A stretch of DNA of 64,000 nt from positions 259,595-323,594 of the forward strand of contig JAYQTA010000002.1 of NCBI GenBank assembly GCA_038147155.1. Direction: 5' to 3'. How positions within the stretch are numbered: position 1 is the stretch's first letter; each line of letters starts with the position of its first letter. A program made the translations under genes and the position numbers. The notes beneath the pieces were generated by a model. That model made no database searches and was not told where the DNA came from. It was given only the letters and a program-made list of their open reading frames with translations. Of the stretch, positions 1 to 64,000 are shown piece by piece. This stretch comes from Candidatus Australimonas brisbanensis (lineage in GTDB: Bacteria; Chloroflexota; Dehalococcoidia; Lucifugimonadales; Australimonadaceae).

Positions 1-266
1 ATGCCCACGCGGGAGGCCCGCTCCCGCCCGGGGCCCAGGCGCGCGGGGTCAACGCCACCCACCCGCACCGAGCCCGCGTCAGGGGCCAGCGCACCGGCAG
101 CCAGCAGCAGGGCAGTGGTCTTGCCCGCGCCGGAGGGGCCCACAAGCGCCACCGCCTCGCCGGGGGCCACTGTGATCGAAACGTTCCACAGCGCGGTGCG
201 CGCGCCGTATCGCTTCCCCACCCCGGCCAGCGTCAGGGCAGGGGGGCTAGCGGGTGATGAGGCCAA
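1..266 (-). CDS. phnC: Phosphonate-type ABC transporter ATP-binding protein, N-terminal part (continues beyond window start)
   Basis: Own minus-strand translation: (M)ASSPASPPALTLAGVGKRYGARTALWNVSITVAPGEAVALVGPSGAGKTTALLLAAGALAPDAGSVRVGGVDPARL..., with Walker A GPSGAGKT. Absent from the ORF track because there is no stop in the window. Candidate TTG start at 266-264 overlaps the phnD stop. Confidence 0.7.
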   Translation of the reverse strand, partial: MASSPASPPALTLAGVGKRYGARTALWNVSITVAPGEAVALVGPSGAGKTTALLLAAGALAPDAGSVRVGGVDPARLGPGRERASRVG

Positions 267-1131
267 GACGCTCTGCCACGGACTGGATCTGGGCGTAGTT
301 CTCGTTGGAGGTGGGGATGAACCCGTTCGTCCCGAATGCCTCGGCGATGGCGTGCGCCTCGAGACTCGAGTCGGCGATGAGCCCCAGCAGGGCGGTGCGC
401 ACCCGCTCGGCCGCCCCTGATCCCAGCCGCTCGTCCAGGTCCGGTCGCACCACCCAGTGGTAGTCGACGTAGGCGGGCGTGCGATACATCTCGGTCACGC
501 GGGACGTATCCACCTCACCCGCTCCCACCCTAGCGTCCCACACGGACTCGTTCAGCGCGCCCACCTGGTAGGCACCCGCCTCCACCAGCTTCCACGTGGC
601 ATCGTGGGAGCCGGAATAGTTGGGCGGCCCGTCCAGGTCATCCTCTGGGTCAACGCCAGCCTCCAGCAGGAAGGCGCGGGGCATCAGGTGGCCGGAGGTG
701 GAGCTCTCCGATCCGAAGGTGAGGGAGTGGCCCGCCACGTCAGCCAGAGCCGTGATGCCCAGGGCAGGATCGGCGACGAATACCGAGTGGAACGCAGCGT
801 CCTCCGGGCGCTGGGCGATGGCCTCGGCGCCCGGGGTGAGGAGGCGCGCCTGCACGCCGGTTAGTCCCCCGAACCAGGCGAGCTGGATGTCTCCGTTCCT
901 GAAGGCGGTGACCACGGCGGCGTAGTCCACCGAGGGCACGTAGCGCACCTCGTACCCGGTGCGCTCCGACAGGTAGCGCGCAAGCCCATCGAACCGCTCT
1001 TGGAGCAGGGCGAGGTCCTGGTCGGGGATGCCACCGATCACCAGGTCCAGCTCCTGCCCACCAGCGGAGCAGCCTGCCAGAGCAGCCAGGGCCAGCAGGG
1101 CGATGACCGATGAAAAGATGCGTGTGCGCAC
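247..1131 (-). CDS. phnD: Phosphonate ABC transporter substrate-binding lipoprotein (PhnD family)
   Basis: ORF 247..1356 trimmed to the GTG at 1131, which lies 7 nt after AGGAGG (1139-1144 rc). Lipobox LAALAGC. PhnD-like motifs: YVPSVDYAAVVTAFRNGDIQLAWFGG, TFGSESSTSGHLMPR. Confidence 0.85.
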   Translation of the reverse strand: MRTRIFSSVIALLALAALAGCSAGGQELDLVIGGIPDQDLALLQERFDGLARYLSERTGYEVRYVPSVDYAAVVTAFRNGDIQLAWFGGLTGVQARLLTPGAEAIAQRPEDAAFHSVFVADPALGITALADVAGHSLTFGSESSTSGHLMPRAFLLEAGVDPEDDLDGPPNYSGSHDATWKLVEAGAYQVGALNESVWDARVGAGEVDTSRVTEMYRTPAYVDYHWVVRPDLDERLGSGAAERVRTALLGLIADSSLEAHAIAEAFGTNGFIPTSNENYAQIQSVAERLGLITR

Positions 1132-1218
1132 GACGGAGCCTCCTGGATGCGCTTGCAGCATGCGGGGTGCGGCGCTAGCCTGCTGTCGGCCCTCCGACAC
1201 TGGGCCAGGAGTTAGGTG

Positions 1219-1917
1219 ATGCGCCCCAACACCCTCGCAGGAGCGACGACGAACGCCGAACGCATCGGCGCGCTGCTGGGCGTGGACGCTGCCGCCGCCG
1301 AGGCCGTCGCGACGTTGGGGCGCACCCGCGCCCTGGCGCCGGGGACTATCGCACACACGCCGGGAGCGCGGGCCGAGGGGCTATCCGTGCTCCTCAAGGG
1401 ATCGGTGCGCCTCTACCGACTGGACGCGACGGGTGCGGAGACGGTGCTGGGAGAGTTGGCACCGGGCGATGTGTTCGGCGAGGCGCACGCCGGAGTGCAC
1501 GCTTCCTTCGCCGAGGCCGCCACTCCCTCCCTGGTGTGTGCGCTCGATGCGCCTGCGCTGGAGCGGTTGACCGAGGCGCACCCGCGCGCCGCGCTGCGCT
1601 TGATGGCGGCCCTCGCTGAACGCATCGCGGGCCTCGCCGACCAGCTGGAGCGTGCCGCCCGCTGGGGCGTGCGTGAGCGACTCATCGCCCTGCTGGTGCG
1701 CCATGCGGGCCCGGATGGGCAGGTGCGCGGACTCACCCACGAGCAGATGGCCTCCGCCGTCTGGGCCACGCGCCAGACGGTGACCCAGGAGTTGAGCGCA
1801 TTGACCGCCGAGGGCCTGGTGAGTGTGGGACGCCGGCGAGTCCTGCTGCGCGATCCCATCACGCTGCGTGCGTTGGTGACCGATGGCGCGCCGCCCCGGC
1901 GGGCACGGCGACGTTGA
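1219..1917 (+). CDS. Crp/Fnr family transcriptional regulator
   Basis: ORF 1216..1917. ATG 1219 lies 7 nt after AGGAG. cNMP-binding-like N-terminus (LLKGSVRLYRLDATGAETVLGELAPGDVFGE) and C-terminal HTH (THEQMASAVWATRQTVTQELSALTAEGLV). Confidence 0.85.
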   Translation: MRPNTLAGATTNAERIGALLGVDAAAAEAVATLGRTRALAPGTIAHTPGARAEGLSVLLKGSVRLYRLDATGAETVLGELAPGDVFGEAHAGVHASFAEAATPSLVCALDAPALERLTEAHPRAALRLMAALAERIAGLADQLERAARWGVRERLIALLVRHAGPDGQVRGLTHEQMASAVWATRQTVTQELSALTAEGLVSVGRRRVLLRDPITLRALVTDGAPPRRARRR

Positions 1918-2194
1918 GGGGCCCACGGGCGCTAGGCTAGCGCCCCCAGAACGGCCCGCAAGGCCGCACCCGCGGAGGCTGTCCCCGTGCACCTGGGCCG
2001 CTACGTCGAGCCACTGGACCTGCGTTCGCTCATCGGGCACCTCGCCAGGTGCTCCGGGCACTTGCGCTGGTGCCTTCGGCGACCGGGGCCGTGGGCCTCG
2101 CCGCCCGCGCGCCGGTGAGCGCGGGTTGGTTCGCGGCACTGGCCGCGGATTCGATGGCCGTGGGCTGGTCGCTCTCGCGCCTCCGAGGCTCCAG

Positions 2195-2443
2195 ATGGCG
2201 CTCGAGAACGTGGAGCGGCTTGCGGGAGCCAGCCAGGTGCGTATCCGGCGCGAGGCGACCAGGTCTGATGAACTGACGCTGCTGGTCCAGGACAACGGAA
2301 GCGGCTTCGACCCCGCCTCGACGCCATGGCACCGGGAGCTCATGAGCATCGCCGCATGCGTCGGGATGCGTGGGGGGACATGGACCCTGCGCTCCCCCCT
2401 CGGCTCCGGTACCACCCTCACGGCGAGCGTTCCCGCCCACTAG
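2195..2443 (+). pseudogene. Orphan C-terminal HATPase_c fragment of a HisKA_3-type sensor histidine kinase (remnant)
   Basis: The tail of ORF 1883..2443 reads QMALENVERLAGASQVRIRREATRSDELTLLVQDNGSGFDP...GMRGGTWTLRSPLGSGTTLTASVP (N-box and G-boxes). No H-box or sensor domain lies upstream in the same frame. LDLRSLIGHLA is visible in another frame near 2010. Confidence 0.45.
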
Positions 2444-2464
2444 CAGCCGCACGCCTCTGGCGGG

Positions 2465-2492
2465 TTGAACCAACGCGCAAGGGCCCTACAAT
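2465..2492 (+). promoter_or_regulatory. Sigma-70/SigA-like promoter for a leaderless ABC-2 exporter mRNA
   Basis: TTGAAC (2465-2470), 16-nt spacer, TACAAT (2487-2492), then 6 nt (gcgcgc) to ATG 2499. There is no SD. Confidence 0.5.
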
Positions 2493-2498
2493 GCGCGC

Positions 2499-3407
2499 AT
2501 GCCCAGCGTCATCAGTGTCGACCGCCTCATCAAGCGCTACAACCATCTGACGGCGGTGGATGGCGTCTCCTTCACCGTGGAACGCGGCGAGGTGTTCGGC
2601 ATCCTCGGCCCCAACGGCGCGGGAAAGACCACCACGCTCGAGTGCATCGAGGGGCTGCAGCCTCCCACCAGTGGCGTCATCACCGTGTTGGGCATGGACG
2701 TGGCGCGTGATCCTCGGGGGGTCAAGGCCCGCATCGGGGTGCAGCTGCAGGCCTCCAGCTACTTCGACTACCTGACCCTCACCGAGATCCTCGAACTGTT
2801 CGGCGCCTTCTACCCCCAACGAGCCAAGCCCCTGGACCTGCTGGCGCGGATGGGTCTGGAGTCCAAGGCTGGCGCGCGGGTGAACCAGCTCTCCGGCGGG
2901 CAGAAGCAACGCTTCTCCGTGGCCGCCACCCTGGTAAGCGACCCTGAGATCGTGTTCCTCGACGAACCGACCACGGGCCTCGACCCGCAGGCACGGCGCA
3001 ACCTGTGGGAGGTGGTGCAGGGCATCCACGCCGAGGGCCGGACCGTGGTGCTCACCACCCACTACATGGAGGAGGCGCAGCTCCTGTGTGACCGTGTCGC
3101 CATCATGGACCAAGGCAAGTTGATCGCATTGGACACCCCCACCAGGCTTGCGGAGGCGCTCCCTGCTCCCTACACCGTGCGGGCCGCGACGCCAACGCCG
3201 CTGGACCCGGACTCGCTTCTGGGCCTGGACGCGGTGCTGGACGCCGAGACCGCCAATGGCACGCTGACCCTCCAATCCTCCGACGCCACCCGCACCGTGC
3301 CCGCCCTCATCGCCCTGGCGGGTGCGGGCCTGGGCCAGCTGGAGGTGCAGATGGCGACGCTGGAAGACGTGTTCCTGGCCATGACGGGCCGCAACCTGCG
3401 CGACTGA
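2499..3407 (+). CDS. ABC-2 type transporter ATP-binding protein (DrrA/CcmA-like)
   Basis: GPNGAGKTTT Walker A, LSGGQKQR signature, IVFLDEPTTGLD Walker B. Confidence 0.9.
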   Translation: MPSVISVDRLIKRYNHLTAVDGVSFTVERGEVFGILGPNGAGKTTTLECIEGLQPPTSGVITVLGMDVARDPRGVKARIGVQLQASSYFDYLTLTEILELFGAFYPQRAKPLDLLARMGLESKAGARVNQLSGGQKQRFSVAATLVSDPEIVFLDEPTTGLDPQARRNLWEVVQGIHAEGRTVVLTTHYMEEAQLLCDRVAIMDQGKLIALDTPTRLAEALPAPYTVRAATPTPLDPDSLLGLDAVLDAETANGTLTLQSSDATRTVPALIALAGAGLGQLEVQMATLEDVFLAMTGRNLRD

Positions 3408-3414
3408 GGCGGCG

Positions 3415-4494
3415 ATGCCCTTCGTTGAACTGTTCAAGGCCAACATCCGCACACTGCTGCGCAACCGGCAGGCGCTGTTCTGGTCGATGGCGTTCCCGCT
3501 CATCTTCGTGTTCGTCTTCGGCCTCTTCTTCGGCGGTGACGCGCAGCGCGCCACGCTCCTGGTGGTGGACAGGGCGGACGATGCGCTCTCCCACCAACTC
3601 GTCGCGCAACTGGAGGCGCTGGACTCGTTCACCGTTCAGCCGAGCACCGACGAGGCCGCCGCCCGCCAGGCGGTGCGGGATGGCGATGCGAGCTACCTGC
3701 TGGTGCTGCCGATGGGCATGGCGTCAACCACCGGGGCGGGTGGCACGGCGAGCGCTCTGCTGGTGTACGACCAGGGCAACGCCTCGGCCCCCGTCGTCAT
3801 CGGCGCGGTGGGACGGATGCTGGACGCCTTCAACCTGGAAGCCTCCGGCGCACCCCGGCTGCTGGCCCTGGAACCCGAGGGCGTGCAGGGCCAGGAACTG
3901 ACCTACTTCGATTTCCTGCTGCCCGGGTTCGTGTCCATGGGCATCATGACCTACTCCATCATCGGTATCGCCTCGGTCATCGCCCTCTACCGGGAGCAGA
4001 AGGTGCTCAAGCGCCTGCTGGCCTCGCCGCTGCGGGTGCGCCACTTCTTCGCTTCCATCGTGGTAGCCCACCTGCTGCTCTCCATGGTGCAGGCGGTGGT
4101 GATCGCGGGGGTCGGCATGGCGCTGTTCGGCGCGATGGTACGCGGGAACCTGGGCATGCTCTTCCTGGTGGTGGTGCTGGGGAACACGGTGTTCCTCTCC
4201 ATCGGGTTCATCATCGGGGCGCTCTCACGCACGGTGCAGGCGGCCAGTGGCCTGGGCAACGCCGTGGCGATGCCCATGATGTTCCTGTCCGGCACGTTCT
4301 TCCCCCGCGACTCACTGCCCGCCGTGCTCAAGGCGGTGGTGGACCTGCTGCCTCTCTCGGCCATGGTGGACCTGCTGCGGGGTATGGCGCTGGACGCGCG
4401 CCCGCTGTGGGACTTCCCTGGGGCGCTGGCGTTGCTGCTGGCGTGGGCGGTGGGCACGGCGCTGGTGGCCGTGCGCGTCTTCCGCTTCTCCTAG
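3415..4494 (+). CDS. ABC-2 type transporter permease
   Basis: 359 aa. One N-terminal TM, a large loop and then 5 TM segments. Lies 8 nt after the ATPase gene. Confidence 0.85.
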   Translation: MPFVELFKANIRTLLRNRQALFWSMAFPLIFVFVFGLFFGGDAQRATLLVVDRADDALSHQLVAQLEALDSFTVQPSTDEAAARQAVRDGDASYLLVLPMGMASTTGAGGTASALLVYDQGNASAPVVIGAVGRMLDAFNLEASGAPRLLALEPEGVQGQELTYFDFLLPGFVSMGIMTYSIIGIASVIALYREQKVLKRLLASPLRVRHFFASIVVAHLLLSMVQAVVIAGVGMALFGAMVRGNLGMLFLVVVLGNTVFLSIGFIIGALSRTVQAASGLGNAVAMPMMFLSGTFFPRDSLPAVLKAVVDLLPLSAMVDLLRGMALDARPLWDFPGALALLLAWAVGTALVAVRVFRFS

Positions 4495-5036
4495 CGCCGC
4501 AGCAGCAGTGCGCGCACCCCCGGAAGGGCGGCGCGGCCCACGCCGATGTCGCGCCGGTTGAAGAGCCACACCGCCCAGACCAGGGCGGCCAGCCCGATGC
4601 CCATTCTCTGCTTGTTGCCGTGGGAGAGCTCGCGGACCGGTGTGTCCAGCGCGACTCCGAGGTGCTCGCACAGCGAACGGGTTTAGGTCTGGTCGTCCGC
4701 TCCGTCTCCCACGCTGGAGCGCAGCGCCATGAGCGAGCGAGCGTTCATACCGGGGTAGAGGCTCAGGTCACCGGGCAGGTAGCCCACACGGGCCCGCACC
4801 GCCAGCGAGTCGCGTTGGGGATCCAGGCCCAGGACGGCCGCATCGCCCGCATCGGGGCGCAGCAGGTCCAGCAGGATGCGGATCGTGGTGGTCTTTCCCG
4901 CCCCGTTGTGGCCCGGGAACCCGAACACCTCGCCGGTCTCCGTCCGCAGATCCAGCCCATCCAGCGCACGCACCGCCCCGCCATAGGACTTCACCAGGCC
5001 CCGCGCCTCGATGGCCGGTGCGGTGTCCGTGGCCAC
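4491..5036 (-). pseudogene. ABC transporter ATPase relic: in-frame TAA and missing Walker B/C-terminal half
   Basis: One frame of 182 codons: MATDTAPAIEARGLVKSYGG...GHNGAGKTTT...DGADDQT-TAA(4685-4683)-TRSLCEHLGVALDTPVRELSHGNKQRMGIGLAAL...LLLRR-TAG. Walker A and the signature are present. No LLxLDEP motif and no H-loop. Confidence 0.7.
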
Positions 5037-5037
5037 C

Positions 5038-5898
5038 TCAGTCCACTCCGGCCGTGGTGATGAGCCGCTCCACGGCCAGTTCCGGCTTGCCGGTGGCCCT
5101 GGCCGATGCGGCGAGCACAGGGCCGAACTCCACCGGGCTGAGGCGCGCCACGAAGCGCCCGTTGAGGGAGCGGCAGGCGCGCTGTCCGCGCTCGGGGCTC
5201 ACCTTCCATCGCTCCTGAATGAAGGCCACCGCCTCGGGGCGTGCCTCGTCGATCCAGGCCGCGACCTCCCGGTGCGCCGCCACCAGGGCGCGCAGAGCAG
5301 GGAGGCGTTGGGCAACAAACGCCTCGGTGACCACCAGCCCGTGCACCAGCGTGTCCGGGTAGCGCTCGCACAGGTCCAGCAGGGTGTGGAAGCCGCGCGC
5401 CTCCAGCACCTCATGCTCCAGGGTGCGGGCGATGGCGGCGTCCTCGCGGGGTGAGGGCCCGTCCTCCGTCCAGCCGGGGTGCGCGCGCTCGTAGGTGAGC
5501 GTCACGTCCCTGTCCGGGTCAAGCCCACCCTCGGTGAGCCAACGGCGCACCATCAGATCGGGCTCGGAGCCGGGCTGGGCCGCCTGCACCAACCTGCCGC
5601 GCAGGTCTGCCTGCGCGGCGATGCCCTCACGCGCCATGAGCCAGTGGGGGGCGTTCCGGTGGACCATCAGCGCGACCTTGAGCGGGGCGTCCTCGGTCAT
5701 GATGGCGCGTGCCGCCGCGCCGATGGAGACGACCACGTCCAGCTTCCCGGCGGCCAGGGCGTCGGTACTCTCCTTGCCTGCCAGCGTATCGAAGGAGACC
5801 TGCAGGCCATGGGCGGCGTAGATGCCGGCCTCTTGCGCCAGCTGGAAGTCGAGCATGTTGATGGTGCGGTTGATGATGCCGATGCGCAGCGCTTCCAT
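5038..5898 (-). CDS. NMT1/THI5-like (NitT/TauT-type) substrate-binding-fold protein, no signal peptide
   Basis: ORF 5038..5898: LRIGIINRTINMLDFQLAQEAGIYAAHGLQVSFDTLAGKESTDALAAGKLDVVVS. Confidence 0.7.
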   Translation of the reverse strand: MEALRIGIINRTINMLDFQLAQEAGIYAAHGLQVSFDTLAGKESTDALAAGKLDVVVSIGAAARAIMTEDAPLKVALMVHRNAPHWLMAREGIAAQADLRGRLVQAAQPGSEPDLMVRRWLTEGGLDPDRDVTLTYERAHPGWTEDGPSPREDAAIARTLEHEVLEARGFHTLLDLCERYPDTLVHGLVVTEAFVAQRLPALRALVAAHREVAAWIDEARPEAVAFIQERWKVSPERGQRACRSLNGRFVARLSPVEFGPVLAASARATGKPELAVERLITTAGVD

Positions 5899-5926
5899 CG
5901 GGCCTCCGTGAGGTGGGGAGTGGGGG

Positions 5927-6610
5927 CTAGGTCTTGCGGACGCCCTCGGCGGCGAACTGGGCCATGCGGGCCTGGGCGGCCCCGCGCTTGTTCGCGGGGA
6001 TCTCCTTCGCCCCGCCCAGCAGGTCCGCGTTCATGATGATCTCGGCCGATTCCTCGATGACCATGTTGGCCTGGATCGCCTCGGCGATGACCTCCCCGAA
6101 GGTGAGCACGCCGTGGTTCTCCAGCAGCAGTCCACGCCCGGTGCCGGGTGCGTCGAGCACCTTGGAGATGTTCTCCACCGACTCCTGCGAGCCGCGTGGG
6201 CCGTAGCCCGCCACCGGCACGCCGTCGTTGAAGCCGAAGCGCACCAGCGGTTCATAGGACACCGGCACCGCGCGGGAGGCGACGGCGAAGGCCGTGGCGA
6301 AGGGGGAGTGGGTGTGCAGCACCGCCCCTGACCCAGGGCGCTTGCGGTAGACGATGGCGTGCATGCCCACTATCTCGGCGCTCACCGGCGCGACCGAACC
6401 GCCCAGCAGCTTCCCGTCCATGTCGAAGTGGGCGATGCCCTCGGCGGTGATCTCCCGCAGGTTGCTCACGGCGGTCAGCAGGAAGGTCTGCGTGCCCGGC
6501 ACTAGGAGGGAGATGTTGCCGTGGAAGGACTTGGTGAGGATGCCGGAGTCGGCGACCCGGTTGGCCGCCGCCACCATCTGCTGCTTGAGGGCGTCGTGGT
6601 CGCTGGGCAT
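5927..6610 (-). CDS. Class II aldolase/adducin family protein
   Basis: ORF 5927..6649 trimmed to the ATG at 6610 (GGAGG, 7 nt). Motifs: GNISLLVP, VLHTHSPFATAFA, LLLENHGVLTFG. Confidence 0.85.
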   Translation of the reverse strand: MPSDHDALKQQMVAAANRVADSGILTKSFHGNISLLVPGTQTFLLTAVSNLREITAEGIAHFDMDGKLLGGSVAPVSAEIVGMHAIVYRKRPGSGAVLHTHSPFATAFAVASRAVPVSYEPLVRFGFNDGVPVAGYGPRGSQESVENISKVLDAPGTGRGLLLENHGVLTFGEVIAEAIQANMVIEESAEIIMNADLLGGAKEIPANKRGAAQARMAQFAAEGVRKT

Positions 6611-6673
6611 CGCCTCGCCTCCTGCCGTACCCGGGGTTGCTGGCGCCATGCTACAGCCACCGTCGGTGCGAGA

Positions 6674-7246
6674 CTACCCGTGGCCCAGGAGGCGCTCCAT
6701 GAACAGCGTGCGCTGCTCCACCTGCGCGTACGGCCCCTCCGGCCGGTAGGGCGATGCTTCCGGCTCCACGTGCAACACGAGCAGGGCGGGGCCCTGTGCC
6801 GCCAGCAGTTGCGGCACCAGGCGGGCGGCCTCGTCAAGCGTGCGGGCCTCGCCCGTCCAGCCGATGCCCGCGCCCGCAGCCAGCGCGGCGAAGTCAACGC
6901 CATCCCCGCCCGGCAGCGGCGCGCCGCCACCGGTCTCGTAGCGCCCGTTGCGCCAGACCACCAGACGCAGGTTCGCAGGCGCCGCGCCCGCGATGGTGAG
7001 CAGCACGCCCAGGTTCATGGCCCACTCACCATCACCCGCGATGAGCAGTACGATCCGCTCCGGCTGGGCCAGCGCCAGTCCCAGCGCCAGGGAGGGCGAG
7101 ATGCCCATGGGGTCGGAGGCGGCGTAGGAGAGGTGTGGCGGGTCGGATTCGCGCCACGCGCGCCCCGCAGTGCCCAGGGAGGTGATGACCAGCGCGTCCG
7201 GCGCCAGCGCATCGCGCAGCAACCCAGCCGCCTCGGAGCGTCTCAT
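6674..7246 (-). CDS. TPP-dependent decarboxylase, beta subunit (sulfopyruvate/phosphonopyruvate decarboxylase family)
   Basis: Starts MRRSEAAGLLRDAL... inside ORF 6674..7552. TPP-binding motif LLIAGDGEWAMNLGVL. ATGA overlap with the alpha subunit stop. Confidence 0.8.
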   Translation of the reverse strand: MRRSEAAGLLRDALAPDALVITSLGTAGRAWRESDPPHLSYAASDPMGISPSLALGLALAQPERIVLLIAGDGEWAMNLGVLLTIAGAAPANLRLVVWRNGRYETGGGAPLPGGDGVDFAALAAGAGIGWTGEARTLDEAARLVPQLLAAQGPALLVLHVEPEASPYRPEGPYAQVEQRTLFMERLLGHG

Positions 7247-7758
7247 CGCCCCGCCTCCGGCGCATCGCGCAGCGCATCCCGGTGCGCCAGCAGCACCACG
7301 GGCCTTCGTGAGAGCCACCCCTGGCGCGCCGCGTCGGGGATTATGGACAGATCGTCCGGGGTGCGCAGTGTGTGGTGGGGCAGCCCCAGCGCGTCTAGCA
7401 CCGGCGTGATGACCCGGTGCTTGTACGTCTGGTAGTAGTAGCCGTCGTCGTGCCCGCCACGCAGCGCGGCCAGCACCAGGAAGGGCGTCTGGTGGTGCAG
7501 GGCGTACCCCGCCAGTGCGTTGGCCGAGAGGAGCAGCCCCGCGCTCTGGCACACCAGTACCGCACCCTGTCCGCCCAGGTACGCGCCCGCGCAGATGCCC
7601 ACGCCATCGTCCTCGCGGGTCACGCGCACCAGCCGTATGGCGGGTTCAGCGTCCAGCGCTCCGATCACCCCGCCCAGCCACTGGTCGGGCAGGGTGGCGG
7701 CGATGGTGATGTCCGCCTCACGCAGGAGGGCGGCTGTGCGTTGGGCAGCGGCGTCCAT
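7243..7758 (-). CDS. TPP-dependent decarboxylase, alpha subunit (sulfopyruvate/phosphonopyruvate decarboxylase family)
   Basis: ORF 7243..7758: ITIAATLPDQWLGGVIGALDAEPAIRLVRVTREDDGVGICAGAYLGG. Confidence 0.8.
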   Translation of the reverse strand: MDAAAQRTAALLREADITIAATLPDQWLGGVIGALDAEPAIRLVRVTREDDGVGICAGAYLGGQGAVLVCQSAGLLLSANALAGYALHHQTPFLVLAALRGGHDDGYYYQTYKHRVITPVLDALGLPHHTLRTPDDLSIIPDAARQGWLSRRPVVLLAHRDALRDAPEAGR

Positions 7759-8041
7759 GGCGCGGCACGGTACGGTGCGCCATGGGGCGTGTCAACGAGA
7801 GGGGGTGCGGGAGTGGGCGCGAGGGGTGGCCGCCACCCTGACCGCTGGCGGCCACCCGCTCGGGGGTAGAAGTCCTCGCGCCGTTTTTCAGTATGGCGTG
7901 TATCGCTGAAGAACGCAACCAGCATATTTCTCTGGCCTTCTGGCATGCCAGCGCCACGCGCCCCGGCGCGCCTGGCGATGTCGCCACGAAGGGGGTAGGC
8001 TAGGGCAGCGCTCCCCCTGGCGGGGGCGAAAGAATACACAG

Positions 8042-8057
8042 ACGCGCATCTGCGCGT
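8042..8057 (+). promoter_or_regulatory. Perfect 7-2-7 inverted repeat ACGCGCA-tc-TGCGCGT in the osmC leader (operator or 5' UTR hairpin)
   Basis: Read directly from the sequence. Lies 10 nt upstream of the GGGAGG SD of osmC. Confidence 0.35.
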
Positions 8058-8075
8058 TCCCACGGGAGGCTCCCC

Positions 8076-8519
8076 ATGCCCGCTGTCATCCGCGAAGCCC
8101 GCACGGTCTGGACCGGCGACCTGGCCAAGGGCTCTGGCTCGCTGTCCGCCGTCTCGTCCAAGGCCTTCTCTGACCTTGCCGTCACCTGGGCGGCCCGCAC
8201 CGAGGCCCCGCAGGGCAAGACCAGCCCTGAGGAGCTGATCGCCTCTGCCCATGCGTCCTGTTTCTCCATGGCCCTGTCCGCCGGCCTGGGCCGGGCGGGC
8301 ACGCCGCCCACCAAGCTGGAGGTGAGCGCCGCCGTCACCTTCGACAAGACCGATGCGGGGTTCCGCGTCATCTCATCGGCTCTGACGGTCAAGGGCACCG
8401 TACCCGGCATCAGCGCCGAGGACTTCGCCAAGGCCGCCGAGGGCGCCAAGGAGGGCTGCCCCATCTCCCAGGCGCTCAAGGGCAACGTCGCCCTGAGCGT
8501 CACGGCCTCGCTGGCCTAG
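8076..8519 (+). CDS. osmC: OsmC family peroxiredoxin
   Basis: SPEELIASAHASCFSMAL and EGCPISQALKG, the two conserved Cys motifs. Confidence 0.9.
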   Translation: MPAVIREARTVWTGDLAKGSGSLSAVSSKAFSDLAVTWAARTEAPQGKTSPEELIASAHASCFSMALSAGLGRAGTPPTKLEVSAAVTFDKTDAGFRVISSALTVKGTVPGISAEDFAKAAEGAKEGCPISQALKGNVALSVTASLA

Positions 8520-8526
8520 CGCGTGT

Positions 8527-8554
8527 GAGGAGGCCCGCTGGCGCGGGCCTCCTC
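8527..8554. terminator. 12-bp perfect GC hairpin between convergent osmC and bcp (no U tract on either strand)
   Basis: GAGGAGGCCCGC-tggc-GCGGGCCTCCTC. Confidence 0.45.
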
Positions 8555-8565
8555 GATACGGCTTG

Positions 8566-9036
8566 CTAGGCGCCCTGCACCACCGCCAGCACCTCCTCGG
8601 CGTGACCGGCAGGCTTCACCTTGGCCCACACGTGGGCGATGCGCCCCTGCTCGTCGATGAGGAAGGTGGAGCGGTTCATGCCCATGAAGGTGCGCCCGTA
8701 CAGCTTCTTCTCGCCCCACGCGCCGTAGGCCGTTGCCACCGCCGCGCCCTCGTCGGAGAGCAGCGGGAAGTTCAGCGACTGCTTGGCGGTGAAGTTGTCG
8801 TGGGAGCGCAGCGAGTCCGCGCTGACGCCCAGCACCACCGCGCCCGCACCGGCTAGAGCATCGTGGTTGTCCCGGAACGAGCAGGCCTCCACGGTGCAGC
8901 CGGGCGTGGAGTCCTTGGGGTAGAAGTAGAGGACTACCTTCTTACCATGCAGCCCCTTGAGGCTCACGGTCTCCCCACCGGTGGCGGGGAGGGAGAAGTC
9001 GGGAGCGGGGTCGCCGGGCTTGAGGGTGATGGGCAT
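8566..9036 (-). CDS. bcp: Thioredoxin-dependent thiol peroxidase (Bcp/PrxQ)
   Basis: GKKVVLYFYPKDSTPGCTVEACSFRD. Confidence 0.9.
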   Translation of the reverse strand: MPITLKPGDPAPDFSLPATGGETVSLKGLHGKKVVLYFYPKDSTPGCTVEACSFRDNHDALAGAGAVVLGVSADSLRSHDNFTAKQSLNFPLLSDEGAAVATAYGAWGEKKLYGRTFMGMNRSTFLIDEQGRIAHVWAKVKPAGHAEEVLAVVQGA

Positions 9037-9122
9037 GGTGCACCTCCGGGGAGCGTTGCCGCCATCATAGCCCAGCAGGCGAACTGGGTGGCAGCACGCT
9101 GGCCGGGCAGGGGTGCAGGACG

Positions 9123-9128
9123 TACAAT
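9123..9128 (+). promoter_or_regulatory. -10 box TACAAT placed 6 nt from ATG 9135 (leaderless geometry)
   Basis: cgTACAATgggtacATG. There is no SD. The -35 is weak (TGGCCG). Confidence 0.35.
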
Positions 9129-9134
9129 GGGTAC

Positions 9135-10473
9135 ATGGAACGGCGTTGGTTCGCCCACGTGTGGCGCCGCGGGGCGCTCGCCCTGACCCTGGTGCTCGCC
9201 GCCTGCGCAGGGCCCTCCGGCGTTCCGGTGGGCAGCGAGCTCACTGCACCAGGGACATTGCCGGCTCCCACTGCCACGGCTCTGACCGCTGTGGCTCCAT
9301 CGCCCACACCATCAGCTCCCACTGGCTCTCGGCCTGAGACGACGACAGCGCCAGCCCCCACGGTGACACGGGACGGGCCACCGGGGCTCAATGCAGAGTG
9401 GAGCCAGGGGAAGTGTGCGCCCTCCGGCGCTGAGCGCTTCAGCGCTGGTCCCATGCGTGTGGAGGACATCGGCGCCATCGTGCCCATGGGGCTCATGGTG
9501 GACTCCCACGTCACGCCTGTGGACCACATCTACTTCGAACCGTTGGTCTTCCGCTCAACCCCGTACCAGTACGGCGTGTTCGCTCCGGCCGATGGATGGG
9601 TGGTCTCCGTGGGGGTCCGGAACAATCACGTCAACGAGGCGGGGGGGGGTGCTGGAGGTGCCCCAGTACCGGATGGTCATCGAATACTCCTGCCACCTGT
9701 ACACCATCTACGACCTCATCACCCGTCTGGCCCCGGAGATCGAGGCGCAGATGGGCACCAACCCCGGCTACACCGTGATGCGCGTGCCGGTGCGGGCGGG
9801 GCAGGAGGTCGGCCGCATCGGCGGCCAGACGCTGGACATGAACGTGGTGGACCTGGACGTGCAGGTGGGCGGGTTCGCCGCGCCGGAGCACTACGTGCGG
9901 GAGCCCTGGAAGATCCACAGCGTGGACCCCTTCGACTACTTCGTGGAACCACTGCGCTCCCAGTTGCTGGCGCTGAACCCGCGCCAGGCGAGCCCGCGAG
10001 GCGGGCGCATCGGGTACGACGTGCCGGGGCGGCTGGTGGGCAACTGGTTCGCCGAGGGCACCAACGGGTACGCGGGGGCCGATCCCACGCGCTACTGGGC
10101 AGGCCACCTGTCCATCGTCTACGACCTGTACGACCCGTCCCAGGTGCGCGTGTCCATCGGTACCTTCGAAGGGCGCTCACGCCAGTTCGGCGTGCGGGGC
10201 AACGGCCCCGACCCGGCCCTGGTGGATGCCTCCAGTGGTCTGGTGGTCTACGAGCTGGTGGAGTGGGAGTACCTGGTCGCGGGAACGAGTGAGCGGTGGG
10301 ACCGCCTCTCCCCGCAGCCCAGCGGCATCGCCGCCCAGAACGGGGAGCAGGTGGCCGGGGTGCTGCTGGCGCAGGTGCAGGCAGACGGCACGCTGCTGGT
10401 GGAGGCGCTCCCCGGCGTCAGCGCCGCTCAGGTCAGCGGCTTCTCGTCCGCGGCCCAGCGCTACGAGCGCTGA
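9135..10473 (+). pseudogene. M23/LytM-like domain lipoprotein, frame broken at a G9 tract
   Basis: ORF 9135..10292 is sensible up to ...GVRNNHVNEAGGG (lipobox LVLAACAG; VFAPADGWVVSVG). ORF 9391..10473 is sensible from ...VLEVPQYRMVIEYSCHLYTIYDL... onward. The two frames switch at 9641-9649. The total of 1339 nt is not divisible by 3. Confidence 0.7.
9641..9649 (+). repeat. Homopolymeric G9 tract at the frameshift point
   Basis: gaggc-ggggggggg-tgctgg. G8 or G11 would give one intact 445/446-aa ORF. Confidence 0.9.
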
Positions 10474-11815
10474 CCCGCTCCGCCCACCGGCGGCGCGGGA
10501 GTTTGAGCTTGAGGGTGCGCTCGATCTCGCGCCACTTGGGGCCGTCGTCCTCGCACAGGAAGGTGACCGCCTCGCCCTGGCGGCCCATGCGCCCGGTGCG
10601 GCCCACGCGGTGGGTGAACAGTTCGGGGGAGTCGGGCAGGTCGTAGTTGATGACCCGCTCCACGCCTTCCACGTCCAGGCCGCGCGCCGCCACGTTGGTG
10701 GCGACCAGGATGGGCGTCTCACCGGTGCGGAACGATGCCATGACCCGCTCGCGAGCGTTCTGGCTCAGGTTGCCCTGGAGCGCGCCCACGGGGTAGCCGT
10801 CGGCGGCCAGCTGCTTGGCCAGCTTCTTGACCCCGTGCTTGGTCTTGCCGAAGACGATGACCGGACCGTCGCCCCGCTCGTCCAGCAGGGCGCGCAGCGC
10901 GGCGGGCTTGTCCGCCTTGGGCACCTCGTACACCAGCTGCTCGATCTCCGGCGGGCGCTCCCCGGAGGCGTCGGCCGCGACACGCACGGGCTTGCGCTGA
11001 TGGCGAGCGGCCATGCCCGCCACCCACTCCGGCATGGTTGCGGAGAAGAGCGCCGTCTGGCGCTCGTGCGGGGTGTGGGCCAGGATGGCCTCCACGTCGC
11101 GTGCAAAGCCGCGGTCGAGCATCTCGTCGGCCTCGTCCAGCACCAGCATCCGCACGCCACCCAGGCGCAGCGTACCGGAGCGCAGGTGGTCCAGCGTGCG
11201 GCCCGGCGTGCCGACCACCACGTCCAGCCCGCGCGCGATGGCCTTGCGGTCATTCACCAGCGAGCGTCCGCCGTACAGCAGCCCCACGCGCACGCCGCCC
11301 CGCGCCGTCAGTGCCTCCAGCACCCCGCCCACCTGGATGGCCAGTTCACGGGTGGGCACCAGCACCAGGGCGGCAATCTCCCGCCCGTTGGGCCGCACGC
11401 GCTCGGCCATGGGGATGCCGAAGGCGAGCGTCTTGCCGGAGCCGGTGCGGGCGAGGCCGATGACGTCCTGGCCGTCCAGCAGCACGGGGATGGCCTGGGT
11501 CTGGATGGGCGTGGGCTCGCTGATGCCCATGGCATCCAGAGCCGCAGCGGTGGCCCCGGAGATGGGCAGGCCGCCGAAGCTGCCGGGACGCGCAGGCGCG
11601 AGGGGCGCAGTTGCCACAGGGGCGGGCGGCGCGGACCCGGCCGCTGGCTCCTGCTTGGCGGGGCGCTCGGTGCGGGAGGCGAAGCAGCTCTTGCAGTAGA
11701 TGGGGCGATCGCCGGTGGGCTTGAAGGGGACGCGGGCCTCCGCGCCGCAGTTGGCGCAGGTGCCGGTGTGTCCCGCGCCGCGCCTGCGGCGGGGACGGTT
11801 GGTGGTGACGGGCAT
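10433..11815 (-). CDS. DEAD-box ATP-dependent RNA helicase with N-terminal CxxC...CxxC zinc ribbon
   Basis: ORF 10433..11890 trimmed to the ATG at 11815 (AAGGAA, 4 nt). CANCGAEARVPFKPTGDRPIYCKSCF. Q-motif PTPIQ, ARTGSGKT, VLDEADEM, SAT, ARGLD, HRVGRTGR. Confidence 0.9.
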   Translation of the reverse strand: MPVTTNRPRRRRGAGHTGTCANCGAEARVPFKPTGDRPIYCKSCFASRTERPAKQEPAAGSAPPAPVATAPLAPARPGSFGGLPISGATAAALDAMGISEPTPIQTQAIPVLLDGQDVIGLARTGSGKTLAFGIPMAERVRPNGREIAALVLVPTRELAIQVGGVLEALTARGGVRVGLLYGGRSLVNDRKAIARGLDVVVGTPGRTLDHLRSGTLRLGGVRMLVLDEADEMLDRGFARDVEAILAHTPHERQTALFSATMPEWVAGMAARHQRKPVRVAADASGERPPEIEQLVYEVPKADKPAALRALLDERGDGPVIVFGKTKHGVKKLAKQLAADGYPVGALQGNLSQNARERVMASFRTGETPILVATNVAARGLDVEGVERVINYDLPDSPELFTHRVGRTGRMGRQGEAVTFLCEDDGPKWREIERTLKLKLPRRRWAERVSARSAGPRTRSR

Positions 11816-11917
11816 GGGGTTCCTTGGGGGCGTGATGCGGCACGGCGGTGTGCCGCGCTCATCCATTGTACCAGCCCCACTCCCCGGCATATCGGAGCGG
11901 GGAGTGCGGTGTTCGGG

Positions 11918-12769
11918 CTATCCCCGCGCCAGAGAGATGAACCGGGCAACCCGCTCCATCTCCTCGTGCAATGGCCCCTCGCCCAGGTGCGCCTTGATGT
12001 GGGTTGCCCCCTGCTCACCCCACCAGGCCAGCAGCGCGCGCCAGTCGTCGGGCCCGCCCTCCGGCAGCTCCACGCGCCCCTCCATGCCGATGGCGTCCGG
12101 GTCGCGCCCCGCCTCCAGGGCGGCCTCGCGCAGCAGCGCCTTCTCCTGGGCGAGGTTGTCCACCCGTGAGGATGGGATCCACCCGTCGCCGATGCGCCCG
12201 ATGCGCCGCAGCACCGGGGCAGAGGAGCCGCCGAACCAGACCGGGATGGGCCGCTGCACGGGAGGTACGGTGAGGCTCACCCCATCCAGCTGGTGCTCCT
12301 GCCCCTGGAAGCTGACCCAGTCCTGGGTCCACAGCGCCCGCATCAGCGCCACCTGCTCCTCGATGCGCCGCCCCCGGGTGGCGAAGTCCGCGCCCAGCGC
12401 CGCGTACTCGTGGTTGTTGCGGCCCACGCCCACCCCCAGCCGCAGCCGCCCGCCGGACAGGGCGTCCACCTCCGCAGCCTGCTTGGCCGCCAGCACCGTC
12501 TGGCGCTGGGGGAGCACCAGCACCGCCGTGGAGAGGCCGATGCGCTCGGTCACCCCGGCGATGAACGCCATGGTGGTGAACACCTCCCGGTACGGTTTCT
12601 CCGCCGGGTGCGACTCACGGCCCGGCCGGGCCACGGGCGTGGTGCCCACCACGTGCTCGTACAACACGATGTAATCGAAGCCGAGCGCCTCGGCCCCCTG
12701 GGCGAAGGCACGCAGGGAGGCCGGGTCACGGCCGATGGACTCCACGGGGATCTGGATGCCGAACTGCAT
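11918..12769 (-). CDS. LLM-class (luciferase-like) F420-dependent oxidoreductase
   Basis: Starts MQFGIQIP, 4 nt after AGGAGG. Motifs: LVLPQRQTVLAAKQAAEVDALSGGRLRLGVGVG, PIPVWFGG. Paralog of 55398..56243. Confidence 0.85.
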   Translation of the reverse strand: MQFGIQIPVESIGRDPASLRAFAQGAEALGFDYIVLYEHVVGTTPVARPGRESHPAEKPYREVFTTMAFIAGVTERIGLSTAVLVLPQRQTVLAAKQAAEVDALSGGRLRLGVGVGRNNHEYAALGADFATRGRRIEEQVALMRALWTQDWVSFQGQEHQLDGVSLTVPPVQRPIPVWFGGSSAPVLRRIGRIGDGWIPSSRVDNLAQEKALLREAALEAGRDPDAIGMEGRVELPEGGPDDWRALLAWWGEQGATHIKAHLGEGPLHEEMERVARFISLARG

Positions 12770-12886
12770 GGGGCCTCCTGAGGCGGGCGTTGCCCCACGC
12801 ATATCACAGCCGTGTTCGGGCGGCCACCGTTTACCTCGCCGGACGGGTGCCCGATACTGCACGGGCCGCAACGGCCCCGGAGACCC

Positions 12887-13447
12887 ATGCTCGCCTTCTG
12901 GCAGTCCCTCGGCCTCATCTTCGTTGCCGAACTAGGCGATAAGTCCCAGCTGGTGGCGCTCGCCTTCGCCACCCGATATCGCCCGCTGGTGGTCATCGCA
13001 GGGGTGACGGCCGCGACGCTGTTGGTACACCTGGGCTCGGTTGCGCTGGGCCGCTCGCTGGATGCGGTGCTGCCCGACCCGTGGCTCGGGGCGCTGGCCG
13101 GGGCAGCGTTCATCGGCTTCGGGCTGTGGACGCTGCGCGGCGACCGGCTGGACGACGACCCCAGCAGGCAGCGCCGGCGCTGGGGGCCGTTCCTCACCGT
13201 GGCCGGCACGTTCTTCATCGCCGAACTGGGTGATAAGACCATGCTGGCGACGGTGACCCTGGCCGCGCGTGATGCCTCCTTCGCCGGCGTGTGGATCGGC
13301 TCCACCGTGGGCATGGTCGCTGCGGATGCCGTCGCCATCTGGGCGGGCATCGTCATGGGGAAGCGCCTGCCCGAGCGGGCGATCCGCTACGGGGCCGCCG
13401 CCCTGTTCCTGGTCACCGGTGTGCTCACCATCGTCACCGCCCTCTGA
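12887..13447 (+). CDS. UPF0016/GDT1 (TMEM165) family cation (Mn2+/Ca2+) transporter
   Basis: Two E-x-G-D-K-[ST] motifs (AELGDKSQ, AELGDKTM). Starts MLAFWQSL inside ORF 12812..13447. Confidence 0.85.
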   Translation: MLAFWQSLGLIFVAELGDKSQLVALAFATRYRPLVVIAGVTAATLLVHLGSVALGRSLDAVLPDPWLGALAGAAFIGFGLWTLRGDRLDDDPSRQRRRWGPFLTVAGTFFIAELGDKTMLATVTLAARDASFAGVWIGSTVGMVAADAVAIWAGIVMGKRLPERAIRYGAAALFLVTGVLTIVTAL

Positions 13448-13516
13448 CCCCGCCCCGCCCTTGACGGCGGAGGCTCGCTGTGGTCTCTTATCGCAAGCAT
13501 TCGCAGGAGCGTATAC

Positions 13517-14008
13517 TTGCAGCAGCAGTCGGCGGCGGCGGCCATACGCTCAGCGGGCAGGCGCCTCACTCCCCAGCGCATGCTGGTGCTGGAGGCCGTG
13601 GGCGCACTGGGCGGTCACGTGCCGGTGGAGCGCATCGCCGCTCACGTGCAGCAGACCGCACCTCAGGTGGACGTGGCGACGGTGTACCGCACGGTGGCGC
13701 TCCTCTCACGCCTGCACCTGCTGAATGAGGTGCAGGTGGGCGGAGTGAGCCACTACGAGGTGGCCGACCCTTCGGACCGCCACGGGCACATGGTATGCGA
13801 GCACTGCGGGGCCACCTTCCACCTGCCGCCGGGTTACCTGGACCGGCTGCGTTCCCGGCTGCTGAAGGACAAGGGTTTTGATCTGCACCCGGAGCACGTG
13901 ACGGTGAGCGGCCTGTGCACCGCCTGCCGCTCCGACGAGCAGCACTCCCACTCCGGCCACACCCACACGGGTGCCTCATCCCACTCCCACACCGGCTCGG
14001 AGGCCTAG
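13517..14008 (+). CDS. Fur family metalloregulator (Zur-like by context) with His-rich C-terminal tail
   Basis: TTG start 6 nt after AGGAG. LTPQRMLVLEAV, CEHC and CTAC pairs. Tail: SDEQHSHSGHTHTGASSHSHTGSEA. Confidence 0.85.
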   Translation: MQQQSAAAAIRSAGRRLTPQRMLVLEAVGALGGHVPVERIAAHVQQTAPQVDVATVYRTVALLSRLHLLNEVQVGGVSHYEVADPSDRHGHMVCEHCGATFHLPPGYLDRLRSRLLKDKGFDLHPEHVTVSGLCTACRSDEQHSHSGHTHTGASSHSHTGSEA

Positions 14009-14011
14009 CCC

Positions 14012-15007
14012 ATGGCCCGACTGCTTCTGGCATCGTTGTTGCTCGCCCTGCTGCTGGCCGCCTGCGCTGGAGATGACACCCCCCCTGGAGATGCACGACT
14101 GCGGGTGGTCACCACCGTCTCGCCCATCACCTCCATCGTGGAGCAGGTGGGCGGCGGGCGCATCGCCCTCACGGGTCTCGTGCCAGAGGGGGCCAACTCC
14201 CACACCTACGAGCCGCCACCCTCGGTGGCGCGCACGCTGGCTGAGGCCGACCTCATCGTGCTGAACGGCCTGTACCTGGAATCGCCCACGCTGGAGCTGG
14301 CCCAGGCCAACCGGCGCACGGGGGTGCCCATCCTGCAACTGGGCGATGCGGCCATCTCCCGTGAGGAGTGGGTGTTCGATTTCTCGTTCCCCGAATCTGA
14401 AGGCCACCCCAATCCGCACCTGTGGACCAGTCCGCGCCTGGCCGCCCGCTATGCGGAGCTGGCCGCTGATGCGCTGGCGGTGCTCGACCCGGAGAACGGT
14501 GCGTTCTACGCCGCCAACGCAGCGGCCTTCGCAGGGCGCATTGACGAGCTGGACGAGCGCATCCGGGCCGCGGTGACCACCATCCCGGAGGCTCACCGCA
14601 GACTGCTCACCTACCACGACTCCTTCCCGTTCTTCGGGAGCGACTACGGCTTCGAGATCATCGGCGCGGTGCAGCCCACCGACTTCTCCGAACCTTCGGC
14701 CCGCGAAATGGCAGCCCTTATCGAGCAGGTGCGGGCCGCAGGCGTTCCAGCCGTGTTCGGCTCCGAGGTCTTCCCCAGTCCGGTGATGGAGCAGATCGCC
14801 CAGGAGGCGGGCGCGGGATTCGTGGACACCCTGCGCGATGATGACCTGCCGGGCGAAACCGGCGCGCCGGAGCATTCGTACCTCGGCCTCATGGCCGCCA
14901 ACGTCCGCACCATCACCACCGCGCTGGGGGGCGATGCCTCGGCGCTGGACGGCTTCGACGTGAGCCCCGTGTTCGACGGCTCCTCCGATGCCGTCTACCC
15001 CCAGTAG
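14012..15007 (+). CDS. Metal ABC transporter substrate-binding lipoprotein (ZnuA/MntC/TroA cluster 9)
   Basis: Lipobox LLAACAG. Motifs: HTYEPPPS, HPNPHLW, LLTYHDSFPFF. Confidence 0.85.
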   Translation: MARLLLASLLLALLLAACAGDDTPPGDARLRVVTTVSPITSIVEQVGGGRIALTGLVPEGANSHTYEPPPSVARTLAEADLIVLNGLYLESPTLELAQANRRTGVPILQLGDAAISREEWVFDFSFPESEGHPNPHLWTSPRLAARYAELAADALAVLDPENGAFYAANAAAFAGRIDELDERIRAAVTTIPEAHRRLLTYHDSFPFFGSDYGFEIIGAVQPTDFSEPSAREMAALIEQVRAAGVPAVFGSEVFPSPVMEQIAQEAGAGFVDTLRDDDLPGETGAPEHSYLGLMAANVRTITTALGGDASALDGFDVSPVFDGSSDAVYPQ

Positions 15008-15010
15008 CCC

Positions 15011-15934
15011 ATGCTGCACCCCGGACACCCCGCACACAGCAGCGGCGCTCCCCTGGTGGAATTGACAGGCTTCGCCTGCGGGTACGACGGCGCACCGGTG
15101 CTCTCCGGCGTGAACCTGACCGTGCGCGAGGGCGAGTTCGTCGCGCTGCTGGGCCCCTCCGGCTCCGGCAAGACCACGCTGCTGCGCGCCATGCTGGGGG
15201 CCGTCCCCGCGCGTGCCGGGGCGGTGAGCGTGGCGGGTCGCCCGGCGGGCGCGCGGTCCGCGCCGGTGGGATATGTGCCGCAGTTGGCCGACATCGACTG
15301 GGACTTCCCTGTGACGGTGGAGCAGGTGGTGCTCATGGGGCTCACGGCCGATGCCCCCTGGTGGCCATGGCACCGACGGGATGCCCGTAGGCGAGCCCAC
15401 GCAGTCATGGAGCGGCTAGGCATCGAGGCCCTGGGGGGTCGGTTCATAAGGGAGTTGTCCGGCGGGCAGCAGCAACGCGCCTTCCTGGCTCGCGCCCTGG
15501 TGCGCCGCCCCTCTCTGCTGCTCCTGGACGAGCCGACCACCGGAGTGGACATCCGCACCCGCGATGAGGTGCTGCACCTGCTCCATGAGCTGAATCACGA
15601 CGGCACGGCCATCGTCATCGCCACCCATGAGATCAACGCCGTTGCTGCCCACCTGCCAAGGGTGGTGTGCATCAACGGAGCGCTCGCCGGCGCGGTGGTG
15701 GGCGACGGCTCACCCGACGAGGCGTTCACGCCCCAGGTGCTGCAACAAACCTACGGGGCCGAGTTGCACGTGGCGCGGGTGGACGGGCTGACGCTGGTGA
15801 CGGAGGCCCCGCACCGGTTCGGCCGTCACCCCGGCGAGCAGGACGGCCACGGACACGACGCCGCACACCGGCACGGTGAGCCTGCGGCCCACACGCACGA
15901 GCACGGCGAGGGGGAGCACCATCACCATGCTTGA
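15011..15934 (+). CDS. Metal ABC transporter ATP-binding protein with His-rich C-terminal extension
   Basis: GPSGSGKTT, LSGGQQQR, LLLLDEPTTGVD. Tail: HPGEQDGHGHDAAHRHGEPAAHTHEHGEGEHHHHA. Confidence 0.85.
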   Translation: MLHPGHPAHSSGAPLVELTGFACGYDGAPVLSGVNLTVREGEFVALLGPSGSGKTTLLRAMLGAVPARAGAVSVAGRPAGARSAPVGYVPQLADIDWDFPVTVEQVVLMGLTADAPWWPWHRRDARRRAHAVMERLGIEALGGRFIRELSGGQQQRAFLARALVRRPSLLLLDEPTTGVDIRTRDEVLHLLHELNHDGTAIVIATHEINAVAAHLPRVVCINGALAGAVVGDGSPDEAFTPQVLQQTYGAELHVARVDGLTLVTEAPHRFGRHPGEQDGHGHDAAHRHGEPAAHTHEHGEGEHHHHA

Positions 15935-16763
15935 ACCCTTCGACTACCCCTTCTTCGTCCGGGGCCTGCTGGCGGCAGCACTGGCGGGCGGAGTGTGCGG
16001 CCTGCTGGGCGTGTTCATCGTTCTGCGGCGCATGGCCTACATCGGCCACGGCCTCTCCCACGCCGTTTTCGGTGGCGCGGTGGTGAGCTACGTTTTCTCG
16101 GTGAACTTCCTGCTGGGCGCCAGTCTGTGGGGGTTCGTCTCGGCGCTGCTCATCAACCAGGCAACCCGGCGCCGCGGCATCGGCGCGGACGCGGCCATCG
16201 GCATCATCACCACGGCGTCCTTCGCCCTGGGCGTCGCGCTCCTCTCGCGCTACCAGGGCTTCACCCGCTCCTTCGACGCGGCGCTCTTCGGCAACATCCT
16301 GGGGGTGGACGGCACGGACCTGGCGGGCATCGCGCTGGTGGCCGCCGTCACGGGGGTTGCGGCCCTGGCCGCCTACAAGCTACTGCTCTTCGCCACCTTC
16401 GAGCCGCAGGTCGCCCGTTACTACGGCGTGCCTACCGGCTGGGTGGACGCGGCGTTCTCACTGGTGCTGGCGGCGGCCATCGTGGTGTGTCTGCGCGTTC
16501 TGGGGGTGACGATGATCGCGGCGGTCATCGTGATACCGCCGGTGACCGCGCGCCTGCTCACCCGCGGATTCGGGCGCATGATGGCCCTCTCCACGGCGCT
16601 GGGCGCGGCCTGCGGCGGGGTGGGGGTGTACGCCTCCTACTACGCCGACGTGTCGTCGGGCCCGGCCGTGGTGCTCACCGCCGCCGCCGTGTTCGTCGCC
16701 GCCTACGCCTGGACCGGTCTGCGGGCGCGCCAGCGCACCGGCGGTGGTAGCCTGCCGTCCTAA
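15927..16763 (+). CDS. Metal ABC transporter permease (ZnuB/MntD family)
   Basis: Starts MLEPFDYPFFVRGLL. 8-nt overlap with the ATPase gene. Polytopic. Confidence 0.85.
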   Translation: MLEPFDYPFFVRGLLAAALAGGVCGLLGVFIVLRRMAYIGHGLSHAVFGGAVVSYVFSVNFLLGASLWGFVSALLINQATRRRGIGADAAIGIITTASFALGVALLSRYQGFTRSFDAALFGNILGVDGTDLAGIALVAAVTGVAALAAYKLLLFATFEPQVARYYGVPTGWVDAAFSLVLAAAIVVCLRVLGVTMIAAVIVIPPVTARLLTRGFGRMMALSTALGAACGGVGVYASYYADVSSGPAVVLTAAAVFVAAYAWTGLRARQRTGGGSLPS

Positions 16764-16782
16764 CCCCGGCAGGAGGGTCCAC

Positions 16783-17952
16783 GTGCAGAGTCGTTACCGT
16801 CCCAAGGAGCGCAACGGGGCGCCCGCCCGCTTCCTGCGTGAACCGCTGGGCGGTGGCCCCGCCCGCCGGCTGGCAGAGGCGCGGGAGAACGCGGCGAGCT
16901 CCTTCGTGGGCGTGACCACGGACGGGGCACCGGTGCCCGGTCTCTTCCCGCTGTCCGGCCCCGGCCCCGCGTTCGCCCTGGACGGCCTGGCACGTGCGGG
17001 GCACGCGTGGCTGACCGGGCTCACCCCGCAGCAGCGTGAGGCAACCCGCTTCGCTGTGGACGCGCCGGAGTGGCGTCTGTGGTGCAACATCCACCCCTTC
17101 CTGGTGCGCCATGGCGTTCCGCTGGAGACGCTGGATGGGCAGGGGCGTGAGGCTGGGCTGGCGCTGGCCGGTCAGGCGTTGAGCCCCGCGGGCTTCCAGA
17201 CCGTGCGGGATGTGATGCGCTTGAACGAGACGGTTCGCGAGCTGACGGGCAAGGACGACGAGTACGGCGAGTGGCTCTACTGGCTCAGTCTGTTCGGTGA
17301 GCCGTCGGCCCGCGAACCGTGGGGCTTCCAGCTGGATGGGCACCACCTGAACCTGAACGTCATGGCCGTGGGTGGGCAGTTGGTGCTCACGCCAACCTTC
17401 CTGGGCTCGGAGCCCGTGGAGGCGGATGCAGGGGCCTATGCGGGCACGCGCGTCTTCGCGCAGGAGGAGGCGCTGGGCCTGGCGCTGATGCGTGCGCTCC
17501 CCGCTGCGTTACAGCGGCGGGCCACGGTGGCCGATGAACTGCCGGGCGACGTGCTGGGCACCGCCTTCCGCGACAACCTGGTGCTGGGGTATGCAGGGGT
17601 GCGCTACGCGGACATGCCCGCCGGTGCCCAGGCGCTGGCCCGGCGCCTCGTGGCGGTCTACACCGGCAGGGCGCGTGAGCCCCATGCCTCAGCTTGGCAA
17701 GTGCAGGTCGAGGCGCACCTGGGTGAGACGTGGTTCGCGTGGGCCGGTGGGACGGGGGAGGCTGATGCCTTCTACTACCGGCTGCACAGCCCGGTGATCC
17801 TCATCGAGTTCGACCACCAGGACGGGCTGGCACTGGAGTCGGACGGGCCGTCGCGCCACCACATCCACACGCTGGTGCGCACCCCCAACGGCAACGACTA
17901 CGGGGCCGACTTGCTGCGCCAGCACCGCGAGCGCGTCCCGCACCCGCACTAG
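16783..17952 (+). CDS. DUF3500 domain protein
   Basis: GTG 16783 lies 6 nt after AGGAGG and 20 nt after the permease stop. Motifs: WGFQLDGHHLNLN, YYRLHSPVILIEFDHQ, HIHTLVRTPNGNDYG. Confidence 0.75.
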   Translation: MQSRYRPKERNGAPARFLREPLGGGPARRLAEARENAASSFVGVTTDGAPVPGLFPLSGPGPAFALDGLARAGHAWLTGLTPQQREATRFAVDAPEWRLWCNIHPFLVRHGVPLETLDGQGREAGLALAGQALSPAGFQTVRDVMRLNETVRELTGKDDEYGEWLYWLSLFGEPSAREPWGFQLDGHHLNLNVMAVGGQLVLTPTFLGSEPVEADAGAYAGTRVFAQEEALGLALMRALPAALQRRATVADELPGDVLGTAFRDNLVLGYAGVRYADMPAGAQALARRLVAVYTGRAREPHASAWQVQVEAHLGETWFAWAGGTGEADAFYYRLHSPVILIEFDHQDGLALESDGPSRHHIHTLVRTPNGNDYGADLLRQHRERVPHPH

Positions 17953-17956
17953 CGGA

Positions 17957-18145
17957 CTAGGCGCCGTGGCACTTCTTGTACTTGCGGCCCGACCCGCAGG
18001 GGCAAGGCTCGTTGCGACCGACCTTGCGCCCGCCGCTGGCGGCCTGGAAGCGCCGGTCAGTCGCGCGCCGTGCCTCGCACTCAACGCAGGTGCAGGTCAG
18101 CGGGTGGTCGGAGTACCAGCTGGTGCGCTCCTTGCCGATGACCAT
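17957..18145 (-). CDS. Small SEC-C motif (metal-binding) protein
   Basis: ATG 18145 lies 6 nt after GGAGG. C-terminal [17 protein letters not shown]. Confidence 0.7.
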
Positions 18146-18242
18146 GCGAATCCTCCGTGATGGCGGCCTGCGATGCGCGCTGAGCTCAGAAGAGGCGTGC
18201 GCTCGCCAGGGTCGCACGGATGATAGCAGAGGGTTAGGCCGG

Positions 18243-18518
18243 TTAGGACTTGGGAGGCTGCCAGTGACCGGCGAGGGTGTCCGCGCGCTCAGCCAACGCG
18301 CTTACGTGGGCTGACAGGCCGGCGATGTCGCGTGCCATGTTGGAGAACTCGGCGGCAGCGGTCGCCTGCTGGTTCAGGTGCTCCCTGAAGAGCTTGTTCA
18401 ACGCCTCAAGCTCCCGCATCCGCACCTCCAGCTGCTCCTTGGTCTCCTGGAGCACGCGGTGGTTCTCCGCCAGTTCGTGGGCGTAGATCTCCAGCTGTTC
18501 GCGATCCAGGTCCGCCAA
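18243..18518 (-). CDS. Hypothetical coiled-coil protein
   Basis: 91 aa, E/L/Q-rich heptad-like sequence ([39 protein letters not shown]). TTG start. Lies downstream of a response regulator. Confidence 0.55.
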
Positions 18519-18574
18519 CGAGAGGGCCTTTCCCCTCTTCCTCCTGGTCGTGGGTTCAGGCTCGACGGGGTTGG

Positions 18575-18961
18575 CTAGCGTCCCCCTGGCGGAGAAGCCG
18601 CGATGATGTCCAGCAGCGCGTTGGGCTTGAAGAGCTTGACCAGGAACAGGTCGGCGCCCGCAGTCTCCGCCTCACGGCGCATGTGATCCTGGGCGAGGGC
18701 AATGAGGATGACGATCTTGATGTCTGCGGTCTGGGGCTCAGCCTTGAGTCGCTTGCAGACCTCGACGCCGTCCATGCGCGGCATGCGCACGTCCAGCAGC
18801 AGGAGGTCGGGTTGCTGCTTGCGCGCCATGCGCAGCGCCTCCTCGCCGTTGGTGGCCTCGGAGACCGCGTGCTCGCCGGTGCGCCCGATGGTGGCGTCCA
18901 GCAACGTGCGGATCGACGGTTCGTCATCCGCGATGAGCACATTGAGTGAGCGTGTGGTCAC
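18575..18961 (-). CDS. Single-domain response regulator (CheY-like receiver)
   Basis: NVLIADDEP, DLLLLDVRMPRMDG, KIVILIAL. GTG 18961 lies 9 nt after GGAGG. An alternative ATG is at 18985. Confidence 0.8.
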   Translation of the reverse strand: MTTRSLNVLIADDEPSIRTLLDATIGRTGEHAVSEATNGEEALRMARKQQPDLLLLDVRMPRMDGVEVCKRLKAEPQTADIKIVILIALAQDHMRREAETAGADLFLVKLFKPNALLDIIAASPPGGR

Positions 18962-19066
18962 GGTCTGCCGCCTCCGTCCCGGCATGCCGGGTGGCCTGCT
19001 CCGCCACTCCGCAGACATTCTCAAGCGCGGAGTGGGGGAGGCGCATCGTCCGAAAGGGCAGGCCCG

Positions 19067-20059
19067 CTACTGCTCCATGGCGGAGGCGGCGAACACCTCC
19101 TCCAGCTTCATCAGGCGGGGGGTGAGCCCCTGCTCGTAGGAGTACTGGGCCGCGGTCTCCAGCACCATGCGGTTGGCGACGATGCCATGCTCCACCAGGG
19201 GCCTGGCGACGATCTTGTTGCCATCGGGGCCCAGCAGGCCGGCTTCGACGTAGTAGTCCATATGGGCCTTGCGCCGCCGGTTGGCGACCTCGTTGGCCTT
19301 CACGTACGCCTTGAGCAGGTTCAACACCACCCACGGGTGCTGCTCCGCGATGCTGCGGCGCACCACCATGCCGTGGTTTATGGGGTAGAGGCCCGTCTTG
19401 GTGTAGTAACGCGCGCCCTCGGCCTGAGCGTCGGGGAAGAGGGGCTTGATGTCCGGGTGTGCCCACAGGTCGATGGTCGCCCGGTCCACCAGGTTGGGCT
19501 CGTTCAGGTAGAGGAGCGTGGCGTCCAGTTCCCCGGCCGCCATCATGGAGCCGATGTTCTTGTCCAGGGGGATCTGGTTGATGGTCACCCCCTCGGGCGC
19601 CTTGAAGCCGGTGGCTCCCCCGTGCGAGTGCTCCGGCGTGCGCTCCATCCAGAAGGTCATATCGCGCGGACGCACGCCGAACTCGTGCTCCAGCACCCCA
19701 CGCGTCCACAGCGCGGCCGTCTGCTGGTACTCGGGCACGCCAACCCGCTTGCCCTTCAAGTCAGCGGGCTTCTCAATGCCCGCGTCCTTGCGCACCAGCA
19801 CGCCGGTGTGGAAGAAGCGCCGGGTGGTGAAGATGGGCAGCCCCACCCAGGTGTCGTCTCCGCGGGCCGTCGCCATCATCAGGGAGGAGAAGCTCATCTC
19901 CGACACGTCGAACTCGGCGTGCTTGAGCTGACGCCAGAAGATCTCCGACCCGTGGATCACGGAGGGGATCAGGTTGATGCCGTCTGCCTTGACGGTGCCG
20001 TCGATGATGGGCCAGGTCCGGGGGTTGTCGGCAAGGGCTATGGACAGGTTCAGTTCCAC
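19067..20059 (-). CDS. 4,5-dihydroxyphthalate decarboxylase-like / SsuA-THI5-fold protein
   Basis: 330 aa. N-terminus MELNLSIALADNPRTWPIIDGTVKADGINLIP...FDVSEMSFSS is typical of this family (assigned from memory). AGGAGG SD. Confidence 0.7.
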   Translation of the reverse strand: MELNLSIALADNPRTWPIIDGTVKADGINLIPSVIHGSEIFWRQLKHAEFDVSEMSFSSLMMATARGDDTWVGLPIFTTRRFFHTGVLVRKDAGIEKPADLKGKRVGVPEYQQTAALWTRGVLEHEFGVRPRDMTFWMERTPEHSHGGATGFKAPEGVTINQIPLDKNIGSMMAAGELDATLLYLNEPNLVDRATIDLWAHPDIKPLFPDAQAEGARYYTKTGLYPINHGMVVRRSIAEQHPWVVLNLLKAYVKANEVANRRRKAHMDYYVEAGLLGPDGNKIVARPLVEHGIVANRMVLETAAQYSYEQGLTPRLMKLEEVFAASAMEQ

Positions 20060-20089
20060 GGAACGCCTCCTGGGCTGGTTGGTGTCTGC

Positions 20090-21607
20090 CTACATCACCG
20101 CGCCCTGCTGCCAGGGCACGAACTCCTCGGAGCCCACGCCGAGCTCCTCCGACTTGGTCTTCTGGCCCGAGGCGACCTCCAGGATGCGGTTGAAGATGAC
20201 CTCACCCATCTCCTCCACGCTGGCGGTCCCGTCGGCGATGACGCCGCAGTTGATGTCCATGTCGCCCTCCATGCGCTGGTAGAGCGGCGTGTTGGTGGAC
20301 AATTTGAGCGATGGCGCAGGCACGCACCCATAGGCGGAACCGCGCCCGGTGGTGAAGCAGACGATGTTAGCCCCGCCCGCCACCTGGCCCGTGATGGACA
20401 CCGGGTCGTTGCCGGGGGTGTCCATGAACACTAGGCCCTTGGCGGTGACGGGCGCGGCGTAGTCGGCCACTGCGGCAAGGTTGGTGGTTCCGCCCTTGGC
20501 CACCGCGCCCAACGACTTCTCCAGGATGGTGGTGAGCCCACCCTCCTTGTTGCCGGGGGAGGGGTTGTTATTCATAGCCCCGCCGTTGCGCGCGGTGTAC
20601 TCCTCCCACCAGGAGATCTTCTCCAGCAGGCGTGAGCCCGCCTCCTCGGAGGCGGCGCGGCGGGTGAGCAGATGCTCCGCGCCGTAGATCTCCGGCGTCT
20701 CCGAAAGGATGACGGTGCCACCCTGGGAGATGAGGATGTCGGCCGCCGCGCCCAGTGCCGGGTTGGCGGTGATGCCGGAGTAGCCGTCGCTCCCGCCGCA
20801 CTGGAGGGCCAGCACCAGTTCGGACGCGGGCACCGGCTCGCGATCCACCGCATCAGCGGCCTGAAGCAACGTGCGGATGCGCTTCTCGGCCTCCTTCACC
20901 GTGGCCGCGGTGCCGCCCGTCTCCTGGATGGTCAGGGGGAAGACGCGCTTGTCGCCCGTGAGCCCCTCCGCCTCCAGCAGCTTTGTGAGCTGGTTCGCCT
21001 CGCAGCCCAGGGCCACGATGACCACCGCGAAGAAGTTAGGGTGGCGCGCGTACCCGCCGATGGTGCGGCGCAGCAGATCCATGGGCTGCCCCTCCGAGGC
21101 CATGCCGCACCCACTGCCGTGGGTGAGGGCGACGACCCCATCCACGTTGGGGAAGCGCCGGAGCGCATCGCCTCTGAACCGGTCGGCGATCATGCGCGCC
21201 ACCGACGCCGAGCAGTTCACCGTGGTGAGCACCCCGATGTAGTTGCGGGTGGCGATGCGTCCATCGGGGCGGCGGATGCCCATCCACGCGGCACGCCGGG
21301 GCGCCATCTGCGTGGGGCGCGCCTCCGAACCGATGGCGTGGTCGCGCCCCTCAGCCGACATGCCCAGGTTGTGCAGGTGGACGTGCTCGCCGGGCGCGAT
21401 GGCAGCCGTGGCCTGCCCGATGACCTGCCCGTACTTGCGCACCAGCCCACCCTGGGCGATGGCGGCGGTGGCTATCTTGTGGCCCGGCGGGATGTTCGCC
21501 GCCGCCGTGACGCCCTCTTCCTCCACCGTGGTGCCCTGGGGGATAGCCACGCGCGCCACCACCACGTTGTCCGCACCGTTCAGACGGATGGTCAGCCGTT
21601 CACTCAC
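20090..21607 (-). CDS. UxaA family hydrolyase (altronate/galactarate dehydratase-like)
   Basis: SAF-like N-terminus (VAIPQGTTV...IPPGHKIA), then NYIGVLTTVNCSA, ALTHGSGCG, LQCGGSD. GTG 21607 lies after GGAGGGAG. An alternative ATG is at 21622. Confidence 0.85.
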   Translation of the reverse strand: MSERLTIRLNGADNVVVARVAIPQGTTVEEEGVTAAANIPPGHKIATAAIAQGGLVRKYGQVIGQATAAIAPGEHVHLHNLGMSAEGRDHAIGSEARPTQMAPRRAAWMGIRRPDGRIATRNYIGVLTTVNCSASVARMIADRFRGDALRRFPNVDGVVALTHGSGCGMASEGQPMDLLRRTIGGYARHPNFFAVVIVALGCEANQLTKLLEAEGLTGDKRVFPLTIQETGGTAATVKEAEKRIRTLLQAADAVDREPVPASELVLALQCGGSDGYSGITANPALGAAADILISQGGTVILSETPEIYGAEHLLTRRAASEEAGSRLLEKISWWEEYTARNGGAMNNNPSPGNKEGGLTTILEKSLGAVAKGGTTNLAAVADYAAPVTAKGLVFMDTPGNDPVSITGQVAGGANIVCFTTGRGSAYGCVPAPSLKLSTNTPLYQRMEGDMDINCGVIADGTASVEEMGEVIFNRILEVASGQKTKSEELGVGSEEFVPWQQGAVM

Positions 21608-21701
21608 GCCCGCTCCCTCCATGCCCTGGCCGGGCAGCGCCAAAGGTACCACCGCCAGCGTCTGCAGGGCAGGGGTATGCTGTGAGGAGCCCGTCCTGGG
21701 G

Positions 21702-22427
21702 ATGCCCATGCGTCTTGCCGTTGCCCTTGTCCTCGCCCTCTTCCTGCTCGCCGGGTGCGACGAGGACGCCCCTGCTTCCCCCACACCGAGACCCACGGAG
21801 AACCCCGCGCCGGCACATGAGGCGCGCAGCGACGCCTGGCCCGAGGTGTAGATCTCCAACGGCTTCGATGGGGCCACCTACGAGTTCAAAACCAACTGCT
21901 TCGACCCCTACGACGTACAGGAGGCGTGCCCCCTGTGGGAGGCGACCCGTGTCGCCGTCGAGGGGCCGGACGGGCGGGTCTTCGAGCTGAACAAGGACTA
22001 CAACGTCAATGCCTACTCCGACGAGGTGATCCGCCGCTGGGTGCTCTACGGTCCGGCGGGTGCTGGGCTACCCATCCTCGGTGCATACACCTTCCGCTAC
22101 TACCAGGGCGGGACGGTGATGCTGGAGCAGACGGTGGACTACCGGCCAGACACCGTGGGCTACCCCACGGATGTGGTCTGGCGGCGCGAGGGGACGGACA
22201 TGGTGGTGACGTGGACGCCGCCCCAGGGCATGCGTGCGGGCATGTGGTACAAGGTGCTTGTATTCCCCGACGAGGGAAGCCTCATCAGCCAGGTATTCGC
22301 GTGGGATGCGGCGCAGGCCTCACTTCCCGCCGTGCCGCTGGCCGACGGCCAGGGCTTCACCCTCAACGTAGCCGCCTATTTTCAGGCCGGTTACGCCTAC
22401 TCGGACTACCAGCACTTCACCTGGTAG
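21702..22427 (+). pseudogene. Lipoprotein gene interrupted by an in-frame TAG
   Basis: MPMRLAVALVLALFLLAGCDEDAP...SDAWPEV-TAG(21849-21851)-ISNGFDGATYEFKTNCFDPYDVQEACPLWEATRV...YQHFTW, all in one frame of 242 codons. The 58 codons after the TAG have high GC3 and no start codon. Confidence 0.6.
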
Positions 22428-24108
22428 CCGCGCCGTTGCGCAGCACCTTCCCCGGGTAGGCCCCGGTGTGCTCGCCGTGCTCGTACAGCACCTGGCCGTT
22501 GACCACGGTGTAGTCCACGCCCTTGGCCCTCTGGCCCAAGCGCATCAGGCCGCCGGGCAGGTCGTGCACCTCCTCCGGCTCCTCGGTGCCCACGGTCTCG
22601 GGGTCGAACACCACCACGTCCGCGGCGTAGCCCCGGCGCAGCAGGCCCCGCCCGTCCAGTCCGTACAGCGCCGCCTGCATAGAGGTGAGCTTGCGGATGG
22701 CCTCCTCCAGACTGAGCGCCTGCTCCTCACGCACCCAGTGGCTCAGCAGCAACGTGGCGTAGCCGTAGCCCGCCTCGTAGATGACGTGGGCCCCGGCATC
22801 GGACAGGCCGATGACCGAGTAGGGGCTGGCCAGCATCGCTGCCAGCGCCCCGGCATCGGACCCCGACTGGTTGTTCTCCAGGCCTGTGTTCAGGTCGTCA
22901 GCCAGCACCATGTCGAGGAACGCGTCCAGCACGTCGGCGTTCTCCTCCCGCGCCATGAGCCCCACGCTCTTGCCCCGGTAGCGGGCGTACCGCTCGGACA
23001 GAACGCGGGTGATGCGGATGCGGTCCCACTGGATCGGCAGCGCGTCCACGGGGAGATCGCGCCCCTCCACCGCCTCGGCACGCAGCGTGGCGCGCATGGC
23101 AGGGTCGGCGAGGGCCGCCTTCTTGGCCTCGTGGTCCGTGAGCATCACCTCACGCCAGGTGGGCATGCGGTCGAACACCTGGGCGTTGCGCATGGTGAAG
23201 CGCTGGGAGGCCGGGCGAGGGTTCACCACCGGGTAGACGGGCCACCCCTCGCCGATGCGCTGGGCCACCAGGTCCAGGTGCTCGCGCCACTGGTCGGGTC
23301 GCTTGGCGTTGTGCACCAGTTGGTTGTAGATCACGGGCCGCCCGCTCACCTGCGAGAGGTGGGTGGCGAAGCCCTCGCGTATCTCCAGCGGGTAGGCGCT
23401 CCCGCACTGGAGCACCCCGGCGGGCAGGTCGGACAGCGCCGAGGCCAGGGCGTAGATCTCCTCCAGCGGGGCGACGATGGCCGGAACGGGCCGCCCCTCC
23501 AGGTCCAGGTGCCCGCCGTTGCGGTCGAAGGAAAGGCCCAGCGCACCGGCGCGCATGCCGTCGCGGATGATCCCCTGCATCTGCGCCAGTTCCTCGGGGG
23601 TAGCCTCAGTGCGTTCCTGCGACTCGGCACCCATGACGTAGCGGCGGATGGCGGAGTGCCCCATGAGCACCCCGGCGTTCACCCCCAGCTTGCGGTCGAG
23701 GAAATCCAAGTACTCCGGGAACGACTCCCACTGCCAGTTCACCCCGGCGCGCAGGCTCTCCATGGGGATGGCCTCCACGCGGGAGAGCATCTTGGCCAGG
23801 GACTCGCGCTCGTCTGGGCGCGCGGGGGCCAGGGAGAGGGAGCAGTTGCCGAAGATGACGCTGGTCACCCCGTGCTGGGGCGAGAAGGTGCACAGCGGGT
23901 CCCAGGTCACCTGGGCATCGAAGTGGCAGTGGTTGTCGATGAAGCCGGGGGCCACCACGCGCCCGGAGGCATCGATGGTGCGCCTGGCCTCGCCGCTGAG
24001 GCGGCCGATGTCCACGATGACCCCATCGCGGATGCCCACGTCAGCGTTGAAGGACGGCATGCCCGACCCGTCCACTACACGGCCGTTCTTGATGAGCAGG
24101 TCGTACAT
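22417..24108 (-). CDS. N-acyl-D-amino-acid deacylase (D-aminoacylase) family amidohydrolase
   Basis: MYDLLIKNGRVVDGSG...APGFIDNHCHFD. Confidence 0.85.
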   Translation of the reverse strand: MYDLLIKNGRVVDGSGMPSFNADVGIRDGVIVDIGRLSGEARRTIDASGRVVAPGFIDNHCHFDAQVTWDPLCTFSPQHGVTSVIFGNCSLSLAPARPDERESLAKMLSRVEAIPMESLRAGVNWQWESFPEYLDFLDRKLGVNAGVLMGHSAIRRYVMGAESQERTEATPEELAQMQGIIRDGMRAGALGLSFDRNGGHLDLEGRPVPAIVAPLEEIYALASALSDLPAGVLQCGSAYPLEIREGFATHLSQVSGRPVIYNQLVHNAKRPDQWREHLDLVAQRIGEGWPVYPVVNPRPASQRFTMRNAQVFDRMPTWREVMLTDHEAKKAALADPAMRATLRAEAVEGRDLPVDALPIQWDRIRITRVLSERYARYRGKSVGLMAREENADVLDAFLDMVLADDLNTGLENNQSGSDAGALAAMLASPYSVIGLSDAGAHVIYEAGYGYATLLLSHWVREEQALSLEEAIRKLTSMQAALYGLDGRGLLRRGYAADVVVFDPETVGTEEPEEVHDLPGGLMRLGQRAKGVDYTVVNGQVLYEHGEHTGAYPGKVLRNGAATR

Positions 24109-24118
24109 CTCGCCCCCT

Positions 24119-25348
24119 TCAGCCCAGCGGGCCCGCAAAGGTCTGGTCGGCGTACACGTCTGACAACGGCTCGATGGCCTCCGGCCACTCGCTGATGGGC
24201 ACGTGCCGGTGCCCCTCGGCACGCGGGGCGCCTGCCCAGCCCACCTGCTCGAGGTAGGTGTGCAGCAGGACGCGGTGCCCCTCCGGGTCCACGGCGTAGG
24301 CCGCATGGTCCATACCGGGGTGCAGTTCCGCGGGCACGTCGGTCACCGTGACGCCCTGCTCGCGCAGGAAGGCCACCGCCTCACGCAGCTGGCGGTAGGA
24401 GCCCACGCTCACCCCGAAGGCGGCGAGCGTGGTGGTGGCGGGGATGCCCAGGCGCTCGCGCAAGCCCAGCGGCAGCAGCCCCAGAGAGTGGTGCTCGGCC
24501 CCGGCGCGCAGGAACACGCACCGCTCTCCCTCCACCGTCGTCTCGGCGGTGACGGTGAAGCCCATGAGTTCGGTGTAGAAGCGGGTCGAGGCGTCCACGT
24601 CGTCCACCAGCAGGTGCACCGGGCCAATGCGCGTGACCTTGAAGGGGCGCTCCAACAGCACCCCCTCAACGTCGTGGACGGCGGGCAAGCGCGCCGCGTC
24701 GCGGTGCCCGCTGCGCAGGTCCACCCCCTCCGCCAGCGCCCCGTCCACCTCGGCCTCCTCACCCGCCATGGGAAGGGACGGCGGCTCGACGGCGCGTCCC
24801 GCGTAGAAGGGCAGGGGTTTGGAGGTGCCCTGCCAGCCGATCTGCTCGATGCCGTAGTACAGCTCGTTGGTGTGCCGGTCGGGGTCCTGGATGTAGGTGT
24901 GCCAGTTGGAGCCAGGCATATCGCGCCCAGAGCGCTCGATGGTCACGCCGTGGCGGCCGAAGTAGCCCACCGCCTCCACTACCTCGCGCAGCGAGCCGAC
25001 CTGCCAGGTGAGCTGGTTGATGTTGGGCCCGTAGGCGTGTCCGCGTGAAGCGGCCATGCGCTGGCGCATCTCGCGCGGGAACAGCACGAAGGAGTGATGG
25101 TCGCCGCCGTAGTGGGTGAAGTACCCCTTGGTCTGGCTCACGCCCTTGAGCGCGTCGGCCAGGCGCGGATTCTTCCCGAAGTCCAGCACGTCCGAGAGGC
25201 GGAAGCCCAGCAGGTCGTGGTAGAAGCGCAGGCACTCGTCCATGCGCTCCACGTCCAGGCCGAAGTGGCCCAGGCGGCGCACCTTGAAGGGGCGCTCCAG
25301 CAGCACCCCGCCCACGTCGTAACGCTCCGTCCGGGGCTCGACCGCCAT
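24119..25348 (-). CDS. Two-module VOC (glyoxalase/extradiol dioxygenase) family protein
   Basis: Internal duplication: VLLERPFKVRRLGHFGLDV... and VLLERPFKVTRIGPVHLLV.... ATG 25348 lies 6 nt after AGGAGG. Confidence 0.8.
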   Translation of the reverse strand: MAVEPRTERYDVGGVLLERPFKVRRLGHFGLDVERMDECLRFYHDLLGFRLSDVLDFGKNPRLADALKGVSQTKGYFTHYGGDHHSFVLFPREMRQRMAASRGHAYGPNINQLTWQVGSLREVVEAVGYFGRHGVTIERSGRDMPGSNWHTYIQDPDRHTNELYYGIEQIGWQGTSKPLPFYAGRAVEPPSLPMAGEEAEVDGALAEGVDLRSGHRDAARLPAVHDVEGVLLERPFKVTRIGPVHLLVDDVDASTRFYTELMGFTVTAETTVEGERCVFLRAGAEHHSLGLLPLGLRERLGIPATTTLAAFGVSVGSYRQLREAVAFLREQGVTVTDVPAELHPGMDHAAYAVDPEGHRVLLHTYLEQVGWAGAPRAEGHRHVPISEWPEAIEPLSDVYADQTFAGPLG

Positions 25349-25400
25349 CACGCACCTCCTGTGGTGCTCGTCGTGGCCGGGAGTGTACTCCCGTGCGTCC

Positions 25401-25907
25401 TCACTCCGTCAGCGTCAGCAGCTCCCACATGGCATCGCGGGTCGCCCGCGCTGTCTGCTCGGTGATGCCCAGGTACCCCAACACCTTGGCACCGGTGGAG
25501 TCCGGGAGGCGCAGGATGCCCAGCAACAGGTGCTCGGTGCCGATGGGGTAGGTATCCGAATACAGCCCCGCCTCCTCCAGGGAGAGGGCCAACGCCTCGG
25601 CGACCAGCGCCGTGTGCGCCACCCCCTGCCAGTCCACCGTCTCCCGCTCCGGCGCGCCGGGCGCGGGGCGCGCGTGCAGGTTCATGAAGGCGCAGAGCTC
25701 GTCGGCCAGCGTCAGATCCACGCCCATGCGGCGCAGGAGCAGCCCGCCCGCGCAATCGGGTTCCATGAGCACCCCATGGAGCAGGTGCGCGGTGTTCACC
25801 CCCGGCGCCCGGCCTGGCGCCTGCGCCTGGCGCAGCACCGCGTGCTCCCACGCCAGCTTGGCGCAGCGGCCCATGCGGGCCATGTCGGGAGTGGGCAGAG
25901 CGGTCAC
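25401..25907 (-). CDS. Clp N-terminal (Clp_N repeat) domain protein
   Basis: GTG 25907 lies 6 nt after GGAGG. Motifs: TAHLLHGVLMEPDCAGGLLLRRMGVD and GTEHLLLGILRLPDSTGAKVL. Confidence 0.7.
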   Translation of the reverse strand: MTALPTPDMARMGRCAKLAWEHAVLRQAQAPGRAPGVNTAHLLHGVLMEPDCAGGLLLRRMGVDLTLADELCAFMNLHARPAPGAPERETVDWQGVAHTALVAEALALSLEEAGLYSDTYPIGTEHLLLGILRLPDSTGAKVLGYLGITEQTARATRDAMWELLTLTE

Positions 25908-26038
25908 GGCGAACCTCCGGAGCGACTCGCGGCAGTCTACCCCCTCGCGCGTGAGCGCGCGAGCGCGTCCGCTCGCACCGTCTCCCGTGCGACTTTCGGG
26001 CGGTGGCAGGGGGGTCACGCCCGCCTAGGCTGGGAGCT

Positions 26039-26431
26039 ATGGCGAAGTTGCGCGGCATGTGGGCGGCCCTGCGTTCCGAACAGCGGGGTGCGCTGCTGGC
26101 GGAGATCGTCATGGTCATCGCCACGTTCACCCTGCTGGGTACCGGCGTGCTTGCGGGCCTGCAGACCGCCTACCGCACCAAGGGGCAGGTGGAGGTGGTC
26201 GCGACCACGGAGAACATCATCCGTAACCAGTTGGCCTACGTCTTCGAGCAGGCCTACGCCTCACCCAGAGCGGACTACCTGGACATCACCCCGCCCACGG
26301 GCTTCACGCTGACCACGGACATCCTGACCTACTCCACCACCAGCACCGATGGCATCGAGCGGGTCCGCATCAGCGTGGCGTACGCCGGAGCGACGGTGCG
26401 CACCTACGAGACCGTGAGGGTCAACCAATGA
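26039..26431 (+). CDS. Small pilin-like protein (class III/prepilin-type N-terminus)
   Basis: ...RSEQRG/ALLAEIVMVIATFTLLGTGVLAG, with G at -1, E at +5 and a hydrophobic helix. The start is uncertain (26039 or 26057). Confidence 0.5.
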   Translation: MAKLRGMWAALRSEQRGALLAEIVMVIATFTLLGTGVLAGLQTAYRTKGQVEVVATTENIIRNQLAYVFEQAYASPRADYLDITPPTGFTLTTDILTYSTTSTDGIERVRISVAYAGATVRTYETVRVNQ

Positions 26432-26655
26432 GCGCGCTGCGCGGGATCCGGCGTGCGTGGGCCCGGCTGGGCAGCGGCGGCTTCACCCTGGCCGAGGCGC
26501 TGGTGGACTCCATCGTGCAGGCGGTGAACAACTCTGCGCTCATCGGCATGCTCTACGACATCGAGTCCGTCGCCTCAGACGGTTCCACCATCTGGGCGCG
26601 CGTGCTGCTCACCCCCAGCGGGGACATCGTCATCCTCTCCTGGACGGATAACTAG
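26428..26655 (+). CDS. Small pilin-like protein (prepilin-type GFTLAE motif)
   Basis: ATGA overlap with the upstream gene. LGSGG/FTLAEALVDSIV... The hydrophobic helix is atypically polar. 75 aa. Confidence 0.45.
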   Translation: MSALRGIRRAWARLGSGGFTLAEALVDSIVQAVNNSALIGMLYDIESVASDGSTIWARVLLTPSGDIVILSWTDN

Positions 26656-27158
26656 CGTCCACCGCAGGGGAGGGCGCCGGGGCACTCCAGCACCCACTCC
26701 CCGCCCTGGCGCACCAGTGCTTCCCGGCGCACGTCCAGGATCGTGCGCCCCGCGCCCTCCTGGGGAGGTGGTCCCTCCAGCGCCACGGACACCGTGGCAC
26801 GCGTGCGCGCATCCTCCAGCAGCACGCTGATGGCAACGACACCGATGAGTCCGCCACCCTCTCCTCCCAGGGGGAGCACCAAGGGAGGGGCGTCGGGCCC
26901 CGCAGCCTCCAGCGCTTCACGCGCCTGCACCGACAGGTAGTCGCGGGCCTCCTCCCACTCCCCAACGCTCGCCGACAGGTAGAAGCGGCGCACCGTCTCG
27001 TAGGCGGAGCGCTCCGGGCGCACCGCGCCCGCCAGCATCAGCAGGCCCAATACCAGGGCGCCCGCCGCCGTGCCATAGGCGGCCAGGGCAACGCACCCAT
27101 CGGCAGTGCGTGCCCAGCGCATCACACGCCGCAGGAGGCCTGAGGGGAAGGGCTGCAT
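26652..27158 (-). CDS. Hypothetical membrane-anchored protein
   Basis: Starts MQPFPSGLLRRVMRWART.... One TM (CVALAAYGTAAGALVLGLLMLAGAV). High GC3. Lies 5 nt after the oxidoreductase stop. Confidence 0.45.
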   Translation of the reverse strand: MQPFPSGLLRRVMRWARTADGCVALAAYGTAAGALVLGLLMLAGAVRPERSAYETVRRFYLSASVGEWEEARDYLSVQAREALEAAGPDAPPLVLPLGGEGGGLIGVVAISVLLEDARTRATVSVALEGPPPQEGAGRTILDVRREALVRQGGEWVLECPGALPCGGR

Positions 27159-27163
27159 GCGCG

Positions 27164-28357
27164 CTAGGCTCCGGTCAGCGGCACCTGATGCCGCAGTACG
27201 ACCTCCCGCCCTTCGCGCGCCGACTCCAGCATGGACAGGCACACCTCCATGGTGGCGGCGGCCCACCGGCCACCGTGCACCACCGGCACGCCGTCGTTGA
27301 CGGTGGCCAGCAGTTCGTCGAGAACGTTGCCGCGCCCCGGCGTCCCGCGCCAAGGGGCGGGCGGCTCCAGCCGGAAGCCCTCATCAGCGTACACGCCCAC
27401 CCCGTCGGGCAGCAGGCGCAGGTCGGCCCGCTCACAGGTGAGCAGAAAGCTGCCCAGCTCCGGCTGCAGGAGCGAGCCGGAGCCCATCTGCTGCCCCTTC
27501 GAGGCCACCGGGTGCCCACCGCCGTAGCCCGTGTCCACGCGCAGGGCCACCTCCTCGTCCGGGCTGTCCACCCCTGCGAGGGCCCGGCGCGCCGCCCCGT
27601 AGCGACCGGGCTCGCGCCCCCTGCCGGAGGCGAGTTCGGAGGAATCGAAGTGGTCATAGCCCGTGTAGGAGAGCACCGCTACCGGCCCGCCCTCGAAGGT
27701 GAGCAGCCCTGCGTAGGCCCCCTCGGTGGGGCGCGCAGGGTCCAGCACAAAGGTGGAGGCGCGCACGCTGGAGGCCATGCCACCAGCAACGTAGCGCGCA
27801 GCGTCCACCTGGTGCGGTACCTGGTTGTACATGATGCCGCCGCCCAGCTCCGTCACCAACTCCTCGGGCCGGCGGGGGCGGTAGAGGAAGTCGGTATGGG
27901 CCGTGGCGCTGATCATGGCCAGTCGCCCCACCTGCCCGGAGACCAGCAGCTCACGCATCCGCAGCACGGCCGGGTTGAAGGAGGCGGTGTGGCCCACGAT
28001 GAGCGCCACGCCGGCGGCCTCGGCAGCCTCGGTCATGGCGAGGCATTCGGCCACCGTGAGGCCCATGGGCTTCTCCACCACGATGTGTCTGCCCGCCCGC
28101 GCCGCGGCGATGACGTGGGCCTCGTGGAACTGGTGGGGCGTGGCGATGTAGACGGCGTCCACGTTGGGGCTGGCGCACAGCGCCTCCACCGTTGGGTGCG
28201 TCTCGCCCTCGAAGTCGGCTCTGAAGCGAGCCAGATGCTCTGCGTGCAGATCGGCAGCCGCCGTCACCTCGATGCCGGGGTGAACGGCCAGCGCGGCCAG
28301 CATGCCCGCGCCCGCGCGCCCCAGCCCCGCGACCCCGACCCGCAGTGGTTGTGTCAT
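27164..28357 (-). CDS. Gfo/Idh/MocA family oxidoreductase
   Basis: MTQPLRVGVAGLGRAGAG..., VVEKPM. ATG 28357 lies after GGGGGAG. Confidence 0.85.
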   Translation of the reverse strand: MTQPLRVGVAGLGRAGAGMLAALAVHPGIEVTAAADLHAEHLARFRADFEGETHPTVEALCASPNVDAVYIATPHQFHEAHVIAAARAGRHIVVEKPMGLTVAECLAMTEAAEAAGVALIVGHTASFNPAVLRMRELLVSGQVGRLAMISATAHTDFLYRPRRPEELVTELGGGIMYNQVPHQVDAARYVAGGMASSVRASTFVLDPARPTEGAYAGLLTFEGGPVAVLSYTGYDHFDSSELASGRGREPGRYGAARRALAGVDSPDEEVALRVDTGYGGGHPVASKGQQMGSGSLLQPELGSFLLTCERADLRLLPDGVGVYADEGFRLEPPAPWRGTPGRGNVLDELLATVNDGVPVVHGGRWAAATMEVCLSMLESAREGREVVLRHQVPLTGA

Positions 28358-28370
28358 CTGGTCTCCCCCA

Positions 28371-28389
28371 CGCCCTCCGGGCGCTCGAT
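28371..28389. repeat. 19-bp direct repeat copy 1 (CGCCCTCCGGGCGCTCGAT)
   Basis: Identical copy at 28486-28504, and a partial third copy (GGGCGCTCAT) near 28447. Located in a divergent promoter region. Confidence 0.8.
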
Positions 28390-28485
28390 CGAAGGGGGAC
28401 TCCCCCTTCGGGCCTGCGGCCCTACCCCCGCCTCCTCGCCCTCGACGGGCGCTCATGGCAGCGAGCGTTCCGCCAGCGCTTTCAG

Positions 28486-28504
28486 CGCCCTCCGGGCGCT
28501 CGAT
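28486..28504. repeat. 19-bp direct repeat copy 2 (CGCCCTCCGGGCGCTCGAT)
   Basis: See copy 1. The spacing between copies is 115 bp. Confidence 0.8.
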
Positions 28505-28613
28505 GGGGTGGAGCCCCGTCGAGGACGGGCGCCAGCATACGCCCGGCGCACTTCCCCGCACAGCGCCGCGGGCTTAGGATGGCCCCCACGCAGCCAGGCC
28601 CAGGAGGCGCCCC

Positions 28614-29897
28614 ATGCTGAACGCCACCGATAACGAGCTGATCTCCCGTGTCGGCCCCGGCACGGTGATGGGCGAGTACGTGCGCCGCTTCTGGGTGCCG
28701 TGCCTGCTCTCCGAGGAGATACCGGAGCCCGACTGCCCGCCGGTGCGCGTGCGCATGTACGGCGAGGACATGGTCGCCTTCCGCGACACCAGCGGCAGGC
28801 CCGTGCTGCTGGACCGCTACTGCCCGCACCGCCTCGCCAGCCTCTTCTTCGGCCGCAACGAGCAGGACGGCCTGCGCTGCGCCTACCACGGGTGGAAGTT
28901 CGACGCCACGGGCGCATGCGTGGACATGCCCTCGGAGCCTGCCGACTCCAACTTCGCCGCCAAGGTGCAGGTGCGCTCCTACCCCGCCCAGGAGGCGGGC
29001 GGCGTGGTATGGGGGTACATGGGCCCGGAGGGCACCGCCCCACCGCTGCCGCAGCTCACCTGGGCGGGGGTGCCGGCGGCGAACCGCTACGTGTCCAAGT
29101 CGCTCCAGCAGGGCAACTGGCTCCAGGCGCTGGAGGGGGGGATAGACTCCTCCCACGTTTCGTTCCTGCACTCCACCCTGGACGCCACCCAGTTCCGCTT
29201 GGGCATCCAGGAAGAATCGCTGCGCATCGAGGCGCTCACCGACCCCGCGCCCCGCTACTTCGTGGACGAGACAGGCTACGGGGCGCGCTTCGCCGCACGG
29301 CGCACCATCGCCTCGGGCGACTACTACTGGCGCATCACCCAGTGGCTGCTGCCCTTCTACCAGGTCATCCCCGCCGAGCCCGGTGCGGTGGTGACGGGCA
29401 ACTGCTACGTGCCCATGGACGATGACAACACCCTGGTCTTCCGCATCTCCTGGCACCCGGACAGACCGCTGACCGAGCGGGAGGTTGCCGAGTACCAGAA
29501 CGGCGGGTTCTTCCACGCCGCGCGCATCCCCGGCACCTACCTGCCGGTGCAGAACCGTGAGAACGATTACCTCATCGACCGCCAGGTACAGCGCAGCGAG
29601 ACCTTCTCCGGCATCCATGGCATCCAGGCGCAGGACCAGGCCATGTTGGAGAACATGAAGGGTGGGACCATCTCCGACCGGCGCTACGAGCACCTGGGCA
29701 CCTCGGACATGGCCATCATCACCGCCCGCAGGCGGCTGCTGCGCGAGGCCAGGGCGCTGGCCAAGGGGGTCGAGCCCACCGCACCGCTGGACGGGGCGGT
29801 CTACGGGGCGCGGTCGGCATCGCTGCTGCTCGCCCCGGACGTGCCGTGGGAGGAGGCGGCGGCACCGCTGCTGGCCCCCCGCTCGGAGCGGGTGTAG
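28614..29897 (+). CDS. Rieske [2Fe-2S] aromatic ring-hydroxylating oxygenase (phthalate/VanA-type alpha subunit)
   Basis: CPHRLASLFFG...CAYHGWKF Rieske motif. AGGAGG SD. Confidence 0.9.
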   Translation: MLNATDNELISRVGPGTVMGEYVRRFWVPCLLSEEIPEPDCPPVRVRMYGEDMVAFRDTSGRPVLLDRYCPHRLASLFFGRNEQDGLRCAYHGWKFDATGACVDMPSEPADSNFAAKVQVRSYPAQEAGGVVWGYMGPEGTAPPLPQLTWAGVPAANRYVSKSLQQGNWLQALEGGIDSSHVSFLHSTLDATQFRLGIQEESLRIEALTDPAPRYFVDETGYGARFAARRTIASGDYYWRITQWLLPFYQVIPAEPGAVVTGNCYVPMDDDNTLVFRISWHPDRPLTEREVAEYQNGGFFHAARIPGTYLPVQNRENDYLIDRQVQRSETFSGIHGIQAQDQAMLENMKGGTISDRRYEHLGTSDMAIITARRRLLREARALAKGVEPTAPLDGAVYGARSASLLLAPDVPWEEAAAPLLAPRSERV

Positions 29898-29936
29898 CCT
29901 TGCGGCGATGACCTCCCTCGTCCCCACCTCCCACCC

Positions 29937-30830
29937 ATGCTAGGCGCGCTTCTGGCCATCGCCTCAGCCGCCACCTTCGGCTTCAACACCGCCGTTGTTC
30001 GCCGCTCCATGCTGCGCGCCAACCCCTACGTGCTCATCATCGTCTCCATCACCGGGGCCACGCCCGTGTTCGCCCTGCTCGCCTGGCTCACCGGCCAGTG
30101 GGCCAGGGCAGGGGAGCTGAGCATCAGCGGTTACGTGCTGCTGGCGCTGGCGGGGGTGCTCAACTTCCTGGGCGGGCGCTACTCCAACTTCCGGGCCATC
30201 AAGTCCATGGGCGCCAACCTCACCGCTCCCGTGCGCACCCTTAGCGTCCTGTTCGGCGTGTTGCTGGGGGTGTTTGCTCTGGGTGAGGAGGTGGGGCTGG
30301 TGCGCTGGTTGGGCATCGCCCTGCTGGTGGCCGCACCCCTGGTCGCCTTCTCCCAGCCGAGGGCCATGCAGCGCGAGTTCGCCTCAGGCTCGGCCCTCAA
30401 ACTGGCCGAGGGGCTCCTGTTCGGTCTCATCGCGGCCATCTCCTACGCAGGAGCCACCTACCTGCTGCGCTACGTTCTGGCCGGCACCGGCCTCAGCCTG
30501 CTGGGCGCGACGGTGGCGCATGGCGGAGCGGGGGTGCTGCTGGTGGCGAGTCTCGCCTTCCGGCGCAACCGCGACGGCATGCGCGCGCTGGACGCGACGG
30601 CCTGGCGGCTGTTCGGCGTCATCACGGCGACGATGGTGCTGGCGCAGGTGTTCCGCTTCAGTGCGGTGGAGACGGCGCCCATCACCGTGGTCTCCCCGCT
30701 CATCGAGACCATGGGCTTCTTCGGCGTGGGCTTCGCCTGGCTGCTGAACCGGGGGCACGAGTCGTTCAGCCCGCTGGTTCTGGTGGGCATCGTCCTCGCC
30801 GTGGCAGGCGCAACGGCCATCACGCTTTAG
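29937..30830 (+). CDS. EamA/DMT family transporter
   Basis: 297 aa, about 10 TM, two EamA-like halves. Confidence 0.85.
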   Translation: MLGALLAIASAATFGFNTAVVRRSMLRANPYVLIIVSITGATPVFALLAWLTGQWARAGELSISGYVLLALAGVLNFLGGRYSNFRAIKSMGANLTAPVRTLSVLFGVLLGVFALGEEVGLVRWLGIALLVAAPLVAFSQPRAMQREFASGSALKLAEGLLFGLIAAISYAGATYLLRYVLAGTGLSLLGATVAHGGAGVLLVASLAFRRNRDGMRALDATAWRLFGVITATMVLAQVFRFSAVETAPITVVSPLIETMGFFGVGFAWLLNRGHESFSPLVLVGIVLAVAGATAITL

Positions 30831-32137
30831 GCGGCGTCCTCGTTGGCGTAGCCCCGGAATGCGCCCGGCGCGTCCTCGCGCAATCGCAGCAGCGTGACCA
30901 TGGGCATGATGGCCAGCACTGCCCCAAACACGCCCACCGCCATGAATCCCACGTTCTCGGCCAACAGCCCCCCCAGCAGCGGGAGGCTGATGGCAAAGGC
31001 CGAGGCCAGTGAGTCGTTGACGCCCACCGCGCGCCCGCGCACCTGAGGAGAGGAGGTGTCGGCGATGACCGCCGTCGCGGCCACGAACACCGCGCTCCAC
31101 CCAACTCCCACCAGGAAGATGCCCAGGGTGATGGGAGCGTACAGCGGCAGGGCGGGCACCAGCAGCGCACCCACCACCGAGGTGAGTAGGCCACCCCACA
31201 GCAGGGGAAGGCGGCCCACCCGGTCGGCCAGGCGGCCCAGGGGGATGGAGAAGGCGTACATGCCCAGCACATGGAGCGTCACGGCGATGGACACGCTGGT
31301 CAGGCTGTGGCCGTGGTGCTTGAGCACCAGGGGCGTGGCCGCCATGAGCATGGACATGACGCCCTGGGCGGGCGCGTAACACGCGGAGGCCGCCGTGCGG
31401 GGGTAGGAGCGCAGGTACTCGCGGAAGGACATGCGGCCTCGGCCGCGGCGGGCGGGGGCAGCGGGCTGACCGGGCCAGTAGTCGGCTAGGTTGGTGGCGA
31501 TGGTCTTGGGGTCGGGTCGCACGGCCAAGACGATGAACACCGTGGGGAGCACGGTGCCGGGCACCAGCAGCCACGGCATCGCCAGCTCCGGTACGCCGGT
31601 GACGCCGGAAATGCGCTCGGATACGGCGATGAGCACGGGGGCGATCAGTGTGCCCATCAAGGAGCCCGTCAGCAGGTAGCCCAGCGCTTCTCCCCGGCGG
31701 GTGGGCGGGTACATGTCCGCCACGGCCACGCGCAGCTGCTGCGTTGCGCCCACGCCCATGCCGAACACGAACGCCCCCAGCAGGAACACGGGAAACGACT
31801 CCAGCAGCACCGAGGTGGCCAGCAGAGGGGCGCCCGTCATGCCGCAGGCCAGGCCCGCCAGCATGGCGGGACGGCGGCCGAAGGTGTCGGCCAGCTTGCC
31901 CAGGGGGTAGGAGATGAAGATGCGGCTCAGCTGCATGGCGCTGACACCGATGCCCGTGAGCAGCGCGGAGCCCGTCAGGTCCAGCACGATCAGCGCCCCG
32001 AGGGCCACCAGCATCTGGGTGCCGGAGCCCTGGAGCGCCTGAGCGAGGGCGAAGTAGACGGTGTTGCGTCGGATGAGGGCAGGGATGCGCGCTCGCGCGG
32101 ACGCGGCGGCACCCGCGGTGACGGTCGACTCGCTCAT
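30827..32137 (-). CDS. MFS transporter
   Basis: Starts MSESTVTAG.... 12-TM pattern. GKLADTFGRRP and GRLADRVGR loop motifs. Confidence 0.85.
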   Translation of the reverse strand: MSESTVTAGAAASARARIPALIRRNTVYFALAQALQGSGTQMLVALGALIVLDLTGSALLTGIGVSAMQLSRIFISYPLGKLADTFGRRPAMLAGLACGMTGAPLLATSVLLESFPVFLLGAFVFGMGVGATQQLRVAVADMYPPTRRGEALGYLLTGSLMGTLIAPVLIAVSERISGVTGVPELAMPWLLVPGTVLPTVFIVLAVRPDPKTIATNLADYWPGQPAAPARRGRGRMSFREYLRSYPRTAASACYAPAQGVMSMLMAATPLVLKHHGHSLTSVSIAVTLHVLGMYAFSIPLGRLADRVGRLPLLWGGLLTSVVGALLVPALPLYAPITLGIFLVGVGWSAVFVAATAVIADTSSPQVRGRAVGVNDSLASAFAISLPLLGGLLAENVGFMAVGVFGAVLAIMPMVTLLRLREDAPGAFRGYANEDAA

Positions 32138-32220
32138 GGCGTGCTCACGGGGACGGGGTGTGCCCACTCTAGGCCCGCACACTCACCCGCGCAACGGCGT
32201 GGGCACGCAGTCTCCGGTGA

Positions 32221-32226
32221 TAGGCT
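32221..32226 (+). promoter_or_regulatory. -10 box TAGGCT placed 7 nt from ATG 32234 (leaderless geometry)
   Basis: gtgaTAGGCTagggcgcATG. There is no SD. Confidence 0.4.
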
Positions 32227-32233
32227 AGGGCGC

Positions 32234-32635
32234 ATGAGCGAACAGGAGTCGGGCACGCTGTTCGAGCGGGTGGGGGGGATGCCCTTCTTCACCGCACTGG
32301 TGGAGCGCTTCTACCAGGGCGTGGCCGCCGACGCGGTGCTGCGGCCCATGTACCCGCAGGACTTGGAACCCGGCAAGGCGCACCTCGCACTGTTCCTGGC
32401 TCAGTATTGGGGCGGGCCGCCCCAATACTCCATGGAACGGGGACACCCGCGCCTGCGCGCCCGGCACGCCCCGTTCCCCATCGACAGCGCCGCCGCCGCC
32501 GCCTGGGTGCGCCACATGCGCGCCGCCGTCCGCGCATCGGACGCCCGCACTGTGGACCGAGCCCGGTTGATGGCCTATTTCAAGGGTACCGCCGCGTTCC
32601 TCATCAACCACCATGCGGAGTGGAGCGCGCGCTAG
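32234..32635 (+). CDS. glbO: Group II truncated hemoglobin
   Basis: LFERVGGMPFFTALVERFYQGVAADAVLRPMYP...HLALFLAQYWGGPPQYS...GHPRLRARHAPFPI. Confidence 0.85.
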   Translation: MSEQESGTLFERVGGMPFFTALVERFYQGVAADAVLRPMYPQDLEPGKAHLALFLAQYWGGPPQYSMERGHPRLRARHAPFPIDSAAAAAWVRHMRAAVRASDARTVDRARLMAYFKGTAAFLINHHAEWSAR

Positions 32636-33573
32636 GCGATATATCCCCGCTCCCGGTAGTAGCGCTCTGCGCCGGGGTGCAGCGGGGCGCCGGTGACCGC
32701 CACGTCCCACTGACGCTCGATGGGCCCGGTGAGCGAGGACCAATAGGTCGGCCGCACCAGCGGCAGGACCGGGTCCTGCCCGTAGGAGACCTGGATGGAC
32801 GCCGTCTCCACCTCACGCTTGCCCTCGTCGATGGCGCGAGCCAGGTTGTAGGCCACCTCATCGTCGAGGCTCGCGTTGCACGAGAGGACGATGTCCGAAT
32901 CGTCCAGCGCCCGCAGCGGGGCGGTGATGCCCGGCAGGTAACCCGCCGGGGTGATGGCCCGGCGCAGTCCCCGCGCCTCCAGCGCCACCATCTGCGGCTC
33001 GCCCACGTCCAGGAACCGGTAGCCGTGCGCCGCTGCCCACACCCAGGCCGAGAAGTCGTACGCCGACCCATCGCCGAACAACGCATCCAGCCGCCCGGCC
33101 CGGGCGCGCTCGGCCGCCTCCGCCGCGGTGTGCTCCATGGGCACGGCGCTCCCGCCCCACGCCTCGATGTCCTTGTAGGTGAAGCCGTAGGCCGCCAGCA
33201 CCTCCTCGGCGGCCCGTCCGCCCACGTGCAGCTCGGGCTTGCGCTGGGCGATCTCCTCGAAGGAGGTGATGTCGGTGTGCGGGGCCACGGCGAACAGGAA
33301 CCGGTCCTCCTGGGGCAGCCAAGCGATGGTGCGCAGCCAGGAGGCGGGCTCCCTGCCCGCGAAGGCCCCCACTCCGGTGTGCCGGTGCTGGTTGTTCACC
33401 GACTTGGTGAAGCACACGTCCACGGCACCGGAGGCCAACTCCGCGTAGGAGGGACGGCCGATCACGATGGTGGCGTCGATGGGCATCAGCGCGGCTAAGT
33501 TCTTGCCCATGGCCTGCGTGAACCGCAGTTGGGTGGACCAGGACGCGCCGAACCGGATGGACGTGGGTGGCAT
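32632..33573 (-). CDS. TAXI/NMT1-like substrate-binding-fold protein, no signal peptide
   Basis: ATG 33573 lies 4 nt after GAGGTG. The type II binding-fold assignment is by overall similarity and is tentative. Confidence 0.6.
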   Translation of the reverse strand: MPPTSIRFGASWSTQLRFTQAMGKNLAALMPIDATIVIGRPSYAELASGAVDVCFTKSVNNQHRHTGVGAFAGREPASWLRTIAWLPQEDRFLFAVAPHTDITSFEEIAQRKPELHVGGRAAEEVLAAYGFTYKDIEAWGGSAVPMEHTAAEAAERARAGRLDALFGDGSAYDFSAWVWAAAHGYRFLDVGEPQMVALEARGLRRAITPAGYLPGITAPLRALDDSDIVLSCNASLDDEVAYNLARAIDEGKREVETASIQVSYGQDPVLPLVRPTYWSSLTGPIERQWDVAVTGAPLHPGAERYYRERGYIA

Positions 33574-33648
33574 GGGGCACCTCGGGTTGGTTGCTCGGGC
33601 TCGCTCGCCGCGTGGCATACTACCGCAACCCCGCACCGGAGGAAGCCC

Positions 33649-34200
33649 ATGCCCCGCATCCCGTTGCTCACCGACAAGGACGCCCTGCCTGCCGCTCAAC
33701 AGGCGGAGGGACAGGCCATCATCGATACCCTGCACTCCATCCGTGGCCCTTTCGCCATCCTGCTGCGGAGTCCTGGCCTCGCTCAAAAGGTAATGGAGGC
33801 CGGGGCGCACGTGCGGCTCCAGACCTCGCTCACAATGGCCGAGCGTGAGACGGTGATCCTCACCCTGGCCCGCGAGAAGAACGCCACCTACGAGTGGGCG
33901 GCCCACGTGGGCGTGGCGCGCAAGAACGGCGTGCGGGAGGACGCCATCGAGGTGATGCGCCACGGCGCCGATCCGGCCGGCCTCCAGGACGACGAGCGCG
34001 ACATCATCACCTACGTGCGGCAGCTGGCGCGAGAGAACCGCGTGGAGCAGGGGCTGTTCGACGCGCTGCGGGGTCGGCACGACGAGCGCTGGCTCGTGGA
34101 GATCACCGCCACCGTGGGGCAGTACTGCTACATCATGGCCATCAACGGTGCCTTCGAGGTGCAGGCCGCGCCGGACAGCCCCGACAAGCTGCCCGTCTAG
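33649..34200 (+). CDS. Carboxymuconolactone decarboxylase (AhpD-like) family protein
   Basis: ATG 33649 lies 5 nt after GGAGGA. ERETVILTLAREKNATYEWAAHVGVARKNG. Confidence 0.8.
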   Translation: MPRIPLLTDKDALPAAQQAEGQAIIDTLHSIRGPFAILLRSPGLAQKVMEAGAHVRLQTSLTMAERETVILTLAREKNATYEWAAHVGVARKNGVREDAIEVMRHGADPAGLQDDERDIITYVRQLARENRVEQGLFDALRGRHDERWLVEITATVGQYCYIMAINGAFEVQAAPDSPDKLPV

Positions 34201-34203
34201 CGG

Positions 34204-34950
34204 CTATTCGAGCAGCCACCAGCGCCGGCGTGGGCGCTGGGTATAGGAGAGACCGAACCGGCTGACGGCGGCATCCCGGATGCGGGTGACCGCCTCGGCC
34301 GGATCATCGGTGACCACCAGGTCATCCAGGTCCTCGGCGTCGATGGCGCCCTCCGCCAGGAGCCGTTCACGCAGGAACCCCACCAGCGGAGCCCAGTACT
34401 CGGTGCCCATGAGCACCACGGGGTAGTCACGGGTCTTGCGGGTCTGCACCAACGTCGCGATCTCGAACAGCTCGTCCAGGGTGCCGTAGCCGCCGGGCAG
34501 GGCGATGAACCCGTAGGAGTACTTCACCAGCATCACCTTGCGGGTGAAGAAGTAGCGGAACTCCTTGTAGGTGTCCAGGTAGGCCGAGGGGCGCTGTTCC
34601 ATGGGCAGCTTGATGCCGCACCCCACCGTCTCGCCGCCCGCCTCCTTCGCACCCCGAGTCGCCGCCTCCATGATGCCCGGCCCGCCGCCCGTCATCACCG
34701 TGAAGCCCGCCCGCGCAAGCTCCTCGCCCACCGTCATCCCCATGCGGTAGGCAGGGTGGTCCTCGGCGAAGCGGGCAGAGCCGAACACCGTGACGCACGG
34801 GCCGACGAAGTGCAGGGTACGGAACGCGGAGAGCATCTCCCCGAAGGTGCGTACCGCCTGCACCAGGCCCGTGGAGCGATTCTCGTGGGCGAAGAGCAGA
34901 CGGGTCTCAGGGGTGGGCCGGCGGGGAACATCGAGCGAACCACGGGCCAC
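34204..34950 (-). CDS. LOG family (TIGR00730) nucleotide 5'-monophosphate nucleosidase
   Basis: GTG 34950 lies 6 nt after AGGAGG. VTVFGSAR, VMTGGGPGIMEA, PGGYGTLDELFE. Confidence 0.85.
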   Translation of the reverse strand: MARGSLDVPRRPTPETRLLFAHENRSTGLVQAVRTFGEMLSAFRTLHFVGPCVTVFGSARFAEDHPAYRMGMTVGEELARAGFTVMTGGGPGIMEAATRGAKEAGGETVGCGIKLPMEQRPSAYLDTYKEFRYFFTRKVMLVKYSYGFIALPGGYGTLDELFEIATLVQTRKTRDYPVVLMGTEYWAPLVGFLRERLLAEGAIDAEDLDDLVVTDDPAEAVTRIRDAAVSRFGLSYTQRPRRRWWLLE

Positions 34951-34983
34951 GGGGCACCTCCTGGTCTGGCCTCGGTAAACGAA

Positions 34984-35010
34984 CCGCGCCGGTCGGGTTG
35001 ACCGGCGCGG
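34984..35010 (-). terminator. 11-bp perfect GC hairpin followed on the minus strand by UUCGUUUA (weak U tract)
   Basis: CCGCGCCGGTC-gggtt-GACCGGCGCGG. Lies about 30 nt upstream of the LOG SD, downstream of the aldolase operon. Confidence 0.45.
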
Positions 35011-35137
35011 CGAGAATCGCAGTGGTCGTCCCTGCGGCACGGGGAAGCAGGAAGAACGCCGTTGCGAAGGCCGGGCGCGCCTGGTACGGGTCTGCCGCTG
35101 CGGGAACCTCGCCCGTCAGCCGCCCCTGTGCGCCGCG

Positions 35138-35159
35138 TATCGTTGCGTGCGCAACGATA
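35138..35159. promoter_or_regulatory. 10-2-10 perfect inverted repeat TATCGTTGCG-tg-CGCAACGATA (candidate operator)
   Basis: Read directly from the sequence. Lies in the 268-bp gap between the aldolase stop (35219) and the LOG start (34950). Confidence 0.35.
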
Positions 35160-35218
35160 GTAGAGGCCTTCCACCAACGGCGGGTGGAGCGATGGTGACG
35201 GGTCGGTGACAGTCCGGC

Positions 35219-35959
35219 CTACGTCCAGCCTCGGTTCCACGGCTCGCCCCGGCGCAGCTTGCGCTCGTAGTAGCGCCACTCGTCGGAGTGACCCGTCTTG
35301 GGGCGGTTGAGCGCCTTGCCGCGCTCACTCACCTTGGACAGGTTCTCCGCCAGCGTCTCCCGGTGGGCCTGGCTGATGCCCTCGAACCCCGCCAGGGTGG
35401 CGGCGTGGATGATCTTGGCCGTGCGCTCCATGTAAAGCGCCGTCACCGTGGCCTCGTCGATGGAGGAGCCCGCGGTGACGATGCCGTGCCCGTTGATGGT
35501 CATGCCCGGGGCCTTGCCAATGGTTCTCACCACCTGCTGTCCGTCGGCCACGTCCGAGACGTACACGGGCACCGGCAGCACTGGCAGCCCATCGCCGAAG
35601 CGCACCGACTGCAGATGCACCGCCGATATCTTCAGCCCCGCCAGCCCCGCCACGATGCACATGGGCGCGTGGGCGTGGACGATTGCGTTCACCTCGGGCC
35701 GCGCCTTGAACAGTTCCGTGTAGATGGGCGCCTCACCCGGCACGGTGCCCTCGCCGGAGAGTTTGTTGCCCTCGAAGTCGAAGTGGGTGAGCCAATCGGC
35801 GTCGGGATTCTCCTGCGCCACGCGCAGCAACTTGACCGCGATGCCCTTGTTGTCGGGCAGGCGCACACCCACGTGGCCGATGATGTCGCCGAACTCCCAC
35901 TCCAGCATGGCCGTGGCCAGGCGTAGGTCGGCCTCCAACTGTTCGATGTCCTCAGGCAT
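35219..35959 (-). CDS. Class II aldolase/adducin family protein
   Basis: ATG 35959 lies 5 nt after AGGAGG. IVHAHAPMCIVAGL, INGHGIVTAG. Confidence 0.85.
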   Translation of the reverse strand: MPEDIEQLEADLRLATAMLEWEFGDIIGHVGVRLPDNKGIAVKLLRVAQENPDADWLTHFDFEGNKLSGEGTVPGEAPIYTELFKARPEVNAIVHAHAPMCIVAGLAGLKISAVHLQSVRFGDGLPVLPVPVYVSDVADGQQVVRTIGKAPGMTINGHGIVTAGSSIDEATVTALYMERTAKIIHAATLAGFEGISQAHRETLAENLSKVSERGKALNRPKTGHSDEWRYYERKLRRGEPWNRGWT

Positions 35960-35968
35960 CACGCCCTC

Positions 35969-36720
35969 CTAGCGCAGGTGCTTCTCGTAGAACGCCCACA
36001 CCTTGCCCCACGCGTCGGCGGCCTGCTCAGGCCGGTGGGAGGCGCGCTCCCAGGCGAAGAAGGCGTGGCCCGCACCGTCATAGCGGTGGAACTCGTAGGT
36101 CTTCCCGTGCTTCTTCAGCTCCGCCTCGATGGCGTCCACCTGGGCGGGCTCGGGGTTGGCGTCGTCGTTGCCGAACAGACCCAGCAGCGGGCAGGAGAGG
36201 TTCGCCGTCATGGAGATGACGGGCACGGGCTGCTGGTGGTTGATGCGCTCGGGCGCGGGGATGACGTTCCCGCCCCAGCAGTCCACCGCCGCGTCCACGG
36301 CGATGTTGCACCCGGCCATGTAGGCCACGCGTCCGCCGGAGCAGAAGCCGATGATGCCCACCTTGCCCGTTGCCTCCGGCAGCGCGCGCAGGTGGTCGAG
36401 CGCGCCCTGCAGGTCGCCCAGCACGGCGGCATCGTTCTGCCCGCCCTCATCACGCACCCGGGCCGAGGCCTCGGCCGGGGTGCCGGGACCTGACGGTAGT
36501 GCAGGTTGGGCGCGATGGCCAGGTAGCCATGGTGGGCGAACCGGCGCGTGACCTCCATGCACCATTCGTCCCAGCCAGGCATGTGGTGCGCCACGATGAC
36601 CGCAGGGAAGGGGCCGGATCCCTCGGGCCGGGCCTCATAGGCGTTGATGACATCGCCGTTGTGCCCGGTGATCTCGATGGTGCGGGCGCTCATGGCGGGG
36701 TGGATGAAGCGCTCAGACAT
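35969..36720 (-). pseudogene. Dienelactone hydrolase family protein, single frameshift
   Basis: ORF 36208..36765 is good up to ...HHGYLAIAPNLHYR. ORF 35969..36565 is good from GPGTPAEASARVRDEGGQND...IIGFCSGG...DGAGHAFF. The frames switch near 36481-36498. The 752 nt is one base short of a multiple of 3. Confidence 0.75.
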
Positions 36721-36779
36721 GACTCTCTCCTGCGCGTGATGCGGGTTTGAGCGGGAGCATACCACCCCCGCAGCGGCTG

Positions 36780-37610
36780 CTAATCCAGCGCCTGCCAGTA
36801 GCGCCGCCCCTCCTGCCGCACCAACCGTCCGAAACCGGGTGCGGGGAAGTGGCCCGCCGCGTACAGCGCCCCGCTGCGCTCGGCGGCCTCCAGCACGCGC
36901 TCGCGGCTCTCCTGGGCCTGGGCGGGGTCAACGTCGGCCCGCGAGCCCCAGCCGGTGCGGTGGGTCTGGGCGGGGATGTGGGTCAGGTCGCCCACGATGA
37001 CGGCGTGCTCCCCCTCCGAGACGATGCGTACGCACAGATGGCCCGCCGTGTGACCGGGGGAGGCCTCCACCCACACCTGGGGGGTGAGCGCGTCGCCCCC
37101 GTCCAGCAGGCCCAGGCGACCCAGGCGCTCCAACGGGGCCACCTGCTCCCGGAAGGGCTTGGGCTGCTCCGCCTCCGGCAGGCGCGCGCCCGTCTCGTAA
37201 TCCAGGCGCGGGGCCAGGTAGCGGGCGTTGGGGAAGGTGGGGACCGCGTCGGGGCCGGTGCCCGTCATGTTCCAGCCCACGTGGTCGGGGTGCACGTGCG
37301 TCGCCACCACCAGGTCTATCTCCTCCCGCAACCCCGCGCTGGCGCCCAGCGCCGCCGGCAGCAGGCCCGATTCGGCGCGCGGGCTGGTGCCGTGGGGGCC
37401 CAGGCCCGTGTCCACCAGGATGGTATGGCCCGCCGAGCGCACCACGAAGGAGCCGATGTTCAGGTCCACGGTACCCGCCGGGCCCAACGCGCCCGGCTCC
37501 AGCGCCCAGTCGGCGTCCGAGAGGGCAGGGAAGAACTCGTGCGGGTCGAAGTGGTAGATGCCGTCAGAGACGGCGCTGATGGTGACGTTGCCGACGCGAA
37601 CCGTATCCAT
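36780..37610 (-). CDS. MBL-fold metallo-hydrolase
   Basis: ATHVHPDHVGW motif. ATG 37610 lies 6 nt after AGGAGG. Confidence 0.85.
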   Translation of the reverse strand: MDTVRVGNVTISAVSDGIYHFDPHEFFPALSDADWALEPGALGPAGTVDLNIGSFVVRSAGHTILVDTGLGPHGTSPRAESGLLPAALGASAGLREEIDLVVATHVHPDHVGWNMTGTGPDAVPTFPNARYLAPRLDYETGARLPEAEQPKPFREQVAPLERLGRLGLLDGGDALTPQVWVEASPGHTAGHLCVRIVSEGEHAVIVGDLTHIPAQTHRTGWGSRADVDPAQAQESRERVLEAAERSGALYAAGHFPAPGFGRLVRQEGRRYWQALD

Positions 37611-37623
37611 GTGGGGCCTCCTG

Positions 37624-37992
37624 CTAGGGCTGCGGACTCGAAGCCCACTCCGGCAGGACGAACTTCCCGAAGGAGTCGCCCTCGATGGGGATGACATCGG
37701 TGACGGCCGCACGCTCGATGAACCCGTAGACGTGCGGGTAGTCCTGCCCGTGGGCCGGTTCCCACCGCAGGGGGCTGGCCAGACGCGCCGTGTCCACCAC
37801 CAGCAGCAGCAACAGCCGGTGGCCGGAGAAGTGGCGGCCCAATACCCCCGCCACCTGCGCCGGGGTGCATGCGTGATGGAACCCCTCGGCGGCGAAGTGG
37901 GCCGCCTGGTAGTGCGGCGTGTCGGCGCCGCGTGCCCAGTCGGCGGGCGTTGCCACGTGGATGATGGAGCCCGCAGGCAGCGTCGCGCCCAT
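37624..37992 (-). CDS. DUF952 family protein
   Basis: Starts MGATLPAGSIIHVATPADW.... GFHHACTPAQV, LLLLVVD, YPHVYG. TGATG overlap with the upstream gene. Confidence 0.75.
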   Translation of the reverse strand: MGATLPAGSIIHVATPADWARGADTPHYQAAHFAAEGFHHACTPAQVAGVLGRHFSGHRLLLLLVVDTARLASPLRWEPAHGQDYPHVYGFIERAAVTDVIPIEGDSFGKFVLPEWASSPQP

Positions 37993-38717
37993 CAGGCTTC
38001 CCTGAACCCGCCCACCAGCGCCCGGTCGAGGTGCTTCCAGTAGCAGTCCACCGAGGCGAATCCCGCCGCCTTGAGCCACTCCAGGTGGCACACCAAGGTT
38101 GCGTCGCGATGATGGTGCAGGGCGTCGTGGGCGCGCTGGGCGGGCGTGCGCTCCTCACCCGCAGGCCGGGCGCGGCGCGGACGGGCGGCCCGGAAGCGCT
38201 CGTGGAGGAAGTCCGTCTCCGTCGAGGCGGTGTCCAGGTTGAAGAATGCCCCGCCCGCTCGCAGGTTCCGGCAGATGTCCGCATAGAGCGCCGCCATGCC
38301 CTCGGCGGGCAGGTGGTGGATCGCCCGCGCCGAGACCACCAGGTCGTAGGGCCCCGCGGCGACGGCCTGGGGTGGCAGGGCCCCCGCCGAGAAGTCGCCC
38401 ACCATGTAGGTGAAGCGAGGGCCGAAGCGGGCCATGCGCTCTCGCCCCACAGCCATCATCGCCTCGGAGATATCCAGGCCGATGGCCGTGGCGTTGGGGA
38501 AGGCGTCTAGGCACACCGCGGCCACGGGCCCGTAGCCAGAGCCCACGTCCAGGATGCGCAGCGGCGCGGACGGGTCCGCCGTGGCCAGGCGCGTCATGAG
38601 CTGGAAGATGGGCAGCCGGTCGGCGTCCTCGTAGGCGTCCATGCGGGCGATGTAGTCGGCAACGTGCGCCTCTCCCACCCACTCGCCGCCGAAGCGCGGC
38701 TGCTCACCCATGCTCAT
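37992..38717 (-). CDS. Class I SAM-dependent methyltransferase
   Basis: ILDVGSGYG motif I. ATG 38717 lies 4 nt after AGGAGA. Confidence 0.8.
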   Translation of the reverse strand: MSMGEQPRFGGEWVGEAHVADYIARMDAYEDADRLPIFQLMTRLATADPSAPLRILDVGSGYGPVAAVCLDAFPNATAIGLDISEAMMAVGRERMARFGPRFTYMVGDFSAGALPPQAVAAGPYDLVVSARAIHHLPAEGMAALYADICRNLRAGGAFFNLDTASTETDFLHERFRAARPRRARPAGEERTPAQRAHDALHHHRDATLVCHLEWLKAAGFASVDCYWKHLDRALVGGFREA

Positions 38718-38725
38718 GCGTTCTC

Positions 38726-39883
38726 CTAAGAGAGCGAAACCTTGAACTGCTTGCGCTTGGGGAAGTAGCGACGCATGTTCGGCGTGGCCCCGTGCTTGAG
38801 GCACTCCTCCTCGAACATGTCGAGCACCAGGGGGTTCTCGTCGTCGTACTCCACCTGCATGCCGCCTTCCTTGATGGACACGTCGGCGCCGCCGCTGCCG
38901 GCGAAGGGCGCGATGACGCCCGGCATGCCGCCACCCGCCCCATACCCCAGCGCCAGGTAGCGCGCGCGGCGCGAGCCGGTGTTGAAATGCTGGTGGTAGC
39001 ACGCATCGCTCGGCACGATGACCATGGAGCCGACCTTCCAGTCGGCCTTGCGCATGTCGGACATATCGTCCTTGGTCCACGTCAGCGAGTAGCCGGCATC
39101 CCCGGACAGGATCAGCAGGTGCGCGCCCGGCCCGTGGCGGTGGCCCTTCTTGTAGGTGCCCACGGGGAATTCGGACACGTGGCCCTTCATGGCGTTGCCC
39201 GCCATCTCGAACATCACGTTGATGCCCCCCGCGCCGCGCCCCTCCCAGGAGTAGAGGGGCATGTCCGGCACGTTGGGCAGGAAGGCCGAGTCCCACACCC
39301 GCCCGGAGTAGAGCTTGCCCTGGCCGGAGAAGAAGTCGGCCTCGGCGCCGTAGCGCTTGGTGAAGGCGAAGTCGTTCTCGAAGACGAAGCGCTCGTCGTT
39401 GAACAGGCGCATCATCGGCGGGGCGGTGGTAACGGACAGGTAGCGCGCGGGCTCCGAGCCCGAGGCGTTGAACAGCTGGTAGGAGGCGTTCAGGGGAATG
39501 GCGAACATCGAGCCCTTCTTCCACTCGAAGTTCTGCTTGGGCCCATCACCCACCCAGATGGAGGTGGCCCCGCGCCCGGAGACGATGTAGACGATCTCCT
39601 CGTACAGGTGCTTCTCGGGCTCCGACTTGCCGCCCGGCGCTATCTCCACCAGGTGAGAGTCGTTGATGAGCATGGGGTAGGGGATGTTGATGACGGCGCC
39701 CTGGCCGCCCTTGCGCTCCCACGGGCCCAGCTCGACGGTGGCCAGGTCCTCGAAGGCGTACTCGTCGATGATCTTCACCCCCTCACGGGCGAGCCACGCC
39801 CGGTAGGGGTCGGTCAGGTTCAGCTCCTCCAGGGCCTCGGTGGGCTCCTTGGCTCGGACGATGTCAGCGTCGTTGGTGGTCAT
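38726..39883 (-). CDS. Bicupin protein (gentisate/hydroxynaphthoate dioxygenase-like)
   Basis: Two cupin barrels. The His cluster GTYKKGHRHGPGAH is in the C-terminal barrel. Paralog of 49075..50235. Confidence 0.8.
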   Translation of the reverse strand: MTTNDADIVRAKEPTEALEELNLTDPYRAWLAREGVKIIDEYAFEDLATVELGPWERKGGQGAVINIPYPMLINDSHLVEIAPGGKSEPEKHLYEEIVYIVSGRGATSIWVGDGPKQNFEWKKGSMFAIPLNASYQLFNASGSEPARYLSVTTAPPMMRLFNDERFVFENDFAFTKRYGAEADFFSGQGKLYSGRVWDSAFLPNVPDMPLYSWEGRGAGGINVMFEMAGNAMKGHVSEFPVGTYKKGHRHGPGAHLLILSGDAGYSLTWTKDDMSDMRKADWKVGSMVIVPSDACYHQHFNTGSRRARYLALGYGAGGGMPGVIAPFAGSGGADVSIKEGGMQVEYDDENPLVLDMFEEECLKHGATPNMRRYFPKRKQFKVSLS

Positions 39884-39910
39884 GGGTCCGTGGCTCCGTG
39901 GGGTGTGGGT

Positions 39911-40825
39911 TTACTTCTTGGTGGCGGCGGCACGCAGGGCGTCGTTCTCCGAGACCGAGGCCCCGTCCATGTCGTACCAGGCCTCAGGCTTGCCCAGGCC
40001 GTGCTCGATGTTCCAGGTCACGGTGTCGAAGCACTTGCCGGTGACGCCGGTGCTCACGTCCTGCTCGGCCAGGAACAGCGAGAGGGGGACGATGTGCTCC
40101 GGGCGCAGGGGCGGGGGGGCGTTGCGGTTCGCCAGGCCCATTTCGCGCCGGGCGATGTTCTGCTCGTCGAAGCCGGTGGTGCGGGTGTGCGCCGGCACCA
40201 GCACGTTCACCGCCACGTTCTCGTTCGCGATCTCGTCAGCCAGGTAGAACATCAGCGTCAGCAGCGCGGCCTTGGTGGACTGGTAGGGCATCTCCCGCGA
40301 GTTGGGGCGCAGCCCCATGTACGCGCCGCCCATGGAGTGGTGCAGGGCGCCGGAGGAGATGATGGACATCACGCTGCCCTTCTTCTGCGCCAGCATGGGC
40401 TTGATGAACCGGCGCGTCACCTTGAGTGCACCGAACACGTTCACCTCGAAGGAGCGGCGCCAGTCCTCATCGCTGGTCTCCAGCGTGGTGATGCGCCCCG
40501 TGGGCGGGAAGAGGATGCGCTGGCGCATGGCCGCATCGTTCATCAGCACATCGCAGGTGCCCCACTTGGCGATGGTCGCCTCGTAGGCCGCGTCGAGCTG
40601 CGCGTCGTTGGTGACGTCGGCATCCAGCACCAGCACGTCGTCCGGACGTGAACGCAGTTCCTTCAGGAACGCATCGTCCCGGTCGGAGGAGAAGCCCGAG
40701 GGCTCCCACGACAGGTCCATCGCGGCCACCTTGGCCCCCTGGGCCAGGAACGCCTGGGTGAACGCCCGACCCATGCCGCGCGCCGCGCCCGTGATGGCAA
40801 CCACCTTGCCTTCGAGCTTCGACAT
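39911..40825 (-). CDS. SDR family oxidoreductase
   Basis: TGAARGMG, NDAA, YQSTK. Confidence 0.85.
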   Translation of the reverse strand: MSKLEGKVVAITGAARGMGRAFTQAFLAQGAKVAAMDLSWEPSGFSSDRDDAFLKELRSRPDDVLVLDADVTNDAQLDAAYEATIAKWGTCDVLMNDAAMRQRILFPPTGRITTLETSDEDWRRSFEVNVFGALKVTRRFIKPMLAQKKGSVMSIISSGALHHSMGGAYMGLRPNSREMPYQSTKAALLTLMFYLADEIANENVAVNVLVPAHTRTTGFDEQNIARREMGLANRNAPPPLRPEHIVPLSLFLAEQDVSTGVTGKCFDTVTWNIEHGLGKPEAWYDMDGASVSENDALRAAATKK

Positions 40826-40917
40826 CTCGCTCTCCTCCTCCGGGCCGAGCCCGGTCAGTGATGTTCTTCGCCGGAATGCCGCCCATTATGGACATCGCCG
40901 CCCGCAGCGCAACCGTT

Positions 40918-40965
40918 GAGAACGGGAAGGGCTGCACCCCCTGGGTGCAGCCCCTTCCCGTTCTT
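40918..40965 (-). terminator. About 20-bp GC hairpin (one bulged C) just downstream of the Rieske pseudogene; no U tract
   Basis: AACGGGAAGGGCTGCACCC-cct-GGGTGCAGCCCCTTCCCGTT. Confidence 0.35.
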
Positions 40966-40974
40966 CACCCGCTG

Positions 40975-42240
40975 CTAGGCGAAGTTCGCATTCACCTTTC
41001 GAGCAAGGTCAGCCTCCACCTGCGGCTTGGTGGACCGCTTGTCTTTGAACGGGCCTCCCGTGACGTCGTAGCCAGGGTAGTAGGAGTGCTCCTGCGGCAG
41101 GGCAATGGGGCCGTTGTCCTGCCGGTGGACGTTGATGGGGTCGCCCCCGTCGGCCACAGTGCGCAACTGCTCCTCGATGACCTTTCGATAGAAGAGGATG
41201 CCCACGTCGGTGACGCCCAGGTGCTCGCTGGTGCGGTCGGTCACGGCGCCCTGGGCAATCCATGCCGTCTGGTCCTGACCCAGTACCCAGTCGGCGCGCA
41301 GGCGTCCGTTGGGCTTGTACACCGCCTCATGCACCACCGGCACCTCAGCCTGCGGTGGGATCACCTCACCCGGGTCGGGCACCCGAACACGCAGCACCAG
41401 GTGCAGGGTGTGCGTGTCGTCCATGGGCACGCGCATCTGGAAGGAGTGCTGGCGGTTCTGGCCCACCCGCAGGATGTTGGGGAAGAGCACCGGGTGGCCG
41501 ATGCGCCACCACTCGTTCTCCTCCGTGTCCCCCTCCATCAGGCGGCGCTTGATGACCCCGTACTCGAACTGGTCGAATCCCACGCGCACCTCGTGCCGCC
41601 CGCGGGCGCCCGCGCCCTGCATGCGCTGCTTCCACGCCTCGCGCTCCTCCGGCGGCTTCTCCTTCAGCAGCACGTAGGAGCCGAAGTAATTGTGGAGCCA
41701 CTCGAAGTGGACGGGGTCCAGGGAGTTATCCATGCACTGGAGCCAGTTGCAGTCCAACTCCATGCGGATGAGGAACCGCTCCACGCCCTCCCAGGTGAGC
41801 AGGTCCCACTTGGGGAGCACCGGGGTGGGCGCGGGGCCCAGGTACGCCCAGATCACCCCGCCCAGCTCCTGGACGGGGTAGGCCAGCATCTTCACCTTGT
41901 CCTTGAAGCGGGAACCCTCAGGCTCCGACGGCTGGTCCACGCACTCGCCCTTCTCGTTGAAGAGCCAGCCGTGGTAGCAGCAGCGCAACCCGTCCTTCTC
42001 CGGGATGCCGTAGGCCATGGAGGCCTTGCGGTGGGGACAGCCGGGCTCGATGAGCCCCACCATGCCGGAGGCGTCGCGGTAGAGGATCAGGTCCTCCCCA
42101 GCAGGCGCACCTCCTGGTGGGCTCCTCGTCGTTGACCCCGGCACTGCCTGCGATGGGGTGCCAGTAACGGCGCAGCAGCTCCCCCATGGGGTGCCCTTGC
42201 CGGTCTGCGTCAACCGCTTGTTCTGCTCGGCGGAGATCGT
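40975..42240 (-). pseudogene. Rieske oxygenase paralog with a lost start codon and three 1-nt frame breaks
   Basis: AAGGAG-caggac-ACG ATC TCC... reads (T)ISAEQNKRLTQTGKGTP, where the paralog has MLTSEQNRRLTQVGPGTP. MGELLRRYWHPIAGSAGVNDEEPTRR then lies in a second frame (ORF 41918..42187) and VRLLG in the third. The sequence returns to the first frame for EDLILYRDASG...CPHR...CYHGW. Confidence 0.75.
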
Positions 42241-42363
42241 GTCCTGCTCCTTTCGCCGTCCGGGGGTGCGTCGTGTCGAGAAGGCGAGGCCGTGATACAC
42301 CCTCCAGGCGTGCGGCGCAAGCACGCCTGGCATGCTACCATCGGGGCATCCCCCTCCGAGGCG

Positions 42364-43137
42364 ATGGCCGTGACCACCTGGAACCCCAACGTCTACCTGC
42401 GCTTCGCCGGGCAGCGGCTGCGCCCCGCCCTGGATCTGCTGGCCCAGGTGCCGCTGGAAGCGCCCCGCACCGTCTACGACCTGGGCTGTGGGCCGGGCAC
42501 GGCCACGGTGTTCCTGAAGCGTCGCTGGCCGGAGGCGCGCGTCGTTGGCGTCGACGGTTCTGCTCCCATGCTGGAGCGCGCTCGCCAGGAGCACGAGGAC
42601 ATCACCTGGGAGCAGGGTGACCTGCGCACCTGGACGCCACCGGAGCCGGCTGACCTGCTCTTCTCCAACGCCGCGCTGCACTGGCTGGACGAGCACGAGA
42701 GCCTCTTTCCCCGGCTGGTGGAGATGCTGGCGCCCGGCGGCGTGCTGGCGGTGCAGATGCCGCGCAATTTCGGCGAGCCCACCCACACCACCATCTTTGA
42801 GACCATGAGGGCCCACCCCTGGCGCTCGCGGCTGGAGTGCCTACTCAACGAGACGCCCACCCAGCCCCCAGCCTTCTACTACGGCGTGCTGCGCCCGCTG
42901 GTGAGTTCGCTGGACATGTGGGAAACGGTCTACCTGCAGGTGATGGAGGGCGAGAACCCGGTGGTGGAGTTCACCAAGGGCAGCTTCCTGCGCCCCATCC
43001 TGGACACGCTGAACGAGGCCGAGGCCGCCGAGTTCCTGCGCGAGTACGCCGACCGGGTGCGCCCACACTACCCCCGCAGGGACGATGGGATGACCCTGGT
43101 GCCCTTCCGGCGTTCGTTCCTCATCGCTACGAAGTAG
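42364..43137 (+). CDS. tam: Trans-aconitate 2-methyltransferase-like SAM-dependent methyltransferase
   Basis: WNPNVYLRFAGQRLRPALDLL...VYDLGCGPG...LLFSNAALHWL. Confidence 0.8.
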   Translation: MAVTTWNPNVYLRFAGQRLRPALDLLAQVPLEAPRTVYDLGCGPGTATVFLKRRWPEARVVGVDGSAPMLERARQEHEDITWEQGDLRTWTPPEPADLLFSNAALHWLDEHESLFPRLVEMLAPGGVLAVQMPRNFGEPTHTTIFETMRAHPWRSRLECLLNETPTQPPAFYYGVLRPLVSSLDMWETVYLQVMEGENPVVEFTKGSFLRPILDTLNEAEAAEFLREYADRVRPHYPRRDDGMTLVPFRRSFLIATK

Positions 43138-43881
43138 ATGGACCTCTCCCCCTTGCAGATGGCGCTGGCCGCGGGCGTGCTCCTGGTGGCGGGCCTGATC
43201 CGGGGCCTCACCGGGTTCGGCCTAGCCCTGGTGGCGGTGCCGTTCCTATCCATGCTCATCTCGCCCAAGATCGTGGTGCCGGTCATCATCCTTCAGACCG
43301 TGGCCACCAACATCCCTTTGGTCTACCGGGCGCGGGCCCACGTGCAGCCCCGGCGCATCTGGCCACTGGTGGCGGGGGCAGTGGTGGGCCTGCCCTTCGG
43401 TTCGGCGCTGCTGATCTGGGCCTCGGCAGACACGCTGCGGTTGCTGATCGGCTCCGTGGTGACGGTGTTCGCTCTGGCGCTGATGGCCGGGCTGCGGGTG
43501 AGGGTGCGCAACGAGCGGCTGGCCTTCCTGCCTGTGGGGTTCGCCAGCGGGGTGCTGAACGGGTCGTCGTCGCTGGCGGGCCCGCCGGTGATCCTCTTCT
43601 TCGCCAATCAGGACGTGCCGCCCCGTATCTTCCGGGCGAACATCATCGCCTACTTCTTCCTCACCAACCTGTTCGCCGTTGCCCTGTTCTGGGCAAGCGG
43701 GCTGTTCACCCGTCCCGTGGTGCTCACCGCGCTCGCCCTGTTCCCCGCGCTGGCCGTGGGCACGGCGGCGGGTGACCTGCTCTCCCACCGCATCAACCCG
43801 GCTGCGTTCCGGGCCATCACGCTGGGTGTGGTTCTGGCGGCGGGTCTGGCTGCCGTGGCCTCGGGTGCGGGGCTACTGTGA
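43138..43881 (+). CDS. TauE/SafE (TSUP) family sulfite/anion exporter
   Basis: 247 aa, about 8 TM. GLIRGLTGFGLALVAVP. Confidence 0.85.
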   Translation: MDLSPLQMALAAGVLLVAGLIRGLTGFGLALVAVPFLSMLISPKIVVPVIILQTVATNIPLVYRARAHVQPRRIWPLVAGAVVGLPFGSALLIWASADTLRLLIGSVVTVFALALMAGLRVRVRNERLAFLPVGFASGVLNGSSSLAGPPVILFFANQDVPPRIFRANIIAYFFLTNLFAVALFWASGLFTRPVVLTALALFPALAVGTAAGDLLSHRINPAAFRAITLGVVLAAGLAAVASGAGLL

Positions 43882-43899
43882 GCCCCGCGACGCGTCCGG

Positions 43900-43905
43900 T
43901 AGGCT
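43900..43905 (+). promoter_or_regulatory. -10 box TAGGCT placed 6 nt from GTG 43912 (leaderless geometry)
   Basis: ccggTAGGCTaggggaGTGagc. This is the same TAGGCTAGGG decamer as at 32221 and 7996. Confidence 0.4.
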
Positions 43906-43911
43906 AGGGGA

Positions 43912-44967
43912 GTGAGCGCACCCCTCGTGCTAGCCATTGACCCCGCCGCGCCGGACCGGGCGACCATCGACCGCGCCGCCGAGGCGCTGCGGGCCGGGCT
44001 GCTGGTGGCCTTCCCCACGGAGACCGTGTACGGGCTGGGAGCGAACGCCCTGGACCCGGTCGCTGCGGGGCGTATCTTCGCCGCCAAGGGCCGCCCGGCC
44101 GACAACCCTCTCATCGTCCACGTTCCTTCCCTCGCCGCCGCGGAGGCGCTGGTGGGGTTGCTCGCCCCGGTGGCGCGCACGCTGGCCTCCCGGTTCTGGC
44201 CGGGGCCGCTCTCCCTGGTGGTGCGCCACCGGGGCGATATCCCCGCCATCGTCACCGGTGGCCTGCCCACGGTGGCGCTGCGGGTGCCCAACCACACCGT
44301 GGCCCGTGCGCTGCTGGAGGCGGCGGGGGTACCCGTGGCCGCCCCGTCGGCCAACCGTTCCGGCGCGCCCAGCCCCACCACGGCCCAGCACGTGCTTGCC
44401 GACCTGGGGGAGCACGTCGCCGTAGTGCTGGACGGGGGGGCGTGCGGTGTGGGGGTGGAGTCCACCGTACTCGACGCGACCGGCCCCGCGCCGGTACTCT
44501 TACGGCCCGGTGGCCTCGGCATCGAGCAGCTGGAGGCGGTGACGGGCGGCATCGTGCTACCCGGCCCGGACGCGGAGGGCGAGGCGCTGCGCGCCCGTTC
44601 GCCCGGCACCCGCTACCGCCACTACGCGCCCCGCGCGCGGGTGGTGCTGGCAGAGCCGGTGGACGTGGGCCCGGTGGCCCGGCAGTGGACAGGGCGAGGC
44701 GAGCGCGTGGGCACCCTCTCCCCCGGCCCGGTGAGCCCGCTGGGCACCGGTGCTCCTCATCAGGACGCCGGGGACGGTGCGGAGGGCTACGCCCGGGTGG
44801 TGTACGCGGGGCTGCGCGCGCTGGACGCAGTGGGCTGCACACTCATCGTGGCGGCCACGGTGCCGGAAGCGGGCCTGGGACGGGCGGTGATGGACCGGCT
44901 GCGACGGGCGGCCTCGGCGGGCGAGACGGACACGAGCGCTGGGATGGACCAAGGAGAGAGCCGATGA
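43912..44967 (+). CDS. tsaC: L-threonylcarbamoyladenylate synthase (Sua5/YwlC long form)
   Basis: [26 protein letters not shown], plus a C-terminal Sua5 domain. Confidence 0.9.
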
Positions 44968-45476
44968 GCGCGAAGAACACGCCCCCCCAGGTGGCCGTCA
45001 TCATGGGCAGCCGCTCGGACATGGAGACGATGCAGGCCGCCGTGGACGTGCTGATGGAGATGGGCGTGCCCCACGAGGTCGCCATCGTCTCCGCCCACCG
45101 CACGCCGGACTGGCTCTTCGAGTTCGCGTCATCTGCCAGGGAGCGCGGGGTGAAGGTCATCATCGCGGGCGCGGGCGGCGCTGCCCACCTGCCGGGCATG
45201 ACCGCGGCCAAGACGGTGCTGCCGGTGATCGGCGTGCCCGTGCAGTCGGCGGCCCTCTCCGGCATGGACTCACTGCTGTCCATCGTGCAGATGCCCCGCG
45301 GCATCCCCGTGGGCACCGTAGCCATCGGCAAGGCGGGGGCGGCCAACGCGGGTCTGCTGGCCTGCGCCATCCTGGGCCTGGGTGACCCGGCGCTCCAGGA
45401 GCGGCTCTCAGCCTTCAGGCAGGCCCAGACCGACGCCGTGCTGGGCGAGCAGGTGACCCGGTGGCCTCAGGCGTGA
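44964..45476 (+). CDS. purE: 5-(carboxyamino)imidazole ribonucleotide mutase
   Basis: [35 protein letters not shown] overlap with tsaC. AAGGAGAGAG SD. Confidence 0.95.
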
Positions 45477-46621
45477 GCTGGCCCCTGCCAACGGGCTCCT
45501 GGCTGGGCGTGGTGGGCGGCGGCCAGCTGGGCCGCATGTTCGCCGTGGAGGCACAGCGGATGGGCTACCGCGTGGGGGTCCTGGACCCGGACCCCACCTG
45601 TCCGGCGGGGCAGGTGGCCGACCGGCACGTCGCGGAGCCCTACGCCGACCCCGAGGCCCAGTGTGCGTTCGCCCAGGGCCTCTCGGCGCTCACTCTGGAG
45701 TTCGAGCACGTGGACCCGGCGGCCATCACCGGCACCGACGCCCACTGCCCCATGACGCCCAGCCCCGCCGTTGCGCTGATGAAGCGCGACCGGCTGACCG
45801 AGAAGCAGACGCTCTCCGCCCACGGCTTCCCCCTGGCCGACTTCGCGCCTGCGGGCGATGTGGCGAAGCTGCACGCTGCCGTGGCCACCATCGGCCTGCC
45901 CGCGGTGCTCAAGTCCACCACCGAGGGGTACGACGGCAAGGGCCAGCGGGTGCTGCGTACGCCGCAGGATGCCGCCGACGCCGAGGCGCTGGTAGCGGGC
46001 GAGGGCTCCCTGCGCTACGTGTTGGAACGGTTCGTTCCCTTCACCAAGGAGCTGTCGGTGATCTGCGCGCGCGGACGCGACGGTCAGACCCGCTGCTTCC
46101 CGCTGGTGGAGAACGTCCACGTGAACGGCATCCTGGACACCACCCTGGCCCCCGCGCCCGTGCCTGCTGCCGTGGCAGAGGCGGCCGCAGCGCTGGCCAC
46201 GGCGCTGGCCGAGCGGCTGGACGTGGTCGGGCTGGTGGCGGCCGAGCTGTTCCTGCTGCCCGATGGTGGCCTGCTCATCAACGAACTGGCGTTCCGCCCG
46301 CACAACTCCGGTCACTACACCATCGAGGGGTGCGCCACCTCCCAGTTCGAGCAGCTCGTGCGGGTGCTGGCGGGGCTGCCCCTGGGCTCCACCGAACTGG
46401 TGCGCGCCACGGCCATGGCCAACCTGCTGGGCGACCTGTGGCCCGCGGGCGGGGAGCCGGACTTCGCCCAGGCGCTCACGGTGGAGGGGGTGCGCCTGCA
46501 CCTGTACGGCAAGGCCGAGGCCCGGCCCGGCCGCAAGATGGGCCACCTCACCGCCACCGCTCCCACGCCCGAGCAGGCGTTGGAGCGAGTGCTGCAGGCG
46601 CGCCGGCGGCTCACCCCCTAG
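45461..46621 (+). CDS. purK: 5-(carboxyamino)imidazole ribonucleotide synthase
   Basis: [15 protein letters not shown]-grasp motifs, AFRPHNSGH. An alternative GTG at 45473 overlaps the purE stop (GTGA). Confidence 0.9.
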
Positions 46622-46938
46622 GCCTTCACGCCGCCTGCACAACGGCTGCACGCGCCCCGCACATCGGCCTGCACCCACATCACCGGCCCATCACGCACGG
46701 GGGCTACGGTAAGGGTGGATCGGAAGGGTAGGGGGTGAGCCCCCTCTACCAGGGGATCCAGACCAGAGAGCGCGGTGAGGAGGTGCCGATGTGTAATGTA
46801 CGAGGGCAGACCACAAGCCTCCAGGGCCCCGCGAACACGACCCAGGCGCAGTGAAGAACCTCGTCGGTGAGGGCGCGCCATCCGGCTCTCAAGCCGGGAG
46901 CGGCAACGGGGCCCTGGGGCATGACAGAGCATCAGCGA

Positions 46939-46980
46939 AGAGCCCGGACGAGTCATCGTCCGGGCTCTTTTTCGTCTTTT
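46939..46980 (+). terminator. Rho-independent terminator, plus strand
   Basis: AGAGCCCGGACG-agtcat-CGTCCGGGCTCT (12-bp perfect stem) followed by TTTTcgtcTTTT. Lies 318 nt after the purK stop. Confidence 0.8.
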
Positions 46981-47341
46981 CGCCCTGCCCGAAAGTCGCA
47001 GAGGACACCAGCCCGCCACGCCTGCCACCTGCGGGTGGTCGCAGGGAACGTGCGCCATCCGTCCTAGGCCGGACGCCGTAAGCAGTGCGGGTGAGACCTC
47101 GCGCCGAGAATCACCCGCACGGCTGAGGTGCCATCCCCCAACGGGGGGCACGATGGATGCGTCGAGCCCGTGGGGCGTTGAGCCTCACATATGGAGAACG
47201 CAGCCATGTCCACCGCGTTAGCACTGACCCGCCGCCTGCCCCTCTTCAGCCTGCTGCTGGGCGCCAGGCCCGCCCCCGTGCTGGCCCGGCCCATCGCCGT
47301 CCCCGTGCGGGATGAATTCGGCCTTAGCGGTTCGATGCGCG

Positions 47342-48124
47342 TCACCTGGTAGAGCGGAACAGCCCATCCAGCAGGCGGCCCCACGCACCCGGGCGCGGGG
47401 CCTGACCCAGCGCACGCAGCAGGCCCCAGGCGAGGGCCACGTCGCCGGAGACGACGGGCACGCCCGCCTCACGTTCGGCCTCCGCCGTCTGACCCAGCAG
47501 GCGCAGCCCGCCGCCCATCACCGCCACGGCGTCCACACCCGGCGTGCGCCGCGCCGCCGCCACCGCAGCACGCCGAGCAGCCCTGATGCCCTCTGGTGAG
47601 TCGGGGTGCCAGGCCAGGCGGTCCGACTCGGCCACCGAGCCCACCACACCCTGCGTGACCCAATCCTCCAGTGAGGCGACCTTCACCCCCTGGGCGCTGA
47701 AGGCGTCCGTTGCCATCTGCCTCCACGCGGGCGTGGTGTAGTACCCGGCGGCCACCGCTATGCGCCGGGCCCCCAGGGTCGTCAACGCCTCCAGCATGGC
47801 CGCGCCCATCATCACCACGGGCACCCCGGCCGCCCCGCTCAGGCGCTCCTGCACGGTCAGCGCATCCGCTCCGTGGGACAGGGAGTAGGGAAAGCCCAAT
47901 TGGCCCACGGCGTCGGCACCGGCCTGGGAGAAGGCGAGCGCGGCGCGCTCCAGCGCGGGAGCGGCTCCCCGGATGGCCTCCAGCGGCAGCGCGGCCATGG
48001 TGCGCTGCGGCAGGTCGATGGGGATGAACGACTGCGCCACCTGGGTGCCCTGGGGGGCAACGGCGAGGAACTCGGTGGGCATGGTGTCGAAGTAGGCTGG
48101 TGGGGAGAGGAAGGCGACGCGCAA
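47342..48124 (-). CDS. Asp/Glu racemase superfamily protein (maleate isomerase/arylmalonate decarboxylase-like)
   Basis: TTG 48124 lies 6 nt after GGAG: (M)RVAFLSPPAYFDT.... The family fold is recognisable. The positions of the usual Cys pair read GQLGFPYS and VMGGGLRLL. Confidence 0.7.
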   Translation of the reverse strand: MRVAFLSPPAYFDTMPTEFLAVAPQGTQVAQSFIPIDLPQRTMAALPLEAIRGAAPALERAALAFSQAGADAVGQLGFPYSLSHGADALTVQERLSGAAGVPVVMMGAAMLEALTTLGARRIAVAAGYYTTPAWRQMATDAFSAQGVKVASLEDWVTQGVVGSVAESDRLAWHPDSPEGIRAARRAAVAAARRTPGVDAVAVMGGGLRLLGQTAEAEREAGVPVVSGDVALAWGLLRALGQAPRPGAWGRLLDGLFRSTR

Positions 48125-48144
48125 GGTCTGCTCCAGGGAGGGGC

Positions 48145-48957
48145 TCAGTCGAGGGCGTAGACCCGGACGGGTTCGGCGAACCCCTTCACGGTGTGCAGGC
48201 CCATGTCCGAGAGCGTCGGCTCCCCCTCCCCCGCCGCCTCCCGCACCGACTCGGGGGCCAGCACCGGAGCCGGGGCGGCCAGCGCGCACAGGCGCGAGGC
48301 CAGCTGCACGCTGGCCCCAAACAACTCACAGTCCTCCTCGATGGGCTCCCCCGCCGCAAGGCCGATGCGCACCGTCATGGCCTGACCCTGTGCGGCGTGC
48401 GCCGCCTGGTCGGCGAAGGCGCGCTGGATGTCGACAGCGGCCCGCAGCGCGCCCTGCACGGAGGCGATGTAGGCCATGATGCCGTCGCCCGTGTGGTTCA
48501 CCTCGCGCCCGCCGTGGGCCGCCAGCGCCTCGCGCATCAGCGCGTTGTGGGTGCGCAACAAGCCCATGGCCGCCGCATCCCCCAACAGTGAGATGAGCGC
48601 GGTGAAGTCCGCCAGGTCCGGGAACATGATGGCCCGGAACCCCGGTTCCGGCTGGGCAGCCCCGGTCTGGCCGCCGTCGGGGCCGGAGACCACGCCCAGG
48701 AACGCGGCCACCGCCTGGGGTTCCACCTCTACCACCTCGGAGGGGATGTCGCCGTGGGCGTGCTCGTGCAGACCCACCAGGGCTTCCTTGGAGTCGGCCT
48801 CGGCCAGGCAGAAGGCGGTGTGCCGGTCCTCTTCGAACCAGCACGTCACCATCCTGACCCCGTACTCGTCCTGGAGGGCCATGTCCTTCTCGTGGGCCGT
48901 CTCCAGCGTGCGCCACGTGGAACCGTCCACGAAGTGCCGGTCCATGAAAAGGGGCAT
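48145..48957 (-). CDS. DUF4242 (SCO4226-like) domain fused to a class III adenylate/guanylate cyclase domain
   Basis: MPLFMDRHFVDG...VTCWFEEDRHTAFCLAEADSKEALVGLHEHAHG, then RAIMFPDLADFTAL, HTGDGIMAY, RIGLAAGEPIEEDCELFGASVQLASRL. GGAGAGAGAG SD. Confidence 0.75.
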   Translation of the reverse strand: MPLFMDRHFVDGSTWRTLETAHEKDMALQDEYGVRMVTCWFEEDRHTAFCLAEADSKEALVGLHEHAHGDIPSEVVEVEPQAVAAFLGVVSGPDGGQTGAAQPEPGFRAIMFPDLADFTALISLLGDAAAMGLLRTHNALMREALAAHGGREVNHTGDGIMAYIASVQGALRAAVDIQRAFADQAAHAAQGQAMTVRIGLAAGEPIEEDCELFGASVQLASRLCALAAPAPVLAPESVREAAGEGEPTLSDMGLHTVKGFAEPVRVYALD

Positions 48958-49010
48958 CGCTCTCTCTCCGTGCGCGTGCGGCGCCCGCCCAGGGTACACC
49001 AGGGAACGCA

Positions 49011-49038
49011 GCGGGCCCGTCCAGATGGACGGGCCCGC
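49011..49038 (-). terminator. 13-bp perfect GC hairpin downstream of the bicupin gene (poor U tract)
   Basis: GCGGGCCCGTCCA-ga-TGGACGGGCCCGC. Confidence 0.35.
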
Positions 49039-49074
49039 ACGGATAGCGACGTTGCGGGGCGTTGCCCTCGGAGG

Positions 49075-50235
49075 CTAGGTGTAGCGCTCCTCGGTCACAC
49101 CGGCCTTGCCGGTGCAGTAGGGGATGAACGCCTTCATGTTGCACTGGGCGCCGGTCTTCTTGAGCTCGGCTTCGAAGATCTCGTGGATCTCGCGGGCCTC
49201 GTCCTCGTACTCGACCTGGATGCCGCCGTCCTTGAGGGAGACGTCGGCCTGCTGGCGTTGGTTGGGGACGTGGAAGCCGCCCTTGCCGTCGCGCAGGGCC
49301 ATGTAGCGGGCGCGCTTGGTGCCCGTGTTGAAGTGCTGGTGGAAGGTGCCCTCGCCCGGGATGATGACGATGGAGCCGACCTGCCAGTCGCACTTGACCA
49401 TGTCGGAGCGGTCGGGCTTGGTCCACAGCAGGGAGAAGCCGGCGTCACCGGACAGCAGCACCAGGTGCGCGCCGGGGCCGTGGCGGTGGGCCTTCTTGTA
49501 GGTGCCCACGGGGAACTCCGAGATGTGGTTCCCCATGTCGTTGCCGCCCATCTGCAGCATGGCGTTGATGCCGCCAGCGCCGCGGTCCTTCCAGCCGTAG
49601 AGGGCCATGTCGGGCGCGTTGGGGATGAAGTTCGTCTCCCAGATGCGCTTGTTGTACAGGGTGCCCTTGCCGGAGAAGAAGCCCTCGTCACCGGTGTAGC
49701 GGGAGTGGAACATGAACGGGTTGTCGAAGATGAAGTCCCGGTCACGGAAGAAGCGCATCATCTGCGGGGCGTTGGTGGTGGCGATGTAGCGCACCTTCTC
49801 CGAGCCGGAGCCGTTGAAATGCTGGTAGTAGGCGTTCAGCGGCACCGTGAACAGCGCGCCCTCCTTCCACTCGAAGGTCTGCTTGTTCTTCTCGTCGTCC
49901 ATCCACACGGTGGTGGCCCCACGGCCCTCCACGATGTAGAAGTTGATCTCGTACATGTGCTTCTCGGGCTCGGACTTGCCGCCCGGCACGATGTCCACCA
50001 CGTGCATGTCGTTGGGGACGACGGGGCTGTTGGGGATGCACACCACCGCCCCGTAGCCGCCCTTGCGCTTCCAGGGCGCGACCTCGATCTCCTTCATCTG
50101 CGGGATGTAGTACGTCCGGTGGACGAGCACACCCTCATCGGCCAGCCAGTCCTCGTACGCGTCGGGGATGCGGAAGTCCTTCAGCCCCTCCTTGGGGGTG
50201 TCGGCCACCTTCATGTCCGTACCCTTCATCACCAT
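49075..50235 (-). CDS. Bicupin protein (paralog of 38726..39883)
   Basis: ATG 50235 lies 7 nt after GAGGAGGA. Long collinear identity with the other bicupin (…GGKSEPEKH.YE….GRGAT…FEWK.G…GTYKK.HRHGPGAH…). Confidence 0.8.
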   Translation of the reverse strand: MVMKGTDMKVADTPKEGLKDFRIPDAYEDWLADEGVLVHRTYYIPQMKEIEVAPWKRKGGYGAVVCIPNSPVVPNDMHVVDIVPGGKSEPEKHMYEINFYIVEGRGATTVWMDDEKNKQTFEWKEGALFTVPLNAYYQHFNGSGSEKVRYIATTNAPQMMRFFRDRDFIFDNPFMFHSRYTGDEGFFSGKGTLYNKRIWETNFIPNAPDMALYGWKDRGAGGINAMLQMGGNDMGNHISEFPVGTYKKAHRHGPGAHLVLLSGDAGFSLLWTKPDRSDMVKCDWQVGSIVIIPGEGTFHQHFNTGTKRARYMALRDGKGGFHVPNQRQQADVSLKDGGIQVEYEDEAREIHEIFEAELKKTGAQCNMKAFIPYCTGKAGVTEERYT

Positions 50236-50392
50236 AAGCGGGTCCTCCTCAGACCATTGCGATGGCGCGCAGGGTAGCGCATCACCCGTCCCCGCACAAT
50301 CGACGCCTGCGGCGTCTGCACGCGGGCGCGTGAGGCGGGTGCGCGGGACGAAGCGGCGTATAGTGGGCGCCAACACGCCCCCGGAGGCAGCC

Positions 50393-51493
50393 ATGGCCAC
50401 CCAGGCCCGCACCAAGCGCATCGATGCCGACACCCACTTCTTCGTGACGGTGGACTACGCCCTGCTCCGCGACGCGCTATCCGGCGTGCAACAGGCGCAG
50501 CTGCGGGAGATGATGGCCCACGATGCGCTGCGGGTGGTGGACCCGGACGGGCTGCGCGCGGCGCTCACCGGCGCCCCACTGCGAGACAAGAACGGTGACC
50601 CGGAGTGGGACATCCAAGCGCGTCTCGCGGAGATGGACCGGCTGGGCTTCGACACCCAGGTGCTCAACGTGCAGCGCGCCATGCCCACCCCGCTCAAGAC
50701 CCAGGGCGATGAGCCGCTGTGGCTCCGGCGGGCCCTGGCCCCCCTATACAACGACGCATCGGCCCGCATCCAGACCGAGCACCCCGGCCGGTTCATCGGC
50801 CAGATCACCGTGCCGTGGGACGACATCGAGGCCTCGGTGCGCGAACTGGAGCGCGCCGCCGGACTGGGACTGAAGGCCGTGGCCATCTGCGGAAGCTGGA
50901 TGGACCGCAACCTGGATGCCTATGAGCTCTACCCCTTCTGGGAGGCGGTTGAGGCGCTGGGGCTGGCGTGCATGGTGCACAACCACACCCAGGGGCACCG
51001 GGGGACGATGTACGACCACCAGACCGAGTACCCCATGGTGGGCACGGAGCGTTACCACCGCCTCCACATTGGCACCTATCTGGGCTTCGGCATCGACTAC
51101 ACCGTGGCCTGCGCCGCACTCACGCTGGGCGGGGTACTCGACCGCTTCCCCGGCCTGCGGTTCGCCTTCTTCGAGGCCGGGGCCACCTGGTGGGCCTACG
51201 CCATGGCGGGAGCGGACCGCTCCTTCTACATCGAGCGCGCGTGCTCGCGCACCAACACGCCGCCGTCCGAGCTCATGAGGCGCCACACCCTAACCACCGT
51301 GGAGAACGTGGAGCCCCTGGAGCAGCTGGTGGCGGCGTACGGTGCGGACAACTTCGTCATCGGCACCGACTTCCCGCACCCGGAGTTCCAGCGCCTGCCC
51401 AACGGCCACGCCGACATCACCCAGGCGGCCATCTCCCCGGAGGACCAGGCGAAGATACTGGGCGGGAACATCGCACGGTTCCTGGAGCTCTAG
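50393..51493 (+). CDS. Amidohydrolase_2 family protein (ACMSD-type decarboxylase/hydratase)
   Basis: ATG 50393 lies 5 nt after GGAGG. RIDADTHFF, MVHNH, GTDFPH. Confidence 0.85.
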   Translation: MATQARTKRIDADTHFFVTVDYALLRDALSGVQQAQLREMMAHDALRVVDPDGLRAALTGAPLRDKNGDPEWDIQARLAEMDRLGFDTQVLNVQRAMPTPLKTQGDEPLWLRRALAPLYNDASARIQTEHPGRFIGQITVPWDDIEASVRELERAAGLGLKAVAICGSWMDRNLDAYELYPFWEAVEALGLACMVHNHTQGHRGTMYDHQTEYPMVGTERYHRLHIGTYLGFGIDYTVACAALTLGGVLDRFPGLRFAFFEAGATWWAYAMAGADRSFYIERACSRTNTPPSELMRRHTLTTVENVEPLEQLVAAYGADNFVIGTDFPHPEFQRLPNGHADITQAAISPEDQAKILGGNIARFLEL

Positions 51494-51528
51494 CCAACCC
51501 GGTTTGCCCCTCGACTCCGGCGCCCGCT

Positions 51529-51897
51529 ATGGTGGGCGACGCACTCTTCGGTATCACGACACAGGAGGCGCGCCAATTGCTGCACGCCGTGTTCGCCACA
51601 CACCTGCCCGACACCTGCCCCGCCGGCCACGCCGCACCGCGCAAGACCGCGCTGGAGGGCCTCACCCGCCTGATGGAGGAGCTGCCCTCGCGCGGCATGA
51701 ACCTGGTGGGTGGCTGGGCCAACCAGTCCGCCCACGGCCTCTACCTCATCATCGAGGCACCCAACGCGCACGACGTGAACAGGGCGGTGATGGAGTTCGG
51801 CCTGGGCCGATGGAACACGCTGAACATCAACCCGGTCATCACCGTGGAGCAGTTGCGTGGGGCGCTGGAGCGGGCCATCATCGACGACCCGGTCTAG
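51529..51897 (+). CDS. Hypothetical small alpha/beta protein (DUF3303-like, tentative)
   Basis: 122-aa tail of ORF 50968..51897 with good GC3. No clear SD. Confidence 0.5.
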   Translation: MVGDALFGITTQEARQLLHAVFATHLPDTCPAGHAAPRKTALEGLTRLMEELPSRGMNLVGGWANQSAHGLYLIIEAPNAHDVNRAVMEFGLGRWNTLNINPVITVEQLRGALERAIIDDPV

Positions 51898-51995
51898 GCA
51901 CGGCGCGGCCCGCTCCGTTCCCTCGGGTTGAATGGGCCTGCCTGCTGCCGTAGCCTCTGCGGAACGCCCGCGCGCTCGCGGCACAGGAGGCCCTC

Positions 51996-53576
51996 ATGGC
52001 GGAACGCACCCAAGTAATCATCGTCGGCGGCGGCCCGGTGGGGGTGGGCCTCGGCATCGAGCTGGGCATGCGCGGGGTGAACTGCACGGTGGTGGAGCGG
52101 CGCACCGAGCTCCAGCACATCCCCAAGGGGCAGGGACTCTCCCAGCGCACGCTGGAGCACTTCCACTTCTGGGGCATCGAGCAGGAGCTGCGTGAGGCGC
52201 GCATGCTGCCCAAGGGCTACCCCATCGAGGGCGTCACAGCCTACAAGGACCTGATGTCCGAGTACTGGTACCAGCCCCCCGGGCGCGGGTCGATCCGCCC
52301 CTTCTACTACATGGCCAACGAACGGTTGCCGCAGTACGAGACGGAGAAGGTGCTGCGGGCCAAGGTCGCGACGCTTCCCAACGTCCGCGTGCTCATGGGG
52401 CGCACCGCCCGTGCGGTGGAGCAGGACGCCGATGGCGTGCGCGTCACGGTGGAGAGCGCAGAGTGGCCGTACGACGAGGAGGTGCTGGAGGGTGACTACG
52501 TGGTGGGATGCGACGGGGCCCACTCGCTAATCCGCGAGAAGACCGGCATCAAGCGCCGCGGGGCCGACTTCGACCAGAAGATGGCGCTGGTGGTGTTCCG
52601 CTCCCAGGCTTTCCACGAGGCGCTGGAGCGCTTCCCGCACTCCACCACCTACCGGGCCATGGATCCTGCCCTTCAGGGCTACTGGATGTTCTTCGGCCGG
52701 GTAGACGTGGGCCAGGAGTTCTTCTTCCACGCCCCCGTGCCCCTGGACGCCCAGGCTGACACCTACGACTTCCAGTCCCTGCTCAACCGGGCCGCTGGGT
52801 TCGAATTCGAAGCCGAGTTCCTCCACAGGGGCTTCTGGGACCTGAAGGTGGCCGTAGCCGATGAGTACCAGAAGGGGCGCGTCCTCATCGCGGGCGATGC
52901 CGCCCACTCCCACCCGCCCTACGGCGGGTTCGGGCTGAACAACGGGCTGGAGGACGTGGCGAACCTGGGCTGGAAGCTCACTGCCTTGCTGGAAGGCTGG
53001 GGCACCCAGGCGCTGCTGGACTCCTACGGGGAGGAGCGCCGTCCCATCTTCTGGGAGACGGGCCAGGACTTCATCGCCCACTGGATCGAGAAGGACCGCG
53101 ACTTCCTGAACACCTACAGTCCGGAGAAGGACGAGCCGGAGTTCGCGCGCCAGTGGAAGGCCCAAGGGGAGACGAGCCACCTGGCCGTGTACGAGCCCCA
53201 CTACGAGGGGTCGTCGGTGCTGTGGGGCCCCGAGGGTGGCGTGTGTTCAGCCCACGGCTCCCACACCCTCACGGCACGCGCCGGTCACCATCTGCCCCCG
53301 GCCACCCTCTCGGACGGGCGGGGCGTCCACGAGGCCTTCGGCCCCTGGTTCACCCTGCTGGCGCTGGACGCCACCGATGCGGAGGTGGCGGCGTTCGAGC
53401 AGGCAGCCCAAGCGGAGGGCGTGCCGCTGACGCTGGTGCGGGATGCGGTGAAGGGCGGGCGCGAGGCCTACGAGGCGCGTCTCATCCTGGTGCGGCCCGA
53501 CCAGTACGTGGCCTGGCTGGGCGATGCCGCGCCCGCCGACGCCGCGGCGGTGCTGCGCCGCACGGTGGGGCGCTAG
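51996..53576 (+). CDS. FAD-dependent aromatic-ring monooxygenase (PheA/TfdB family)
   Basis: VIIVGGGPVGVGLG, GCDGAHS, IAGDAAHSHPPYGGFGLNNGLED. Confidence 0.9.
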   Translation: MAERTQVIIVGGGPVGVGLGIELGMRGVNCTVVERRTELQHIPKGQGLSQRTLEHFHFWGIEQELREARMLPKGYPIEGVTAYKDLMSEYWYQPPGRGSIRPFYYMANERLPQYETEKVLRAKVATLPNVRVLMGRTARAVEQDADGVRVTVESAEWPYDEEVLEGDYVVGCDGAHSLIREKTGIKRRGADFDQKMALVVFRSQAFHEALERFPHSTTYRAMDPALQGYWMFFGRVDVGQEFFFHAPVPLDAQADTYDFQSLLNRAAGFEFEAEFLHRGFWDLKVAVADEYQKGRVLIAGDAAHSHPPYGGFGLNNGLEDVANLGWKLTALLEGWGTQALLDSYGEERRPIFWETGQDFIAHWIEKDRDFLNTYSPEKDEPEFARQWKAQGETSHLAVYEPHYEGSSVLWGPEGGVCSAHGSHTLTARAGHHLPPATLSDGRGVHEAFGPWFTLLALDATDAEVAAFEQAAQAEGVPLTLVRDAVKGGREAYEARLILVRPDQYVAWLGDAAPADAAAVLRRTVGR

Positions 53577-53580
53577 GCCG

Positions 53581-54285
53581 GTGCGCCTGGCGGGCCAACG
53601 CGCCGTGGTCACCGGCGGGAGCCGGGGCATCGGCCTGGAGATAGCGCGCCTGTTCCGGGAGGAGGGCGCGCAGGTACTGGCCGTCTCGCGGATGCAGAAG
53701 AGCCTGGACGCCGCCGCCGCTCAGGTGCCGGGGCTCCACACGCTGGCCGCAGACGTATCGGACCTGGCGGGCACCGAGGCCGTGTCGGCGTGGGTGGGTG
53801 AGCACTGGGGCGCGCTGGATATCCTCATCAACAACGCGGGCATCTGGGCCGGGCCCGGCGCAGACGTGCTCAGCGGTCGGGATGAGGATTTCACCCGTGT
53901 CCTCGCGGTCAACGTGGTGGGGCCCTACCGGTGCGTCCGTGCGCTGCTGCCCTGGCTCGAACGCACGAGGAGCCCCCGCATCATAAACGTGGGCTCACGT
54001 TCCGGCCTCTTCACACCGAACCTGACCAGCGCCTACGGGGTGTCCAAGGCGGCGCTGCATGCCCTCACCATCGCCACGGCCAACGAACTGCGCGGGCGGG
54101 TCGCGGTCAACGCCCTCTCGCCGGGGTGGGTGAAGACCGACATGGCGCCCGACGGCCCTGGCGACCCGCGCTGGAGCGCTGCGTGCGCGCTGCACCTGGC
54201 CACGCGGCCTGCCCACGTCACGGGACTGCTGTTCCACGACAAGCGCGTGCTGTCCTGGTCCTCTCGCACCGACCCCAACGCCTAG
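53581..54285 (+). CDS. SDR family oxidoreductase
   Basis: GTG 53581. TGGSRGIG, NNAG, YGVSK. Confidence 0.85.
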   Translation: MRLAGQRAVVTGGSRGIGLEIARLFREEGAQVLAVSRMQKSLDAAAAQVPGLHTLAADVSDLAGTEAVSAWVGEHWGALDILINNAGIWAGPGADVLSGRDEDFTRVLAVNVVGPYRCVRALLPWLERTRSPRIINVGSRSGLFTPNLTSAYGVSKAALHALTIATANELRGRVAVNALSPGWVKTDMAPDGPGDPRWSAACALHLATRPAHVTGLLFHDKRVLSWSSRTDPNA

Positions 54286-54376
54286 CCCCAAAGAAACCAG
54301 GGTACGCATTCGCCGGTAACGTACCCTTCCCGTGCACGGCTCCCATCCTTCACCGCACCGAGGGCACCCGCACAAC

Positions 54377-55321
54377 GTGGACTCATTCACCAACCCCGTC
54401 ATCCTCTTCTTCATCTTCGGCATCGTGGCCGGGCTGGTTAGGAGCAATCTGGACATCCCGCCCCAGATCGCCAAGTTCCTCAGCCTCTACCTGCTGATGG
54501 CCATCGGGCTCAAGGGTGGCTTCGCCCTGGCTGAATCCGGCCTGACCACCGGAGTCGTCCTGGTGATGGTGATCGCGGTGGGCATGGCCATCGCGGTGCC
54601 ACTGGTCTCCTACCGGTTCCTGCGCCTGTTCCTCGATGGCTTCAACGCCGCCGCCGTCGCCGCCACTTACGGCTCCATCAGCGCGGTGACCTTCGTCACC
54701 GCCAGCCAGTTCCTCTCCAGGGGCGGCATCGGGTTCGATGAATACCTGAGCGCCGCGATGGCCCTCATGGAGGCCCCGGCAATCATCATCGGCGTGCTCC
54801 TCGCGAGCCGCCTGCGACAGGGGAGTCATACCACCGTCGGCACCGTGTTCCGGGAGAGCTTCACCGAGGGGGCCAACCTGCTGCTGCTCGCCGCACTGGT
54901 CATCGGCATCATCGCCGGGCCCACCGGCGCAGAGCTCATGAAGCCCTTCACTGGCGACCTATTCACAGGGCTCCTGGCCTTCTTCCTGCTGGACATGGGC
55001 CTGCAGGTCGCCAGGAACGTCCCGCAGGTTAGGGGCAAGAGCCCCGCACTCCTGGGTTACGCCATCGGAGCACCGCTGCTGCACGCGGGCACGGTGCTGG
55101 GCATCTGTGCCCTGCTGGGGGTGGAACTGGGGAACACCGTGCTGCTGATGGTGCTCTCCGCGAGCGCCTCCTACATCGCCGTGCCCGCGGCGCTGCGCCA
55201 GAGCATCCCGGAGGCATCACCCAGCCTGTACCTCGGGCTGAGTCTCGGCGTCACCTTCCCCTTCAACGTCATAATCGGCATCCCGCTCTACCACGCGGTG
55301 GCGCGCCTGGTCCTCGGGTAG
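54377..55321 (+). CDS. SbtA-like (DUF897) sodium-dependent bicarbonate transporter family permease
   Basis: VDSFTNPVILFFIFGIVAGL..., about 10 TM. No sbtB-like gene follows. Confidence 0.75.
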   Translation: MDSFTNPVILFFIFGIVAGLVRSNLDIPPQIAKFLSLYLLMAIGLKGGFALAESGLTTGVVLVMVIAVGMAIAVPLVSYRFLRLFLDGFNAAAVAATYGSISAVTFVTASQFLSRGGIGFDEYLSAAMALMEAPAIIIGVLLASRLRQGSHTTVGTVFRESFTEGANLLLLAALVIGIIAGPTGAELMKPFTGDLFTGLLAFFLLDMGLQVARNVPQVRGKSPALLGYAIGAPLLHAGTVLGICALLGVELGNTVLLMVLSASASYIAVPAALRQSIPEASPSLYLGLSLGVTFPFNVIIGIPLYHAVARLVLG

Positions 55322-55397
55322 AACCGGCAACGCGCACCGCGCCGCCTTGATGCGCTAGGCTGGGCATCCCAGAACCCCACGCCCAGGAGGCGCGCCC

Positions 55398-56243
55398 ATG
55401 CACGTCGGCATCCAATTCCCCTCGCAGACCATCGGCAACGACCCGGCGGCGGTGCGCGGGTTCGCCGTGGCGGCAGAGCAGGCCGGTTTCCACCATCTCT
55501 CCTACGGGGAACACATCGTCTGGGCCGTCCCTGGTGAGGGTGACGCACGCTCCACCAACACCCACCACGACGTGCTGACCACCGCCGCCTACCACGCGGC
55601 GGTCACCACCCGCATCCAGCTCTTCCCCGCGCTGTTGGTGCTTCCCCAGCGCCAGGCGCAGCTGGCCGCCAAGCAGTGCGCCGAGGTGGACCTGCTCTCC
55701 GGCGGGCGGCTGCGCGTGGGCGTGGGCGTGGGAAGCCTGGTGCCGGAGTACGCCGCCATGGGCGCGGATTTCCGCACGCGCGGGCGATTCATCGAGGAGC
55801 AGATAGCCGTGATGCGCGCGCTCTGGTCCAGCGATTGGGCCACCTTCGCGGGCGAGTACCACCACATCGAGGGAGCGAGCCTGGGCATCACTCCCGTGCA
55901 GCGGCCCATCCCCGTGTGGCTGGGCGGCGGGAGCGATGCGGTGCTGGAGCGCATCGGCCGCATGGGTGATGGGTGGATAGCCACCGCGCGCCCCGGCGAC
56001 ATCGGCGCGCGCGTCGGACGCATCCGCGCTGCCGCCGAGCAGGCCGGGCGCGACCCCGCGTCCATCGGCATCCAAGGGCGCATCTTCCTGGAGAACAAGT
56101 CCCCGGCCCAGTGGCGCGAGGAGGTGGACGCCTGGCGGGCGGTCGGCGCGAGCCACATCGACGTACGCGACGGGGGCCTGGAGCCCGATGCGCACATCGC
56201 CCAGGCCGTGGCGTTCATGCGGGAGACCGGCCTGGGTGGGTAG
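55398..56243 (+). CDS. LLM-class F420-dependent oxidoreductase (paralog of 11918..12769)
   Basis: LVLPQRQAQLAAKQCAEVDLLSGGRLRVGVGVG, PIPVWLGG. AGGAGG SD. Confidence 0.85.
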   Translation: MHVGIQFPSQTIGNDPAAVRGFAVAAEQAGFHHLSYGEHIVWAVPGEGDARSTNTHHDVLTTAAYHAAVTTRIQLFPALLVLPQRQAQLAAKQCAEVDLLSGGRLRVGVGVGSLVPEYAAMGADFRTRGRFIEEQIAVMRALWSSDWATFAGEYHHIEGASLGITPVQRPIPVWLGGGSDAVLERIGRMGDGWIATARPGDIGARVGRIRAAAEQAGRDPASIGIQGRIFLENKSPAQWREEVDAWRAVGASHIDVRDGGLEPDAHIAQAVAFMRETGLGG

Positions 56244-56249
56244 GGGGCA

Positions 56250-57005
56250 TCAGGCCGCCTGGGCCTGGGTCATCAGGTAGGCGACCACCACGCTGACTCG
56301 AGGGTGCCCCTCGCCAGTGTGCTCCGGTAGCTTGGTGTAGATGCCGTTGATGTGCCGCTCCACGGTCTTCAACTCGAGGCACAGCCGCGTGGCGGTACCC
56401 CCGTTGGTGAGCCCGCAGGCCATCAGGCCCAGCACCTCACGCTCACGCGGGGAGAGCCGGGTGCCGAAGGTGCCCTGTGGCTCGGCGCCACCGTCCACCA
56501 GTTGGCCCAGCATCAGCGGGGCCAGCACCACGCGCCCGCCGCGCACGTCCTCAACGGTGCGCACCAGGTCGATGGCAGACCGGATGGTCGCGCGGGTCAG
56601 GGCCGCCACCCCACCACCGGGGTGCGGTGCCAATTCACGAATCGCCCGCATGGCCGAGGGCTCGATCTGCCCCGCGATCACCACCAGCGCCGCCTCGGGC
56701 CAGGCCTCCCGCACCGTCGCGACCAGTTCGGCCGCAGGGCCGGAGAAGCTCGGCGCCTCCACCACAACCACATCACGCGGCTCCAGCCGCATGGCGCCCA
56801 TGACCGTGCGCCAGGTGGCCAGCCCCGCGGCGTGAGCCACCGTCAGCCGCTCGGAGCCCCGCAGGGCCAGCGCGCAACCGGCGCGGAAGATCTCGTCGTC
56901 GGAGAAGAGGACGACACCGGCGCGCCCCACCGCCTCATCGGCGGCCCTCTCCAGCAGTGCTGCGAATACATCGTCAGAACGCAGAGAAGCGTTGAGCGTC
57001 ACCAT
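56250..57005 (-). CDS. LuxR-family regulator with a pseudo-receiver N-terminal domain
   Basis: C-terminal LSPREREVLGLMACGLTNGGTATRLCLELKTVERHINGIYTKL. The receiver-like N-terminus has VVVVEAP where the phospho-Asp is expected. Confidence 0.8.
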   Translation of the reverse strand: MVTLNASLRSDDVFAALLERAADEAVGRAGVVLFSDDEIFRAGCALALRGSERLTVAHAAGLATWRTVMGAMRLEPRDVVVVEAPSFSGPAAELVATVREAWPEAALVVIAGQIEPSAMRAIRELAPHPGGGVAALTRATIRSAIDLVRTVEDVRGGRVVLAPLMLGQLVDGGAEPQGTFGTRLSPREREVLGLMACGLTNGGTATRLCLELKTVERHINGIYTKLPEHTGEGHPRVSVVVAYLMTQAQAA

Positions 57006-57178
57006 GTCATCCCCCCCAGGCTGACTGGTCTACCGGTTGGGTGCTGTCCCCACAGCGTTCCCCCCGGCACAGACAACAATAGCCGGGTACTGGGTGGCAT
57101 GCGTTAAGGAACGGTGAACGTTGCGGATGCAAAAGGTAAAAATACGATTTTCGTCAACGCGGGCGGGGTGCCGGAGGG

Positions 57179-57616
57179 TCAAGCGACGGGTTCGGCCAGG
57201 AACACCGGGATGAGGCGCTCGGTGCGGGTCTGGTACTCGGCATAGGGCGGGTAGGCCTTCACGGCGACCTCCCACAGCCGCTGGCGCTCCGGGCCCTGGG
57301 GCACCTCGCGCACCCGGTAGGCGCGCACCTCGGCCTTATCGCGTATCTCGACGCTGGGGTCGGCCTTCAGGTTGTGGTACCAGACCGGGTGCTTGGGGGC
57401 GCCTCCCTGGGAGGCCACCAGCACGTAGGACTTGCCGTCCTTCACCCGCATCAGCGGTGTCTTGCGAACCGCGCCGGTCCGATTGCCCCGGTTGGTGACG
57501 ATGATGACGGGCAGCCCGGTATCGCGCAGGGTGTTCGCCTCCGCGCCGTTGCTCGCCTCATAGCGCTCCACCTGGGTGGAGACCCACTCCTTGGGGCTGG
57601 GGATGTACTCACTCAT
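57179..57616 (-). CDS. Deazaflavin (F420H2)-dependent nitroreductase family protein (DDN-like)
   Basis: PVIIVTNRGNRTGAVRKTPLM, GGAPKHPVWYHNLKA. Confidence 0.85.
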   Translation of the reverse strand: MSEYIPSPKEWVSTQVERYEASNGAEANTLRDTGLPVIIVTNRGNRTGAVRKTPLMRVKDGKSYVLVASQGGAPKHPVWYHNLKADPSVEIRDKAEVRAYRVREVPQGPERQRLWEVAVKAYPPYAEYQTRTERLIPVFLAEPVA

Positions 57617-57716
57617 GGCGCTCTCCTCTGAAGGGTTGCTGCATTCTAGCGCCGTGGCTCGGCGCGCGCCGCTGGCCTATAGTGAGGGCGCCCGCACCAG
57701 GGCCAGGGAGCGCACG

Positions 57717-58988
57717 ATGCTGACGTCCGAGCAGAACCGCCGACTCACCCAGGTGGGCCCCGGCACGCCCATGGGCGAGTTGCTGCGCCGCTACTGGCAC
57801 CCCTTCGCCGCCGTGGGCGAGCTTGACGCGCGACCAACCAAGGCCGTCACGCTGTTGGGCGAGGAGCTGGTGGCCTATCGTGACGCTTCGGGCACCTACG
57901 GGCTCATCGACCGCTACTGCCCGCACCGGCGCGTGGACCTCTCCTACGGCATCCCGGAGCAGGCGGGCCTGCGCTGCATGTACCACGGCTGGCTGTTCGA
58001 CGAGGCAGGCACGTGCACCGAGCAACCCTTCGAGGAGACCGTCCATCCGGACGGGCGCTTCAAGGAGAAGACGGGGGTCCGGGCCTACCCGGTGCAGACG
58101 TTGGGCGGACTGCTGTTCACCTACATGGGCCCTGAGCCCGCCCCGCTGCTGCCCAACTACGACATGCTGGCCCAACCGGAGCGGGTGTGGCGCGAGCTGT
58201 TCATCACCGAACTGCCATGCTCGTGGCTCCAGTGCCAGGAGAACTCCGTGGACCCGGTGCACCTGGAGTGGCTGCACGGTGTGTTCGGCGCGCACGAGGC
58301 GCGATTGCGCGGGCACCGTGACCCGCTGGCCGAGGCGTTGGCGGAGTACGGGCGGCACAGGGAGATCGGGTTCGACCGGTTCGAGCGCGGCATCATCAAG
58401 CGGCGCGTGTACGGCTCCAGCACTCGGCAGGACCCCAAGTGGTCGGTGGGGCACCCGCTCCTCTTCCCCAACGTGCTTCAGGGCGGCGGCGGCGGGCGCT
58501 ACTTCATGCAGTTCCGCGTCCCCATGGACGATGAACGCACCTGGCACGTGGAACTGACCAGCTACTGGTTCCCTGACGATGTTGACGTGCCCGGGCAGAC
58601 CAGCGTGCCGTATCACCACGTGACGCTCGCCCACCCCGACGGGCGCTTGCGCGGCGACGACACCATGGCCCAGGACAGCACGGCCTGGGTGCTCCAGGGG
58701 CCCATCGTTGACCGCTCGCTCGAGATGCTGGGCGAGTCAGACCGGGGGCTCATCCTCTTCCGGCAGATGCTGGAGGAGCAGATGCGCATCGTCGCCGAGG
58801 GCGGCGAGCCCATGAACCTGGTGCGCGACCCCGCCGCCAACCACCTAATCCACAACGACCAGGAGGGGTGGGGGAGGCTGGGCCACGACTCGGACATCGA
58901 GGAGATCGCTCGCTACGGCAGCGTGCTGCGTGACGGTATCGCGGCCCTGCTGAAGGGCACGGTCAATAGGGGCGCGCACACCGCCTAG
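57717..58988 (+). CDS. Rieske [2Fe-2S] oxygenase (intact paralog of 40975..42240)
   Basis: ATG 57717 lies after GGGAG. CPHRRVDLSYG...CMYHGWLF. Confidence 0.9.
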   Translation: MLTSEQNRRLTQVGPGTPMGELLRRYWHPFAAVGELDARPTKAVTLLGEELVAYRDASGTYGLIDRYCPHRRVDLSYGIPEQAGLRCMYHGWLFDEAGTCTEQPFEETVHPDGRFKEKTGVRAYPVQTLGGLLFTYMGPEPAPLLPNYDMLAQPERVWRELFITELPCSWLQCQENSVDPVHLEWLHGVFGAHEARLRGHRDPLAEALAEYGRHREIGFDRFERGIIKRRVYGSSTRQDPKWSVGHPLLFPNVLQGGGGGRYFMQFRVPMDDERTWHVELTSYWFPDDVDVPGQTSVPYHHVTLAHPDGRLRGDDTMAQDSTAWVLQGPIVDRSLEMLGESDRGLILFRQMLEEQMRIVAEGGEPMNLVRDPAANHLIHNDQEGWGRLGHDSDIEEIARYGSVLRDGIAALLKGTVNRGAHTA

Positions 58989-58994
58989 CCATCG

Positions 58995-59834
58995 CTAGGG
59001 CAGGGTGCTCACCGCGGCGAGCCCGGCGGCGATGGGCGCGGCGACGCCCACCTCCAGCGTCCAGGGCCGCGCAGAGACGGTGCGGTAGCCCATCTTCCCG
59101 CTGGGCTCCTCGGCCGCGATGCGCGCGGCCTCCTGCGCGCTCACGGCGAACACGCCAAGCCCGCCGCCCCAGATGCCGGGGGCCAGCGGTGCGAGTGGCT
59201 CCAGGGGCCCGCAGGACATGAGGCGGGCCGCCATCTCGTTGCTCCGCAGCCATACGAAGTGGTCGAGGCCCGTCTGCGCGTCCTCCTTGGGCCGCGGCGT
59301 GTTCGTCGGCTCCAGGTCCACCAGCATGAGCCGCGCGCCCACCGCCCGCCCCGCCAGTTCATCGCGCGTGAGGCTCACCTGGCCAGGGTTGGGGCTGAAG
59401 CGCGCGCCCGAGGCCTCCAACCGGCGCGAGAGCGCACGACCCACGTAGCAGGCGACGCCCTCGTTCATGGTGTGCGGGCGCACGCTCACCGTTCGCAGGC
59501 GTGCCTGGACGTAGGGATCGGCGGCTGCCGTGGCCTCGGCGTCAACCAGAGAGGAGGCAGCGATGATGCCCAGCGCCGGGACGTTGGCCATGGGCCCCTC
59601 ACCCCCATGCCCCAGCGGGCCATAGCCATACAGGCGCCCCTGCTGTTCCAACTGGTACAGGTGCGCCAGCAGTGCGTGCTCCTGCGCCGGGGTTGGCGCG
59701 GACGCATCGGCCACCGGCTGCGCCTGGAGCAGGTAGAGCTGCGCACGGGCCACGCGAGCGCGCAGCTGCTCACCGGTCAACTCCGTCAGCGGCACATCGT
59801 TGGTGAGCATCCGGGGTGCGTTGGGGCTGGTCAT
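58995..59834 (-). CDS. Tandem YCII-like domain protein
   Basis: Two YciI-like halves (…LAHLYQLEQQGRLYGYGPL… and …HFVWLRSNEMAARLMSCGPLEP…). Its SD (TAGGAGG) contains the stop codon of the upstream MerB-like gene. Confidence 0.7.
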   Translation of the reverse strand: MTSPNAPRMLTNDVPLTELTGEQLRARVARAQLYLLQAQPVADASAPTPAQEHALLAHLYQLEQQGRLYGYGPLGHGGEGPMANVPALGIIAASSLVDAEATAAADPYVQARLRTVSVRPHTMNEGVACYVGRALSRRLEASGARFSPNPGQVSLTRDELAGRAVGARLMLVDLEPTNTPRPKEDAQTGLDHFVWLRSNEMAARLMSCGPLEPLAPLAPGIWGGGLGVFAVSAQEAARIAAEEPSGKMGYRTVSARPWTLEVGVAAPIAAGLAAVSTLP

Positions 59835-59844
59835 GGCAGGCCTC

Positions 59845-60495
59845 CTAAACGGCTTTGAAGTCGCCCCTCGCCCGGCGCGTCATGTACTGGGGGCTGGAGC
59901 GGGCCCTGAATCGCTCTCCGCCGAAGCGCTTGAGCCAGGTGGCCAGCGGCAAAAGGTTCTTCTCGAAGGCGGGGTCGAACCCCTCCCACCGGCGTGCGTG
60001 CTCTTCAGACCTGAAGAGGTTCATGCGCGCTCACTTGTAGGCGAAGTCGCCCGGCGTGCCCAGCTCGGAGTCTGCGTAGCCCACGATCGTCGCGGGCTCC
60101 TGCTCGACCGACTCACCGTCGCGCACCGCGACGTGGATCGGCTCGCCACAGCACAAGCACGCGGTGTCGATGTGGACGGTCTTACCGGGGAAGAGCCAGC
60201 ACACGGCCAGCGCTTCGAGCCCTCACTGGGCGAACCAGCGCTGGTTGCCGTCGATGCTCACCCGATAGGCGTTGGGCAGTGAGGAGAAGGGGGCCAGGGA
60301 GACCAGCACGTCCTGCCCCGGCTCCATCCACCCCGGCAGGCCGGACTCGACCAACTCGTGCAGCAGGCCACGCGCCTGCTCCAGCGGCACGCCCAGCGTG
60401 GAGGCGAGCTCCGTGTAGTGCGGCGCGCGGCCGGTCTCGACGAACGAGCTCATCACCGCGTAGTAGGTCCTATCCAGCAGGTCCAGTTCGCTCAT
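59845..60495 (-). CDS. MerB-like (alkylmercury lyase family) protein with two in-frame UGA codons at the catalytic Cys positions; candidate selenoprotein
   Basis: Single 217-codon frame. ATG 60495 lies 5 nt after GGAGC. TGA at 60225-60223 and 60033-60031. Terminal TAG at 59847-59845. See findings for the alignment to MerB C96/D99/C159. Confidence 0.65.
60001..60018 (-). other. SECIS-like stem-loop 2 (after the second UGA)
   Basis: RNA CUCUUCAG-GU-CUGAAGAG, a perfect 8-nt inverted repeat. Apex CAGGUCUG. The GU lies at +24/+25 from the U of UGA. Confidence 0.6.
60190..60216 (-). other. SECIS-like stem-loop 1 (after the first UGA)
   Basis: RNA GAAGCGCUGGC-CGUGU-GCUGGCUCUUC: 10 pairs (2 G-U) and one C/U mismatch. 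The loop GU lies at +22/+23 counted from the U of UGA. Confidence 0.45.
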
Positions 60496-60572
60496 GACAG
60501 GCTCCGTTCGCGGGGATGCGGCGGGCCGATGGTAAAGCGCCCGTCCGTGGGGCGCAATCGAGAGCGGATGGG

Positions 60573-60612
60573 TTGACAATCGTGTGCGCAGGCTATTTAT
60601 AACCTTCAGGTT
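60573..60612 (+). promoter_or_regulatory. Candidate arsR promoter (TTGACA ... TATTTAT) with a downstream palindrome AACCTtcAGGTT
   Basis: TTGACA at 60573-60578. AT-rich -10 region at 60594-60602. 5-2-5 palindrome at 60601-60612, about 20 nt before GTG 60631. Confidence 0.4.
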
Positions 60613-60630
60613 GATTACCAGGGGTCTCAC

Positions 60631-60981
60631 GTGCCCGCCGACCAACTCTCGCGCACCCTCTCCGCACTGGCCGACCCGACGCGCCGGGCCATGCTGGCGC
60701 GCCTGTCGGCGGGGGAAGCGACGGTGGGCGAACTCGCGGAGCCCTTCTCCATCTCCCAGCCCGCCGTCTCGAAGCACCTGCGGGTGCTGGAGCACGCGGG
60801 GCTGGTCGAACAGGGCAGGCGAGCGCAGTGGCGTCCCTGCCGTCTGCGGGCGGAACCCCTGCGGGAACTTGCCGGTTACCTGGAGCGCTACCGGGCGTTC
60901 TGGGAAGGGAGCCTCGATACGCTCGATGACTATCTCAAGAGCATCGGCGGCGAGGCCCGCCCAGGAGGCAGCGATGAGTGA
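60631..60981 (+). CDS. ArsR/SmtB family transcriptional regulator
   Basis: LSALADPTRRAMLARLSAGEATVGELAEPFSISQPAVSKHLRVLEHAGLV. Confidence 0.85.
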   Translation: MPADQLSRTLSALADPTRRAMLARLSAGEATVGELAEPFSISQPAVSKHLRVLEHAGLVEQGRRAQWRPCRLRAEPLRELAGYLERYRAFWEGSLDTLDDYLKSIGGEARPGGSDE

Positions 60982-61456
60982 GCAGCACACCGGGGAGATC
61001 GTCATCGAGCGCATCTTCGACGCACCGGCAAAGGCCCTCTGGCGGGCCTGGACCGTCCCCGAGGAGTTCGCGCGTTGGTACGGGCCCCAGGGGTTCAGCG
61101 TCCCGGAGTGCCGCATGGACCTGCGCGTGGGCGGCGAGCGCATCTGCTGCATGGCCGCGCCCAACGGCTTCCGCATGTGGATCGGCGGGCTCCTCCAGGA
61201 GGTCACTCCCCACGAGCAGCTGGTGTTCACCGACCAGCCATGCGATGAACACGGGAACCCGGTGCCCCCCTCCCACTACGGCATGCCGGTAGAGGAGTTG
61301 ATGCAGACGTTGGTGGCCATCACATTCGCGCAGAGCGGCGGGCGCACGGCACTAACAGTCCGCCAAAGCGGGTTCACCCCGGAACAGGTCGCCGACGAAC
61401 GAGCGGGCATGGGTTGGAACCAGTCATTGGACAAACTGGCGGCGCTGGTGGGGTGA
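60974..61456 (+). CDS. SRPBCC (AHSA1/START-like) domain protein
   Basis: ATG 60974 lies 5 nt after AGGAGG and overlaps arsR by 8 nt. IVIERIFDAPAKALWRAWTVPEEFARWYGP. Confidence 0.85.
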   Translation: MSEQHTGEIVIERIFDAPAKALWRAWTVPEEFARWYGPQGFSVPECRMDLRVGGERICCMAAPNGFRMWIGGLLQEVTPHEQLVFTDQPCDEHGNPVPPSHYGMPVEELMQTLVAITFAQSGGRTALTVRQSGFTPEQVADERAGMGWNQSLDKLAALVG

Positions 61457-61466
61457 CGGGCTCCCG

Positions 61467-62459
61467 CTAGGTGTCCAGCGTGTCGGCGGGGAAGACCTCC
61501 TCCAGCGAGTAGCGCCGGCTGGTCTGCCCCTGCTCCGCGTACATGTCGAAGGTCAGTTCCCACAGCTCCCGGTTGGCGGCGACTCCGTGGTTCCACACAT
61601 CGCCCAGCTCCGCCCGCTGGTCACGGAACAGCTCACGCGCGTCCAGCACCAGGTTGTAGGAGGAGCCGTCGCCGCGCGCGTCGTTGATGGCGATCTCGCG
61701 GGAGCGCTCGAAGGCATCGTAGATGCGCCGGGAGAGGCCGGGGTTGGCGCGGTGCAGCTTGCCACCCATGACCATGATGTGGGTGGGCGTGACGAACCCG
61801 TGCTCTTTGCGCAGGTCACGGTGCATCTGCCGATAGTTGGGGAAGAGGCGCTTGACGATGTTCGGGCTGCCCTCCAGGACATCCCAGGCGTCCGGATCGA
61901 TGATGTCGCCCGAACAGGCGTCAACCTCACCGTCCAGGAGGCGCTTCCACTGGGGCTTGCCGTCGGTGCGGTACTCCACGTCCACGGGCTTGTGCAGCGG
62001 CCAGGGGCCGTCCACGTTGGCGATCCACTTGAAGGTGCTGATGTCCACGTCGTGGAAGCGTGCGAGCATGCCCCGCGCGTAGGTGGTCACCACACCCCAC
62101 ATGGAGGTGGCCCACGTCTTGCCTTCCAGGTCCTTGGGTGTCTCGATGCCCCGGTCGGCCCGCACCCAGATGAGGTTGTAGATGGGCTTGCGCTTGATGA
62201 GGATGGGCAGCGCCACCATGTCCCAGCCGTTATCGATGGCGGGGAGCACGTCGCCGATATTGGTGTCCAGCAGGCCGAAGTCCCCGTTCTTGAACCGGGG
62301 GTTCTCCATCTGCCCCGCCGTCTCCATGGCCCCGGCGAAGGTGAACTCCACCCCCTCCACCGGTGCTCGCCCCTGCACGAAGGGCTGCATGATGTCGTAG
62401 CGGAAGTTGGGCTTGGCCGCCTGGGCCTCCACGTGGATACGCAACGGCTCGGTGGGCAT
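61467..62459 (-). CDS. SsuA/THI5-fold, dihydroxyphthalate decarboxylase-like protein (distant paralog of 19067..20059)
   Basis: ATG 62459 lies 6 nt after AGGAGG. 330 aa, the same length as the paralog. Confidence 0.7.
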   Translation of the reverse strand: MPTEPLRIHVEAQAAKPNFRYDIMQPFVQGRAPVEGVEFTFAGAMETAGQMENPRFKNGDFGLLDTNIGDVLPAIDNGWDMVALPILIKRKPIYNLIWVRADRGIETPKDLEGKTWATSMWGVVTTYARGMLARFHDVDISTFKWIANVDGPWPLHKPVDVEYRTDGKPQWKRLLDGEVDACSGDIIDPDAWDVLEGSPNIVKRLFPNYRQMHRDLRKEHGFVTPTHIMVMGGKLHRANPGLSRRIYDAFERSREIAINDARGDGSSYNLVLDARELFRDQRAELGDVWNHGVAANRELWELTFDMYAEQGQTSRRYSLEEVFPADTLDT

Positions 62460-62556
62460 GACGCGCCTCCTCTCGCCCGCTCCAGCGGACGGCGCGAACA
62501 TGATAGCGCGAATAGGGAGCGGCCCGTTAGACGGGCCGCTCCTCGCCCGCAAGCGC

Positions 62557-63225
62557 CTACTTACCCGCGCTGGGGTCGTCCACCTTACGCAGGTAGGGCT
62601 TCACCGTCTCCCAGCCCTGGGGGAAGAGTTGCTTTGCTGCCTCGTTGTCCACGGCGGGCAGGATCACGACCTTGTCGCCCTTGCGCCAGTTGGCGGGGGT
62701 GCCCACCTTGTTCACGGCGGTCAGCTGGGCGGAGTCGATGACCCGCATCAACTCGTCGAAGTTGCGCCCCGTGCTCATGGGGTAGGTCATGGACATCTTC
62801 ACCTTCTTGTCCGGGCCGATCAGGTAGACGGTGCGGACCGTCTGGTTGTCAGCGGCGGTGCGCCCCTCGGAGCTGGCACCCGCGTCGGCGGGGAGCATGT
62901 CGTAGGCCTTGGCCACCGCTAGGTCGTCGTCAGCGATAATGAGGAAGTTGAGCGGCGTGCCCGCCAGGTCCGCGATGTCCTGGGCCCAGCGCTCGTGGTC
63001 GGCCACCTTGTCCACGCTCAGGCCGATGACCTTCACCCCGCGCTTGTCGAACTCCGGCTTGATCCGGGCCACGTGCGAGAGCTCCGTGGCGCAGATGGGG
63101 GTGAAGCCCTTGGGGTGCGAGAAGAGCATCGCCCAGGAATCCCCGAGCCACTGGTGGAACTAAATCTCACCCTCGCTGGTCTTGGCCTTGAAGTCGGGTG
63201 CGGTGTCGTTGATACGGAAGCTCAT
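62557..63225 (-). pseudogene. 1-Cys peroxiredoxin (Prx6-type) with an in-frame TAG at codon 22
   Basis: MSFRINDTAPDFKAKTSEGEI-TAG(63162-63160)-FHQWLGDSWAMLFSHPKGFTPICATEL..., one frame of 223 codons. ATG 63225 lies 5 nt after AAGGAGAA. Confidence 0.75.
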
Positions 63226-63277
63226 GTCGTTTCTCCTTCTCGTGCTTCGAGGTCGGGTTGGGCCGGTATGCGATGGC

Positions 63278-63310
63278 AACAAAAAAGGCAGGCTGCCGGA
63301 GCAGTCTGCC
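63278..63310 (-). terminator. Rho-independent terminator, minus strand, between the polyCys mini-ORF and the peroxiredoxin
   Basis: RNA GGCAGACUGC-uccg-GCAGCCUGCC-UUUUUUGUU (10-bp stem with one A/C mismatch). Confidence 0.75.
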
Positions 63311-63353
63311 TTCAGGTTCCGCGGCCTGGGCCGCTGTATCTGCGCGTGTGGGG

Positions 63354-63413
63354 CTAGCCCTGCTCCTCGAGCGGGTTCACACAGCAACAGTTACAGCAGA
63401 TCCGGTTCGCCAT
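63354..63413 (-). CDS. 19-codon polycysteine mini-ORF (MANRICCNCCCVNPLEEQG)
   Basis: ATG 63413-63411 lies 10 nt after a -10 box. 5 of the 6 codons at positions 6-11 are Cys. TAG at 63356-63354. Below the ORF-track length cut-off. Confidence 0.45.
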   Translation of the reverse strand: MANRICCNCCCVNPLEEQG

Positions 63414-63423
63414 CGGGGGGACG

Positions 63424-63452
63424 AGCCTACGGCGGGGCAGGGGAGGTGTCAA
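63424..63452 (-). promoter_or_regulatory. Near-consensus promoter TTGACA-17 nt-TAGGCT driving the polyCys mini-ORF
   Basis: Minus strand: ggTTGACAcctcccctgccccgccgTAGGCTcgtccccccgATG. It starts 9 nt after the aldolase stop. Confidence 0.55.
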
Positions 63453-63460
63453 CCAGCGCC

Positions 63461-64000
63461 TTAATCTTTATAGGAGGGGTCGAGCCGGTCCAGCGTGCGC
63501 AGCAGCCACCCCCACTCCACGGACTGGTAGCGCAGGTTGCGCGCCGACGAGGCCTTCTCCATCACGGCGGGCGGCGGCAGGTGAACGGGCTCGCCTGTTG
63601 AACGGGCCAGCACCTGCACCTGGCACGCGCGCTCCAGCTGCCACATGGCCACCCACGCCTGGGGCACGGTGGCGCCCATGGTGAGCAGGCCGTGGTTCTT
63701 GAGGATCATGGCGTTCTTCTCGCCCAGGTCCGTCACCAGCCGTTCCCGCTCGTCCAGGTTGGTGGCCTGGCCCTCGAAGGCGTGGTAGGCGATCCGGTCG
63801 TGGAACTGGAAAGCGTCCTGCTGGAGGGGCGTGAGGCCCTCTTCCAAGGCCGAGACCGCCATGCCGCAGAGGGTGTGGGTGTGCATGACGCAGCCCACAT
63901 CGTGACGAGCGCCGTGGACGGCTGAGTGGATGACGTAGCCGGGGAAGTTGATGCGGTGCTCTCCGGGTTCCAGCACGTTGCCCTGCAGGTCTATCTTCAC
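63461..64000 (-). CDS. Class II aldolase/adducin family protein, C-terminal part (N-terminus beyond window end)
   Basis: GYVIHSAVHGARHDVGCVMHTHT, ILKNHGLLTMG. TAA stop at 63461-63463. Confidence 0.85.
   Translation of the reverse strand: MKIDLQGNVLEPGEHRINFPGYVIHSAVHGARHDVGCVMHTHTLCGMAVSALEEGLTPLQQDAFQFHDRIAYHAFEGQATNLDERERLVTDLGEKNAMILKNHGLLTMGATVPQAWVAMWQLERACQVQVLARSTGEPVHLPPPAVMEKASSARNLRYQSVEWGWLLRTLDRLDPSYKD

What the first reader, a model, noticed from the sequence alone, without database searches (positions are those of the whole stretch)
59845..60495. MerB-like gene in which both catalytic cysteine codons are UGA: candidate double-selenocysteine organometal lyase
Seen in sequence:
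- The minus strand from ATG 60495 to TAG 59845 is one 217-codon frame, interrupted only by TGA at 60225-60223 and TGA at 60033-60031.
- Translation: MSELDLLDRTYYAVMSSFVETGRAPHYTELASTLGVPLEQARGLLHELVESGLPGWMEPGQDVLVSLAPFSSLPNAYRVSIDGNQRWFAQ-[UGA]-GLEALAVCWLFPGKTVHIDTACLCCGEPIHVAVRDGESVEQEPATIVGYADSELGTPGDFAYK-[UGA]-ARMNLFRSEEHARRWEGFDPAFEKNLLPLATWLKRFGGERFRARSSPQYMTRRARGDFKAV.
- The segment after the first TGA has no start codon or SD of its own; the segment after the second has an in-frame ATG two codons in but no SD. Both keep the strong GC3 bias of real genes.

Established knowledge (MerB of plasmid R831b, 212 aa, recalled from memory):
- The catalytic residues are C96, D99 and C159.
- ...RRLYAW-C96-ALD99TL aligns with ...NQRWFAQ-U-GLEAL.
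- C159-CHVHFFASVPTAEDW aligns with U-ARMNLFRSEEHARRW, with the same 16-residue spacing to the Trp.

Inference:
- Two out of two internal stops fall on the two catalytic Cys columns.
- The acidic residue is conserved (D to E) and the length is 216 aa.
- Each UGA is followed by a hairpin. Together this argues for Sec recoding rather than decay.
- I do not know of a described Sec-containing MerB family member. This needs a literature and database check.
Basis: partly seen in the sequence, partly recalled or inferred. Interest (0 to 1): 0.92.

Follow-up and report, generated by a model that had tools for sequence, protein, structure and literature searches.

The report
Double-selenocysteine MerB-like lyase gene
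This is a real gene for a relative of the mercury-carbon bond-cleaving enzyme MerB in which both metal-binding cysteines are replaced by selenocysteine, and it belongs to a large, widespread bacterial family that databases currently record only as fragments.

Summary
The minus strand 60495-59845 is one 217-codon frame broken only by TGA at codons 91 and 155. Those codons align to MerB Cys96 and Cys159, and Glu94 aligns to Asp99. It is not decay or a sequencing error. Two independent assemblies carry the identical gene. At least 563 species-level genomes encode a relative. In 82 gene copies examined, codon 155 is TGA in 82/82 and codon 91 is TGA in 69/82 and TGC/TGT in 13/82, with at least 6 independent switches. 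Natural Cys/Cys homologs exist. Each UGA is followed by a conserved hairpin with E. coli-type SECIS geometry and a GGU(C) loop. Synonymous codons are frozen only inside these hairpins. Site 1 often loses its hairpin where Cys is encoded. The window carries a compensatory C-G to A-U change. A family member models with pLDDT 94 and matches only MerB/MerB2 structures. A Sec-containing MerB relative is already known (SaoL: one Sec, CU motif, SAO operon, anaerobes). This family fails the SaoL tests, stands alone in the genome, and has Sec at both ligand positions. I found no description or curated model of it. Sec machinery could not be checked, and the substrate is inferred.

The parts
59845..60495 (-). 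Complete MerB-like selenoprotein gene, 216 residues plus a TAG stop. Conceptual product: M1...Q90-U91-G-L-E94...K154-U155-A-R-M...V216.
   Evidence: frame. (Pfam MerB PF03243, 68.4 bits against a cut-off of 27). (alignment to MerB and MerB2 structures). (orthologs in 80 genomes). (translated-sequence pattern in all three segments).
60502..60505 (-). Shine-Dalgarno GGAG, 6 nt upstream of the ATG at 60495-60493.
   Evidence: Read directly.
60223..60225 (-). UGA codon 91, the first selenocysteine. It occupies the MerB Cys96 column.
   Evidence: The codon is TGA in 69/82 family copies and TGC/TGT in 13/82, with at least 6 independent switches.
60214..60216 (-). GAA codon for Glu94, in the column of MerB's proton donor Asp99. 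It is invariant in the family.
   Evidence: alignment. (E94 present in all sequences).
60190..60216 (-). SECIS element 1. Core stem GCUGGC/GCUGGC (with G-U pairs) and loop CGUGU at nt 15-31 counted from the U of UGA (window 60211-60195), plus an outer GAA/UUC stem.
   Evidence: Among Sec forms, 68/69 keep all 6 core pairs and 69/69 have GU at nt 22-23. Among Cys forms, only 6/13 keep the pairs and 7/13 the GU. The Leu96 codon is frozen (CTG in 70/77).
60148..60159 (-). Cys113-Leu-Cys115-Cys116. C113 aligns to the structural Cys117 of MerB. C116 is a family-specific invariant Cys, giving a CxxC motif.
   Evidence: C113 and C116 invariant.
60031..60033 (-). UGA codon 155, the second selenocysteine. 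It occupies the MerB Cys159 column.
   Evidence: The codon is TGA in 82/82 family copies. Database proteins of 154-156 aa end exactly here.
59992..60030 (-). SECIS element 2. Upper stem-loop CUCUUCA-GGUC-UGAAGAG at nt 16-33 from the U of UGA (window 60018-60001), plus a variable lower stem.
   Evidence: The loop is GGUC in 76/82 copies and GUUC in 6/82. The window carries a compensatory C-G to A-U pair produced by two synonymous changes (Arg CGG to AGG, Ser UCG to UCU). Synonymous entropy is 0.1-0.5 bits at codons 160-165. Third-position identity there is 0.91, against about 0.4 elsewhere.
58995..59834 (-). Downstream gene for a 279-aa YCII-domain protein. Its ATG lies 10 nt after the MerB-like stop and its SD overlaps that stop (TAGGAGG). 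It is probably co-transcribed, but this pairing is not conserved in other lineages.
60631..61456 (+). Divergently transcribed pair: an ArsR/SmtB-type HTH regulator (60631-60981) and an AHSA1/SRPBCC protein (60974-61456). They share a 135-bp intergenic region with the MerB-like gene. This is local context only.
   Evidence: These genes are not adjacent to the MerB-like gene in the other 80 loci.

Best explanation
The locus is an intact, expressed-as-written selenoprotein gene of a Chloroflexota bacterium. It encodes a MerB-fold enzyme in which both metal-ligating cysteines of MerB (C96, C159) are selenocysteines (U91, U155) and the proton-donating Asp99 is a Glu (E94). Each UGA is recoded on its own by an E. 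coli-type SECIS hairpin that lies inside the coding sequence about 11-12 nt downstream. The hairpin is expected to recruit SelB carrying Sec-tRNA(Sec). Steps shown here: (i) the frame and both UGAs; (ii) homology to MerB, column by column; (iii) family-wide conservation of UGA at those columns, with Cys in some homologs; (iv) two conserved hairpins under RNA-level selection; (v) translation of all three segments. Steps inferred: the folded enzyme brings the two selenolates and Glu94 together as in MerB. It binds a soft organometal (most likely an organomercurial such as methylmercury) through Se-metal bonds and protonates the carbon leaving group, cleaving the carbon-metal bond. The more acidic, more nucleophilic and more Hg-philic selenolates would favour capture and cleavage at very low substrate concentration. 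The cost is tighter product binding, and the family-specific CxxC (C113/C116) is a candidate site for product hand-off. The gene stands alone, with no mer or SAO operon, which suggests a housekeeping or scavenging role and not a classical plasmid-type resistance function.
For: Frame and UGAs. MerB membership and column alignment: Pfam 68.4 bits against a cut-off of 27, and PDB alignments placing U91/E94/U155 on C96/D99/C159. Not an error: the identical gene occurs in two independent assemblies. Family: at least 563 genomes with a relative. In 82 copies, site 2 is TGA in 82/82 and site 1 is TGA in 69/82 and TGC/TGT in 13/82, with at least 6 independent Sec/Cys switches. Natural Cys/Cys homologs are P0014, P0243, P0246 and P0274. 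Database fragments of about 90, 155, 63 and 77 aa end or start exactly at the two columns. SECIS: conserved hairpins at nt 15-31 and 16-33 with GU/GGUC loops match the E. coli geometry of nt 15-31 with G23/U24 (PMC8659212). Synonymous-codon entropy collapses only at codons 96 and 160-165, and third-position identity is 0.91 there against about 0.4 elsewhere. Site 1 often loses its hairpin and GU loop in Cys-encoding forms. The window has a compensatory pair change. Translation of the segment after UGA2: codon-position identities are 0.58/0.64/0.39. TGA is an ordinary stop in 17 of 52 window genes, so the code is standard. Fold: AF2 of the Cys/Cys family member P0014 gives pLDDT 94 and pTM 0.90, and its only significant PDB matches are MerB/MerB2 (TM 0.60-0.68). 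Chemistry: selenium analogues cleave Hg-C faster than sulfur analogues in MerB mimics (PMC11639659). Precedent: SaoL has Sec at the C159 column.
Against: No selA, selB, selD or tRNA-Sec lies in the 64-kb window, and the rest of the genome could not be reached. Sec-decoding capacity of this organism is therefore inferred, not shown. There is no other candidate selenoprotein gene in the window. The window's own hairpins are not more stable than shuffled sequence. Stem covariation is modest because the stems are nearly invariant. No enzymatic, 75Se or proteomic data exist. No mer genes (merA/R/T/P) or any other conserved neighbour accompany the gene, so the substrate is unknown. A bis-selenolate would hold Hg(II) very tightly, which raises the question of how the enzyme turns over.
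Confidence: 0.85

Rival explanations
1. It is a genuine double-Sec MerB-fold selenoprotein, but its physiological job is not organomercurial cleavage. It could act on another soft organometal or organometalloid (tin, lead, arsenic, tellurium or selenium species). It could be a very high-affinity metal trap or chaperone. Or it could work as a redox protein through a diselenide or selenenylsulfide formed with the conserved CxxC.
For: No mer operon or other conserved neighbour is present. NCBIfam MerB equivalog scores are far below cut-off (29.7 against 193, and 21.7 against 200). The acid residue is Glu, not Asp, and there is an extra invariant Cys116. The authors of the SaoL paper make the same caveat: Sec at the metal site may change substrate range, and MerB can bind other metals. 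Bis-selenolate-Hg(II) would be hard to release. The local ArsR-type regulator is a generic metal or metalloid sensor type.
Against: All three MerB catalytic columns are kept in a chemically equivalent form (U/E/U) and are invariant or nearly so. The fold matches only MerB and MerB2. Selenium analogues accelerate Hg-C protonolysis in model compounds.
Confidence: 0.4
2. It is a decaying pseudogene, or the TGAs are sequencing or assembly errors. The two TGAs would be nonsense mutations that happen to fall on the Cys codons (TGC/TGT to TGA is a single-base change).
For: TGY to TGA is a one-step mutation. The window contains another gene with an in-frame stop, the peroxiredoxin TAG at 63162-63160. 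No Sec machinery is visible in the window.
Against: The identical sequence occurs in independent assemblies. TGA occupies the same columns in 69/82 and 82/82 copies across many phyla, with no other lesions. All three segments show the pattern of translated sequence. The hairpins are conserved.
Confidence: 0.01
3. The UGAs are read, but not as Sec. Possible alternatives are near-cognate read-through as Trp or Cys, a lineage-specific TGA reassignment (as suggested by the W/W translations in JGI records), or real termination that yields a 90-aa or 154-aa product, with the downstream pieces made separately.
For: JGI gene calls translate both positions as W. NCBI annotates 154-155-aa 'organomercurial lyase' proteins. 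There is an ATG two codons after the second UGA.
Against: TGA ends 17 of 52 genes in the window, so it is not reassigned. The host lineages (Dehalococcoidia, Desulfobacterota, Acidimicrobiia and others) use the standard code, so the W calls are most simply gene-caller artefacts on short contigs. The only residues that replace TGA at these columns in genomic DNA are Cys codons. SECIS-type hairpins with the SelB-contact GU/GGUC loop sit at the canonical distance, and site 1 tends to lose its hairpin when Cys is encoded. Trp at two metal-ligand positions would destroy the MerB active site. The middle and C-terminal pieces have no SD and, for the middle piece, no start codon.
Confidence: 0.04

Closest known systems
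SaoL, the MerB-like selenocysteine-assisted organometallic lyase (NCBIfam NF040728; Haft & Gwadz 2022 bioRxiv 10.1101/2022.07.06.499078 / J Bacteriol 2023)
   Same: It is a PF03243 MerB-superfamily protein with Sec at the column of MerB Cys159. Databases routinely truncate it at that UGA. It is predicted to bind or cleave organometals.
   Different: SaoL has one Sec, in a CU dipeptide, and keeps Cys at the C96 column and Asp at D99. The window protein has K-U-A (no CU), a second Sec at the C96 column, and Glu at D99. SaoL lies in a conserved nine-gene SAO locus and occurs only in anaerobes. This family stands alone and occurs in SAR202/Dehalococcoidia, Acidimicrobiia, Binatia, Methylomirabilota, Entotheonella and Desulfobacterota. 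The NF040728 score is 39 bits against a cut-off of 140, over residues 65-137 only.
MerB organomercurial lyase of plasmid R831b (EC 4.99.1.2; PDB 3F0P, 3F2F, 1S6L)
   Same: The fold is the same (TM 0.60-0.67 for a family member). The three catalytic columns align, and the structural Cys117 column is kept as C113. The length is the same, about 212-216 aa.
   Different: Sequence identity is only about 17-20%. The catalytic residues are Sec/Glu/Sec, not Cys/Asp/Cys. An extra invariant Cys116 is present. No merA/R/T/P context exists. The protein falls far below the NCBIfam MerB equivalog cut-offs.
MerB2 of Bacillus megaterium Tn5084 (PDB 5C17)
   Same: It is the best sequence match among solved structures (E = 8.8e-9, residues 58-194), with TM up to 0.68.
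   Different: MerB2 has Cys at both ligand positions and Ser at the D99 column, and it is part of a mer operon.
Other selenoproteins of mercury and metal handling, and other two-Sec bacterial proteins: Sec-MerP and Sec-MerT (GOS), Sec-HgcA, and the UxxU metal-binding protein NF041115
   Same: They show that Sec replaces metal-binding Cys in several Hg-related proteins. A few bacterial proteins carry two Sec residues.
   Different: In those proteins the two Sec lie in one short motif (UxxU, CxU) close together in the sequence. Here the two Sec are 64 codons apart, each has its own SECIS, and they are predicted to meet only in the folded active site.

Membership tests
MerB superfamily (Pfam PF03243) | Score above the Pfam gathering threshold | tested here: met
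   68.4 bits against a cut-off of 27, residues 70-188, with U replaced by C.
MerB superfamily (Pfam PF03243) | MerB three-dimensional fold | tested here: met
   AF2 model of the family member P0014 (45% identical; pLDDT 94). Its only significant PDB matches are MerB and MerB2, with probability 1.0 and TM 0.60-0.68. The window protein itself could not be submitted.
Canonical organomercurial lyase MerB (EC 4.99.1.2; NCBIfam NF009710 / NF033555) | Equivalog-level sequence score | tested here: not met
   29.7 bits against a cut-off of 193, and 21.7 against 200.
Canonical organomercurial lyase MerB | Cys96, Asp99, Cys159 (and Cys117) signature, as used in merB surveys (PMC8261052) | tested here: not met
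   The columns align but carry Sec, Glu, Sec (and Cys113). They are chemically analogous but not the defining residues.
Canonical organomercurial lyase MerB | mer operon context (merR/T/P/A) | tested here: not met
   No conserved neighbours in 80 loci. The window's neighbours are a YCII-domain protein, ArsR, AHSA1, an NMT1-like protein, a Rieske oxygenase and an F420 enzyme.
Canonical organomercurial lyase MerB | Hg-C protonolysis activity | not testable with these tools
   This needs an enzyme assay.
SaoL (NF040728) | HMM score above the curated cut-off | tested here: not met
   39.1 bits against a cut-off of 140.
SaoL (NF040728) | CU dipeptide at the C159 column | tested here: not met
   The window has K154-U155-A156. 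The family has R/A-U-A/S/G.
SaoL (NF040728) | Conserved nine-gene SAO neighbourhood | tested here: not met
   No conserved neighbourhood.
Bacterial selenoprotein (SelB/SECIS-dependent) | In-frame UGA aligned with Cys in homologs, with conserved flanks on both sides | tested here: met
   Site 1 is TGA in 69/82 and TGC/TGT in 13/82. Site 2 is TGA in 82/82, with Cys in P0014, P0243, P0246 and P0274. The flanks WFAQ-U-GFEALAV and R-U-AGMNLFRSEEH are conserved.
Bacterial selenoprotein (SelB/SECIS-dependent) | Stem-loop immediately 3' of the UGA at the canonical distance, with G/U in the apical loop | tested here: met
   The hairpins lie at nt 15-31 (GU at 22-23) and nt 16-33 (GGUC at 23-26). They are conserved, synonymous variation is suppressed within them, and compensatory changes occur. 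The reference geometry is from PMC8659212.
Bacterial selenoprotein (SelB/SECIS-dependent) | selA, selB, selC and selD present in the same genome | not testable with these tools
   None lies in the 64-kb window. The parent 394,769-bp NCBI contig and the rest of the MAG were not retrievable.
Bacterial selenoprotein (SelB/SECIS-dependent) | Selenium physically present in the protein | not testable with these tools
   This needs 75Se labelling or mass spectrometry.

The most novel reading that the evidence does not exclude
This is a large, phylogenetically widespread enzyme family that has so far gone unannotated. It is found in marine SAR202/Dehalococcoidia, Acidimicrobiia, Desulfobacterota, Binatia, Methylomirabilota, Entotheonella and Poribacteria. 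The family would use a bis-selenolate active site, built from two distant selenocysteines that each have their own SECIS, to cleave carbon-metal bonds. It would be the first enzyme in which both catalytic metal ligands are Sec. It would also be an overlooked, selenium-dependent route of methylmercury (or other organometal) degradation that current merB surveys miss entirely.
Probability: 0.4. Interest if true: 0.85.

Novelty: new variant of a known kind. Interest (0 to 1): 0.72.

Why it matters
First, it adds a new, abundant selenoprotein family. The family has two Sec residues per chain, 64 codons apart, each with its own SECIS, and multi-Sec bacterial proteins are rare. It therefore offers a natural system for studying repeated SelB-dependent recoding in one mRNA. 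Second, the natural U/U, C/U and C/C variants form a ready-made series for asking what selenium contributes at a metal-ligand position. Third, environmental surveys of methylmercury demethylation potential identify merB by intact ORFs and the Cys96/Asp99/Cys159 signature (PMC8261052). Genes of this family are split into 90-, 63- and 60-80-aa pieces, truncated at 154 aa, or mistranslated with Trp, so they are not counted, even though they occur in dominant ocean, soil and sediment lineages. If they do cleave Hg-C bonds, demethylation potential and its dependence on selenium supply are underestimated. Fourth, on the practical side, annotation pipelines need a model for this family. NCBI records currently call the truncated pieces 'organomercurial lyase'.

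Tried and rejected
(a) Pseudogene or sequencing error: rejected on independent assemblies and family-wide conservation.

(b) Global TGA reassignment: rejected. TGA ends 17 of 52 window genes. The W/W JGI proteins are best read as alternative-code gene calls on short contigs.

(c) Membership in SaoL or canonical MerB: tested and not met.

(d) A conserved operon that would reveal the substrate: all-against-all clustering of ORFs within 7 kb in 81 loci found nothing shared beyond the gene itself. ModC-like and ModB-like transporters recur only in a closely related Dehalococcoidia subset. The window's own neighbours recur nowhere.

(e) Sec machinery in the window: no tRNA, no SelA/B/D among 30 ORFs, no Rfam hit, and no tRNA-Sec in 60 related loci.

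(f) A second selenoprotein in the window: the peroxiredoxin with a missing N-terminus turned out to carry an in-frame TAG with an intact Cys, not a UGA. A scan for coding-flanked in-frame TGAs found only the two MerB-like sites.

(g) Reaching the rest of the parent genome: look-ups with window-edge proteins failed, and the PurK look-up returned only a 3.9-kb Logan contig.

(i) Thermodynamic significance of the window hairpins: not significant against shuffles.

(j) An ArsR operator palindrome in the 135-bp intergenic region: only a weak 70% palindrome was found, and it was not pursued.

(k) Prior description: full-text searches combining MerB / organomercurial or alkylmercury lyase with selenocysteine / selenoprotein / SECIS, two selenoproteome reviews (2022 and May 2026), the GOS 2008 paper with its supplements, and Peng 2016 list only the SaoL type. 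Haft & Tolstoy 2025 was not held.
Full report
**The observation**

The minus strand from ATG 60495-60493 to TAG 59847-59845 is a single 217-codon frame. It has exactly two internal stops, both TGA: 60225-60223 (codon 91) and 60033-60031 (codon 155). A GGAG Shine-Dalgarno lies 6 nt upstream of the start.

With both UGAs read as Cys, the 216-aa product scores 68.4 bits on Pfam MerB PF03243, against a cut-off of 27. A phmmer search of PDB sequences aligns codon 91 to Cys96, Glu94 to Asp99 and codon 155 to Cys159 of R831b MerB, and to the matching residues of MerB2.

Base-call error is excluded. Two independent SRA assemblies carry the identical gene, with one mismatch in 2-3 kb of surrounding sequence.

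**The gene is one member of a large family**

A protein search returned three kinds of homolog:
- About 235-aa JGI proteins with Trp at both catalytic columns.
- 154-156-aa proteins from Acidimicrobiia and Dehalococcoidia MAGs, named 'organomercurial lyase' by NCBI. They have Cys at the first column and stop exactly one residue before the second.
- Rare full-length Cys/Cys forms.

A scan of one genome per species found at least 563 genomes with a relative. I took the best 80. They come from Dehalococcoidia/SAR202 and other Chloroflexota, Acidimicrobiia, Desulfobacterota ('Deltaproteobacteria'), Binatia, Methylomirabilota, Entotheonella and Poribacteria.

Reading the DNA directly gives 82 copies (the window plus 81). 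The second column is TGA in 82/82. The first is TGA in 69/82 and TGC/TGT in 13/82. The flanks are strongly conserved (WFAQ-U-GFEALAV and R-U-AGMNLFRSEEHAR). On a neighbour-joining tree, the Sec/Cys state at site 1 needs at least six changes.

An exhaustive profile search of 1.84 billion representative proteins gave 1,465 hits at E <= 1e-3 and 52 at E <= 1e-30. The hits follow the fragmentation pattern expected for a double-UGA gene. 39 representatives end at '...WFAQ', and others are about 155-aa pieces, 63-aa middle pieces or about 77-aa C-terminal pieces. The search also found natural Cys/Cys full-length homologs (P0014, P0243, P0246, P0274). In-frame UGA aligned with Cys in homologs is the classical criterion for a selenoprotein, and it is met at both positions.

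**All three segments are translated**

Mean pairwise identity at codon positions 1/2/3 is:

| Segment | Position 1 | Position 2 | Position 3 |
|---|---|---|---|
| Before UGA1 | 0.73 | 0.80 | 0.42 |
| Between the UGAs | 0.67 | 0.76 | 0.42 |
| After the second hairpin | 0.58 | 0.64 | 0.39 |

TGA is used as an ordinary stop by 17 of 52 genes in the window, so the code is standard. The 'W' residues in JGI records are best explained as alternative-code gene calls on short contigs.

**The recoding signals**

After UGA155, every copy has the hairpin CUCUUCC-GGUC-GGAAGAG at nt 16-33, counted from the U of UGA. The loop is GGUC in 76/82 copies and GUUC in 6/82, and RNAalifold recovers the hairpin. The window has CUCUUCA-GGUC-UGAAGAG. 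That is a compensatory C-G to A-U exchange made by two synonymous changes, Arg CGG to AGG and Ser UCG to UCU.

After UGA91 there is a stem GCUGGC/GCUGGC, closed by G-U pairs, around an NGUNN loop at nt 15-31.

This geometry matches the E. coli fdhF-type SECIS: an upper stem-loop at nt 15-31, 11 nt from the UGA, with essential G23/U24 in the loop (PMC8659212).

Three controls argue that the RNA structure itself is under selection:
- Among amino-acid-conserved columns, synonymous-codon entropy is about 1-2 bits everywhere except codons 160-165 (0.1-0.5 bits) and Leu96 (0.58 bits). At codons 160-165 the dominant codons are Leu CTC 72/74, Phe TTC 81/82, Arg CGG 75/82, Ser TCG 81/82 and Glu GAA 80/82. 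Third-position identity across those six codons is 0.91.
- At site 1, Sec forms keep all six core pairs in 68/69 copies and GU in 69/69. Cys forms keep them in only 6/13 and 7/13.
- Compensatory changes occur in both stems.

One caveat applies. In the window alone the hairpins are no more stable than shuffled 70%-GC sequence (z = -0.06 and -1.24).

**Fold**

I therefore modelled the natural Cys/Cys homolog P0014 (45% identical) with the family alignment, which gave pLDDT 94 and pTM 0.90. Foldseek against the PDB returns only MerB and MerB2 as significant matches (probability 1.0, TM 0.60-0.68). The next hits have E > 0.5.

Family-invariant residues include Glu94 and Cys113, which aligns to the structural Cys117 of MerB. 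Cys116 is an additional family-specific invariant Cys and forms a CxxC motif.

**Context**

The window is 70% GC. Its PurK is 100% identical to a protein on a 394,769-bp NCBI contig and 87% identical to one from a Chloroflexota MAG.

The neighbours are:
- Immediately downstream, a probably co-transcribed YCII-domain protein.
- Divergently upstream, an ArsR-type regulator plus an AHSA1/SRPBCC protein.
- Further out, an NMT1-like binding protein, a Rieske oxygenase, an F420H2-dependent reductase and a luciferase-like monooxygenase.

None of these recurs next to the gene in the other 80 loci. Clustering all neighbouring ORFs finds no conserved partner at all. The gene therefore stands alone: there is no mer operon and no SAO locus.

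The window holds no tRNA, no SelA/B/D and no Rfam hit, and no other candidate selenoprotein gene. The rest of the genome could not be reached. So the presence of the Sec machinery in this organism remains inferred.

**Mechanism**

Shown:
- Two UGAs sit at the two metal-ligand columns of a MerB-fold protein.
- Each UGA has its own conserved SECIS-type hairpin.
- All three segments are translated.

Inferred:
- SelB carrying Sec-tRNA(Sec) decodes both UGAs.
- In the folded protein, U91 and U155 sit together with Glu94 as C96, C159 and D99 do in MerB.
- They bind a soft organometal through Se, while Glu94 protonates the departing carbon.
- Selenolates are deprotonated at neutral pH and bind Hg more strongly than thiolates. 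Selenium analogues of MerB mimics cleave Hg-C faster than sulfur analogues (PMC11639659).
- The likely cost is slow release of Hg(II) from a bis-selenolate. The conserved C113/C116 pair is a candidate site for product hand-off.

Because no mer genes accompany the gene, and its sequence lies far from canonical MerB, a different organometal substrate, a metal-trapping role or a redox role remains a serious alternative. I put that at about 0.4 within the selenoprotein reading.

**Comparison with what is known**

A Sec-containing MerB relative already exists in the literature. SaoL has one Sec in a CU dipeptide at the C159 column. It lies in a nine-gene SAO locus and occurs only in anaerobes (Haft & Gwadz). 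It is the only MerB-like entry in the 2022 and May-2026 selenoproteome reviews.

The window protein fails every SaoL test. It scores 39 bits against a cut-off of 140, it has no CU motif, and it has no SAO locus. It also fails the canonical MerB equivalog cut-offs.

No NCBIfam model (release 20.0) recognises this family, and NCBI records annotate it as truncated. The GOS survey lists Sec-MerP and Sec-MerT but no MerB. The two-Sec bacterial proteins listed in the 2026 review carry both Sec in a single short motif (UxxU or CxU). The main merB survey requires Cys96/Asp99/Cys159/Cys117 and never considers Sec.

I therefore rate this as a new variant of a known kind. Sec in a MerB relative is known. 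A separate, widespread family with Sec at both ligand positions, 64 codons apart with two SECIS elements, appears undescribed in the sources I could search. One relevant paper, Haft & Tolstoy 2025, was not available.

**Verdict**

- Observation: confirmed.
- Interpretation: supported, with the correction about SaoL.
- Confidence that this is a genuine double-Sec MerB-fold selenoprotein gene: about 0.85.
- Confidence that its substrate is specifically an organomercurial: roughly 0.45.
- Interest: 0.72.

Noticed in passing
window 62557-63225 (- strand); TAG at 63162-63160; also L084:678-860: A 1-Cys peroxiredoxin gene (AhpC-TSA plus 1-cysPrx_C) has an in-frame TAG at codon 22 (MSFRINDTAPDFKAKTSEGEI*FHQWLGDSW...FTPICATE). 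The rest of the gene, including the peroxidatic Cys, is intact. The same TAG is present in an independent JGI metagenome contig from a strain variant, so it is not an assembly error. It could be a fixed nonsense mutation, a restart at Met33, or read-through.
   Followed up: partly
window, 52 predicted genes across 1-64000: Stop-codon usage is TAG 32, TGA 17, TAA 3 on a rough gene list based on GC3. TAG dominance is unusual for a 70%-GC genome, where TGA normally dominates. It may reflect selection against TGA stops in a Sec-decoding lineage, or a lineage-specific bias.
   Followed up: no
L029 (Candidatus Entotheonella sp. DD2), about 10270 and about 14941: Two copies of the double-UGA MerB-like gene lie about 4.7 kb apart in the same orientation. 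Both have TGA/TGA and intact hairpins.
   Followed up: no
Proteins P0001-P0013 and others (JGI metagenome gene calls): Public JGI protein records translate both Sec codons as Trp (WFAQ-W-GFE, YA-W-STMNLF), presumably from alternative-code gene calling on short contigs. NCBI records truncate the C/U forms at 154-155 aa and name them 'organomercurial lyase'. Both are systematic annotation artefacts for this family.
   Followed up: partly
L003, L004, L008 and about 14 other Dehalococcoidia loci, +1.2 to +3.3 kb from the gene: A ModB-like permease and a ModC-like ABC ATPase (molybdate/tungstate-type transporter), plus an HTH-plus-binding-domain regulator, recur next to the gene in a subset of closely related Dehalococcoidia only. 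This is probably lineage synteny and not a functional link.
   Followed up: no
P0016 (JGI, 236 aa, 25 member sequences): One family variant shows Ser at the first catalytic column (KWYGQ-S-GLE) and Cys at the second. Its DNA was not examined, so whether the Ser is genuine is unknown.
   Followed up: no
window 38726-58988: The region is dense in aromatic and xenobiotic catabolism-type genes: two LigXa-like Rieske oxygenases, cupins, amidohydrolases, an FAD aromatic-ring hydroxylase, a glyoxalase/dioxygenase, a luciferase-like monooxygenase and an F420H2-dependent reductase. This is consistent with a Chloroflexota organism specialised in degrading recalcitrant compounds.
   Followed up: no

What the first reader, a model, noticed from the sequence alone, without database searches (positions are those of the whole stretch)
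60001..60033. Hairpin after the second UGA has the apical CAG-GU-CUG of the E. coli fdhF SECIS at nearly the same distance
Seen in sequence: the RNA is UGA GCGCGCAUGAAC CUCUUCAG GU CUGAAGAG. This is a perfect 8-nt inverted repeat with GU at the apex.

Numbering from the U of UGA as +1, the octamer C21-A-G-G24-U25-C-U-G28 is identical to C20-A-G-G23-U24-C-U-G27 of the fdhF SECIS. I recall that element as UGACACGGCCCAUCGGUUGCAGGUCUGCACC, in which loop G23/U24 contact SelB. The offset here is +1 nt.

Inference: this is a bona fide SelB-binding element embedded in the coding sequence (codons NLFRSEE).
Basis: partly seen in the sequence, partly recalled or inferred. Interest (0 to 1): 0.8.

Follow-up and report, generated by a model that had tools for sequence, protein, structure and literature searches.

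The report
Selenocysteine insertion hairpin in MerB-like gene
The hairpin is almost certainly a genuine bacterial selenocysteine-insertion signal, sitting after the second of two UGA codons that replace both catalytic cysteines of a widespread MerB-like (organomercury-lyase-type) enzyme that gene callers currently cut into fragments.

Summary
On the minus strand, UGA (60033-60031) is followed 12 nt later by CUCUUCA-GGUC-UGAAGAG (60018-60001). The octamer CAGGUCUG matches E. coli fdhF, one nucleotide further from the UGA.

On its own the hairpin is not beyond chance. The comparative evidence decides the matter:
- The gene (60495-59845, minus strand) belongs to the MerB family. Its two in-frame UGAs align with MerB's catalytic Cys96 and Cys159.
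- All 157 orthologues examined, from at least six phyla, have TGA at the second site, followed at the same distance by the same 18-nt hairpin.
- Synonymous codon variation collapses exactly over the six hairpin codons.
- The window carries a compensatory double synonymous change: C-G becomes A-U through CGG/UCG to AGG/UCU.
- A second hairpin follows the first UGA. It stays 98% paired in Sec forms and decays to 75% in lineages with Cys there.

SelB binding itself remains inferred, because no sel genes lie in the window.

The host protein is not SaoL, the only curated MerB-like selenoprotein. It has Sec at both catalytic positions and Glu in place of Asp99. I found no description of this clade.

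The parts
59845..60495 (-). Coding sequence of a 216-residue MerB-like selenoprotein. It runs from ATG at 60495 to TAG stop at 59847-59845, with Sec91 and Sec155.
   Evidence: Pfam PF03243 MerB scores 68.4 bits. It aligns with the PDB MerB/MerB2 structures. tblastn matches to orthologues span residues 1 to about 211, across both UGAs. A natural Cys/Cys family member modelled at pLDDT 92 hits only MerB structures.
60223..60225 (-). First in-frame UGA (Sec91). It corresponds to MerB Cys96 in the motif WFAQ-U-GLE.
   Evidence: TGA is present in 63 of 80 sequences, and TGC/TGT in the other 17.
60195..60211 (-). Core of the first SECIS hairpin: GCUGGC-CGUGU-GCUGGC. It has six pairs including two G.U wobbles, with GU in the loop at +22/+23. 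An outer helix extends it to about 60222-60187.
   Evidence: Fold. Sec forms are 97.8% paired, Cys forms 74.8%.
60031..60033 (-). Second in-frame UGA (Sec155). It corresponds to MerB Cys159.
   Evidence: TGA is present in all 158 sequences, counting the window itself.
60001..60018 (-). Second SECIS hairpin, the finding itself. The 7-bp stem CUCUUCA/UGAAGAG carries the apical loop GGUC at 60011-60008. It is encoded by Leu160-Phe-Arg-Ser-Glu-Glu165.

Best explanation
The hairpin at 60018-60001 (minus strand) is the SECIS element for the UGA at 60033-60031. That UGA encodes selenocysteine 155 of a MerB-like organometal lyase.

Proposed mechanism: as the ribosome approaches the UGA, the 7-bp stem presents its GGUC apical loop 19 nt downstream. 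The loop's G24/U25 correspond to G23/U24 of E. coli fdhF. The loop is bound by the C-terminal domains of SelB carrying GTP and Sec-tRNA(Sec). This tethers the ternary complex at the A site, so UGA is read as Sec rather than as stop. The ribosome then melts the hairpin and translates it as Leu-Phe-Arg-Ser-Glu-Glu.

The first UGA (60225-60223, Sec91) has its own hairpin, as bacterial multi-Sec genes require.

- **Shown:** the in-frame UGAs at the catalytic Cys positions, continued homology past them, RNA-level purifying selection on the sense strand, and compensatory change.
- **Inferred:** SelB binding, actual Sec insertion, and the enzyme's substrate.
For: **Recoding context**
- The gene is MerB family. 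Both UGAs align with catalytic Cys96 and Cys159 of solved MerB/MerB2.
- These are the only two UGAs in the window flanked on both sides by strong coding signal, apart from one hit judged to be the antisense frame of a real gene.
- Orthologue matches run through both UGAs.
- JGI 'W' residues at both sites are TGA in the DNA.

**Universality**
- TGA occurs at site 2 in 79/79 GTDB-species loci and 78/78 metagenome loci. The metagenome loci were ranked with a Cys-containing query.
- The spacing U-x-x-AUG-AAY-hairpin is invariant in 158/158 sequences. The loop is GGUC in 152 and GUUC in 6.

**Synonymous-site footprint**
- Codon entropy is 0.19, 0.10, 0.48, 0.10, 0.17 and 0.58 bits for L, F, R, S, E and E.
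- The same amino acids elsewhere in the gene give about 2.0-2.3 (L, R, S) and about 0.8-1.0 (F, E).
- The flanking Asn and His codons give 0.98.

**Covariation**
- 98.7% of cells are paired, against 43-59% when partners are slid.
- Pair 22-27 is C-G in 76 distinct sequences and A-U only in this window, through two synonymous changes (CGG to AGG and UCG to UCU).
- Pair 16-33 is C-G 61, U-A 8, U-G 3. Leu to Phe is accompanied by synonymous GAG to GAA (Fisher p = 1e-7, but few independent events).
- The G.U pairs form only on the sense RNA.

**Internal control**
- The site-1 hairpin is 97.8% paired in 63 Sec forms and 74.8% in 17 Cys forms. In 8 of those 17 the GU loop is lost.
- Distant homologues with Cys at site 2 have variable peptides at this position, such as MNIFVSKE and MKLFASEA.

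**Fit to the published consensus and Sec use**
- The element fits the published bacterial SECIS consensus (PMC13188914): a 4-nt loop starting GG, a 7-bp stem and 19-nt spacing.
- Two orthologue-bearing genomes, UBA1141 (L027) and 10f4566d (L033), are listed among the most selenoprotein-rich bacteria, with 49 and 46 (PMC13326102).
Against: - No selA, selB, selD or tRNA-Sec lies in the 64-kb window. Sec decoding in this particular genome is therefore not shown.
- Folding energy is unremarkable for this 70% GC sequence.
- The 18-nt core, at -6.9 kcal/mol, is just short of the -7.5 threshold of the consensus model. The extended fold is -16.4.
- The stem has no bulged U like U17 of fdhF.
- Rfam has no match.
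- One relative with Ser/Cys at the two sites (L081) keeps both hairpins nearly intact.
- Most stem pairs are invariant and so uninformative. The covarying pairs rest on few independent events.
Confidence: 0.9

Rival explanations
1. The hairpin is a by-product of a strongly conserved peptide (NLFRSEEH) and has no RNA function. The palindrome arises from the codons for Leu-Phe...Glu-Glu.
For: The peptide MNLFRSEEH is nearly invariant. The F-x-S core is shared with MerB itself. Hairpins of this size are common in the window.
Against: Peptide conservation cannot fix six- and two-fold degenerate codons to one codon across six phyla while the neighbouring Asn and His codons vary freely. It also cannot explain paired synonymous changes that preserve base pairs. 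In Cys-type homologues the same peptide positions vary. That suggests the RNA constrains the peptide rather than the reverse.
Confidence: 0.03
2. In this particular genome the gene is a relic. The UGAs terminate translation, either as a pseudogene or as three separate small ORFs with reinitiation at AUG 60024. The hairpin is an inherited fossil.
For: No Sec machinery lies in the window. A conserved AUG lies two codons after the UGA. A neighbouring peroxiredoxin gene carries an in-frame TAG, so nonsense codons do occur in this sequence.
Against: All three segments keep the frame, high GC3 (0.88-0.94) and every family-invariant residue. The window lineage fixed a compensatory pair in the stem, which implies selection on the hairpin after it diverged from all 157 relatives. 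I saw no Shine-Dalgarno-like sequence before the AUG, in the window or in the orthologue sequences. Without Sec the enzyme would lack both catalytic nucleophiles.
Confidence: 0.05
3. The hairpin is a conserved RNA element with another role, such as ribosome pausing, mRNA stability or a protein-binding palindrome in DNA. On this reading it is unrelated to UGA recoding.
For: None specific. A perfect inverted repeat could in principle act at the DNA level.
Against: The G.U pairs in orthologues, and the two invariant wobble pairs in the site-1 stem, form only in sense-strand RNA. Both hairpins sit at the canonical SECIS distance after a UGA. The first decays when that UGA becomes a Cys codon.
Confidence: 0.02

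Closest known systems
E. coli fdhF SECIS (formate dehydrogenase H)
   Same: It lies in the coding sequence immediately 3' of the Sec UGA. The apical GGUC loop has the same closing A-U and C-G pairs, so the octamer CAGGUCUG is identical. The critical G/U sit at +24/+25 here and +23/+24 in fdhF (roles of G23/U24 from PMC8659212).
   Different: There is no bulged U17 equivalent. The stem is a perfect 7 bp and starts 12 nt after the UGA rather than 11. The family consensus closing pair is C-G rather than A-U, so the octamer identity is a feature of this genome only.
Consensus bacterial SECIS model (bSECISearch criteria as summarised in PMC13188914)
   Same: The loop is 4 nt (allowed 3-9). The stem is 7 bp (allowed 4-16). 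The loop begins G followed by G. There are 19 nt between the UGA and the loop (allowed 16-37).
   Different: The core-only free energy of -6.9 kcal/mol is marginally weaker than the -7.5 cut-off. The orthologue consensus is -9.1 and the extended fold -16.4.
SaoL, the MerB-like selenoprotein of the SAO locus (Haft & Gwadz 2022, bioRxiv 10.1101/2022.07.06.499078; NCBIfam NF040728)
   Same: Both have a PF03243 fold with Sec at the position of MerB Cys159. Both are routinely truncated at the UGA in databases, and in both Sec is almost obligatory at that site.
   Different: The window protein scores 39 bits against a cut-off of 140. The residue before the Sec is K/R/A/S/L/N, so there is no CU dipeptide. 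A second Sec replaces Cys96 in most members, and Glu replaces Asp99. The nine-gene SAO neighbourhood is absent. The hosts are Chloroflexota, Desulfobacterota, Binatota, Methylomirabilota, Acidimicrobiia and Poribacteria, rather than mainly anaerobic Firmicutes.
MerB / MerB2 organomercurial lyases (PDB 3F0P, 3F2F, 5C17)
   Same: The fold is the same: TM about 0.6-0.68, and these are the only significant PDB hits. The active-site positions are the same.
   Different: The catalytic residues are Sec/Glu/Sec rather than Cys/Asp/Cys, and an extra conserved CxxC is present (C113, C116). Scores fall far below the MerB equivalog cut-offs (29.7 against 193, and 21.7 against 200). No mer operon lies nearby.

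Membership tests
Bacterial SECIS element (consensus model, PMC13188914) | Located immediately downstream of an in-frame Sec-UGA inside the coding region | tested here: met
   The UGA at 60033-60031 is in frame and aligns with catalytic Cys159. The hairpin starts 12 nt later.
Bacterial SECIS element (consensus model, PMC13188914) | Apical loop of 3-9 nt on an upper stem of 4-16 bp | tested here: met
   4-nt loop and 7-bp stem.
Bacterial SECIS element (consensus model, PMC13188914) | G in the first or second loop position, usually followed by G or U | tested here: met
   The loop is GGUC here and in 152/158 relatives, and GUUC in 6.
Bacterial SECIS element (consensus model, PMC13188914) | 16-37 nt between the UGA and the apical loop | tested here: met
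   19 nt, invariant in 158 sequences.
Bacterial SECIS element (consensus model, PMC13188914) | Minimum free energy of -7.5 kcal/mol or lower | tested here: inconclusive
   The 18-nt core is -6.9 and the orthologue consensus core -9.1. The 52-nt stretch is -16.4. The outcome depends on the segment folded.
Bacterial SECIS element (functional definition) | Bound by SelB and required for Sec insertion, with selA/B/C/D present in the genome | not testable with these tools
   No sel genes or tRNA-Sec lie in the window, and the source genome could not be retrieved. Two orthologue genomes are documented as Sec-rich.
E. coli-type (fdhF) SECIS | Bulged U17 in the 5' arm together with loop G23/U24, 11 nt from the UGA | tested here: not met
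   The loop G/U are present at +24/+25. There is no bulged U, and the stem starts at 12 nt.
Selenoprotein gene (criteria used by Haft & Gwadz 2022) | Cys aligned in homologues, TGA universal at the site, and homology continuing past the site | tested here: met
   Cys is present in MerB, P0014, P0016 and distant homologues. TGA is present in 157/157 orthologues. Alignment continues to the C-terminus.
MerB superfamily (Pfam PF03243) | Score above the gathering threshold, and a MerB fold | tested here: met
   68.4 bits against a threshold of 27. The model of a family member matches only MerB/MerB2.
SaoL (NF040728) | Score of 140 bits or more, a CU dipeptide and the SAO gene neighbourhood | tested here: not met
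   39.1 bits. The residue before the Sec is Lys. The neighbours are YCII, ArsR and AHSA1 genes.
Organomercurial lyase MerB proper (NF009710 / NF033555) | Equivalog score, a Cys96/Asp99/Cys159 triad and a mer operon context | tested here: not met
   29.7 and 21.7 bits against cut-offs of 193 and 200. The triad is Sec/Glu/Sec. No mer genes lie in the window.

The most novel reading that the evidence does not exclude
The hairpin marks a large clade of MerB-like organometal lyases that appears to be uncurated.

- **Size:** relatives occur in 457 GTDB species, and 1362 clusters at 50% identity were found, fragments included.
- **Active site:** it is built from two selenocysteines plus a glutamate (U-x-x-E ... 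U) instead of Cys/Asp/Cys.
- **Sec usage:** Sec is effectively obligatory at the second site (157/157 orthologues).
- **Distribution:** the clade is found in SAR202 Dehalococcoidia, Desulfobacterota, Binatia, Methylomirabilota, Acidimicrobiia and soil metagenomes.
- **Annotation:** gene callers split it into fragments of about 90, 63 and 75 residues, or translate it with code 4. Surveys of carbon-metal bond cleavage, such as methylmercury demethylation, would therefore miss it.
Probability: 0.5. Interest if true: 0.7.

Novelty: new member of a known kind. Interest (0 to 1): 0.55.

Why it matters
The hairpin itself is an ordinary bacterial SECIS, though an unusually clean one. It shows a sharp synonymous-site footprint, a within-family Sec/Cys control and a compensatory pair in the window itself.

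Its value lies in what it identifies. It marks a MerB-type enzyme in which both metal-binding catalytic cysteines are selenocysteines. The enzyme is conserved across many uncultured phyla of oceans, sediments and soils, and it is systematically mis-annotated as a truncated 'organomercurial lyase' or as fragments.

If the enzymes cleave carbon-metal bonds, a diselenol site would be a distinct chemistry for organomercury or other organometal turnover. Present merB surveys and genome annotations would be undercounting it.

The two hairpins also give a ready-made covariance signature for re-annotating these genes.

Tried and rejected
- **Rfam:** no match at gathering thresholds over the whole window, and only two chance-level matches (E about 9) at E<=10 over 59900-60300. 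Neither overlaps the hairpin.
- **tRNA-Sec:** ARAGORN found no tRNA in the window.
- **Sec and mercury genes:** a Pfam scan of 57 ORFs found no selA, selB or selD and no mer genes.
- **Other selenoprotein genes:** apart from one hit judged to be an antisense frame, only the two MerB-like UGAs pass a test for coding signal on both sides. No same-genome SECIS comparison was therefore possible.
- **Source genome:** an exact-protein look-up found only metagenome contigs under 2 kb.
- **Conserved neighbours:** none of the window's neighbours recurs in the 80 orthologue loci. A modABC-like transporter recurs in only 12-15 loci.
- **Cys155 orthologues:**
  - A second protein search from the Cys/Cys member P0014 returned almost only proteins truncated at the UGA.
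  - A metagenome scan ranked with a Cys-containing query returned 78/78 TGA.
  - P0054 has no DNA on record.
- **Structure prediction:** The natural Cys/Cys member P0014 was modelled instead.
- **UAG as a sense codon:** rejected after inspection. Adjacent same-frame ORFs separated by TAG are separate genes.
- **UGA as Trp or Gly:** rejected. Homologues have Cys at these positions, and 19 other ORFs in the window end in TGA.
- **Literature:** searches found no description of a two-Sec MerB clade.

Full report
**Observation**

On the minus strand the window reads ...UAC AAG UGA GCG CGC AUG AAC CUC UUC AGG UCU GAA GAG CAC.... The UGA occupies 60033-60031. CUCUUCAG (60018-60011) and CUGAAGAG (60008-60001) are exact reverse complements separated by GU. 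RNAfold opens the innermost pair and gives a 7-bp stem with a GGUC tetraloop. The 18-nt core is -6.9 kcal/mol.

The 43-nt fdhF sequence matches under fdhF in 5419 of 5426 complete E. coli genomes, and 5413 of the 5420 matching records are at least 99% identical. It places CAGGUCUG one nucleotide closer to its UGA than here.

Taken alone, the hairpin is not remarkable. The fold z-score is -0.43. The window contains 45 perfect 8-bp inverted repeats with short spacers, against 23 +/- 6 in shuffles.

**The gene**

Reading through both stops, 60495-59845 (minus strand) encodes a 216-residue protein.

- It matches Pfam MerB at 68 bits.
- It aligns with solved MerB and MerB2 structures, with the two UGAs (codons 91 and 155) at catalytic Cys96 and Cys159.
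- The acid residue three positions after the first site is Glu rather than Asp, and it is 100% conserved.
- NCBIfam has no model for this clade. SaoL scores 39 bits against a cut-off of 140, and the MerB equivalogs score 30 and 22 against about 200.
- A natural Cys/Cys member, P0014, modelled with AlphaFold2 at pLDDT 92, matches only MerB/MerB2 in the PDB. The region after the second UGA is therefore part of the fold.
- Apart from one hit judged to be the antisense frame of a real gene, these are the only two UGAs in the window with strong coding signal on both sides.

**Relatives**

A protein search returned two classes of hit.

- The first class is proteins of about 155 residues that stop exactly before the second site. 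NCBI names some of them 'organomercurial lyase'.
- The second class is full-length JGI proteins with Trp at both sites. In the DNA those Trp codons are TGA, so JGI had translated them with code 4.

A scan of one genome per GTDB species found 457 relatives. In the best 80 loci, tblastn matches run across both stops. These loci come from Dehalococcoidia/SAR202, Binatia, Desulfobacterota, Methylomirabilota, Acidimicrobiia and Poribacteria.

All 79 parsable loci have TGA at the second site. Counting the window, 63 sequences have TGA at the first site and 17 have Cys. A metagenome scan ranked with a Cys-containing query still returned TGA at the second site in 78 of 78 loci.

The exhaustive representative search shows the family stored as fragments. 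These are about 90 residues (up to site 1), about 155 (up to site 2), about 63 (between the sites) and about 75 (after site 2).

**Evidence that the hairpin is under RNA-level selection**

In 114 of 158 sequences the 18 nucleotides are identically CTC TTC CGG TCG GAA GAG. The loop is GGUC in 152 and GUUC in 6, and the distance from the UGA never varies. The patterns used to find these loci lay elsewhere in the gene or were fully degenerate, so this is not a search artefact.

The table gives codon entropy for conserved amino acids.

| Codons | Entropy (bits) |
|---|---|
| Leu, Arg, Ser elsewhere in the gene | about 2.0-2.3 |
| Phe, Glu elsewhere in the gene | about 0.8-1.0 |
| Hairpin L, F, R, S, E, E | 0.19, 0.10, 0.48, 0.10, 0.17, 0.58 |
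| Flanking Asn and His | 0.98 |

On the alignment, 98.7% of cells are paired, against 43-59% when partners are slid. Two pairs show changes on both sides.

- **Pair 22-27** is C-G everywhere except in this window, where it is A-U. The change arose through two synonymous substitutions, CGG to AGG and UCG to UCU.
- **Pair 16-33** switches from C-G to U-A when Leu becomes Phe, through a synonymous GAG to GAA change. This occurs in 8 sequences, and 3 more have U.G. The association gives Fisher p = 1e-7, but it probably reflects only one or two events.

The wobble pairs seen in some orthologues exist only on the sense RNA. That argues against a DNA-level palindrome.

**Internal control at the first UGA**

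The first UGA is followed by GCGCUGGCG-GUN-CGCUGGC. This has six to seven pairs including two invariant G.U wobbles, with GU in the loop at +22/+23.

- In the 63 Sec forms, 97.8% of cells are paired.
- In the 17 Cys forms, only 74.8% are paired, no better than shuffles, although the peptide EALAVRW is kept. Eight of these 17 have lost the GU loop.

The hairpin therefore tracks the UGA.

**Cys forms at the second site**

These are very rare.

- P0014/L082 has changed the peptide and the loop, which is now GCUC.
- P0016/L081 (Ser/Cys) still has both hairpins with two weakening changes. I read this as a recent conversion.
- More distant Cys-type homologues have variable peptides here, such as MNIFVSKE, MKLFASEA and INFFSSKE, and cannot encode the hairpin.

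**Fit to known SECIS models**

The element meets the loop, stem, loop-G and spacing criteria of the published bacterial consensus (PMC13188914). The energy criterion depends on the segment folded.

Compared with E. coli fdhF, it shares the GGUC loop and the critical G/U (PMC8659212). It lacks the bulged U and sits one nucleotide further from the UGA.

**What could not be shown**

The window contains no tRNA, no Rfam match, and no sel or mer genes among 57 ORFs. The source genome could not be retrieved.

Two orthologue-bearing genomes are listed among the most selenoprotein-rich bacteria: UBA1141 with 49 selenoproteins and isolate 10f4566d with 46 (PMC13326102). Sec decoding is therefore present in the family's hosts.

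Gene context is not conserved. The neighbours here are a YCII gene downstream and a divergent ArsR plus AHSA1 pair. The substrate therefore remains open.

**Comparison with the literature**

The only MerB-like selenoprotein in the 2022 and 2026 reviews and in NCBIfam is SaoL. SaoL has one Sec in a CU dipeptide and sits in the SAO locus of anaerobes. The clade described here differs in sequence, motif, number of Sec residues, catalytic acid, context and taxonomy. I found no description of it, but the searchable library is incomplete, and BSepDB may already hold these genes.

**Verdict**

The hairpin is a new member of a known kind. The more interesting result is the two-selenocysteine MerB-like family that it reveals.

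Noticed in passing
window 63162-63160 (minus strand), within the gene 63225-62557: A 1-Cys peroxiredoxin gene carries an in-frame TAG (GEI*FHQWLGDSW) in its conserved N-terminal region. The Pfam AhpC-TSA match spans it. It may be a nonsense mutation, a pseudogene or a sequencing error.
   Followed up: partly
whole window: Among 62 high-GC3 stop-to-stop ORFs in this 70% GC sequence, 38 end in TAG, 20 in TGA and 4 in TAA. That is an unusually TAG-rich stop usage for a GC-rich genome. The selenoprotein gene itself ends in TAG.
   Followed up: no
window 60225-60187 (minus strand): The first UGA has its own SECIS-like hairpin. In this window its apical pair is broken (C21 x U25), giving a 5-nt loop CGUGU. 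An outer GGG...CCC / GAAG...CUUC helix can extend it.
   Followed up: yes
L081 (JGI 3300067036), gene 563-1273: This relative has TCA (Ser) at site 1 and TGT (Cys) at site 2, each one nucleotide away from TGA. Both hairpins are almost intact. Ser at the first catalytic position would be expected to inactivate a MerB-type enzyme.
   Followed up: partly
L058:3271-3315: In the site-1 stem the two wobble pairs U.G and G.U have become C-G and G-C. The changes also alter the protein (Leu to Pro, Trp to Arg), so here RNA pairing is kept at the cost of conserved residues.
   Followed up: no
L002, L006, L027, L033 and about 10 other SAR202/Dehalococcoidia loci: In these loci the MerB-like gene lies next to a modABC-like ABC transporter and an HTH plus periplasmic-binding-domain regulator. 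This context is absent from the window.
   Followed up: partly
window protein residues 113-116 (about 60159-60148, minus strand): A CxxC motif is invariant across the family (C113, C116). Classical MerB has nothing comparable. It could be a metal hand-off or structural site.
   Followed up: no
public protein databases (P0001-P0045, P0165-P0312): The family is stored in three ways: as fragments cut at the UGAs, as NCBI 'organomercurial lyase' proteins of about 155 residues, or as JGI code-4 translations with Trp at the Sec sites.
   Followed up: yes
window 1-57000: The rest of the window encodes aromatic and organic-acid catabolism. It includes three Rieske/LigXa-like oxygenases, two cupin dioxygenase-like genes, several NMT1-type binding proteins, class II aldolases and F420/luciferase-like enzymes. 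It also has a Fur-ZnuABC cluster. No mobile-element or mer-operon genes were found.
   Followed up: partly

Follow-up and report, generated by a model that had tools for sequence, protein, structure and literature searches.

In the window (the whole stretch of 64,000 nt that was analysed) we considered a MerB-family gene located on the minus strand at 59845..60495. Its frame runs for 216 codons from an ATG at 60495 to a TAG at 59847-59845; this single frame, 217 codons with the stop included, is broken solely by two in-frame TGA codons, at 60225-60223 (codon 91, U91) and at 60033-60031 (codon 155, U155). Five flanking ORFs scanned with Pfam models carried tandem YCII, ArsR, AHSA1/SRPBCC, F420H2-dependent quinone reductase and NMT1-like matches, and no mer operon was seen among these five. 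In tblastn searches for conserved neighbours, none of six (the tandem YCII, ArsR, AHSA1, F420 reductase, NMT1-like and Rieske proteins) recurred beside 86 homologs of the gene. TGA is used as a normal stop in the window too, e.g. in the ArsR and AHSA1 ORFs; a reassigned genetic code, considered as an explanation for the in-frame UGAs, is therefore ruled out by the TGA stops of ordinary genes of the window.

When both UGAs were read through, the product matched Pfam PF03243 with 68.4 bits (E 7.7e-19; gathering cut-off 27), and its closest relative of solved structure was MerB2 (5C17; E 9e-9). HMMER alignments to MerB2 and MerB placed U91 on the catalytic Cys96, E94 on Asp99 and U155 on Cys159. 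The AlphaFold2 model of the read-through protein, computed with 45 homologs, had pLDDT of 94.2 and pTM of 0.89 and was confident across all three ‘fragments’; in a Foldseek comparison of this model with the PDB the 11 best matches were all MerB or MerB2 (best E 2e-10, TM 0.6-0.67). As the read-through protein makes one confident MerB fold, both UGAs are needed as sense codons for the gene to make sense. The scores against the NCBIfam MerB equivalogs stayed far below the cut-offs: 29.7 bits vs 193 for NF009710 and 21.7 bits vs 200 for NF033555.

The RNA that begins with the first UGA (minus strand from 60225; in what follows nt 1 is the U of this UGA) reads UGA GGG CUC GAA GCG CUG GCC GUG UGC UGG CUC UUC CCC. 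An earlier reading made from the sequence only had quoted the same letters and proposed here a SECIS-like stem-loop; the pairs that it listed, as well as the loop CGUGU, were all present in the minimum free energy (MFE) structure computed with ViennaRNA, which was identical to the centroid. This structure consists of a lower stem with pairs 10-36, 11-35, 12-34 and 13-33, a C14/U32 mismatch, and an upper stem with pairs 15-31, 16-30, U17.G29, G18.U28, 19-27 and 20-26 that carries the CGUGU loop at nt 21-25. The predicted SECIS core (nt 15-31; 60195..60211, minus strand), delimited by the MFE and centroid folds and by conservation in homologs, is a 6-bp stem GCUGGC/GCUGGC with tandem G.U pairs; its 5-nt apical loop occupies 60201-60205 and holds a conserved G22-U23 at 60204-60203. 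GU dinucleotides were found at 22/23 and 24/25, as stated earlier. The whole conserved hairpin (nt 10-36; 60190..60216, minus strand) includes, besides the core, the C14/U32 mismatch and a lower stem GAR/UUY in which 60214-60216 pair with 60190-60192. Folded alone, the core (nt 15-31) had an energy of -5.8 kcal/mol; the energy was -11.2 kcal/mol for the conserved hairpin (nt 10-36) and -14.6 kcal/mol for the longer segment of nt 4-39. The interval first assigned to the hairpin, 60190-60225, does correspond to nt 1-36, but the extra GGG/CCC helix drawn together with it, with its 3′ half at 60187..60189 on the minus strand pairing with 60220-60222, reaches to 60187, beyond that interval.

Stability of the single sequence was at chance level (z of +0.25 vs dinucleotide shuffles), and support for the hairpin has to rest on comparison of homologs for this reason. 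The background frequency of such hairpins was estimated from 5000 random TGA trinucleotides of the genome: 6.5% of them were accompanied by a hairpin that satisfies the consensus description of a bacterial SECIS, and 0.2% by one with a tighter geometry (6 bp or more in the stem, no more than 19 nt of spacing, G-U at the loop start).

A ribosome sitting on the UGA leaves only downstream mRNA free to fold. With downstream sequence only, the pairing probability of the upper stem was 0.74-0.96; when 30-60 nt of upstream mRNA were added it fell to ∼0, since in naked RNA an upstream CCAGCGC pairs with GCGCUGG instead. Thus, preference for an alternative fold, which the sequence-only reading had named as a possible refutation, is seen with the upstream sequence, while the stem is the preferred structure in the downstream RNA. 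The median stem probability among TGA homologs was 0.66 for downstream-only sequence vs 0.01 with 60 nt upstream; among Cys homologs it was at most 0.01 in every context. A scan of 59700-60700 against Rfam produced no match at E up to 10; this miss carries little weight because the published model of the bacterial SECIS (bSECIS) is a structural one and bSECIS elements share little sequence.

Homologs found in protein databases fell into two length classes: (i) full-length proteins of ∼235 aa from JGI, with W at both sites, i.e. with TGA read as Trp by the gene caller; (ii) proteins of 154-155 aa with Cys at site 91, which end just ahead of site 155 and several of which bear the NCBI name ‘organomercurial lyase’. 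Cys at both sites was seen in a single protein (P0016). A scan of species-representative genomes detected at least 540 related loci, of which 80 were kept; these came from Dehalococcoidia and other Chloroflexota, Binatia, ‘delta-proteobacteria’/Desulfobacterota, Methylomirabilota, Entotheonella and Acidimicrobiia, and further loci were added from a sample of 400 Chloroflexota genomes. The homolog loci are from MAGs and belong to at least five phyla. In the resulting 87 close homologs (the window gene included) codons 91 and 155 were TGA/TGA in 64 and Cys/TGA in 23; the combination TGA/Cys was seen in none of the 87, the second TGA (60031..60033 on the minus strand in the window gene, aligned with MerB Cys159) being there in all of them. 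The Cys codons at site 91 were TGC and TGT. More distant MerB-like genes of Chloroflexota were mostly Cys/TGA. At least 6-7 switches between Sec and Cys at codon 91 could be counted on the tree.

The stem and G22 are under purifying selection at the RNA level where UGA is present. In the 64 rows with TGA at codon 91 the ordinary synonymous sites were saturated (third-position entropy of 1-2 bits), and parsimony on the protein tree assigned 10-28 changes to all other third positions in nt 6-66; for nt 15, 18 and 27 the numbers of changes were 0, 3 and 0, respectively. All three changes at nt 18 were G to A, converting a G.U pair to A-U. In the 23 rows with Cys the same three positions had 4, 7 and 7 changes, with 4-13 at their neighbours. 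G22, the first base of a Val codon, had no changes in the TGA rows and six in the Cys rows (Val/Ile); the dinucleotide G22-U23 was present in 64 of the 64 TGA homologs, and G22 was missing from 12 of the 23 Cys homologs.

The choice of codons in the TGA forms follows the pairing. The Leu codon of the 5′ arm was only CUG (58 cases) or CUA (4), which are the sole CUN Leu codons that preserve pair 18-28. At the residue that follows the loop the codon is invariably NGC, so that pairs 19-27 and 20-26 are preserved; its first base, located in the loop, is the only free one, and this is why the amino acid drifts among R, C, G and S. Ala and Leu codons that adjoin the stem but lie outside it appear in all their synonymous forms. 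In one homolog (L110) a Leu to Pro and a Trp to Arg replacement occurred together, turning both G.U wobbles into G-C pairs.

Accordingly, the upkeep of the stem in UGA homologs, for which the sequence-only reading had called, was readily seen: the six upper-stem pairs were able to form in 63 of the 64 TGA homologs. The intact stem together with GU was present in 63/64 TGA forms vs 6/23 Cys forms; in the other 17 Cys forms the hairpin had decayed. The six intact Cys forms were located on short branches beside TGA forms, and a comparison of two homologs, L112 and L067, revealed a sole difference over 42 nt, TGT for TGA. In the old Cys clade of Acidimicrobiia the hairpin was lost.

Counted over 60 distinct UGA sequences, the upper stem was paired in ∼100% of cells (1 of 360 unpaired); three of its pairs were invariant and the others changed on one side only, with pairing always kept. 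The compensatory changes that had also been looked for were nearly absent in their classical, double form, the sequence of the stem being almost invariant. For the same reason, covariation measured by pair counts in the 60 UGA homologs did not exceed that of column shuffles, and we turned to the synonymous-site and parsimony counts given above. An independent-pairs sign test (treekit), underpowered with only 6-7 contrasts, gave ∼3 in the expected direction and 0 in the opposite one (p ∼0.25).

Outside the upper stem the conservation is uneven. The lower-stem pairs 10-36, 11-35 and 12-34 formed in 58-60 of the 60 homologs; they lie in Glu and Phe codons, so the protein also fixes them. Two parts of the structure as originally drawn did not survive the comparison: pair 13-33, unpaired in 34/60 homologs, and the outer helix of nt 4-6 with nt 37-39, which was paired in 68% of cells (6-37 was unpaired in 35/60) and is not a conserved part of the element. 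On the other hand, RNAalifold added a pair, 21-25, which was paired in 47/60 homologs with 12 double changes and corresponds to N1-N2 in the published pattern of the loop.

The consensus bSECIS, in the model of Zhang and Gladyshev as summarised in PMC13188914 (Fig. 2A) and PMC10778597, has a loop of 3-9 nt on a stem of 4-16 bp and an energy of -7.5 kcal/mol or lower; one of the first two bases of its loop is G and the next one is G or U, with the pattern N1-G-[G|U]-N-N2 (PMC13188914), and the UGA is separated from the apical loop by 16-37 nt (PMC13188914; the same spacing rule is given in PMC10778597). The hairpin at the first UGA agrees with this model in all four respects, with a 5-nt loop on 6 bp, G at loop position 2 followed by U, a spacing of 17 nt (nt 4-20) and an energy of -11.2 to -14.6 kcal/mol. 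The upstream in-frame UGA aligns with Cys of homologs; the hairpin is kept in UGA orthologs and relaxed in Cys orthologs.

A second predicted SECIS is located at 60001..60018 (minus strand), nt 16-33 after the second UGA, with the sequence CUCUUCA-GGUC-UGAAGAG. The family consensus, CUCUUCC-GGUC-GGAAGAG, was near-invariant in 83 distinct sequences; the window copy carries a compensatory change from C22-G27 to A22-U27. The first hairpin had been given lower confidence than the second one, a ranking for which the comparative data give no warrant.

The genome (1.87 Mb in 18 contigs, 95.6% complete; its close relatives are labelled Dehalococcoidia) encodes the full set that a selenoprotein host requires: SelA (506 bits), SelB (342 bits, above the cut-off), SelD (387 bits) and tRNA-Sec with anticodon UCA. 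The selD gene has an in-frame TGA of its own (motif TCAGUAGK). The selD SECIS of the same genome is a hairpin located farther from its UGA and with a GGC loop; because of these differences in distance and loop there is no single SelB-specific template for comparison. In the Chloroflexota sample SelB was above the cut-off in 294 of 401 genomes. It was present in 18 of the 19 other Chloroflexota genomes with a TGA-containing MerB-like homolog, the exception being a genome (G272) that is 92% complete; in all three genomes whose MerB-like homolog has no TGA (G154, G229 and G293) SelB was not found.

Taken with the freezing of the stem and of the loop GU in TGA forms, their relaxation in Cys forms and the presence of the Sec machinery, these observations bear out the proposal of a SECIS for the first UGA. 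We consider it highly probable that the hairpin of nt 10-36, whose core at nt 15-31 lies at 60195-60211 on the minus strand, serves as a bacterial selenocysteine insertion sequence, as predicted from the sequence and its homologs. As the ribosome nears UGA-91, the C-terminal winged-helix domains of SelB would bind the apical hairpin, i.e. the loop with G22-U23 and the 6-bp GCUGGC/GCUGGC stem; the bound SelB.GTP.Sec-tRNA(Sec) would be kept at the A site, and UGA-91 (60223..60225, minus strand; aligned with MerB Cys96) would be read as selenocysteine, not as stop. The separate second SECIS may direct the same decoding at UGA-155, and the expected product is a 216-aa MerB-fold protein with Sec at both catalytic cysteine positions, those of MerB Cys96 and Cys159. 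Binding by SelB, actual insertion of Sec and the substrate of the enzyme are things that we infer.

One could suppose that the hairpin is conserved as RNA for a role that does not involve SelB: it might stimulate near-cognate read-through, with UGA decoded as Trp or Cys, act as a translational pause site or serve as an mRNA stability element. The link between hairpin and SelB is indirect indeed; the hairpin differs from that of fdhF in its 5-nt loop and in having no bulged U, and its invariance exceeds the needs of pairing, as C27 is never replaced by U though a G.U pair would survive. However, the hairpin is conserved along with a UGA at a position that is Cys in other homologs, an alternation characteristic of Sec, and the genome has full Sec machinery; in geometry and in its loop GU the hairpin agrees with the SECIS model, and a textbook SECIS with a GGUC loop follows the second UGA of the gene. 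A role of this sort thus appears to us improbable. We give still less credence to the idea of a hairpin that has no function at the RNA level and is an incidental by-product of GC-rich codon bias acting on a conserved peptide (E-A-L-A-V-x-W-L-F). Through Trp (UGG), Glu (GAR) and Phe (UUY) the protein does dictate a large share of both arms, the fold of the single sequence is at the level of shuffles and a SECIS-like hairpin comes after 6.5% of random TGAs; yet synonymous sites of the stem are frozen only in company with UGA (0, 3 and 0 changes vs 4, 7 and 7), and the Ala and Leu codons next to the stem show every synonym. The amino acids found directly after the loop differ, but all are encoded by NGC codons, and the MAGs that supplied the homolog loci represent at least five phyla. 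The by-product explanation is disfavoured.

Hardly credible, in our view, is an explanation in which the UGAs are genuine stops, the locus is a MerB pseudogene in decay or a set of three short ORFs, and the hairpin is irrelevant. Gene callers do split or truncate these genes, and the NCBI homologs appear as an ‘organomercurial lyase’ of 154-155 aa; but the same two TGA positions in an otherwise open and conserved frame were present at 64 loci from several phyla, and the segments that follow the TGAs are strongly conserved as protein and belong to a complete and confident MerB fold.

With the bacterial SECIS as the preferred explanation of the hairpin, we lean, with modest confidence, towards a wider one. 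Both UGAs would encode Sec, and the gene would specify a carbon-metal lyase of MerB fold whose active site is Sec/Sec (a diselenol), distributed over hundreds of uncultured species of at least five phyla. The first-site SECIS would be a sequence-invariant module (GCUGGC-N5-GCUGGC, with tandem G.U wobbles replacing the bulged U of fdhF) travelling with the gene between phyla, and repeated Sec-to-Cys reversions would have left fossil hairpins.

If the SECIS at the first UGA works, the protein is mis-annotated almost everywhere, with at least 540 related loci in species-representative genomes concerned: the Cys-91 forms appear at NCBI as 154-155-aa fragments cut at the second UGA, and JGI reads both TGAs as Trp. 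The family would add a subfamily in which the nucleophile equivalent to Cys96 is Sec as well. It would bear on the handling of methylmercury or other organometals by microbes of soil, groundwater, sponges and the deep ocean, and the natural series of Sec/Sec, Cys/Sec and Cys/Cys forms could serve as a test of the contribution of selenium to cleavage of the carbon-metal bond. The hairpin would also be a clear case of RNA structure dictating protein sequence.

A 2026 catalogue lists 119 prokaryotic selenoprotein subfamilies, with SaoL as the sole MerB-like entry, having one Sec; the reviews of 2022 and 2026 contain only that MerB-like entry, and by their account proteins with 2-3 Sec make up only a small part of the 119 subfamilies. 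In the openly accessible texts covered, SaoL was the only MerB-like protein described as a selenoprotein. We read the element, therefore, as one of an ordinary kind, a bacterial SECIS, situated in a MerB-like two-Sec selenoprotein subfamily that is absent from the accessible catalogues.

Like the consensus bSECIS, the hairpin is a stem-loop inside the ORF just 3′ of the Sec-UGA, with a loop of the form N1-G-U-N-N2 in which N1 and N2 are paired in most family members; in the window copy these two bases (C21 and U25) are unpaired. It differs in that its stem is near-invariant across phyla and is made of a direct repeat, GCUGGC-N5-GCUGGC, whose arms can pair only by way of two central G.U wobbles. 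A more specific comparison is possible with the SECIS of E. coli fdhF (formate dehydrogenase H). We confirmed the fdhF sequence in 5413 genomes and folded it; the real sequence has a GGUC loop at 22-25 with G23-U24, in agreement with the position 23/24 cited earlier for its GU. Both elements have their core at nt 15-31, which in fdhF is the minimal SECIS, an apical-loop GU and a lower stem that leads back toward the UGA. The GU is G23-U24 in fdhF and G22-U23 here, one base closer to the UGA; also, the GGUC tetraloop and the bulged U17/U18 of fdhF are replaced here by a 5-nt loop and a stem with tandem mid-stem G.U pairs and no bulge. By analogy, the hairpin would work like that of fdhF without being a copy: it shares the minimal span of nt 15-31 but has neither the GGUC tetraloop with G23-U24 nor the bulged U. 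The second SECIS of the gene, with its GGUC loop, bears a closer likeness to fdhF than the first hairpin does.

At the protein level, the product shares with the MerB organomercurial lyase (PF03243; PDB 3F0P, 5C17) the fold and the three active-site positions; the triad would be Sec-Glu-Sec here, and it is Cys-Asp-Cys (Cys96-Asp99-Cys159) in MerB. SaoL (NCBIfam NF040728), described by Haft and Gwadz (bioRxiv 10.1101/2022.07.06.499078), is the MerB-like selenoprotein encoded in the SAO locus; it occurs in anaerobes in a nine-gene SAO neighbourhood. Its single Sec belongs to a C-U dipeptide that aligns with Cys159, and Cys is kept at the Cys96 position (10.1101/2022.07.06.499078). The window protein scored 39.1 bits with the SaoL model NF040728, vs the cut-off of 140 bits, and its C-terminal site has the motif Y-K-U-A (R-U-A-G in its family) in place of the C-U dipeptide. 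Both are MerB-fold proteins with Sec, predicted in our case, at the position of MerB Cys159, and SaoL, too, is usually truncated at that UGA in databases. The differences are K/R-U here and C-U in SaoL, Glu here in place of Asp99, and, in 64 of the 87 members of the present family, a predicted second Sec with a SECIS of its own at the Cys96 position.

In one Syntrophales homolog (L110:3271-3312), replacement of Leu by Pro (CUG to CCG) occurs together with replacement of Trp by Arg (UGG to CGG); the two changes turn both G.U wobbles in the stem of the first SECIS, the hairpin after UGA-91 of the MerB-like gene (core at 60195-60211, minus strand), into G-C pairs. This paired amino acid change seems to be driven by RNA structure. 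The stem of the second SECIS, located after UGA-155 (60001-60018, minus strand), has the pair A22-U27 in the window (U of UGA being nt 1) and C22-G27 in 82 of 83 distinct homolog sequences; the window thus carries a compensatory double change, with the stem preserved and the GGUC loop unchanged.

Furthermore, considering homologs with Cys in place of Sec at codon 91, we saw a SECIS-like hairpin that is intact and carries GU in the codon 91 region of six of them (L112, L113, L052, L051, L055 and L057). When L112 (3271-3312) was compared with its Sec sister L067 over 42 nt, TGT in place of TGA was the sole difference. The intact hairpins of these six homologs look like fossil SECIS elements, which would make the Cys-91 forms recent Sec-to-Cys reversions; such reversions are rare in bacteria, according to a 2026 review.

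The 5′ arm of the first SECIS (60207-60213) can also pair with upstream CCAGCGCUGG (codons Q-R-W; 60237-60246, minus strand), and in folds of naked RNA with at least 30 nt of upstream sequence this pairing beats the hairpin. Formation of the first SECIS could in this way depend on ribosome passage. Many homologs have Lys (AAG) at the CCAGCGCUGG site, and in these homologs complementarity of this particular kind is gone.

The family is mis-rendered in public databases: the JGI calls P0003-P0015 show Trp at both Sec sites, the NCBI calls of Cys-91 forms (P0021, P0028, P0059 and P0066) end at 154-155 aa and are labelled organomercurial lyase, and the full-length protein reached the cut-off of none of the NCBIfam models.

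The MerB-like stop codon is overlapped by the Shine-Dalgarno sequence of a tandem YCII-domain protein gene (58995-59834, minus strand); on the other side lie a divergent ArsR regulator gene (60631-60981, plus strand) and an AHSA1/SRPBCC gene overlapping it (60974-61456, plus strand). None of these neighbours recurred beside the 86 homologs examined, indicating a gene context specific to this genome. Some Dehalococcoidia (L045, L081) have another arrangement, with a predicted divergent XRE-type HTH protein of ∼380 aa on one flank of the homolog and putative ABC-transporter permease and ATPase genes on the other.

In the window's genome, selD (G000 contig C11:47299-48219, minus strand) also encodes a selenoprotein, with the motif TCAGUAGK. 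The selD hairpin, at nt 23-41, is more distant from the UGA and its loop is GGC; it is therefore unlike both MerB-like SECIS elements.
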